Both the position numbers and the translations under genes were made by a program. Positions 1-32,000 of a stretch of 32,000 nucleotides of DNA are shown piece after piece. Below the pieces are notes generated by a model that saw nothing but the letters and a program-made list of their open reading frames with translations, was not told where the DNA came from and ran no database searches. The stretch's first letter is position 1, and each line of letters starts with the position of its first letter. The stretch covers positions 2,160,001-2,192,000 of the forward strand of contig NC_002937.3 of NCBI RefSeq assembly GCF_000195755.1, read 5' to 3'. Source of the stretch: Nitratidesulfovibrio vulgaris str. Hildenborough (lineage in GTDB: Bacteria; Desulfobacterota; Desulfovibrionia; Desulfovibrionales; Desulfovibrionaceae).

Positions 1-222
1 ACGTTTGTTGGCGTCATAGCGCAGGTACTGGTAGTACTCGCCGAAGCTCTTCAGGTTGAGATCCTTCAACCTGTTGGAGAGCCTGTTCTCAACGAGGTAC
101 TTGCGGTTCTCGGCGATATAGATGCCGCATTGCTGGTAGATGAAGTCGCGCAGCTGAACGAACTCCTCATCGGAGATCTTCAGTTCCGTCCTCAACGTGA
201 TGGATTTGGCAAACAGTGACAT
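1..222 (-). CDS. cheR: Chemotaxis protein methyltransferase CheR, first 74 codons only (gene runs off the left edge)
   Basis: Not on the ORF track because it is edge-truncated. The minus-strand ATG at 222..220 reads MSLFAKSITLRTELKISDEEFVQLRDFIYQQCGIYIAENRKYLVENRLSNRLKDLNLKSFGEYYQYLRYDANKR with no stop through position 1. The pattern matches the helical N-terminal domain of CheR. The start overlaps the upstream stop (TGATG). Confidence 0.75.
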   Translation of the reverse strand, partial: MSLFAKSITLRTELKISDEEFVQLRDFIYQQCGIYIAENRKYLVENRLSNRLKDLNLKSFGEYYQYLRYDANKR

Positions 223-2150
223 CACTCACCCTCGCTGTCTTGTTCGCCCAGACGAGCGACAGCATCTTCGGCAGCCTGCTGGATCTCGGGGTCTTCATGC
301 TCCATGAGCGCGAGAAGTGCCCGGAACGCCATGTTGCCGCCAATGGAACCAAGGGCTTCGATGATCTTGAGCAACACGAGGTTGCCTGCGCCATCCACCC
401 GTTCGATGAGCGGCGTCACGCATTCCTTCCGCCCCAGACGACCGAGGGCTTCGATGGCACGCACCCGGACCCAGTCATCCTCGTCATCCAGCGCCTCCAG
501 CAGGTGGCCGATGACCGATTCCTCAGGGCACGCCCCGAAAAGGTCGACGAGGGCGAGCCGCACTTCACGTACGGGGTCGTGCATGAGCGGCACGACGAGT
601 TCCAGATGCTCGGGCGTGATGGGACACGTTCCGGCAAGAGCCTCAAGCGCCACCTTGCGCACGTCAGGCACATCATCCACCAGCGCCTCACGCAGCACGT
701 CGAGGTTGCCGTCGACGTCAAGCCGCCCCATGGCATAGGTCGCCATCATGCGCTGCAACGGGTCTCCGGAATGGAAACGCTCCCTGAAGCTCGCGCAGAG
801 TGAGACATCCTGTAGCGCGATGCAGGCTTCGAGCGCGGCCTCTTTGACATCGTCGTAGGGATGGTCGAGCAGGGCGAGCATGCGTTCGCCCACGCCCGCT
901 GGCCTCGCGCGGTGTCCGAGGAAGTGCAGTGCGGCCTTGATGACATGGGCGTCTTCGGCCCGTTCGAGCAGGTCGAGGAAGAAGTCCACGTCCTCAAGGC
1001 TTGCGATGCGCGCCAGTTGCGTGGCGATGGCCCGCTGCGCGTCGCGCCCCTTGTCCCAGAATATCCGTTTCAGGGCCGGGACGATCTCGGCGGGATTCAT
1101 ATCCGCAGCCGCTTCAACCACCATGAGGATGGTGGATTCGTTCTCGTCGCTGAGGGCCTCTTCCACCGCTTCGTTGAACCCGATGCCACCGATGCAGCGA
1201 ATGGCGGCTTCGAGGCGCTCATGGTCACGGTCGGGGTCGAGTCGTGCCGCAAGCCGCAGCACGGCCACGGTCGCCTCTGCCTGCCCGAGGCTGGCAAGCC
1301 CGACCATGGCGGCGTCCTGCACTTCCTCGTCTTCGTCATCAAGTGCGGCAAGCAGGTAGGCGCCAAGACGCTGCTGTTCCCTTTCGCCCAGAAGCGAGAG
1401 CGACTTCTTGCCGAGGATGGAGACGATGGCCCGCACGATCTTGTTCCGCAGCGGCGTCGGTGACTTCTCGATACGCTTGAGCAGAAGCGGCACGGCCTTG
1501 AGGTTGCCCATCTCGCCGAGCGCGTCGACGATCATGGACGCCACGAGGTCGGATGTGGTGTCGAGGGCCTTCACGAGGGCGTTGACCGAAGATTCTGCGC
1601 GAATCTTGATGAGGGCCTCGATGACGGAGAACTGCACCCATTCCTCGTCCTGCATGGCCTTGTTGAGGCAGTCGGCCGCCTCGGGGAAGGCCAGCGTGCC
1701 AAGGCTCACCGCCGCCTGATAGCGTACGTTCACCTCGGGGTCGCGCAGGAGCGCCTCGCACAGTGCGGGCACGGCGAGGATACTGCCGGAGGTGCCGAGG
1801 ATGTCAGAGGCGAAGATGCGGATGTCCGGGTCTTCGTCATGAAGCAATTGCTTGAGCGCATCGAACTCGTCACGCCCGATGTCACGCAGGATATCCATGG
1901 ATATGTTGCGGATGGGCGCATCGTCCGAGCGCAGAAGGGGTATGACCCCCGCCACGGCAGCCGCGCCGCCGATCTTGCGAAGGGCGTTGTCCACAGCTTC
2001 TTGCACCCCGATGTTCTGACTTTGCAAATGGCGCACAAGATGGGGGACGGCTGCCTCCAGGCGCAGTTCTCCTGCCGAGTAGGCCGCCTCGCGGACCTGC
2101 TCGGCGTCGTCGCTCTGCAAGACCTCTAGGATATGCTGTTCTTCCGACAT
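222..2150 (-). CDS. HEAT-repeat (PBS-lyase-like) protein, 642 aa, embedded in the chemotaxis operon
   Basis: ORF track 222..2150, ATG at 2150. Helical repeats of about 31 aa with a D-x-x-V/I-R ... A-L-G-x-L/I-G signature recur along the whole length (DDAPIRNISMDILRDIG, DPEVNVRYQAAVSLGTL, DDWVRVRAIEALGRLG, DPEIQQAAEDAVARLG). The stop TGA at 224..222 overlaps the cheR ATG. Confidence 0.85.
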   Translation of the reverse strand: MSEEQHILEVLQSDDAEQVREAAYSAGELRLEAAVPHLVRHLQSQNIGVQEAVDNALRKIGGAAAVAGVIPLLRSDDAPIRNISMDILRDIGRDEFDALKQLLHDEDPDIRIFASDILGTSGSILAVPALCEALLRDPEVNVRYQAAVSLGTLAFPEAADCLNKAMQDEEWVQFSVIEALIKIRAESSVNALVKALDTTSDLVASMIVDALGEMGNLKAVPLLLKRIEKSPTPLRNKIVRAIVSILGKKSLSLLGEREQQRLGAYLLAALDDEDEEVQDAAMVGLASLGQAEATVAVLRLAARLDPDRDHERLEAAIRCIGGIGFNEAVEEALSDENESTILMVVEAAADMNPAEIVPALKRIFWDKGRDAQRAIATQLARIASLEDVDFFLDLLERAEDAHVIKAALHFLGHRARPAGVGERMLALLDHPYDDVKEAALEACIALQDVSLCASFRERFHSGDPLQRMMATYAMGRLDVDGNLDVLREALVDDVPDVRKVALEALAGTCPITPEHLELVVPLMHDPVREVRLALVDLFGACPEESVIGHLLEALDDEDDWVRVRAIEALGRLGRKECVTPLIERVDGAGNLVLLKIIEALGSIGGNMAFRALLALMEHEDPEIQQAAEDAVARLGEQDSEGE

Positions 2151-2208
2151 ATGGCCTTCCTTGCTGTTTGAAGCCCCCCGCCACCCCCCTTTGCAGCGGG
2201 AGACGGCA

Positions 2209-3312
2209 CTACTTGTACAACCCGTTCATTATGGCAGCAGCCATATCGTCTATGTCAACGATTTCATCTGCGAGACCGGCATCGACGATGGCCTTGGGCA
2301 TGCCGTACACCACACAGGTGGCGTCACTCTGGGCGATGGAACGCCCCCCCTTCTGCTTGAGAACCTTCATGCCTTCCATGCCGTCACTCCCCATACCGGT
2401 GAGAATAACGCCAAGGGCCCGCCGCCCCATCGACTGCCCGACCGACTCCATCAGCACGTTGGCAGATGGCTTGTAGAGGGCATCGGCAGGGTCGGTAGTC
2501 ACCACCACCTCCATGTGGCTCACGCGCTGTTCGACTCGCAGGTGTTTGCCGCCGGGTGCGATGTAGGCCGTGCCGGGTTTGAGCTTCTCACCCGATTCAG
2601 CCTCCTTGACGGAGATGGCGCACACTCCGTCAAGTCTTTTGGCGAACGGCCCGGTGAAGGCGGCTGGCATATGCTGCGCAATGAGGATGCTCGCCGGGAA
2701 ATCGGCGGGCAGTTGTGAAAGGACCTTCTGCACCGCTGGCGGCCCGCCCGTGGAGACACCGATGGCGACCACATCGCGCACGGGGCGTGAAGCACGGGTG
2801 GCAGGCATGGCGGGGCGTGAAGGGGCGGTCGCGGGTGCTGCCGATGCGACCTGTGCGGTCTGGGCCGGTGCGGACGCTGTCGGCGCAGGGCGCACGGGGC
2901 GCGGAGTGCGCAACATGCGCCGCTTCGAGACCTCTTTGACCTTCTCGCGCAGGTCGTTCTCGATACGCACGATATCGAGCGACACCTTTGAAAGCTGCTT
3001 GGGGATGAAGTCCACCGCACCCAGTTCAAGCGCCTTGAGGGTGGCTTCTGCGCCCTCGGTGGTAAGCGAACTCACCATCAGTACGGGGCGTGGCATCTCC
3101 ATCATGATATGCCGCAACGTGGTGAGCCCATCCATACGGGGCATTTCGATGTCCAGCGTCACCACATCGGGATTATGCTGGCGGATGACCTGAAGGCCCT
3201 CTTCACCATCGCGTGCCGTGGCAACGACGCGTATCTCAGGGTCCTTTTCGAGCATCGTGCTCAAAGCCTTCCGCATGAAGGCCGAATCGTCGACAACAAC
3301 AACGCTGATCAC
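2209..3312 (-). CDS. cheB: Chemotaxis response regulator protein-glutamate methylesterase CheB
   Basis: ORF track 2209..3462. Receiver domain (VVVVDDSAFMRKAL ... DVVTLDIEMPRMDG), a long P/A-rich linker, and a methylesterase domain (VAIGVSTGGP, AQHMP, GMGSDG). I trimmed the start to GTG 3312 (residue 51 of the track ORF). AAGGAG at 3324..3319 lies 6 nt upstream, and the resulting N-terminus has the usual spacing before the DD motif. ATG 3366 is the alternative start. Confidence 0.9.
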   Translation of the reverse strand: MISVVVVDDSAFMRKALSTMLEKDPEIRVVATARDGEEGLQVIRQHNPDVVTLDIEMPRMDGLTTLRHIMMEMPRPVLMVSSLTTEGAEATLKALELGAVDFIPKQLSKVSLDIVRIENDLREKVKEVSKRRMLRTPRPVRPAPTASAPAQTAQVASAAPATAPSRPAMPATRASRPVRDVVAIGVSTGGPPAVQKVLSQLPADFPASILIAQHMPAAFTGPFAKRLDGVCAISVKEAESGEKLKPGTAYIAPGGKHLRVEQRVSHMEVVVTTDPADALYKPSANVLMESVGQSMGRRALGVILTGMGSDGMEGMKVLKQKGGRSIAQSDATCVVYGMPKAIVDAGLADEIVDIDDMAAAIMNGLYK

Positions 3313-3409
3313 GTGATTCTCCTTGAGAAGACGACGACAGGCGGGATACCCGTGCCCATCGGACATGCTCTTGATGCCGGCAGCGTCAACGACCTGCCGA
3401 CTCTTGAAT

Positions 3410-3439
3410 ATCATAAAGAGAAAACACCATCTTTGACAA
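3410..3439 (-). promoter_or_regulatory. Candidate sigma-70 promoter for cheB-HEAT-cheR
   Basis: On the minus strand, TTGTCA (3439..3434), an 18-nt spacer, then TATGAT (3415..3410), inside an unusually AT-rich patch. If used, it excludes the track ATG at 3462 from the transcript. Motif match only. Confidence 0.3.
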
Positions 3440-3455
3440 CTCCCGATAAAAAGAC

Positions 3456-3484
3456 TTGCCATTGTCGCAAGCGCGTTGTATTCA
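3456..3484 (+). promoter_or_regulatory. Candidate sigma-70 promoter for tRNA-Pro
   Basis: TTGCCA 3456..3461, a 17-nt spacer, then TATTCA 3479..3484. An A-rich tract (gataaaaagac) lies immediately upstream and a GC-rich discriminator downstream. The -10 element ends 12 nt before the tRNA 5' end. Confidence 0.4.
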
Positions 3485-3496
3485 CGCTCTCCGCAA

Positions 3497-3574
3497 CGGG
3501 ATGTGGCTCAGTTTGGCTAGAGCGCAGCGTTCGGGACGCTGAGGCCGGAGGTTCGAATCCTCTCATCCCGACCA
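3497..3574 (+). tRNA. tRNA-Pro (anticodon CGG), CCA encoded
   Basis: Hand-folded cloverleaf, 78 nt. Acceptor stem CGGGATG/CATCCCG. D arm GCTC-AGTTTGGCTA-GAGC. Anticodon arm CAGCG-TTCGGGA-CGCTG, giving anticodon CGG. Variable loop AGGCC. T arm GGAGG-TTCGAAT-CCTCT. Discriminator A, then CCA. Confidence 0.9.
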
Positions 3575-3580
3575 GAACAT

Positions 3581-3616
3581 AAGAGGTCTACGAAATTTCG
3601 TAGACCTCTTTCGTTT
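3581..3616. terminator. Bidirectional intrinsic terminator between tRNA-Pro (+) and the histidine kinase (-)
   Basis: Perfect 30-nt palindrome AAGAGGTCTACGAAATTTCGTAGACCTCTT at 3581..3610 (about 13-bp stem, AATT loop), followed by TCGTTT. It lies 7 nt after the tRNA 3' end and 39 nt after the kinase stop codon. Confidence 0.65.
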
Positions 3617-3648
3617 GGTGCACCCGAGGAAAATCCGCACATACGGCG

Positions 3649-6108
3649 TCATACCGGCTCACAACCGACTTCGGCTGGCGTGTCGCGACAGGGGTCTGAC
3701 AAGGGCAGCCGGATGCGGAAGCACGCCCCCTCTCCCGGTGCGCTTGTGCACTCGATGGTCCCCCCGAGGGTTCTTGTCACCGTGTTGTAGACGAGATGCA
3801 GACCCAGACCGGTGGCCCCCGCCTGCCGCCGGGTGGTGAAGAACGGCTCGAAGATGTGCGAAAGCACGTCGGTCCCCATGCCCACTCCGTCATCGGAGAA
3901 CGTCAATTCCACGCCCCCTTCCGGACAGGATACCTTGAGCTGCATCCGCCCTGCCCCCCCGGTGGGGAACGCATGGTCAAGGCTGTTGCGCACGAGGTGT
4001 CCCACCACCTGCGCCAGCGCTGGCGGCGCCACATGCATCTGCACCCCGCAGGCATCGCATTCATAATCAAGCCTGTGTCCGGCCTGTTCGCAGATAGGCC
4101 TCAGCCCGCCGAGGATGTCGTCGATGAACGGGCACAATTCAATGGTACGGGCGTTGGTTCCGGCCTCATCCACCGCCAGTTGCTTGAAGGCGCGCACAAG
4201 TTCTGCCGTGCGCCCGAGATTTGCGACAAGGGTCTGCGACGCCTCTTCTGCACGCGACATGAAGTCGAGAAGTTCCGAACGCCGTATGCTGCCGCCTTCC
4301 ACCTCGCTGCGAAGACCGCGCACCTTGTCGGCGAGGAACGATGCGCTGGTGATGCAAACCCCCACCGGGGTGTTCATCTCATGCGCCACCCCCGCCACAA
4401 GCCCCCCCAGTGCCGCGAACTTTTCCTGTTCCACAATGCGCGCCTGCATCGCACGCAGTTCGTCCATCGACTTCTGCAAGGCATCGTTGGCCCTTGCCAG
4501 TTCAGCAGTGCGTTCGCTCACCCGGGCTTCGAGACTGACGTTCATGGCCTGCAGTGCCAACTCGGCCTCCTTGCGGGCAGTCGTGTCGGCCATGATGCCT
4601 TCGATTATCGTCGTCCCATCCTCTTCATCGACCACAAGCCGGGACGAGATGCTCACCCACACGTCCTCCCCGGTACGAGCGGCCATCCGGGCCTCGAAAT
4701 CACGCACCACTCCGTACTGCATCAGCCTTGCGACATAACGCTCACGCCAACCAGCATCACGGTACAACACATGCGCCCCGGCATCCGTGACGCGAATGAG
4801 GTCTTCCACCGAATCGTAACGGAGGATGCGTGCCATGGCAGGGTTGACCATCAGGATTCGGCCTTCAAGTGTCACCCTGAAGATGCCTTCTCCTGCGTTC
4901 TCGAATATGCCGCGAAGCCGCGCCTCGCTCACACGCAAGGCGGCTTCTGCCCTTTTGCGGGCCACGACATTGACCAGCAGCGAGACGGTGAAGCCCGAAA
5001 GCAGGACAAAGGCCCCTACGACGGTATGCACCAGCGGCCGATTCTGTTCATAGAACCCCACAGGACGGTTCACGACGATGCTGTCTTTCGGCAACCTGTC
5101 CGGCCGGATACCGAAACGCTGCAACTGCCTGTAGTCGAACATGAACTTGTTGGGGCTTCGGCTTATGAGAGGCAGCCCCGTCGTCCCTCCCCGCTTCAGC
5201 ACTTCCAGCACCAACTCTGCTGCGGTTTTTCCCTGCGCCTCTCCACTGGTGAGAACACCTCCCACGATTCCATCGCCCAGATAGAAGTCCCATGCACCAT
5301 AGACCGGTGACCGGCTGGCTTCCGACAGCAGCCGGGGGACTTCGTCGTATTCATAGAATCGCCCTGCGTCATCACGGTTGAAGATGGTGAGAAAGATGAG
5401 CGTATCCGCCCCAGTGGTACGGGCGACATCCAGCACCGCCCCAAGGGAGGAGGTCGGCGAGAAATGCAGCGACACACCGGGGGGAAGAGAACGACGCACG
5501 CCTTCAAGGCGTTCCCGTACGAGGCGTCCCGTGGAGGTGTCGTCCACCACCACAAGAATCTGCCGCACCCCCGGATGCAGACGCAAGGCGAGGGCAAGTC
5601 CCCCTTCGTAGTCCACCGTCTCCGTCACCCCGACCACTCCGCTTTCGCCCCTGAGACGGTCTGGCGTGATGTCGTTGGTGCCGCAGAAGACCACAGGCGC
5701 GTCTCCGAAAAGCCCACGGTGGCGCAACACGAAATCGAAGGCGGGGTCGTCGGATGCCGCGACGACGGAAAGCCGTAATCCTGTATACTTGCGGCGCAGC
5801 AGGTCTGCGTACTGGTCAAGGTAGTCCGGCGATTCGATACGCTTGGCGTCCATGTATTCCACATGGATTTCCACAGGCGATGCGGAGGCTAGCGTACCGC
5901 GCACGGCCTGCACGACTTCGTCGGTCCAGCGGAATCCCTGATGATACGAATTCAGGAGCAGCACATGGGGGCGCGCCTGCACTTGCGCCAGTGCCACCGC
6001 CGCGACGAAGCACAGCATGATGGTCCATGCCAGCACAAGACTCCGCAGGACAGATATCCGGAATGGTGACACCAACCATGACATTACAGGCTTCCACATG
6101 CCTGACAT
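3649..6108 (-). CDS. Sensor histidine kinase: N-terminal anchor, periplasmic solute-binding-like domain, TM2, PAS, HisKA, HATPase; no adjacent response regulator
   Basis: ORF track 3649..6261. Periplasmic domain with LLLNSYHQGFRWTD. Second TM helix VVGAFVLLSGFTVSLLVNVV. PAS region. H-box GVAHEMNTPVG. ATPase motifs DDGVGM and GATGLGLHLV. The start is uncertain. I use ATG 6108 (alternatives 6099 and 6084), because the codons between 6261 and 6110 are atypically A/T-ending and the hydrophobic anchor SLVLAWTIMLCFVAAVALA follows directly. Confidence 0.85.
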   Translation of the reverse strand: MSGMWKPVMSWLVSPFRISVLRSLVLAWTIMLCFVAAVALAQVQARPHVLLLNSYHQGFRWTDEVVQAVRGTLASASPVEIHVEYMDAKRIESPDYLDQYADLLRRKYTGLRLSVVAASDDPAFDFVLRHRGLFGDAPVVFCGTNDITPDRLRGESGVVGVTETVDYEGGLALALRLHPGVRQILVVVDDTSTGRLVRERLEGVRRSLPPGVSLHFSPTSSLGAVLDVARTTGADTLIFLTIFNRDDAGRFYEYDEVPRLLSEASRSPVYGAWDFYLGDGIVGGVLTSGEAQGKTAAELVLEVLKRGGTTGLPLISRSPNKFMFDYRQLQRFGIRPDRLPKDSIVVNRPVGFYEQNRPLVHTVVGAFVLLSGFTVSLLVNVVARKRAEAALRVSEARLRGIFENAGEGIFRVTLEGRILMVNPAMARILRYDSVEDLIRVTDAGAHVLYRDAGWRERYVARLMQYGVVRDFEARMAARTGEDVWVSISSRLVVDEEDGTTIIEGIMADTTARKEAELALQAMNVSLEARVSERTAELARANDALQKSMDELRAMQARIVEQEKFAALGGLVAGVAHEMNTPVGVCITSASFLADKVRGLRSEVEGGSIRRSELLDFMSRAEEASQTLVANLGRTAELVRAFKQLAVDEAGTNARTIELCPFIDDILGGLRPICEQAGHRLDYECDACGVQMHVAPPALAQVVGHLVRNSLDHAFPTGGAGRMQLKVSCPEGGVELTFSDDGVGMGTDVLSHIFEPFFTTRRQAGATGLGLHLVYNTVTRTLGGTIECTSAPGEGACFRIRLPLSDPCRDTPAEVGCEPV

Positions 6109-6368
6109 GTACCATGAAGTTCGAAGCAAAACCGTTATAATGCCAATCATGCCGGAAGAAACGCATGATTCTGGAGCACCCGGACGATTCGAGGTGCTTC
6201 CCACCGCATACGGAGACAGGGTCAGGTCATATTGCGTGAGGGGGGCGGAGATGGGGGACAAGGAGTGAAGCTGAAGCCATCAAGGGTCGGCCGTGACCGG
6301 CAAACGGCCCACTCCCCCTCCGGGGTTGCGTTCAGAGGCGGTTTCGGTAGTCTACGGCAGGAGGCGTC

Positions 6369-6506
6369 ATGAAACACATATGTTCCCCCCGCGCACGATT
6401 GCATGTGCTGATACTCGTCCTTGTTCTTGCGCTTCTGGCTGGCGGTTGCATCGTCAAGGCGAAAGGACAGCACGAGGTCGGCGTGGAGAAGGTCTCTCGC
6501 AGCTAG
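6369..6506 (+). CDS. Small putative lipoprotein, 45 aa (below the ORF-track cutoff)
   Basis: AGGAGG at 6359..6364 lies 4 nt before ATG 6369. The translation is MKHICSPRARLHVLILVLVLALLAGGCIVKAKGQHEVGVEKVSRS, with TAG at 6504..6506. This is a textbook n-region plus h-region, with a lipobox-like LAGGC. The predicted mature peptide is 19 aa. Support rests on the SD and signal-peptide grammar only. Confidence 0.45.
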   Translation: MKHICSPRARLHVLILVLVLALLAGGCIVKAKGQHEVGVEKVSRS

Positions 6507-6575
6507 CCCGCCGTGCCCCTGTGCACGCCCCGCCGCCACCGCTTCCGCGTCACGTCATTCAGGAGCATCGAGGTC

Positions 6576-6914
6576 ATGGAAGAATCCGTTTGCGAAGAGA
6601 TACCCGAGGCCATACGCATCAACGAGGCACAACTCATCCTCGCCGAGAAGCGCACCTCGCTCGCTGTTCTGCGAACCGGTATAGCCGTGTGCGCGCTTCC
6701 CCTGTCGCTGACGACATTCCTCATCGCCACGTCCCGCTACTGGCAGACGAGTGACGTGTTACACCTGCTTCTTCCGCTCAGCATACTCAACATCGGCGTA
6801 TTCGCCTTCGGAGCCTATCTCGCGATACGGGCGATGAAGCGTATCCGCCACGAAGATGCCGTACTGGCCGAACTCAAGGCCGCGCATCCGGCCCTTTCCC
6901 GTTTCATCGGGTAG
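6576..6914 (+). CDS. DUF202 (YidH-like) small membrane protein, 112 aa
   Basis: ORF track 6513..6914, trimmed to ATG 6576 (AGGAG at 6561..6565). The sequence NEAQLILAEKRTSLAVLRTGIAV matches the DUF202 signature (E-R-T-x-L-A-x-x-R-T) and is followed by two hydrophobic helices. Confidence 0.6.
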   Translation: MEESVCEEIPEAIRINEAQLILAEKRTSLAVLRTGIAVCALPLSLTTFLIATSRYWQTSDVLHLLLPLSILNIGVFAFGAYLAIRAMKRIRHEDAVLAELKAAHPALSRFIG

Positions 6915-7349
6915 GCGCCACATCCCCTGCCCTTTCGGGAGGCGCCACGACGATGTCGCCATCACGCCTCCGGGTGTGCGGTGAGGTATCGGCAACGTGT
7001 TGCACAGGATGGGCACGCACACCTTTCCCCTGCCCGCCGCCCTGCATGGACGCAAGGCTCACCACCCCATGCGTCGCAGCGCCCTGCGGTCAGTATCATG
7101 ACCGCACAAACTCGCAGTCCGTCATAACCTCTGCCTGCAGGGCTGAACGTCTCCTCTCCGGATGCAGTTCATGCCATGCCCGTCTTGCGTGGTGAAGACG
7201 CCTCTTCCTTGTCGTCTCCTGCCATCCGAATTCTCCCCTCTCCTTCGCAATGCGTCCCGAAGCCCACGCCAGACTCCGCGATCATAAAAAATAACATCTG
7301 CATTTTCAGGCAGTAAAAAACAAATTTCATCTTTTTCTCGTGCGAGCCC

Positions 7350-7376
7350 TAAAGTCCCTACACCAGCCGCCGATAC
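7350..7376 (+). promoter_or_regulatory. Sigma-28 (FliA) class promoter for flagellin
   Basis: TAAAG at 7350..7354, then GCCGATAC at 7369..7376, with exactly 15 nt between TAAA and GCCGATA. The consensus is TAAA-N15-GCCGATAA. An AT-rich tract at 7283..7340 lies upstream. It sits about 105 nt before the flagellin ATG. Confidence 0.7.
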
Positions 7377-7480
7377 GACAAGCGAGTGGGGATGGGAGAA
7401 CGTATGGTCGGAAGGGTCGGAGGAACCCAAGGCCGCTCCCGAAGGCAAGGAAGTCGTGACGTCTTCAAGGAGGAAACGTC

Positions 7481-8374
7481 ATGTCACTCGTGATCAATCA
7501 CAACCTCATGGCCCAGAACGCGTCGCGCAACCTCGGCGACTCGTACACCAAGCTGAGCACCTCGGTCCGCAGGCTGTCATCGGGCCTGCGCGTCGGCAAC
7601 GCAGCCGACGACGCCGCCGGCCTTGCGGTACGCGAACTCATGCGTGCCGACATCGCAGCCCTCAGCCAGGGTGTGCGGAACGCCAACGACGCCATCTCGA
7701 TGATCCAGACCGCCGACGGGGCGCTGGGCGTCATCGACGAGAAGCTCATCCGCATGAAGGAGCTTGCGGAACAGGCTGCCACGGGTACGTACACTTCTGA
7801 CCAGCGGCTCATCATCGACTCGGAATACCAGGCCATGGCCTCGGAAATCACCCGAATCGCCAAGATGACCGACTTCAACGGCGTGTACCTGCTCAACGGC
7901 AACCTGTCGGGAGATACCCACAGCGGCTCTGGCCTGCAGTCCACCGGCAAGATGAAGGTGCACTTCGGCACCGCCAACGACTCGTCCGAGGACTACTACT
8001 ACGTGCAGATCAACGCAGCCACCTCGTCGGCTCTCGGCGTAGGCACCGAAGCGGGTTCCACCGCGAAGGCGTACTCGATCTCCACGCAGTCTGCGGCACA
8101 GGCAGCCCTTGAAGGTCTGACCAACGCCATCGTGTCCAAGGACAAGATCCGCGCCTCCCTCGGCGCACTCCAGAACAGGCTGGAGAACACCATCAGCAAC
8201 CTGCAGATACAGGCCGAGAACCTTCAGGCGGCGGAATCACGTATTTCTGACGTGGACGTTTCCATGGAGATGACCGAATTTGTGCGCCAGCAGATTCTGT
8301 CACAGTCCGCGGTCGCCATGCTCTCGCAGGCCAACTCGCTTCCCCGGCTCGCCCTCAATCTGTTGGGGGGGTAG
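7481..8374 (+). CDS. fliC: Flagellin (short form, 297 aa)
   Basis: ORF track. The N-terminus MSLVINHNLMAQNASRNLGDSYTKLSTSVRRLSSGLRVGNAADDAAGLAV and the C-terminus LQAAESRISDVDVSMEMTEFVRQQILSQSAVAMLSQANSLPRLALNLL are canonical flagellin D0/D1 segments. SD AAGGAGG at 7467..7473. Confidence 0.95.
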   Translation: MSLVINHNLMAQNASRNLGDSYTKLSTSVRRLSSGLRVGNAADDAAGLAVRELMRADIAALSQGVRNANDAISMIQTADGALGVIDEKLIRMKELAEQAATGTYTSDQRLIIDSEYQAMASEITRIAKMTDFNGVYLLNGNLSGDTHSGSGLQSTGKMKVHFGTANDSSEDYYYVQINAATSSALGVGTEAGSTAKAYSISTQSAAQAALEGLTNAIVSKDKIRASLGALQNRLENTISNLQIQAENLQAAESRISDVDVSMEMTEFVRQQILSQSAVAMLSQANSLPRLALNLLGG

Positions 8375-8494
8375 CGGCCGCTGGCAGCACCAGCGGAAGC
8401 AGGTGAATTAACAACCAGGCTTCCATCGACGCCCGGAGACAAGCCCCGACGACCTTTCAGGGAAAGACCATACCGCTCCACTCAAGCGCCAGCA

Positions 8495-8527
8495 GGGAGG
8501 GTACCGCAAGGTGCCCTCCCTTCGTCT
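8495..8527 (+). terminator. Intrinsic terminator downstream of flagellin
   Basis: Arms GGGAGGGTACC (8495..8505) and GGTGCCCTCCC (8510..8520) form an 11-bp stem with one G-U pair around a GCAA tetraloop, followed by TTCGTCT. A further hairpin without a T-tail lies at 8535..8552, near the rel stop. Confidence 0.55.
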
Positions 8528-8572
8528 CGGGCATCGCCCCGTCTGCGGGGCGGCCCGGCCATCTGCGGAGCA

Positions 8573-10726
8573 TCACTCCATATGGGCCGCGGCGCGGATG
8601 ACCTCGAGCACGGCAGGCAGTTTACGCAGCCTGTCCATGGTGTGGTAGAGGTGGGCCACGTCGCGCACTTCCACCATGAGTTCTACCTCGGAATGGCCGT
8701 CCACCAGCGAATGCATCGTGCCGGAGTCGATGTTGATGTTCGCCTCGGCAAGCAAGGCGGATATCTGGGCCAGTACGCCCTTCTCGTTGCGACACAGAAG
8801 ATGGATGCGTGCCGGGAAGGGCTTGTCCTCGTGCCCGTCCCAGAAGACGGAGATGAGACGCTCCGGTTCCATGCCTTGCACGTTGGGGCAGTCGGAGGTG
8901 TGCACGGTCACGCCGCGCCCGCGGCTTATGTAGCCCACGATGGCGTCACCGGGCACGGGGTTGCAGCACCGGGCGAACCGGACAAGGACATCATCGACCC
9001 CGCGAATGCTCACGCTTTCCGACTTGCGGTCGGGCGGCGCCGTGGGCGCGGGCTCCTGCGCCTTGACCTCTTCAGGGGCCGGAGGCGAGATGTGCGCCTG
9101 CAAGCGACGGAGTATCCGCTTCGGCGTATGGCGCGCATAGCCTACCGATGAAAGCAGGTCGTCCACGCTGCCAAGGGAGAATTCCTTCACGACAGCATCG
9201 AAATCACCTTCACGGATGGCCTTGGACACGTTGATGCCCATGCGGCGGCCTTCCTTCTCCAGCATCTCGCGGCCGAGCGAGATGGAGCGGGCGCGCTCCT
9301 CGGTGCGGATGAAGTGCTGGATGCGGCTACGTGCCTTGGCCGTCTTGACGATCTTGAGCCAGTCGCGACTGGGATGCCGGTTGGGGTCGGTGATGACTTC
9401 GATGGTGTCGCCGCTGACGAGGGGCGTCCCCAGCGGAACGAGCTTGCCGTTGACCTTGGCTCCCGCACAGTGGTCGCCCACCTGCGAGTGAATGAGGTAG
9501 GCGAAGTCGATGGGAGTAGCCCCTTCGGGCAGTTCCTTCACATCGCCGCGGGGCGTGAATACGTAGACCTCGTCCTTGAACAGGTCGAGGCGCAGCGAGT
9601 GCATGAACTCCTTGGAGTCGGCCTCGTGCTTCTGCCTGTCGAGGATTTCGCGCAACCATGTGAACTGTGCGACGTCCCGCGGATTGACCCGCCCTGCGTC
9701 CTTGTACAGCCAGTGCGACGCGACCCCGTGTTCCGCCATGCGGTGCATCTCGCGGGTGCGTATCTGTATCTCGATGCGCTCACCCTCCGGCCCGATGACC
9801 GTGGTGTGCAGGCTCTGGTAGCCGTTGGCCTTGGGCATCGAGATGTAGTCCTTGAAGCGCCCGTGCACCGGCTTCCATTGTGCGTGCATGAGGCCCAGCA
9901 CGGCGTAGCAGTCGCGCAGGTCGGCGACGATGACGCGAAAGGCGATGATGTCGTGCATCTCGTCAAGGGCGAGCCCCTGCTGCGTCATCTTCTTGTAGAT
10001 GCTCGACTTGTGCTTGATGCGCCCGCGCACCTCGCCTTCGATGCCGTTGGCGTCGAGCACCTCGCGGATGCGCGCTATCACCTTGTCGATGAGGTTGCGC
10101 TCCACCATCTGGTTCTCGTCGAGCCAGTCGGTTATCTGCGCGAAGACATCGGGCTTGGTGTAGCGAAGACCGAGGTCTTCCAGTTCGAGTTTGATGCGAT
10201 GCAGGCCCAGACGGTTGGCCAGCGGCGCGTAGATGTCGAGGGTCTCCTGCGCGATGGACTGCTGCTTGTGCGACTTCTGGAAGTCGAGCGTGCGCATGTT
10301 GTGCAGCCTGTCAGCCAGCTTGACCATCAGCACCCGGATGTCGTGCGACATGGCGAGGATCATCTTGCGGATGTTCTCGGCCTGCGCCTCCTCCTTGCTG
10401 TCGAAGGTCATCTGGCTGATCTTGGTCACGCCATCGACGATGTCGGCCACTTCTTCACCGAACTCGCGGTCGATGTCCTCGATGCCCGCGTCGGTATCCT
10501 CGACGGTGTCATGCAGGAGCCCCGCCGCCACCGTCGCCTCGTCGAAGTGCATTTCGGCAAGCAGGTCGGCCACTGCCAGCGGATGCGAAAGATAGGGCTC
10601 ACCCGAAAGGCGTGTCTGCCCGGCGTGCCCTGCCGCCGCGTAGACGTAGGCCCGCTGTATGAGGGAGATGTCGGCGTCCTTGTGCGAGGCCGCGACCTTG
10701 TCGACGATTTCCTGAATGCGGATCAT
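8573..10726 (-). CDS. relA: Bifunctional (p)ppGpp synthetase/hydrolase, RelA/SpoT family, 717 aa
   Basis: ORF track. An intact HD hydrolase motif (HPLAVADLL ... LLHDTVEDT). Synthetase domain (RIKHKSSIYKKM, FRVIV, GYQSLHTTV). TGS region (VYVFTPRGDVKELPEGATPIDFAY). C-terminal ACT-like region. Confidence 0.95.
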   Translation of the reverse strand: MIRIQEIVDKVAASHKDADISLIQRAYVYAAAGHAGQTRLSGEPYLSHPLAVADLLAEMHFDEATVAAGLLHDTVEDTDAGIEDIDREFGEEVADIVDGVTKISQMTFDSKEEAQAENIRKMILAMSHDIRVLMVKLADRLHNMRTLDFQKSHKQQSIAQETLDIYAPLANRLGLHRIKLELEDLGLRYTKPDVFAQITDWLDENQMVERNLIDKVIARIREVLDANGIEGEVRGRIKHKSSIYKKMTQQGLALDEMHDIIAFRVIVADLRDCYAVLGLMHAQWKPVHGRFKDYISMPKANGYQSLHTTVIGPEGERIEIQIRTREMHRMAEHGVASHWLYKDAGRVNPRDVAQFTWLREILDRQKHEADSKEFMHSLRLDLFKDEVYVFTPRGDVKELPEGATPIDFAYLIHSQVGDHCAGAKVNGKLVPLGTPLVSGDTIEVITDPNRHPSRDWLKIVKTAKARSRIQHFIRTEERARSISLGREMLEKEGRRMGINVSKAIREGDFDAVVKEFSLGSVDDLLSSVGYARHTPKRILRRLQAHISPPAPEEVKAQEPAPTAPPDRKSESVSIRGVDDVLVRFARCCNPVPGDAIVGYISRGRGVTVHTSDCPNVQGMEPERLISVFWDGHEDKPFPARIHLLCRNEKGVLAQISALLAEANINIDSGTMHSLVDGHSEVELMVEVRDVAHLYHTMDRLRKLPAVLEVIRAAAHME

Positions 10727-10729
10727 ACG

Positions 10730-12427
10730 TTACTGCTGCACCGTTGAGCGCTGCTGGTCGACGGGAACCCACCAGCGGTTGAAGTTGTGCATGAGGCCCG
10801 CCGGGGCGGGGTCGATGCCTCGAAAACGCGCTGCCACCACCGGCAGGGCATACGGCACGTACAGAAAGCAGTAGGGCTGGTCGCGGTGGACGATCTCTTG
10901 GAAACGGTCGTAGTACTGCTTGCGCTCGTCCTGGTCGAAAGTGCGACGGGCCTTTTCTAGTACGGCGTCCACCTCTGCATTGCGATAGCCCACGAAATTG
11001 AGCCCGCCGGGTTCAGCCTTGGAGGAATGCCACACATCATAGGCATCCGGGTCCTGCGTGATGTTCCAGCCGAGGATGACGGCATCGAACCTGCCCGTGT
11101 TCACGAACTCCTTGATGAACGCGGCCCACTCCACCGTCCGTATCTGTACACGTATCCCCACATCCTTGAGCTGGCTCTGGATGATGGTTGCCGTCTTGAT
11201 ACGCTGGTCGTTGCCCTGGTTGGTCAGGATGGTGAAGGCGAAGGGCCTTCCCTCGCGGTCGAGGATGCCATCCCCGTCCGTGTCCTGCCACCCCGCTTCG
11301 CGCAGCATCTCGGCTGCGAGGGCAGGATCATAGGAGTACGCCGTTAACCTGTCGTTGTATACCCATGTGCCGGGCTTGTAGGGACCGACCGTGGGCACCC
11401 CCTGTCCCAGAAGCACGCCCTTGATGATGCCCTCGCGGTCGATGGCATGGGCGATGGCACGGCGGACACGCGCATCGGCGAAGAACGGATGCTTCAGGTT
11501 GTAGCCGAGATAGGTGTACCCGAACGAAAGATAGCGGTATTTGCGCCAGTCACGCTCCCATGTGTAGCCATCGGTCTGCCGCAGGTACTGCTGCGGCGAG
11601 AGCCCCATCATATCGAGCTTGCCCGCCTTGAGTTCGAGGAACATGGTCGCGTTGTCGGGAATGATGCGGTACACGACCTCGTCGATATGCGGCCTGCCCT
11701 CGAAGTAGTCTGGGTTGGCACGCAGCACCAGACGGGTTCCGGGTTCCCACGATTCGAGCATGTACGGCCCCGCCCCCACGGGCTTGCGCGCGAAGGGGGT
11801 CGTCCGCACGTCCTGTCCTTCCAGCAGGTGCTTCGGCATGATGTCCTGCATCCAGCTTATGAGCGACCGGGCAAAGGGCTTGTCGTAGCGCACCTCGAAG
11901 CTGTAGCGGCCCGTCTTGCGGAACTCCTGCACGGCAAGGAAGTCGCCCGCGTACGGTGTCGGTGTCGTGGGCGCGATGATAAGCTTGTAGGTGAACTCGA
12001 CGTCATCCGCCGTGAGTTCCACGCCGTCCTGCCACCGGATACCCTTGCGCAGCTTGAACCGCAGCAGCCTGCCCCCGTCGAGCACCTCGTAGGACTCTGC
12101 CGCCCAAGGCTCGATCTCGAGGTCACGGTTATACCGCAAGAGCCCCACGTAAAGCTGGCTTGCGACCTCGTGCGAGGACGCATCGCTGGAAAGGAACGAG
12201 ATGAGGTTCGACGGTTCCCCGATGGACCCCATGATGATGCGTCCGCCATCTTCCGCCATTTCCTGTGCGGTGGGTCGCCCAGCTGGCGGGAAGCCCTCGC
12301 CGGCGGTACTGCCGGAAGGCACCTGCGGTGCCTCTTTGGATACCGTGGGGGCAGTATCATCGCCACATCCCGCACAAAGGCATACAGCCACAAGGGATAC
12401 GATGGTCAGACAACGCAAAACCGACAT
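10730..12427 (-). CDS. ABC-type family-5 (peptide/nickel/opine class) solute-binding lipoprotein, orphan (no permease or ATPase genes nearby)
   Basis: ORF track 10730..12451. I trimmed the start to ATG 12427, with SD GAGGA at 12439..12435 and a 7-nt spacer. This gives MSVLRCLTIVSLVAVCLCAGCGDD, a lipobox LCAG-C. The SBP_bac_5-like body includes RWQDGVELTADDVEFTY. The stop TAA at 10732..10730 lies 3 nt before the rel ATG. Confidence 0.85.
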   Translation of the reverse strand: MSVLRCLTIVSLVAVCLCAGCGDDTAPTVSKEAPQVPSGSTAGEGFPPAGRPTAQEMAEDGGRIIMGSIGEPSNLISFLSSDASSHEVASQLYVGLLRYNRDLEIEPWAAESYEVLDGGRLLRFKLRKGIRWQDGVELTADDVEFTYKLIIAPTTPTPYAGDFLAVQEFRKTGRYSFEVRYDKPFARSLISWMQDIMPKHLLEGQDVRTTPFARKPVGAGPYMLESWEPGTRLVLRANPDYFEGRPHIDEVVYRIIPDNATMFLELKAGKLDMMGLSPQQYLRQTDGYTWERDWRKYRYLSFGYTYLGYNLKHPFFADARVRRAIAHAIDREGIIKGVLLGQGVPTVGPYKPGTWVYNDRLTAYSYDPALAAEMLREAGWQDTDGDGILDREGRPFAFTILTNQGNDQRIKTATIIQSQLKDVGIRVQIRTVEWAAFIKEFVNTGRFDAVILGWNITQDPDAYDVWHSSKAEPGGLNFVGYRNAEVDAVLEKARRTFDQDERKQYYDRFQEIVHRDQPYCFLYVPYALPVVAARFRGIDPAPAGLMHNFNRWWVPVDQQRSTVQQ

Positions 12428-12531
12428 CTTGCAATCCTCGCTTCTTGCCATACGCGCACTTTACTCTAGAATGAAACGTGAGGCGGCGTGCCCCGGACAG
12501 CGAGTGGCAAGCCTAGCAGAGAACACAACCA

Positions 12532-12560
12532 TTGAAAACAACCTACCAATCGTGTATGAT
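12532..12560 (+). promoter_or_regulatory. Near-consensus sigma-70 promoter upstream of the SNF2 helicase gene
   Basis: TTGAAA 12532..12537, a 17-nt spacer, then TATGAT 12555..12560. This is conspicuous in a GC-rich genome. The predicted leader is about 90 nt and contains the hairpin TGCCGCA...TGCGGCA. Confidence 0.45.
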
Positions 12561-12659
12561 AGTACGTTGTGCCGCATAGTCCGGGGGGACGTTGCGGCAT
12601 ACTCACAAGACGATATGCACTAGATTATCATTCGGCGCACATGGGGAGCACCAAACACA

Positions 12660-15600
12660 ATGGACAGAAGTGAGGAGCAGGCAATCCGTACGTTGTTGCA
12701 AGGATTCGTGCATGATACGATTCCTGAATACATCCGCGACGGTGCGCAGGACATGCTGGCACAGGGGGGCGTCCAGAAACTTGGCCTCAAGAAGGAAGGC
12801 GGCACGTGGGAGATAGACGGAAGCATCCAGAGTGACGACTTCCAGATCTATGTCTCGCGCATCAGCCTGACGCCGTCCGAACATCGGGCCTCGTACGTGT
12901 GCAACTGCTCCGATTCATTCTCGGGAGTCTGCCGTCATGTGGCGGCGACAGCCCTCAAGATGCTCTCGACCTTCGACACGCGCCCCGGTTCCGATGAACC
13001 CGCGAAGCCGCGCGTCGAGTGGCGGCAGAGCTTCAGAAGCTTCTTCTCCACTGCCCTCGACCCCGAACCGGGTAAACATTACCTCATCTTCAGGTTCCAC
13101 CCCGAACCGGGTCGCCTGACCGTCGCCTTCTTCAGGGCGCGTCAGAACAAGTCGGGCCTTTCCACCGTCCATAACGAGATAACGCTCGAACAGATCATCA
13201 ACAACCCGGAGTGGTGCGAACTCTCGCCCCAGCTTGTGGATGTCGCGAAGCAGGTGGGGCAGTTCGTCGACTACTACGGGCACCGCATCGAGATACCCGA
13301 CGGACTCGTCTCGTGGTTCTTCTGGGCCATCCGCCGCGAGTACTACCTTTTCTGGCTGGACACCGAATCGCCATGCCGCATCGAGAACACCGCGCTGGGC
13401 CTCAAGCTGCACCCCCGCCTCGGCGATGACGGACTTTCGTTCGACGTGATGCTCTACCGCGAAGGCAAGCCGCCCTTCTCCATTCTCGGCGGCGAGAACG
13501 CAGCGACCTTCCACGGTCAGATGCCCATGTGGGTGTGCTGGAACCGCAGCTTCTACCCGGTGCAGACCAGCCTGCCCCCCCAACTGGTGCAGGACCTCAT
13601 CCGCCAGCATCCGTCCATCCCGCAGGAGGACATGTCGGAGTTCCTCGACAGGGTGTGGACGCGCCTGCCCTCTTCCGACCTCTACGGGCAGGAGGACTTC
13701 CTGAAGCTGATGGAACCCGTCTTCCAGCCCGCGCGTTACAGCCCCAAGCTCTTTCTCGACGAAGAGGGAAGCCTCCTCACCCTCGAGATACAGAACGTCT
13801 ACGAGACGGCCCATGGCGAATTCTACCTCGCCGGACCGAACCCGGACTTCCAGACCGGCAGCTACACCTTCGAGGGCACCACGTTCCTCATCCGCCGCCA
13901 CCAGGACGAAGAGGCGGGGCTCATCACCCAACTTTCCGAAATGCGCTTCCAGCCGCGCAGCAGCCGTCTGTGGTTCCTCGAACCCGAAGAGGCCATCGCC
14001 TTTCTTCTGGACGCCTACCCGCGCCTTGTCGAGAAATACCGCGTCTACGGCGAGAAGGCCCTCTCCCGGTACAAGGTGCGCCTTTCACAGCCCGTCATCA
14101 CCGCCAAGGTCGAGAGCAACGAAGAGGAGAAATGGTTCTCGCTCGACATCGACGTGGAATACGACGGGCAGAAGGTGCCCATCGACAAGATCTGGAAGGC
14201 ATGGTCGCAGGGCAAGCGCTACGTGCAGCTCAAGGACGGCTCCTACACCAGCCTGCCCGAGACATGGCTCGAAAGGCTCGGTCACAAGCTGCAAGCGCTC
14301 GGACTCGACCCCGACAAGCCGCCGCAGAAGCAGTTCAAGCAGTTCGAGGCGCCCGTGCTGGACAGCCTCCTCGACGACCTGCCGGGCGCCGAGACCGACA
14401 GCTTCTGGAACAGCCTGCGCGACAAGATACGCACGTTCCGCGAAATACGCGCCGTCAACGCCCCGAGGGGCCTCAACGCCACCCTCCGCGGCTACCAGAT
14501 GCAGGGCCTCGCCTACCTCAACTTCCTGCGCGAGTACGGCTTCGGCGGCATCCTCGCCGACGAGATGGGCCTCGGCAAGACCGTGCAGACCCTCTCCTTC
14601 GTGCAGCACATGGTGGAGAGTGGCAAGATAGGCCCCAACCTCATCGTCGTGCCCACCTCGGTGCTGCCCAACTGGGAGCGTGAAGCGCAGAAGTTCGTCC
14701 CTGAACTCAAGCGGCTCATCATCTACGGCACCCGCCGTGAGGGGATGTTCAAGCTCATCGACGAATCGGACCTCGTGGTCACCACCTATGCGCTGCTGCG
14801 CCGTGACCTTGAGGAACTGCAGAACCACACGTTCAACTGCATCATCCTCGACGAAGCGCAGAACATCAAGAATCCCAACACGATCACGGCACGTTCGGTA
14901 CGCCGCATCAAGGCCGACATGCGCCTGTGCCTCTCGGGTACGCCCATCGAGAACAACCTGTTCGAACTGTGGTCGCTGTTCGAGTTCCTCATGCCCGGCT
15001 TCCTCGGGTCGCAGCACGCCTTCCAGCGCGGGGTCATCAAGCCCATCAAGGACGGCGACTGTGAAACGCTCGACTACCTGCGCACCCGTGTGCGGCCCTT
15101 CATCCTGCGGCGCACCAAGTCCGAGGTCGCCAAGGACCTTCCGCCCAAGATCGAGAACACCTACTACTGCGCCCTTGCCGAAGAGCAGGCCGAACTGTAC
15201 ACGGCCCTCGCCCGCAAGCTGAAGGAGCAGGTGCTTGCCGACGTGGACGAGAAGGGACTCGCCAAGAGCCAGATGTCCATCCTCGACGCGCTGCTCAAGC
15301 TACGTCAGATATGCTGCCACCCGCGCCTGCTCAAACTCGACATGCCCGGCTTCTCAACCAACCTGCCCTCCGGCAAGTTCGATGCCTTCAAGGACATGAT
15401 CACCGACATCGTCGAGGAAGGACACAAGGTGCTGGTGTTCTCGCAGTTCGTGCAGATGCTGCATATCATCCGCTCGTGGCTGCAGATTTCCGGCACGCCC
15501 TTCTGCTATCTCGACGGCACCAGCAAGGACCGCTTCGAACAGGTGGACAAGTTCAACAACTCGCCCGACATCCCCATCTTCCTCATCTCCCTGAAGGCTG

Positions 15601-15875
15601 GCGGTACGGGTCTCAACCTCACCTCCGCCGACTACGTCATCCACTACGACCCGTGGTGGAACCCCGCCGTGGAGAGTCAGGCAACCGACCGTACGCACCG
15701 CATCGGTCAGACCCGGCAGGTGTTCAGCTACAAGCTCATCTGCCAGAATACGGTGGAAGAGAAGATACTCAAGCTGCAGGACATGAAACGTGGCGTGGCC
15801 GAGGCCATCATCCCCGGTCAGGAGACGTGGAAGTCACTCACCCGCGAAGACCTCGAGATGCTCTTCGACATCTAG
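12660..15875 (+). CDS. SNF2-family DEAD/H helicase with N-terminal SWIM zinc finger, 1071 aa
   Basis: ORF track. SWIM motif CNCSDSFSGVCRHV (C-x-C-x9-C-x-H). Helicase motif I LADEMGLGKT, motif II DEAQNIKN, motif III LSGTPIENN. C-terminal helicase domain (VLVFSQF, GGTGLNLTSADYVIHYDPWWNPAVESQATDRTHRIGQ). Confidence 0.9.
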   Translation: MDRSEEQAIRTLLQGFVHDTIPEYIRDGAQDMLAQGGVQKLGLKKEGGTWEIDGSIQSDDFQIYVSRISLTPSEHRASYVCNCSDSFSGVCRHVAATALKMLSTFDTRPGSDEPAKPRVEWRQSFRSFFSTALDPEPGKHYLIFRFHPEPGRLTVAFFRARQNKSGLSTVHNEITLEQIINNPEWCELSPQLVDVAKQVGQFVDYYGHRIEIPDGLVSWFFWAIRREYYLFWLDTESPCRIENTALGLKLHPRLGDDGLSFDVMLYREGKPPFSILGGENAATFHGQMPMWVCWNRSFYPVQTSLPPQLVQDLIRQHPSIPQEDMSEFLDRVWTRLPSSDLYGQEDFLKLMEPVFQPARYSPKLFLDEEGSLLTLEIQNVYETAHGEFYLAGPNPDFQTGSYTFEGTTFLIRRHQDEEAGLITQLSEMRFQPRSSRLWFLEPEEAIAFLLDAYPRLVEKYRVYGEKALSRYKVRLSQPVITAKVESNEEEKWFSLDIDVEYDGQKVPIDKIWKAWSQGKRYVQLKDGSYTSLPETWLERLGHKLQALGLDPDKPPQKQFKQFEAPVLDSLLDDLPGAETDSFWNSLRDKIRTFREIRAVNAPRGLNATLRGYQMQGLAYLNFLREYGFGGILADEMGLGKTVQTLSFVQHMVESGKIGPNLIVVPTSVLPNWEREAQKFVPELKRLIIYGTRREGMFKLIDESDLVVTTYALLRRDLEELQNHTFNCIILDEAQNIKNPNTITARSVRRIKADMRLCLSGTPIENNLFELWSLFEFLMPGFLGSQHAFQRGVIKPIKDGDCETLDYLRTRVRPFILRRTKSEVAKDLPPKIENTYYCALAEEQAELYTALARKLKEQVLADVDEKGLAKSQMSILDALLKLRQICCHPRLLKLDMPGFSTNLPSGKFDAFKDMITDIVEEGHKVLVFSQFVQMLHIIRSWLQISGTPFCYLDGTSKDRFEQVDKFNNSPDIPIFLISLKAGGTGLNLTSADYVIHYDPWWNPAVESQATDRTHRIGQTRQVFSYKLICQNTVEEKILKLQDMKRGVAEAIIPGQETWKSLTREDLEMLFDI

Positions 15876-15931
15876 TCCGGCATCTCCCAAGTGTACTGCA
15901 AGACTTTTGCAAGAGTCCTGCAGATATTACG

Positions 15932-15977
15932 ACAGAACAGCAATGGCGCGCCATCAGGTGCGCCATTGCTGTTCTGT
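15932..15977. terminator. Very long hairpin between the convergent SNF2 and MocR genes (probable bidirectional terminator)
   Basis: ACAGAACAGCAATGGCGC (15932..15949) pairs perfectly with GCGCCATTGCTGTTCTGT (15960..15977). The stem extends to about 21 bp around an ATCA loop. There is no clear T-tract on either side. Confidence 0.45.
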
Positions 15978-16129
15978 CATGGGAGACGACGGGCCGGAAT
16001 GCCATCACGACCGGAAAGACTGGCGTGGGGTGGCGTCAAAGGGGCATATGGTCAGCGTACCCCTCAACACGTCGGACTGTTTCCATGACGAGCGCACACA
16101 ATAACGGCCCGACCTCACAGAAACCAAGT

Positions 16130-17572
16130 CTACCCGACAGGGACACGACCGGCATTCCCTAGAACCTGTTTCAGCAGCCGCACCCCCTGTTCCATCGCCT
16201 CTTCTGAAAGGTGTGCGTAGCCGAGGATGAGTTCATTCACATGGTCATCGCCATGCTGAAGGGCATAGGCGTGCACCGGAGTCGCCTCCACGCCGCCCCG
16301 TGCGAGTTCGCTCATGACCTTGTCGTCGAAGCGCACGCCAGTAAAAGCCGCGACGAGATGCAACCCCGTGGCATGTCCGCGTATGCCCACGGCATCTCCG
16401 AAGTGCCGCATCAGTGATTTGACCAGAAACGCCCGTCTACGCCTGTACAGCTTCTTCATACGCCAGATGTGCCTCTCCAGTGCCCCGCTGCCGATGAACG
16501 ACGCCAGCGCATGCTGCGACAGCGCATCCGTGTGCACATCGCTGTACAGCTTCTCCCGGTGCCATGCCGCCAGCAGTCTTGCGGGTAGGATGGCGAAGCC
16601 AAGGCGCAACGCAGGAGCCAGAACCTTGCTGAACGAACCGAGATAGACCACCGATTCCGGGGCAAGCTCATGAAGCGTTCCCACAGGTGAACCTTCATGC
16701 CTGAACTCTCCGTCATAGTCGTCCTCGACGATGAGACACTCCGCCTCCCGGGCGAAGCGGACGAGTGCCTGCCGCCTCTGTACGGGCAGGATGCCCCCCA
16801 GTGGATACTGATGCGAAGGCGTCACATACACGAAAGCGACGCCAGCCCTGCGGGCCTCCTCCGCCGATGGCAACATCCCCGTGTCCATGCCCCGGTCATC
16901 GACGGGCACACCTTCGACCCGCAAACCCGTCACTTCAAGTACTTCACGCAATCCGGCATGGGCAGGGTCCTCTGCCAGAACCACTCCGCCACTCCGTTGC
17001 AGAAGCCGGGACATGATTCGCAGCCCCTGGGTCGCCCCACTTGTGATCATCACCCTTTCGGCGTGGCAGCGTATGCCGCGTGTCCTGCGCAGGTATCCGG
17101 CTATCGCCTCCCGCAACGCCCAGACGCCTGCCGGGGCGCTATAGCGCAGCGCGTCGTCGGGCAAAGCCGCGCACACCCTCTGGTAGGTCCTGGCCCACTC
17201 TTCGCGCGGGAAGACATCGAGTGCCGGAATGCCAGAGCGAAAGCTCACCACCCCCGAAGGACGTTCGGGTACGGCTGCGGGTGCAATGACGAACGGCGCA
17301 CGGTTTGCACCTCCCTCCCCGCGTTCTGACACGATGCCTGCTGCCACCCTCGTCCCCGAACCATGACGCGTTTCGAGGTAGCCCTCCGCGGACAGCTGGT
17401 CATAGGCATCAAGAACCGTATTGCGCGACACACCAAGCTCAACGGCAAGGGCACGGCTGGATGGCAGGCGTGCCCCCGCAGCCAGTTCACCATCAAGGAT
17501 CATCTGCTTCAGGCGTTCATACAGCTGTCTACCTAGAGACAGAGGACCGTCGACATCAAGCGGGAGCCACAT
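16130..17572 (-). CDS. MocR/PdxR-type regulator: GntR winged-helix DNA-binding domain fused to a class-I aminotransferase-like PLP domain
   Basis: ORF track. The N-terminus LGRQLYERLKQMILDGELAAGARLPSSRALAVELGVSRNTVLDAYDQLSAEGYL is a GntR HTH. The C-terminal 350 aa are aminotransferase-like, with the PLP-lysine motif GSFSKVLAPALRLGF. Confidence 0.9.
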   Translation of the reverse strand: MWLPLDVDGPLSLGRQLYERLKQMILDGELAAGARLPSSRALAVELGVSRNTVLDAYDQLSAEGYLETRHGSGTRVAAGIVSERGEGGANRAPFVIAPAAVPERPSGVVSFRSGIPALDVFPREEWARTYQRVCAALPDDALRYSAPAGVWALREAIAGYLRRTRGIRCHAERVMITSGATQGLRIMSRLLQRSGGVVLAEDPAHAGLREVLEVTGLRVEGVPVDDRGMDTGMLPSAEEARRAGVAFVYVTPSHQYPLGGILPVQRRQALVRFAREAECLIVEDDYDGEFRHEGSPVGTLHELAPESVVYLGSFSKVLAPALRLGFAILPARLLAAWHREKLYSDVHTDALSQHALASFIGSGALERHIWRMKKLYRRRRAFLVKSLMRHFGDAVGIRGHATGLHLVAAFTGVRFDDKVMSELARGGVEATPVHAYALQHGDDHVNELILGYAHLSEEAMEQGVRLLKQVLGNAGRVPVG

Positions 17573-17702
17573 GCTCGCTCCAAGTGGTACCTTGTCATTA
17601 CCTGTTGACTGGGTCTTTCCGCATCCACTTCTCCCACCTTATGCTCCACTCCCACGAGAGACAAGGGCCATGTGCCGCACAGAACACACGGAGGGACAGG
17701 AC

Positions 17703-18380
17703 ATGCGTATCGATGACAACGTTGTGGCAAGACATCCGGCGACCATCATGGGACTGCTGGAGGCGCAGGGGCTTACCGGGGCGGACACGGCAGGGTGGGA
17801 CTCGCTGAAGACCCGGGAGACCGAAACCTTCAGGCACCGGCTGCGCGACTACAACCGCAAGGCCGCATCACTCACCCACCCCGTATCGTGCTACACCCGC
17901 TATTACCGTCGATACGGCAAGTCGTATCCCGTTCAATTGCAGATGGAGTCAGTGGTGCTCAAGGCGAGGGATATCAAGGCCGCATGTCTTGCGGTGGAGA
18001 CCATGTTCCTTGCAGAAGTGCGCCACGGGTTGCTGGTCGCCGGACATGACACGGCGACCCTGCGGGGAGACTTCGTGCTGGATGCGGCAGCAGGTGGCGA
18101 GACGTTCACCACCGTCTCGGGGCAGTCGCGCACCCTGAAGGCGGACGACCTGTATCTGGCGGATGGGGATGTCATACTCTCCAGCGTGCTTGAGGGACAG
18201 GCGCAAGCGTCGTCACTCACGGCAGACAGCACCGACGTTCTCTACTGCGTGTACGGCGTTGAAGGCGTCACGCGCACAGACATGGAAGCCTTCTTCGATG
18301 ACCTCCGCCGCTACATCCTCACAGCCTACCCTCATGCCTCGGTCGGCTGCCCCGCCTATCACGCGGCGGTGCCGGCATGA
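17703..18380 (+). CDS. B3/B4-domain protein (PheT-beta-like, COG3382 type), 225 aa
   Basis: ORF track 17421..18380, whose 5' part overlaps the MocR gene. I trimmed the start to ATG 17703 (GGAGG at 17690..17694, 8-nt spacer). ATG 17670 is the alternative. My recollection of the family pattern is Y-x-R-x-Y ... L-x-G-D ... A-x-G-G-E-x-F ... L-x-x-x-D ... D ... T-x-x-V-L ... V-Y-G-V. The domain call comes from memory of family alignments and has not been searched. Confidence 0.5.
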   Translation: MRIDDNVVARHPATIMGLLEAQGLTGADTAGWDSLKTRETETFRHRLRDYNRKAASLTHPVSCYTRYYRRYGKSYPVQLQMESVVLKARDIKAACLAVETMFLAEVRHGLLVAGHDTATLRGDFVLDAAAGGETFTTVSGQSRTLKADDLYLADGDVILSSVLEGQAQASSLTADSTDVLYCVYGVEGVTRTDMEAFFDDLRRYILTAYPHASVGCPAYHAAVPA

Positions 18381-19297
18381 ACGTCAGACTCCGGGCATAC
18401 ATCCACCTGACCCTTGCCATGTGCATCGCGGGCAGCGCCGTCGTGGCAGGCAAACTCATGGTCTCGTCCATGCCGGTGTTCCTCGCTGCAGAGGCGGGAC
18501 TGCTTGCAAGCCTCGCCGTACAGGTGCCCTTCACCTTCATGATGAAGCGCGAACGCATCCCGGCCGACCTTTCTGTGCATCTGTACCTCGTCCTGCAGGC
18601 ACTGTTCGGCGTCGTACTCTACAGGGTCTTCATCTTTCAGGGATTGCAGCACACGACAGCCACCGTGGGAGGAGTGATAAGCAGCACCACACCGTTATGC
18701 ATCGTCCTGCTTTCGGCCATCTTCCTGCGCGAACACATCACGCGACGAACCATCGCAGGGGCCGTATGCGTCGTCACGGGACTTGCGACCATCAGCCTGA
18801 CGCCGCTCATGGACGCCACACCTGCCGCCACGGGTTCATTCACCGGCAACGTTCTCATCCTTGCGGCAGTCGTCAGCGAATCGGCCTTCTCCGTCATGAG
18901 CAGGGCCAAGCGTGACCACCTGTCGCCGCTGGCAAGGACAGCCATGGTCTCGGTGTATGCGGCCCTGTGCCTGCTGCCTTTCGCCATTCACGATGCCCTG
19001 CACTATGACATGGCGACACTGGATGCCGAGACCCTTTCGTGCATCGCCTACTACGGAGTCTTCGTGTCGTTCCTGTCGTACCTGCTGTGGTTCAAGGGCG
19101 TCGCCGTCATCGCCGCAGGGACCGCAGCATCCTTCACCGGACTCATCCCTCTCAGCAGCATGGGCATCGCATGGCTGGTCCTGAACGAGACGATAACCTC
19201 TGCCCATATCGCGGGACTCGCCTGCGTGGGCGCGGGAATCGTCATCGCCTGTATTCGTCCGGCGACCAGTCCCACAACGTCGAGCGTAGCGGTCTGA
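18377..19297 (+). CDS. EamA/DMT-family transporter, 10 predicted TM helices
   Basis: ORF track. Two EamA halves of alternating hydrophobic helices. Its ATG at 18377 overlaps the upstream TGA (ATGA), which implies co-translation with the B3/4 gene. Confidence 0.85.
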   Translation: MNVRLRAYIHLTLAMCIAGSAVVAGKLMVSSMPVFLAAEAGLLASLAVQVPFTFMMKRERIPADLSVHLYLVLQALFGVVLYRVFIFQGLQHTTATVGGVISSTTPLCIVLLSAIFLREHITRRTIAGAVCVVTGLATISLTPLMDATPAATGSFTGNVLILAAVVSESAFSVMSRAKRDHLSPLARTAMVSVYAALCLLPFAIHDALHYDMATLDAETLSCIAYYGVFVSFLSYLLWFKGVAVIAAGTAASFTGLIPLSSMGIAWLVLNETITSAHIAGLACVGAGIVIACIRPATSPTTSSVAV

Positions 19298-19473
19298 CCC
19301 CGTGACCTCTTCAGATTCCAGCCGGACAGGCAACGACTGCCCCCGTCGCACCCGAAGACATGCCTCCAAGACCGTATCACCCAGCAGCCCATCAAGTGTT
19401 TTTCATTTCATCCCGTGCAGATATAAAAAAACAAATGCTCATTACCAAAAAATAATACTGTAGCACCATCACA

Positions 19474-19489
19474 AGGTACACACCTTGCT
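19474..19489 (+). promoter_or_regulatory. Candidate sigma-54 (-24/-12) promoter upstream of the EF-hand gene
   Basis: AGGTACACACCTTGCT compared with the consensus TGGCACG-N4-TTGCW. GG at 19475-76 and GC at 19487-88 have the exact 12-nt register, and TTGCT is intact. There are two mismatches in the -24 box. An AT-rich tract at 19397..19460 lies upstream. Motif match only. Confidence 0.35.
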
Positions 19490-19567
19490 TCCACCGTCAC
19501 CGTTACATGTTGCGGCATTTTTTTCCGAAAACGGGCAAGGAGGGCACCCCGGACGCAGGAGGTGACC

Positions 19568-20404
19568 ATGAGCATCGAGGCAACTGGACTGGGAAGCGGC
19601 GGATTGCAGGGCATCTGGCCCCACAAGGGCAGGGGCGTCACGTCGCGAGTGGCGAACATGATGCTGAAGGAGATGGATGCCGATGCAGACGGCAAGCTGT
19701 CACAGACGGAATCGGGCCTGTCCGAGACGGCATTCAAGGGGCTTGATACCGACGAGGACGGTTCCGTAAGCCGCAAGGAACTGAAGGCGGGGCTGCGCAG
19801 CAGGCGTGACCAGCTCATGTCCATGCTCGAACAAGGGCCGGACGAGGGAGACGACTCCACGGCGCAGCAGACCGGGCAGACCGGGCAGACCGGGCAGACC
19901 GGGCAAACAGGGCAAACAGGGCAGGCCGGGCAAGTAGGGGCTGCCGCCGGACTGGTGAAGAACATCCTTTCCAAGCGGGATGCAGACGCCGATGGCACCC
20001 TGTCAGAAGAGGAGGCGGGCCTCTCTTCGACGACGTTCGACTCTTTCGACACCAATCAGGACGGGGTGCTCAGCGCCGAAGAACTCGCGGCGGGCTTCGA
20101 CAAGATGTTCGAGACCATGCGCGCCCTGCGAGACATGATGGGCAACGAGGAACACGCCGGGCCGGGGGCCATGCAACGCGCCGTGGCCGCCTACAAGGGG
20201 CAGATGAGCGGGCTCATGAAGGGCCTGTTCGAGACCGAGACCGACAGCGCGGGGGCCGAGACCTCTGGCACTGCGTCAGATACGGCAGCCACCGGCACGG
20301 TAGCGACGGACACGGCAACGACTGGCACGGGAACAACTGGCACGACGACAGCAGGAACAGGCACGACCGAGAGCACCACTTCCGGCATTTCTGCCACAGT
20401 CTGA
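19568..20404 (+). CDS. Four-EF-hand calcium-binding-motif protein with a Q-T-G repeat linker and a T/G-rich tail, 278 aa
   Basis: ORF track 19562..20404. ATG 19568 is preferred, since AGGAGG at 19557..19562 lies 5 nt upstream. Four canonical 12-residue loops: DADADGKLSQTE, DTDEDGSVSRKE, DADADGTLSEEE, DTNQDGVLSAEE. No signal peptide. Confidence 0.8.
   Translation: MSIEATGLGSGGLQGIWPHKGRGVTSRVANMMLKEMDADADGKLSQTESGLSETAFKGLDTDEDGSVSRKELKAGLRSRRDQLMSMLEQGPDEGDDSTAQQTGQTGQTGQTGQTGQTGQAGQVGAAAGLVKNILSKRDADADGTLSEEEAGLSSTTFDSFDTNQDGVLSAEELAAGFDKMFETMRALRDMMGNEEHAGPGAMQRAVAAYKGQMSGLMKGLFETETDSAGAETSGTASDTAATGTVATDTATTGTGTTGTTTAGTGTTESTTSGISATV
19868..19939 (+). repeat. In-frame 9-bp tandem repeat, 8 units, inside the EF-hand gene
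   Basis: CAGACCGGG x4 (19868..19903), CAAACAGGG x2 (19904..19921), then CAGGCCGGG and CAAGTAGGG. It encodes QTGQTGQTGQTGQTGQTGQAGQVG. Confidence 0.95.
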
Positions 20405-20538
20405 CGCCTGCACCACGGCACGCCATCCTTGGCGTGGTTCAGGCCCACACGCATCACGACGGTGCAGAATGGGGGCGGCACAGGACAGGCCGCCCGCACC
20501 GGAAGAAGAACGATGACAAAGGCACCGCAAGCGCCAAC

Positions 20539-21219
20539 CTATCCGGCCTGTGGGCTATCCGTGCCCGCAGCCGCCACGCCACGCATGGCCCGCCGCACCG
20601 TTTGTACCTGTGCGACGATGTCCACTGCACCCACTATCTCCGACACCAGCGCGCAACACCGGGCGCCGTGGGCTGCCACCTCGCCGATGTTATGCAGCTT
20701 GATGCCGCCGATGGCCACGAAGGGGATATCAAGATGCGTCACGACCCAGTCGAGGTATGCGTACCCCACCGGGTCGCATACGTCCTTCTTGGTCTTGGTG
20801 GCGAAGATGGGGCCGACGCCGATGTAGTCGACCCCGGCAGCCACTGCGGCCATGGCCTGTTCCGGCGAATGCGTGGAGAGGCCGATGGCCCTGTCCGGCC
20901 CGATGAGACGCCTGACCTCGCCCACGGGCAGGTCATCCTGTCCGATGTGAACCCCGTCGGCATCGCAGAGTATGGCGATGTCCACATGGTCGTTGACGAT
21001 GAAGCACGCTCCTGCCTCGCGGGTCATACGCCGCAGTTCAAGGCACTCGCGCAGCATCTCGCCAGCCTTCTTCTCTTTTTCGCGGTATTGTATGATACGC
21101 GCCCCGGCTTGCAGCATGGCGTCGACGACATCCACAGTCGGCCGCCCGAGACAGAGACCGGAATCTGTCAGACAGTAGATGTCGGCATCAGGAGTCGTGC
21201 CGGGCAGAATGACGGGCAT
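20539..21219 (-). CDS. thiE: Thiamine-phosphate synthase
   Basis: ORF track. Motifs IIQYREK, FIVNDHVDIA, DGVHIGQDD, IGLSTH, DYIGVGPIFATKTK, FVAIGGI. Strong SD GGAGG at 21231..21227. Confidence 0.9.
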   Translation of the reverse strand: MPVILPGTTPDADIYCLTDSGLCLGRPTVDVVDAMLQAGARIIQYREKEKKAGEMLRECLELRRMTREAGACFIVNDHVDIAILCDADGVHIGQDDLPVGEVRRLIGPDRAIGLSTHSPEQAMAAVAAGVDYIGVGPIFATKTKKDVCDPVGYAYLDWVVTHLDIPFVAIGGIKLHNIGEVAAHGARCCALVSEIVGAVDIVAQVQTVRRAMRGVAAAGTDSPQAG

Positions 21220-21487
21220 GAGGCCACCTCCAGTGATGAATGAAAACGGGTTGTCGGGTACAGGCCCTGAATTAGTCAGCAGTGCCGGGACGCTGCGGCC
21301 TCAGATGCTACAGGGATGGCCCCGATACTTGTCGAACGGTCAGCCCTTCGACCGGCCGACCGGCTGACGGGGGCACTGGTCGGGCAGCTGACCGGCAAAG
21401 GGCCGGACTTGACCGACATGTTCGCCTAGGGGACTGCCCCCCGTCCGCGGGGCACGGCAGGGTATGTGCCAAACCTCCGGGCAACAG

Positions 21488-22129
21488 CTAGCGGTGGTTC
21501 ATGGCGGGACACGGGCCCAGCAGACGCGCAAGCACCGCATCGGCCTGCATCGCAGCGGCCATGACGACACGGGGGGCGAGCGGCGGGAGGCCCGGCCCGA
21601 CCTCGTTGGTGAAGTCACCCACGACGACCATGCTCTCTCCGAGATGCCGTTCCCGCATGGGTGGGCCGCCCCACCCGCCCATGCCGGAGGCGCACACTAC
21701 CGGGCGCCCTGCCCCCATCAACGTCTCGGCAAGCATCCGTTTGGTGGCGGCGTCATCGACAGCCTCCACCACCACATCGCATCCGCCAAAGATACCTATG
21801 ATATTGCCGTCTTCCAACTGCTGCACATGCACGACGAGGTCGACAGCGGGGTTGATGGCCCGCAGCACGTCAGCCAGTGCTTCGGCCTTGGGCCTGCCCA
21901 CATCGGCGGCGAGGTAGTGCTGGCGGTTCAGATTGGAGGGTTCGACCACATCATGGTCGACCAGCACGAACCGCCCCACGCCGCTGCGGGCAAGCAGCAC
22001 GGCGCAGTTCGACCCAAGCCCGCCAGCGCCCGCGATACCGACAGTGGCCTTACGCAACCGGTCACGCAGGGAGGGTTCGAGATAGCGGGACACCCCGTCC
22101 TCGAAAAGGCTCACTATCGGGCCTCGCAT
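21488..22129 (-). CDS. thiF: ThiS adenylyltransferase (short ThiF/MoeB-family E1-like enzyme)
   Basis: ORF track. Nucleotide-binding motif VGIAGAGGLGSNCAVLLARSGVGRFVLVDHDVVEPSNLNRQ. Located in the thi operon. Its ATG at 22129 overlaps the thiH 3' end by 16 nt. Confidence 0.85.
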   Translation of the reverse strand: MRGPIVSLFEDGVSRYLEPSLRDRLRKATVGIAGAGGLGSNCAVLLARSGVGRFVLVDHDVVEPSNLNRQHYLAADVGRPKAEALADVLRAINPAVDLVVHVQQLEDGNIIGIFGGCDVVVEAVDDAATKRMLAETLMGAGRPVVCASGMGGWGGPPMRERHLGESMVVVGDFTNEVGPGLPPLAPRVVMAAAMQADAVLARLLGPCPAMNHR

Positions 22130-23448
22130 CGGACTGTGCCATCGGCATGGCCCGCTGCGCCACAGGCGTAGACGTTGTCTTGCGGGGGTTCCCAGTCCTT
22201 GAACACCGGCTGGTAGCCCCGTGCGGTGATGGCAGACACCATCTCCTCGACACTACGGTCATCAGAGATGTCGAACTGGCTTGGCCCCGCGTCAGCACCC
22301 TGCTGAAGGTCTTCAGTCACGGCATGTGCCATGCCTGATGTCATATCCACCTTCGTGGAACGGCCTGACAGGTCGCCTGTCGCATCGCCAGACGATATGG
22401 CTGTGCTTGCGGCTATCGCTGCGGCGGCCCCTTCGGTCGAAGCCACGTTGCCGTCTCCGCCTGCGGCATGTCCACCCACCGCCGTGGAAACCCCTGCGGA
22501 CATGCGCGTCACGCCAAGGGGAATGAGATTGTCGCGGAACGCCGCGGCCTCACGACTGGAAACGGTGATGCCCGCCGTGGGCATGAAGATGCGGTACGCC
22601 GTGAGAATCTGCACCAGTTCACGATCGGAGACGGGGTGCTGCGGCTCGAAACTGCCCGTGTGCGGCCTCATGCGAGGCACCGAGAAGCTGACCTCCGTAG
22701 CCGGATAATACCGTTGCAACCACGCCCCGTGCATGGCGGTGTAGAACGCATCGCGCCGCCAGTCGTCCAGACCGAGCAAGGCCCCGAGGCCGACGCTCCG
22801 CATTCCCCCGAGGCAACCACGCTCCGGCGCGTCAAGCCGGAAACGGAAGTCGCGCTTGGGCCCTGCGGGGTGCAGCCATGCGTAGAGTCCGGGGTTGTAG
22901 GTCTCCTGGAACATCGTCAGCGACTCCACCCCTCCCGCCACGAGTTCGGCATACTCCTCGACCTGCATGGCATAGACTTCCACACCAATGGAGGGGAAAA
23001 GAGGCCGAAGCCGGTGTGCCGCCTCGGCGATGTAGGACACCGTGGAAATGCGCGGGGCATCGCCCGTGAGCAGCAGCAACTGACGCAGCCCCGTACTGGC
23101 GATGGCGCGCCCCTCTGCCATGATCCTCTCTGCGTCCAGCTGGTCGCGCCGGATATGGTTGCGGGCGTTGAACCCGCAGTAACGGCACTGGTTGGTGCAA
23201 TGGTTGGCGAGGTACAGCGGGGTGAACAGCTGTATGGTGCGCCCGAAATGCCGCACGGTAAGCTCATGGGCGCGCTGCGCCATGTCCTCGAGGTACGGCA
23301 TGGCCGCCGGAGACAGCAGGGCGGCGAGGTCGGCGGGGCCGGGCCGCGTAGCCGCCAGCGCCCGCAGGACGTCATCCGCCGTGGACGATGCGATGAGCGC
23401 GTCCAGCGTCTCGTGAGGCCAGCGGGCCAGTTCATCGTAGAAGCTCAT
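22114..23448 (-). CDS. thiH: 2-iminoacetate synthase ThiH (radical SAM), 444 aa
   Basis: ORF track 22114..23655. I trimmed the start to ATG 23448 (MSFYDELARW), which lies 2 nt after the thiG stop. Radical-SAM cluster CTNQCRYCGF. The conserved C-terminus QFDISDDRSVEEMVSAITARGYQPVFKDW is preceded by a low-complexity insertion. Confidence 0.9.
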   Translation of the reverse strand: MSFYDELARWPHETLDALIASSTADDVLRALAATRPGPADLAALLSPAAMPYLEDMAQRAHELTVRHFGRTIQLFTPLYLANHCTNQCRYCGFNARNHIRRDQLDAERIMAEGRAIASTGLRQLLLLTGDAPRISTVSYIAEAAHRLRPLFPSIGVEVYAMQVEEYAELVAGGVESLTMFQETYNPGLYAWLHPAGPKRDFRFRLDAPERGCLGGMRSVGLGALLGLDDWRRDAFYTAMHGAWLQRYYPATEVSFSVPRMRPHTGSFEPQHPVSDRELVQILTAYRIFMPTAGITVSSREAAAFRDNLIPLGVTRMSAGVSTAVGGHAAGGDGNVASTEGAAAAIAASTAISSGDATGDLSGRSTKVDMTSGMAHAVTEDLQQGADAGPSQFDISDDRSVEEMVSAITARGYQPVFKDWEPPQDNVYACGAAGHADGTVRCEAR

Positions 23449-23450
23449 GA

Positions 23451-24248
23451 TCACGCCTGCCCGCCAAGGAAGCCCGTCAGCGGCGACGATGCCTCGGCCC
23501 TGCCGTCGAGCACACGGCCCGCACGGGCGAGAAAGGCACGCCGTCCCGCGCGCACGGCCTCGCCAAAGGCCCGCGCCATGGCGACGGGGTCTCCGGCGCT
23601 TGCGATGGCGGTGTTCACAAGGCACGCCGCCGCGCCCATCTCCATGGCATCGCACGCCTCCGAAGGCTTGCCGATGCCCGCATCCACCACGATGGGCAGC
23701 GACATCTCCTCGATGAGGATGCCGATCATCTCACGGGTGCGCAGCCCCCGGTTCGTACCGATAGGCGCACCGAGTGGCATGATGGCGGCGGCCCCGGCAT
23801 TCTCGAGGTCGCGGGCCACATAGAGGTCGGGGTTCATGTAGGGCAGCACCGTAAAGCCCTCGGCGGCGAGAATCTCCGTGGCGCGTGCCGTGGCGTATCC
23901 GTCGGGCAGCAGATAGCGGCTGTCCGAGATGATCTCGATCTTGATCCAGTCACCGCACCCTGCGGCGCGTGCCAGCCGGGCGATGCGGACGGCCTCGTCG
24001 ACCGTCCGCGCCCCGGATGTGTTGGGCAGAAGCCGCATGTGCGCGGGGATGTGCGCCAGCACGTTGCCCTTGGGGTTGCCAAGGTCTACGCGCCGGAGCG
24101 CCACGGTGATGACCTGCGAGCCGGAGGCATCGGCCACGGCAGGGATGAGCGCATCCGTACCGTATTTGCCCGTGCCGATGAAAAGGCGGCTTTCAAGCGC
24201 CTGTCCGCCCAGCACGAACGTGTCGTCGTGTCGTGTGTCGTGTGTCAT
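23451..24248 (-). CDS. thiG: Thiazole synthase
   Basis: ORF track. Motifs [51 protein letters not shown]. Its start overlaps the thiS stop (TAATG). Confidence 0.95.
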
Positions 24249-24448
24249 TAGCCTCCTCCCACAAAATGAAGGATTTCCAGTGTGTCACCCTGTTCGAGGC
24301 CCATGTCTCCGAACGCCTCGGCCTTCACGATGGTCCCGTTACGCTCGACGACGACGGTACGGGGGTCGAGCCCCTGCCGCCCCAGAAGGGCGAGCAGCGT
24401 AACGCCGTCTTCGCAAGCGACTTCATGACCGTTCACAACTATCGTCAT
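24248..24448 (-). CDS. thiS: Sulfur-carrier protein ThiS, 66 aa, C-terminal GG
   Basis: ORF track. [10 protein letters not shown] ... [18 protein letters not shown] at 24462..24457, 8 nt before the ATG. Confidence 0.9.
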
Positions 24449-24560
24449 CGCCGTCTCTCCTTCTGCCGGGTTGTCTGCTGACGCCTGCCAAGGCCGACCG
24501 CCCCGCCTGCCCTGCCGCCATAGTCGCAGGCAGGGCGCAAAGGCGATGCGGCGGGCGCCG

Positions 24561-24698
24561 GAAAAACAGAACGCCCATCCGCAGAGGATGGGCGTACGGA
24601 CGCATGTCCGGTGCGCGGCTTCCCTACGGCAGTGCTAACTGCGTCAGGTTCACAGGGTCTGGGACGAACCCACTCTCAGCCCGAAGGCTCCCCTAGCT
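24561..24698 (-). promoter_or_regulatory. TPP riboswitch, promoter-distal / thiS-proximal copy (aptamer plus intrinsic terminator)
   Basis: The minus-strand aptamer at 24696..24618 reads CUAGGGGAGCCUUCGGGCUGAGAGUGGGUUCGUCCCAGACCCUGUGAACCUGACGCAGUUAGCACUGCCGUAGGGAAGC. It carries the THI-box hallmarks GGGG, CUGAGA, ACCC, AACCUGA and CGUAGGGAA. The terminator is GCCCAUCC-UCUGC-GGAUGGGC (24593..24573) with the tail GUUCUGUUUUUC. Confidence 0.9.
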
Positions 24699-24726
24699 CC
24701 GGTCGCGACGGCGACCGCTGATACTC

Positions 24727-24864
24727 GAAAAACAAAAAAGCCCATCCGCAGAGGATGGGCGAACGGACGTTGTCCGGCGCTCAGCTTCCCTACGGCAGTG
24801 TGAACTGCGTCAGGTTCACAGGGTCTGGGACGTGCCCACTCTCAGCCCGAAGGCTCCCCTAGCT
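24727..24864 (-). promoter_or_regulatory. TPP riboswitch, promoter-proximal copy (aptamer plus intrinsic terminator)
   Basis: A second aptamer at 24862..24784, nearly identical to the first and offset by 166 nt. The terminator stem-loop is identical (24760..24740), with the tail UUUUUUGUUUUUC (24739..24727). Confidence 0.9.
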
Positions 24865-24874
24865 GACTGAACGC

Positions 24875-24904
24875 ACAGTAGCCTCCCGTGTCTGGTCTTG
24901 TAAA
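24875..24904 (-). promoter_or_regulatory. Candidate sigma-70 promoter of the thi leader
   Basis: On the minus strand, TTACAA (24903..24898), a 17-nt spacer, then TACTGT (24880..24875). This places the transcription start a few nt before the first aptamer. Weak motif match. Confidence 0.3.
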
Positions 24905-25335
24905 GCCCTTCGAGGCGAAAATCGCAGGTGTGTCGCCCCTGCGGCCGCACTCCGGACAGTGGCGACCCCACGCTCATGCGGCAACCACCTGCCACGACAG
25001 AAGTTCGCGCGGGAAGCAGGCACAGGGGACACAACCGAAGCACGTGCCACATGGAGATGCCACCATGTCACAGCCCCCTTACCGGTCATTCACAAGGGCA
25101 CAAACCGCTACAGGCGGGCATCCCCTCCCTGCATCGGGAGACTGACGCAGCACCTGACGCCCCCCCATGCGCAATGATGCACTCTCCCATCATACCGAAG
25201 TGGTTGCCGACTTGTGCACTATTGAAGCATGATGCAACCGACCGACTCGACTCATGCCGCGAACTTCCATGCTTATTCCGCGACGCTGGCGACGACAGGC
25301 AGTATTGAACCGCACCCGGACACAGGATAGACACC

Positions 25336-26007
25336 ATGAGACTCTCCGATGTCGATCTTGTCGAACTTCTTGAACGTCCTGGCAACAGATCATTCTCCTC
25401 CATATTCTCTTCACGCATCGTGATGCGCGGGCAATCCGTCTTTCGGCCCGACATGGAAGACGACATGATCCTCATTGTGCGTAGCGGTAGACTACGTGTC
25501 TATCTTGCTTACGGCGACAAGGAGTTCAGCCTTGCATTTCTCGGGAAGGGAGACATCTACAGCAGCCACACAGGCGCGTATGTACAGGCGTTGACCGAAA
25601 GCGAGATCATGCTTGCCGAAACACATCTCGTACACCGGCATATGGCATCAGTGACTGCAATATCGTCTATCATGGTGCGCATCCTCGGGCAGATGCTACG
25701 GTCGAGTTTCTTCCTCATCGAGAGCATGGTCTTCAAGGACAGTAACACCCGTCTGGCAGCGCTCCTTCTTGAACAGGCAGAAGACAGCGACAGGAACAGA
25801 CAACAACCTGCCGATGACATGTCAGATTTGCCTGACATCCACCTTGAACTCACCATGGAACAACTCGCCGGGCTTGTGGGAACAACCCGGCAGACCGCAT
25901 CCACCCTGCTCAACGACATGATACGGGCGGGCATCCTGCAACGCAGGGGGCGGGGACACTTTGTGGTACTGGATATGACCCGGCTACGCGAAATAGCCCT
26001 TCAATGA
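25336..26007 (+). CDS. cooA: CRP/FNR-family regulator, CooA-like CO sensor, 223 aa
   Basis: ORF track. GRLRVYLAYGDKEFSLAFLGKGDIYSSHTGAYV parallels my recollection of Rhodospirillum rubrum CooA around the heme ligand His77 (GRLRVYLVGEEREISLFYLTSGDMFCMHSGCLV). The HTH TMEQLAGLVGTTRQTASTLLNDMIRAGILQRRGRGHFVV parallels TVEEIANLIGSSRQTTSTALNSLIKEGYISRQGRGHYTI. It lies directly upstream of cooS. Confidence 0.8.
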   Translation: MRLSDVDLVELLERPGNRSFSSIFSSRIVMRGQSVFRPDMEDDMILIVRSGRLRVYLAYGDKEFSLAFLGKGDIYSSHTGAYVQALTESEIMLAETHLVHRHMASVTAISSIMVRILGQMLRSSFFLIESMVFKDSNTRLAALLLEQAEDSDRNRQQPADDMSDLPDIHLELTMEQLAGLVGTTRQTASTLLNDMIRAGILQRRGRGHFVVLDMTRLREIALQ

Positions 26008-26109
26008 CTGATTCCATGTGCCATCCAGCGGTGCCCTTTCCATGAGCAAGCCTAGCCTCATAGGCCGTAAGGACGCATGCAGCAGCAAATCATGCTCCTC
26101 TTCGGGCTT

Positions 26110-26125
26110 TGTCGGCTAGCCGACA
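26110..26125. promoter_or_regulatory. CooA-type operator, perfect 16-bp palindrome
   Basis: TGTCGGCTAGCCGACA, that is TGTCG-N6-CGACA, the half-site arrangement reported for CooA-dependent promoters. A -10-like TACTAA at 26144..26149 puts the site centre near -38 to -41 (class-II geometry). It lies about 170 nt upstream of the cooS ATG. Confidence 0.7.
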
Positions 26126-26295
26126 GACATCGTGCCACCGGCGTACTAACCTGTTGCCACTACCACCCACCCAGCGGGACCGGAGTTTTCCGGAACGATG
26201 CAGGGCGCACACGACACAGGCACCTGAGTGCATGCCCCTAAATGCCATAGGCAGTCACCTCACTACCCGCCGGACAAACCGCACGAGGCAAGCCC

Positions 26296-28185
26296 ATGAG
26301 TTCTTCCAAGACAATCCGTAGCCGTTCGATTTGGGATGACGCACACGCCATGCTCGAAAAGGCGAAGGCCGAGGGTATCAGCACCGTCTGGGATCGAGCT
26401 GCCGAACAGACGCCGGCCTGTAAATTCTGCGAATTGGGCACCACCTGCCGCAACTGCATCATGGGCCCGTGCCGTATCGCCAACCGCAAGGACGGCAAGA
26501 TGCGCCTTGGCGTGTGCGGTGCCGATGCCGATGTCATCGTGGCGCGCAATTTCGGCCGTTTCATCGCTGGCGGCGCGGCGGGGCACTCCGACCACGGACG
26601 CGACCTGATCGAAACGCTCGAAGCCGTAGCCGAGGGCAAGGCTCCCGGCTATACGATCCGCGACGTGGCAAAACTCAGGCGCATCGCGGCCGAACTCGGC
26701 GTCGCCGACGCGGCGACACGCCCCGCCCATGACGTGGCCGCCGACCTCGTCACCATCTGCTACAACGACTTCGGCAGCCGCCGTAATGCGCTGGCCTTTC
26801 TTGCGCGTGCGCCGCAGGTGCGGCGCGACCTCTGGCAACGCCTTGGCATGACCCCCCGTGGCGTAGACCGCGAGATTGCCGAAATGATGCACCGCACCCA
26901 TATGGGCTGCGACAACGACCACACAAGCCTGCTCGTCCATGCCGCGCGGACGGCGCTCGCCGATGGATGGGGCGGTTCCATGATCGGCACGGAATTGTCC
27001 GACATCCTCTTCGGCACGCCTCGCCCTCGCCAGTCCACAGTCAATCTCGGGGTCTTGCGCAAGGATGCCGTCAACATCCTCGTGCACGGACACAACCCCG
27101 TCGTCTCCGAAATGATTCTGGCCGCCACCCGTGAACCGGCCGTAAGGCAGGCGGCACAGGACGCCGGGGCAGCAGACATCAACGTGGCGGGGCTATGCTG
27201 CACGGGTAACGAACTGCTCATGCGACAGGGCATTCCCATGGCGGGCAACCACCTCATGACCGAACTCGCCATTGTCACAGGTGCGGCCGATGCCATTGTC
27301 GCAGACTATCAGTGTATCATGCCCAGCCTTGTGCAGATTGCCGCGTGCTACCACACCCGCTTCGTGACGACGTCTCCCAAGGGGCGTTTCACGGGGGCCA
27401 CTCATGTGGAAGTGCACCCGCACAATGCGCAAGAGAGGTGCCGCGAAATCGTGATGCTCGCCATCGATGCCTACACCAGACGAGACCCCGCCCGGGTCGA
27501 CATCCCGTCGCAACCCGTGTCCATCATGTCCGGGTTCTCCAACGAGGCCATCCTCGAGGCCCTTGGCGGCACTCCCAAGCCCCTCATCGACGCTGTTGTG
27601 GCAGGGCAGATACGGGGATTTGTGGGCATCGTGGGCTGCAACAACCCAAAGATACGTCAGGATTCAGCCAATGTGACGCTCACGCGGGAACTGATACGCC
27701 GCGACATCATGGTGCTTGCCACAGGATGCGTCACGACGGCTGCTGGCAAGGCCGGACTGCTGGTCCCGGAAGCCGCATCGAAAGCCGGCGAGGGGCTTGC
27801 CGCCGTGTGCCGCAGTCTTGGCGTGCCTCCCGTGCTGCACATGGGCAGCTGCGTGGACAACTCCCGCATCCTCCAGTTGTGCGCCCTGCTGGCAACCACG
27901 CTGGGCGTTGACATAAGCGACCTGCCCGTGGGGGCCTCGTCGCCCGAGTGGTATTCCGAGAAGGCAGCGGCCATTGCCATGTACGCCGTGGCAAGCGGCA
28001 TTCCCACGCATCTTGGTCTTCCCCCCAACATCCTCGGCAGCGAGAACGTCACCGCCATGGCCCTGCATGGCCTACAGGATGTGGTAGGCGCGGCCTTCAT
28101 GGTTGAACCGGACCCCGTCAAGGCCGCGGACATGCTCGAGGCGCATATCGTGGCACGCCGCGCAAGGCTTGGTCTCACATCCTAG
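26296..28185 (+). CDS. cooS: Anaerobic Ni,Fe carbon monoxide dehydrogenase catalytic subunit
   Basis: ORF track. N-terminal cluster cysteines CKFCELGTTCRNCIMGPCRI. All C-cluster ligand motifs are present: VHGHNP, GLCCTGNE, QCIMPS, VGCNNP, ATGCV, MGSCVDN. SD GAGG lies 8 nt upstream. Confidence 0.95.
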   Translation: MSSSKTIRSRSIWDDAHAMLEKAKAEGISTVWDRAAEQTPACKFCELGTTCRNCIMGPCRIANRKDGKMRLGVCGADADVIVARNFGRFIAGGAAGHSDHGRDLIETLEAVAEGKAPGYTIRDVAKLRRIAAELGVADAATRPAHDVAADLVTICYNDFGSRRNALAFLARAPQVRRDLWQRLGMTPRGVDREIAEMMHRTHMGCDNDHTSLLVHAARTALADGWGGSMIGTELSDILFGTPRPRQSTVNLGVLRKDAVNILVHGHNPVVSEMILAATREPAVRQAAQDAGAADINVAGLCCTGNELLMRQGIPMAGNHLMTELAIVTGAADAIVADYQCIMPSLVQIAACYHTRFVTTSPKGRFTGATHVEVHPHNAQERCREIVMLAIDAYTRRDPARVDIPSQPVSIMSGFSNEAILEALGGTPKPLIDAVVAGQIRGFVGIVGCNNPKIRQDSANVTLTRELIRRDIMVLATGCVTTAAGKAGLLVPEAASKAGEGLAAVCRSLGVPPVLHMGSCVDNSRILQLCALLATTLGVDISDLPVGASSPEWYSEKAAAIAMYAVASGIPTHLGLPPNILGSENVTAMALHGLQDVVGAAFMVEPDPVKAADMLEAHIVARRARLGLTS

Positions 28186-28269
28186 CCGTTTCAGACTTCC
28201 GGACATGAACGCCGGGGGGCGTCTGCCACACGCCCTCCCGCCCTCTTACGACCACGCAGGAGCACACTC

Positions 28270-29151
28270 ATGAAACTGGCATTTGCGGGCAAGGGCGGCG
28301 CAGGCAAGACGACGCTCACCGCATGGACAGCAGACTATCTGGCCCGCCATGGGCACAACGTATGGCTCATCGATGCCGACACTGCTCTTTCGCTGGGCCG
28401 TGCCTCGGGCCTTGCCCGCACCGACCTGCCCGCCCCGCTCATCAATCGGCACGACATTATCATGGAACGCATCAGCAGCGGGCTCATCAACCTCACCCCC
28501 GACGTGGAGGACCTGCCGGAGGCACTCTCTGTCGCCGTACCACTGGGGGGGCCGACAGTCACAGGAGTCGCTGCTGGGCGTAAACGTCTACTCGTCATGG
28601 GCTCCATAACCCACGCCGGCGGGGGGTGCGCATGCGAAGCCAACGCCCTGCTCAAGGCATTATTGGCCCACCTTGTCTATGACCGTGATGAATGGGTGCT
28701 GGTCGACCTTGAAGCGGGTGTGGAACACCTCGGACGCGGCACAGTTGCCATGGTCGACGCGCTTGTGGTCGTCAGTGAACCCAGCCTGCGCAGCCTCGAG
28801 ACCGCATCAGAAATCTCGCAACTGGCAACAGGTCTGGGGTTGCCTCGTCAGGTACTGGCCCTGAACAGGCATTCCTGTTCAGGCATGAGGAACAGGCCGT
28901 TGGCATCGTCCGATGCCACGGACGGGAAGGCATTGCACACCCTCGCCCCCGCCCTTGCGTTACCGGAAAGACGGGTTGCCATCCCCACGCTGGCGGGCCT
29001 TCAGGAACGCATGCTTGAGCACGCCCATGTCACCGGCCTTCCGGAATCCGCCATGGTAGACGAGTTTGTGACAATGCTGCTGCAACAGGTCATGGAAAGC
29101 GCACATACAAAACAGTCTCTTGCACCTTCTCGTGGCGTCTGTTGTGCATGA
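28270..29151 (+). CDS. cooC: CODH nickel-insertion accessory ATPase CooC, 293 aa
   Basis: ORF track. Deviant Walker A motif GKGGAGKTT at the N-terminus. C-x-C metal site GGGCACEAN. DLEAG switch region. Located immediately after cooS. Confidence 0.9.
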   Translation: MKLAFAGKGGAGKTTLTAWTADYLARHGHNVWLIDADTALSLGRASGLARTDLPAPLINRHDIIMERISSGLINLTPDVEDLPEALSVAVPLGGPTVTGVAAGRKRLLVMGSITHAGGGCACEANALLKALLAHLVYDRDEWVLVDLEAGVEHLGRGTVAMVDALVVVSEPSLRSLETASEISQLATGLGLPRQVLALNRHSCSGMRNRPLASSDATDGKALHTLAPALALPERRVAIPTLAGLQERMLEHAHVTGLPESAMVDEFVTMLLQQVMESAHTKQSLAPSRGVCCA

Positions 29152-29220
29152 CCATCCAATGCCAGACGGGATGAGATAGACATCGTCCCGTCTCCTCGTC
29201 ACATCGATACGAACAGAAAA

Positions 29221-29250
29221 GGGCGCAGCCTGTGCCGCGCCCGTCCTTTT
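29221..29250. terminator. Bidirectional intrinsic terminator between cooC (+) and usp (-)
   Basis: GGGCGCAGC-CTGT-GCCGCGCCC at 29221..29242 (9-bp stem, one mismatch). It is flanked by AGAAAA upstream and GTCCTTTTC downstream, giving U-tracts in both orientations. Confidence 0.6.
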
Positions 29251-29291
29251 CAAGAGCCTGTCGTCATCTTCGAAGCGTTCTTCTGCCGCCG

Positions 29292-29708
29292 TCAGCGTAC
29301 GACCAGCACCGAACATGTCGCGTGTGTGACGATCTTCGTGGCGACGCTGCCAAGCAGGAAGCGCTCTATGGCACCTCGACCACGCGAACCGACCACGATG
29401 AGGTCGACCCCCTTGTCCTTGGCGAAGTCGATGACAGCGCCAGCCGCAGAATGCGACTTGAGCAGTTCACCATGGGCGACGACGCCCTTTCCCTTGGCAT
29501 AGGCGACGGCCTTGTCGACGATTTCATGGGCCATGGTCGTGAACTTGTCCTCGATGTCCACACCCACGGCGAACTCCGCATACTCGTAAAGCTGCTCGTT
29601 CACACTGACGATGAACAACTCGGCCTTCTCACTGAGGGCCTTGGCGACGGCACACTCAAGGGCCTTCTGGGAATAACCGGACTGGTCAATGGCTACCAGA
29701 ATCTTCAT
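29292..29708 (-). CDS. Universal stress protein (UspA family), 138 aa
   Basis: ORF track. MKILVAIDQS at the start and the ATP-binding motif VGSRGRGAIERFLLGSVATKIV near the C-terminus. SD AAGGAGGAG immediately upstream. Confidence 0.9.
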   Translation of the reverse strand: MKILVAIDQSGYSQKALECAVAKALSEKAELFIVSVNEQLYEYAEFAVGVDIEDKFTTMAHEIVDKAVAYAKGKGVVAHGELLKSHSAAGAVIDFAKDKGVDLIVVGSRGRGAIERFLLGSVATKIVTHATCSVLVVR

Positions 29709-29933
29709 GGTACTCCTCCTTGGCGTCTCGCACTCAAGCGGTTCACAAGCATTGCCCCGCCCTGCCCGTTACGGGTGGGTGGCAGTCCCCGGACGGATGA
29801 GGCGTTACGACGCCTCGATGCGGAGCAACCGGGCCGACACGGTTCCGGCTATCTTGAAGTTAATGTCCGCTGACAGTTTGAGCAAGAGGAACGTGTATAT
29901 TCTCATGCCACTCGGAAGAAACGCAATCCATGG

Positions 29934-32000
29934 TCAATAATCCTTCTTCCACATCACTCCGATATCACTCGAAGTCGATGAAGCCCGGCCTTCAAGGTTG
30001 ACCCGCGGCAGCAGTTCGACCTCGACCCGCACCCCGAACGACCCGGCTTCCGCCCCCTGTTCGACGCCCACATACACGTTGTCCATGAGGTACTTGCCAG
30101 CCTCGACCGAAGGGCCTTCCGGCACTGCGGGAGTCTGGGCCTGACGCGCCGGAGATGAAAGCGCCCTGTCCCCGGCGGGTGTGATGCGGGCGGTGTCCTG
30201 CGTGCCGCGCCCGTCTCCGAGACGCAGCACATCGATGCCGAGCGTCTCCTGCACGGTGGCAAGCGGGTCGATGCCCGCCTTGCCCACGCCCGCCAGCATT
30301 CTCATGGCATTGGCGGCCTGCAACGCCTCGAAGCGGCTCAGTTCGGTCGCCGACTTGTCGAAAAGCACATGTGCCATCACTTCATCCTGCGGCAACGACG
30401 GACGGCTGTCGAAGGTGAGCGTCGGCTTCGAGGCCCGCCCTCCGACACGTATGAAGGCTGTCACGGTACTGCCCGCGTGTGAAAGCTCAAGGTCGAGGAC
30501 AGGGTCGGGCGGCACGGCACCCGCGAAGGTGATTGCCCCCTTGGTGAAGACGAACGGCTTGCCGAGCAACGAGAAACGGCCCCGCACCGGTGACAGGCTT
30601 CCGCGTAGCGTGGGTTTCGCCGCCGTTCCCGACACATGCAAGCGCCCCTGCCACTCGCTGTCCAGCCCCCTGCCCCGCACGAACAGCCTGTTTGGAGCAC
30701 GAACCGCAATGTCCAGCAGCAACGACGCTGCATCCGGCAAGGCAACGCCAGACACTCTCCCGGCGGCGATGGCCCCTTTTTCATGCACGTTCAACGTCCG
30801 CACCGTGGAACCGAGGCCGTTCACCAGTTCAAGTGTAGCCCCTTCGAGCACAAGGTCGGCATGTAGCGAAGGTGCGCGCAAGGGGCCAGTGAGTTCGACC
30901 GGGCCGGAGAGTGTGACGTCGAGGTCGTCACGCCTGAAAGGGCGCAGACCTGCCATGGCCCCGCGAAGCACGATGTAGGGGCCGGGGATGGCAGCGCGTA
31001 ACTGTCCTGTTCCCGATGTGGGGCCTGCATGGTTGCCCATACCCTGTACCGCCCCGACAGAAGGCGTGGCGCCGCGCACTGAAGAGGCTAGAGGCGCAGC
31101 AACGACGCGGTCATCTTCGCCAGTGGGGAACAACGCCGACATGCCGCCGATGGCACGCGGCGACGCCCCATCCGCCAACGAGGTACCACCCTGTGCAGCC
31201 CCTGCCATGAAACCGAACCCGCCGCCCGCAAGCAGTGCCCCGTTAAGAACGACACGCCCGCCCTTGCCGTCTGCCGCGGCGAGGCGGCACACCAGCCCGT
31301 TACCCGCATCGTGCCGCAGTTCACCCGTAATATCCGTGAGCAGTATGCCCTGCACGAGGTCCTCGTACCGACCGCCACAGAGGAACCCGCGCACAGCCAG
31401 TTGCGGTGCTTCCACCGTACCCGTCACATCGACGGCGACATCGGCGCGTCCGGCAAGGCGTCTGTCCGGCAAGGGCACGAAGCGCCAGAACGGCGCCACA
31501 TCACCGCGCAGCCTGACTCGGGCCGAAACCGGCGACGCCTCCCGCAATGCCGGGGTGCCTGATGCGAGGCCTTGCACGGGCAAGGAGATGTCAGCCCGTG
31601 CCGCCTCTAGTCCCTCCAGGCCGACTTCCAAAGCTGCGGTGAGCCTGCCATGCTTCGCATCCTCCGGGGCAAGTCGCCCGGTCAGCAGCAGGCTGGCGGT
31701 AGAGGGCCGGGTGCCATCCCGGCGTACAGCATCACCGGAGAGGTGAAGATTGCCGGTCTCGAACCGGAAGGCACCTTCCGTCCTGCCCTCCACCGTGCTC
31801 ACGCGGGCCTCGCCCGAGACCTCTCCCGCCACAGGCACTGTATCGACCACGAGGCGGGCCAACGATACCGGGACATCATGCAGACGCAGCGAGGCCTCCG
31901 TCCCTGAACGCAGGTCGAAGGTCAGTTGCGCGCGCCCCTGCGGTTCGAACGCCATATCTGCGGCATCAAGACGCGGCCCACCTGCGAGGGACAACCGGGC
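29934..32000 (-). CDS. tamB: TamB-like translocation and assembly module protein (AsmA/DUF490 family), C-terminal ~688 codons; N-terminus lies beyond the right edge
   Basis: ORF track 29934..31994. The frame stays open to position 32000, and the track start is only a TTG. It has a beta-rich G/A/V/R/L composition. The C-terminus GKYLMDNVYVGVEQGAEAGSFGVRVEVELLPRVNLEGRASSTSSDIGVMWKKDY is typical of the DUF490 end of TamB. Confidence 0.7.
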   Translation of the reverse strand, partial: ARLSLAGGPRLDAADMAFEPQGRAQLTFDLRSGTEASLRLHDVPVSLARLVVDTVPVAGEVSGEARVSTVEGRTEGAFRFETGNLHLSGDAVRRDGTRPSTASLLLTGRLAPEDAKHGRLTAALEVGLEGLEAARADISLPVQGLASGTPALREASPVSARVRLRGDVAPFWRFVPLPDRRLAGRADVAVDVTGTVEAPQLAVRGFLCGGRYEDLVQGILLTDITGELRHDAGNGLVCRLAAADGKGGRVVLNGALLAGGGFGFMAGAAQGGTSLADGASPRAIGGMSALFPTGEDDRVVAAPLASSVRGATPSVGAVQGMGNHAGPTSGTGQLRAAIPGPYIVLRGAMAGLRPFRRDDLDVTLSGPVELTGPLRAPSLHADLVLEGATLELVNGLGSTVRTLNVHEKGAIAAGRVSGVALPDAASLLLDIAVRAPNRLFVRGRGLDSEWQGRLHVSGTAAKPTLRGSLSPVRGRFSLLGKPFVFTKGAITFAGAVPPDPVLDLELSHAGSTVTAFIRVGGRASKPTLTFDSRPSLPQDEVMAHVLFDKSATELSRFEALQAANAMRMLAGVGKAGIDPLATVQETLGIDVLRLGDGRGTQDTARITPAGDRALSSPARQAQTPAVPEGPSVEAGKYLMDNVYVGVEQGAEAGSFGVRVEVELLPRVNLEGRASSTSSDIGVMWKKDY

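Follow-up and report, generated by a model that had tools for sequence, protein, structure and literature searches.

The leader of the thiSGHFE operon in Nitratidesulfovibrio vulgaris Hildenborough carries two TPP riboswitches in series, each with its own aptamer and its own terminator. The whole account proposed here, in which two self-contained TPP OFF-riboswitches act one after the other, the tandem is old, and a copy of the promoter-proximal unit 1 has recently taken the place of the thiS-proximal unit 2, is held with good confidence. The initial annotation had claimed two complete TPP riboswitches with terminators before thiSGHFE. This claim was borne out by two full-length matches to the Rfam TPP model RF00059, two terminator-like sites and the genes found downstream.

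The tandem is an already known feature. Rodionov et al. 2004 (Genome Biol 5:R90, PMC545781) described tandem THI-elements 5' of thiSGHFE in Desulfovibrio, with D. vulgaris Hildenborough among the genomes analysed. In the relevant passages of that paper they stand as the first tandem riboswitches to be predicted, and the explanations weighed there are cooperativity, a shifted threshold and a 'recombination remnant'. The locus and the organism are the same as here, and the feature itself does not differ; the earlier remark that the tandem was probably not undescribed was right, since these passages name thiSGHFE explicitly. The same passages are silent on the contrast between the nearly identical D. 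vulgaris copies and the diverged copies of relatives. No paper linking tandem riboswitches to gene conversion came up in a full-text search, which is weak evidence of non-description. The copy-over in N. vulgaris seems to be an unreported detail.

The window is the whole 32,000-nt stretch of DNA that was analysed. On its minus strand, the order is a promoter-like motif, an aptamer, a small hairpin, a terminator, a spacer hairpin, a second aptamer, a small hairpin, a terminator, 110 nt and the thiS start codon. The leader of the thiSGHFE mRNA is about 420 nt long. The thiamine genes lie directly 3' of both TPP units; thiS, thiH, thiF and thiE were assigned by NCBIfam equivalog matches and thiG by Pfam.

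24248..24448, minus strand: thiS, TIGR01683 equivalog, 78.5 bits
23451..24248, minus strand: thiG, Pfam PF05690; thiazole synthase AAS96567.1
22114..23448, minus strand: thiH, TIGR02351 equivalog, 487.6 bits; start set as in the called gene of L082, 444 aa
21488..22129, minus strand: thiF, NF006395 equivalog, 255.9 bits
20539..21219, minus strand: thiE, TIGR00693, 209.5 bits

Upstream of the leader lie divergent genes for a CRP-family regulator, cooS and a cooC-like ATPase, and the ThiG and CooS of this stretch are identical to AAS96567.1 and AAS96571.1 of N. vulgaris Hildenborough, respectively.

The search with RF00059 gave two significant matches, both on the minus strand, which enclose the intervals predicted in the initial annotation (24784..24862 and 24618..24696). 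Both are full length (model positions 1-105) and exceed the gathering score of 54.3 bits.

24770..24870, minus strand: TPP aptamer 1, promoter-proximal; RF00059 match 24870..24770, 67.7 bits, E=1.9e-11
24604..24704, minus strand: TPP aptamer 2, thiS-proximal; RF00059 match 24704..24604, 58.8 bits, E=2.9e-09

A permissive Rfam rescan of 24300-25400 gave nothing credible beyond these two matches; an anti-hemB match in the same interval stood at chance level (18 bits vs a gathering score of 49.5). The core of a TPP aptamer was defined by CUGAGA, ACCCU.UGAACCUGA and CGUAGGGAA, together with the helices P2 to P5. The core segments GGCUGAGAG, GACCCUGUGAACCUGA and CCGUAGGGAAGC are present in both copies, and P2, P3, P4 and P5 are intact in both. 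Both predicted aptamers would bind TPP. Aptamer 2 is the same as aptamer 1 in the core and in P2 to P5, the loops excepted.

The repeat finder gave two direct repeats, 24605-24698 vs 24771-24864 (94 nt, 93% identical, spacing 166) and 24559-24602 vs 24726-24769 (44 nt, 86% identical, spacing 167), in agreement with the direct duplication of about 166-167 nt noted at the outset. The loop differences quoted at that time are all present, namely CACG/UUCG in P3, UCAC/UAGC in P5 and AAC/AUGC in the linker hairpin. The claim that the differences fall in loops also holds: units 1 and 2 differ at 15 of 140 aligned columns, and 14 of these 15 are at unpaired positions (Fisher one-sided p=1.1e-4). The sole difference in a helix is in the 3' strand of P1 (24783 in unit 1, U to C). 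P1 is where the copies had been said to contrast, and they do. In aptamer 1 it has 6 bp, UCAGCU (24866..24861) with AGCUGA (24786..24781), whereas in aptamer 2 only GCU/AGC is in register, giving 3 contiguous pairs, and 2 of the 5 P1 pairs of this copy are non-canonical according to Rfam.

Each aptamer has its own U-tailed terminator-like site, as in tandem complete riboswitches of the Bacillus anthracis tenA type. A full terminator with its U-tract stands between the two aptamers, which differs from the one common platform of the glycine type.

24728..24760, minus strand: intrinsic terminator 1, stem GCCCAUCC-UCUGC-GGAUGGGC (24760..24740), then UUUUUUGUUUUU
24561..24595, minus strand: intrinsic terminator 2, stem ACGCCCAUCC-UCUGC-GGAUGGGCGU (24595..24571), then an interrupted U-tract UCUGUUUUUC
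24764..24776, minus strand: linker hairpin 1, CGGAC-AAC-GUCCG, predicted antiterminator apex
24597..24610, minus strand: linker hairpin 2, CGGAC-AUGC-GUCCG, from the folds and the unit alignment
24700..24717, minus strand: inter-unit spacer hairpin, CGGUCGC-CGUC-GCGACCG, directly 5' of aptamer 2

The core stem GCCCAUCC-UCUGC-GGAUGGGC is common to both terminators. In the terminator scan, the stem of site 1 (24760..24740) is followed by the downstream tail UUUUUUGUUU. The terminator 1 hairpin alone folds at -14.6 kcal/mol, and this terminator is orthologous to terminator 1 of two related loci, L087 and L088. Terminator 2 has a GC-rich stem of 10 bp with five U within the next 10 nt, and its U-tract is broken by C and G (UCUGUUUUU).

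A predicted promoter stands ahead of the first unit.

24875..24904, minus strand: predicted sigma-70-type promoter, conserved motif ahead of aptamer 1

It consists of a -35 element TTTACA (24904..24899), an 18-nt spacer and a -10 element TACTGT (24880..24875). When five tandem leaders are aligned, the columns of CTTTACA and TAnTG do not vary, and the motif CTTTACA-N17/18-TAYTGT is found just 5' of aptamer 1 in 15/15 tandem loci compared, across genera. Transcription would start near 24868, which is 2 nt before P1 of aptamer 1. The conserved motif is present solely 5' of aptamer 1, and the promoter scan found no promoter-like site between the two units. The generic sigma-70 scan missed the conserved motif and gave a site at 25218..25189 instead.

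The proposed mechanism is as follows. At low TPP, the G-rich strands of the aptamer (3' GUAGGGA, 5' CUAGGGG or both) would be free and would base-pair with the next terminator, at its 5' arm and loop (…CGC..CA.UCC.U.CUGC), around the linker hairpin, and this antiterminator would block formation of the terminator and let RNA polymerase continue. With TPP bound, P1, P2 and P4 of the aptamer would hold the G-rich strands; the GCCCAUCC/GGAUGGGC hairpin would then form before the U-tract, and 3' ends would be expected near 24728 for unit 1 or near 24561 for unit 2. In the predicted structures, both candidate antiterminator strands are buried in the TPP-bound aptamer, which is the classical aptamer/antiterminator/terminator logic.

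The folding of unit 1 is consistent with this scheme. In its MFE fold without the 3' arm of the terminator, GUAGGGA..UG..GCG (24793..24778) pairs with CGC..CA..UCC.U.CUGC (24761..24748) around the linker hairpin. This antiterminator fold is at -41.0 kcal/mol and the ligand-free aptamer fold is at -31.4 kcal/mol, so that the former is about 10 kcal/mol lower. In unit 2, unlike unit 1, the partner strand in the MFE fold is the 5' G-rich strand (24697..24690). The duplex of the aptamer 3' strand with the terminator 5' arm and loop was also scored against 300 shuffles. Across the tandem loci, this complementarity had p<=0.05 in 17 of 37 units. The duplex in the two N. vulgaris units was not above the shuffles (p=0.48 and 0.32), and in unit 1 the hairpin finder chose a shifted stem. 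Therefore, the antiterminator is given here as a thermodynamic prediction only. The initial annotation had listed the linker hairpin as a module. The hairpin is present in both units, but the prediction places it at the apex of the antiterminator, in a duplex that is not significant against shuffles here, and not a separate module.

To reach thiS, the polymerase would have to escape from both terminators, and read-through would therefore be the product of two ligand-dependent probabilities. Such a product would give less leak and a sharper response than one switch. A steeper, more digital response to TPP would be expected by analogy with the B. anthracis precedent. Because of its weaker P1 and its interrupted U-tract, unit 2 probably leaks more than unit 1 and responds less sensitively.

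In order to place the tandem among its relatives, a survey was anchored on ThiG, not on the riboswitch. It comprised 80 loci, all of which were Rfam-scanned, and 3 closest relatives were added from the protein database. Tandem TPP matches are found 5' of thiS-thiG in 15 of the 80 ThiG-anchored loci, or in 18 of 83 when the closest relatives are included. The tandem-bearing genera are Nitratidesulfovibrio, Oleidesulfovibrio, Halodesulfovibrio and Desulfobaculum, together with MAGs that have no genus assignment. A single TPP match is present in 37 of the 80 loci (Bilophila, Lawsonia, Mailhella and others), and the remaining ones have no TPP match within the scanned DNA. All three closest relatives, whose ThiG is 87-88% identical, have the tandem. 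The tandem is old in Desulfovibrionaceae.

Both units appear to be under selection. When the two copies were aligned separately, compensatory changes were seen at 6 of 22 predicted pairs in copy 1 and at 9 of 26 in copy 2; the comparison of relatives' leaders proposed earlier thus found stems kept by compensatory changes at both aptamer positions. Within the species, nine N. vulgaris leaders were compared, those of Hildenborough and eight others, including strain DP4 and the complete genome CP116246.1. Across the 265 nt that make up aptamers, linkers and terminator stems no site varies, vs 21 variable sites in 622 nt elsewhere (p=5e-4). The placement of 14 of the 15 differences between units 1 and 2 at unpaired positions (p=1.1e-4) points the same way. 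Given that several genera retain the tandem, with compensatory changes in both copies, and that the units show no polymorphism within the species, the comparison supports the maintenance of both units by purifying selection. The initial annotation had reached the same conclusion from the pattern of differences between the near-identical units. The conclusion stands, but the reason given does not, because the near-identity of the N. vulgaris units comes from a recent, species-specific copy-over and not from long co-maintenance.

The copy-over is seen when aptamer copies are compared within and between genomes. The two copies in N. vulgaris Hildenborough are 92% identical, vs 70-82% in 15 other tandems. 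Among the relatives, copy 2 is orthologous across species: the identity of copy 2 to copy 2 is 0.80-0.83, and that of copy 1 to copy 2 is 0.73-0.79. Copy 2 of N. vulgaris breaks this pattern, as its identity is 0.82-0.88 to copy 1 of its near relatives and 0.71-0.78 to copy 2 of the same genomes. In the clustering it groups with its own copy 1 and with copy 1 of L087; the sister pairing of the two N. vulgaris copies has a bootstrap value of 67% only, over about 82 aligned positions. The expression platforms agree with the aptamers. In relatives the second platform is unlike the first, with a different terminator in L001-type genomes, L088 and L089. The closest relative, L087, whose ThiG is 88% identical, lacks a terminator after its second aptamer, and a hairpin CCCG-UCUG-CGGGAG overlaps the thiS ribosome-binding site (L087:2143-2300). 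This suggests that the L087 tandem combines one transcriptional and one translational switch. Unit 2 of N. vulgaris, on the other hand, bears the terminator of unit 1.

24559..24698, minus strand: converted tract of unit 2, a copy of unit 1 (24726..24864) with aptamer core, linker and terminator

Directly 5' of the repeat, the spacer hairpin together with the outer portion of P1 still resembles the L087 spacer. These features are most simply read as a copy of unit 1 having been written over unit 2 (about 24559-24698), by way of gene conversion or of unequal recombination and then loss. On the same reading, the event would be younger than the separation of N. vulgaris from the L087 lineage and older than the divergence of its strains. 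The weak P1 of copy 2 would then be a scar of the copy-over, with an ancestral 5' strand and an imported 3' strand. A single-pair signature of copy 2, G-C for A-U at the base of P2, was considered and set aside, as it is not universal: A-U is found in Halodesulfovibrio (L025, L027 and L030) and in Desulfobaculum (L074). The argument for the copy-over therefore rests on the overall identity and on the common terminator.

The stretch between terminator 2 and the thiS start was considered separately.

24449..24558, minus strand: remainder of the 5' UTR from terminator 2 to the thiS start, GC-rich, 110 nt

It has no counterpart in L087, L088 and L001 by alignment, folds no better than shuffled sequence (z=-1.0) and has 3 variable sites within N. 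vulgaris. It was rejected as a relic of the ancestral second aptamer or platform, because the relatives have no alignable counterpart. An 11-nt match (CGCCCGCCGCA) to the L001 spacer is too short and too GC-rich for interpretation. A hairpin GCCCUGCC…GGCAGGGC lies inside this stretch on the minus strand.

A rival explanation is that only unit 1 works and that unit 2 is a neutral or decaying product of recent recombination with little or no regulatory role. Unit 2 scores 58.8 bits against the gathering score of 54.3 and has 2 non-canonical pairs among the 5 of P1. Its U-tract is interrupted, it is a recent copy, and a 'recombination remnant' was already raised in the relevant part of Rodionov et al. 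2004. With 3 contiguous P1 pairs and such a U-tract, unit 2 may bind or terminate poorly. Nevertheless, all stems of unit 2 except P1 are intact and its differences from unit 1 lie in loops and linkers (p=1.1e-4). Its polymorphism is zero in the nine N. vulgaris leaders, in which the flanking leader is variable. A second aptamer is also kept in at least 4 named genera with compensatory changes, which argues for a selected second switch. A decaying unit 2 is thus considered unlikely, and two working switches remain the preferred reading.

The way in which the two switches are joined bears on their independence. The spacer hairpin of N. vulgaris folds at -11.8 kcal/mol (p=0.06 vs shuffles) and resembles the L087 spacer. 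A hairpin between terminator 1 and aptamer 2 is predicted in 14/14 tandem loci folded, among them L087, L088, L001, L004, L010, L014, L016, L024-27 and L074. The sequences of these hairpins are unrelated, and 7 of the 14 are at p<=0.035 vs shuffles. The spacer hairpin may therefore be an insulator or a pause element between the switches. Each unit would act independently of the other. Cross-unit pairing of near-identical aptamer or terminator strands, leading to true cooperativity or to a third state, would contradict this. The terminators are indeed mutually complementary (22-nt arms, 86%, 146 nt apart), and the MFE structure of the whole leader has long-range pairs of the unit 1 5' end with unit 2. 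Cooperativity is speculated on as well in the relevant passages of Rodionov et al. 2004. The whole-leader fold, on the other side, is no more stable than that of shuffled sequence (z=-0.94), and its MFE structure mis-folds the aptamers because tertiary and ligand terms are absent from it. The stable spacer hairpin in all 14 tandem loci folded is insulation-like, and the B. anthracis tandem acts independently. Since the copies of relatives are diverged and their terminators unrelated, cross-pairing cannot be a conserved function. Pairing between the units as the mode of action is accordingly given very little weight.

It is equally improbable that unit 2 acts mainly otherwise than by intrinsic termination, through Rho-dependent termination, mRNA stability or translation with the hairpin secondary: the second aptamer of L087 has its hairpin over the thiS ribosome-binding site in place of a hairpin and U-tract, and the U-tract of terminator 2 is suboptimal, but the 110 nt from terminator 2 to the thiS start make direct masking of the ribosome-binding site unlikely, and terminator 2 has a 10-bp GC-rich stem with five U within the next 10 nt.

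Two serial TPP-gated terminators, the preferred reading, have counterparts among known systems. The tandem TPP riboswitches of the B. anthracis tenA leader are reportedly treated in Welz & Breaker 2007 and in Sudarsan et al. 2006. According to secondary descriptions, that leader has two TPP switches, each of which terminates transcription on its own (PMC5367253, PMC12121620); it is the precedent that the initial annotation also named. The likeness is close, as both leaders have two complete serial TPP OFF-switches, each with its own aptamer and intrinsic terminator, which respond to the same ligand before a thiamine-related operon. They differ in phylum, in operon (tenA… in B. anthracis) and in origin, and the B. 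anthracis pair was tested in vitro whereas the N. vulgaris pair is known from sequence. The tandem glycine riboswitch also has two same-ligand aptamers in one leader, but those aptamers dock and use one platform; in N. vulgaris there is a terminator per aptamer and a spacer hairpin between the units. The SAM and AdoCbl tandem of Bacillus clausii metE is alike in being made of complete serial switches, each with its own terminator. It is unlike in having two ligands that form a logic gate, while both units of N. vulgaris are TPP aptamers.

No experimental follow-up on the thiSGHFE tandem of D. vulgaris Hildenborough (DvH) was found in the literature. A 2019 preprint on DvH riboswitches still called the thiamine elements predicted. 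TaRTLEt (2025) included DvH RNA-seq and had no DvH TPP switch among the six with termination activity, in conditions that were not chosen to vary thiamine.

The significance beyond confirmation is small, as the tandem was published in 2004 and its architecture was later validated in B. anthracis. Nevertheless, the host is a genetically tractable sulfate reducer. The tandem across genera, the replacement of unit 2 by unit 1 in N. vulgaris only and the apparently translational second unit of one relative make a clean system for asking why two switches beat one. Specifically, the ancestral diverged second switch and its platform may have been overwritten and then kept free of polymorphism, which would be a natural experiment on switch number vs tuning; we offer this tentatively, as a suggestion that falls somewhat short of an even chance. 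If it is true and adaptive, selection in Desulfovibrionaceae would preserve the number of serial TPP-gated terminators, as opposed to a pair of sensors with different tuning, and the locus would document concerted evolution between the units of a tandem riboswitch.

Some minor observations were made in the same window. The called ThiH varies in length across the loci compared (L081-L086, L090 and L091, besides Hildenborough): N. vulgaris genomes give 430, 431 or 444 aa, and the nearest other species give 386-401 aa. Such variation suggests that a low-complexity insert close to the C-terminus (…AAAAIAASTAISSGDATGDLSG…) is polymorphic for indels. The thi promoter is separated from the divergent CRP-family (cooA-like) gene by an apparently non-coding interval of about 430 bp (24905-25335); it has no Rfam match and contains the majority of the sites in the leader region that vary within the species. 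An ORF on the plus strand (19562-20404) has a GQT repeat run (…QQTGQTGQTGQTGQTGQTGQAGQ…) and several D-x-D-x-DG-like motifs. A tRNA gene is located at 3497-3571 on the plus strand, with 65.2 bits in the Rfam scan.
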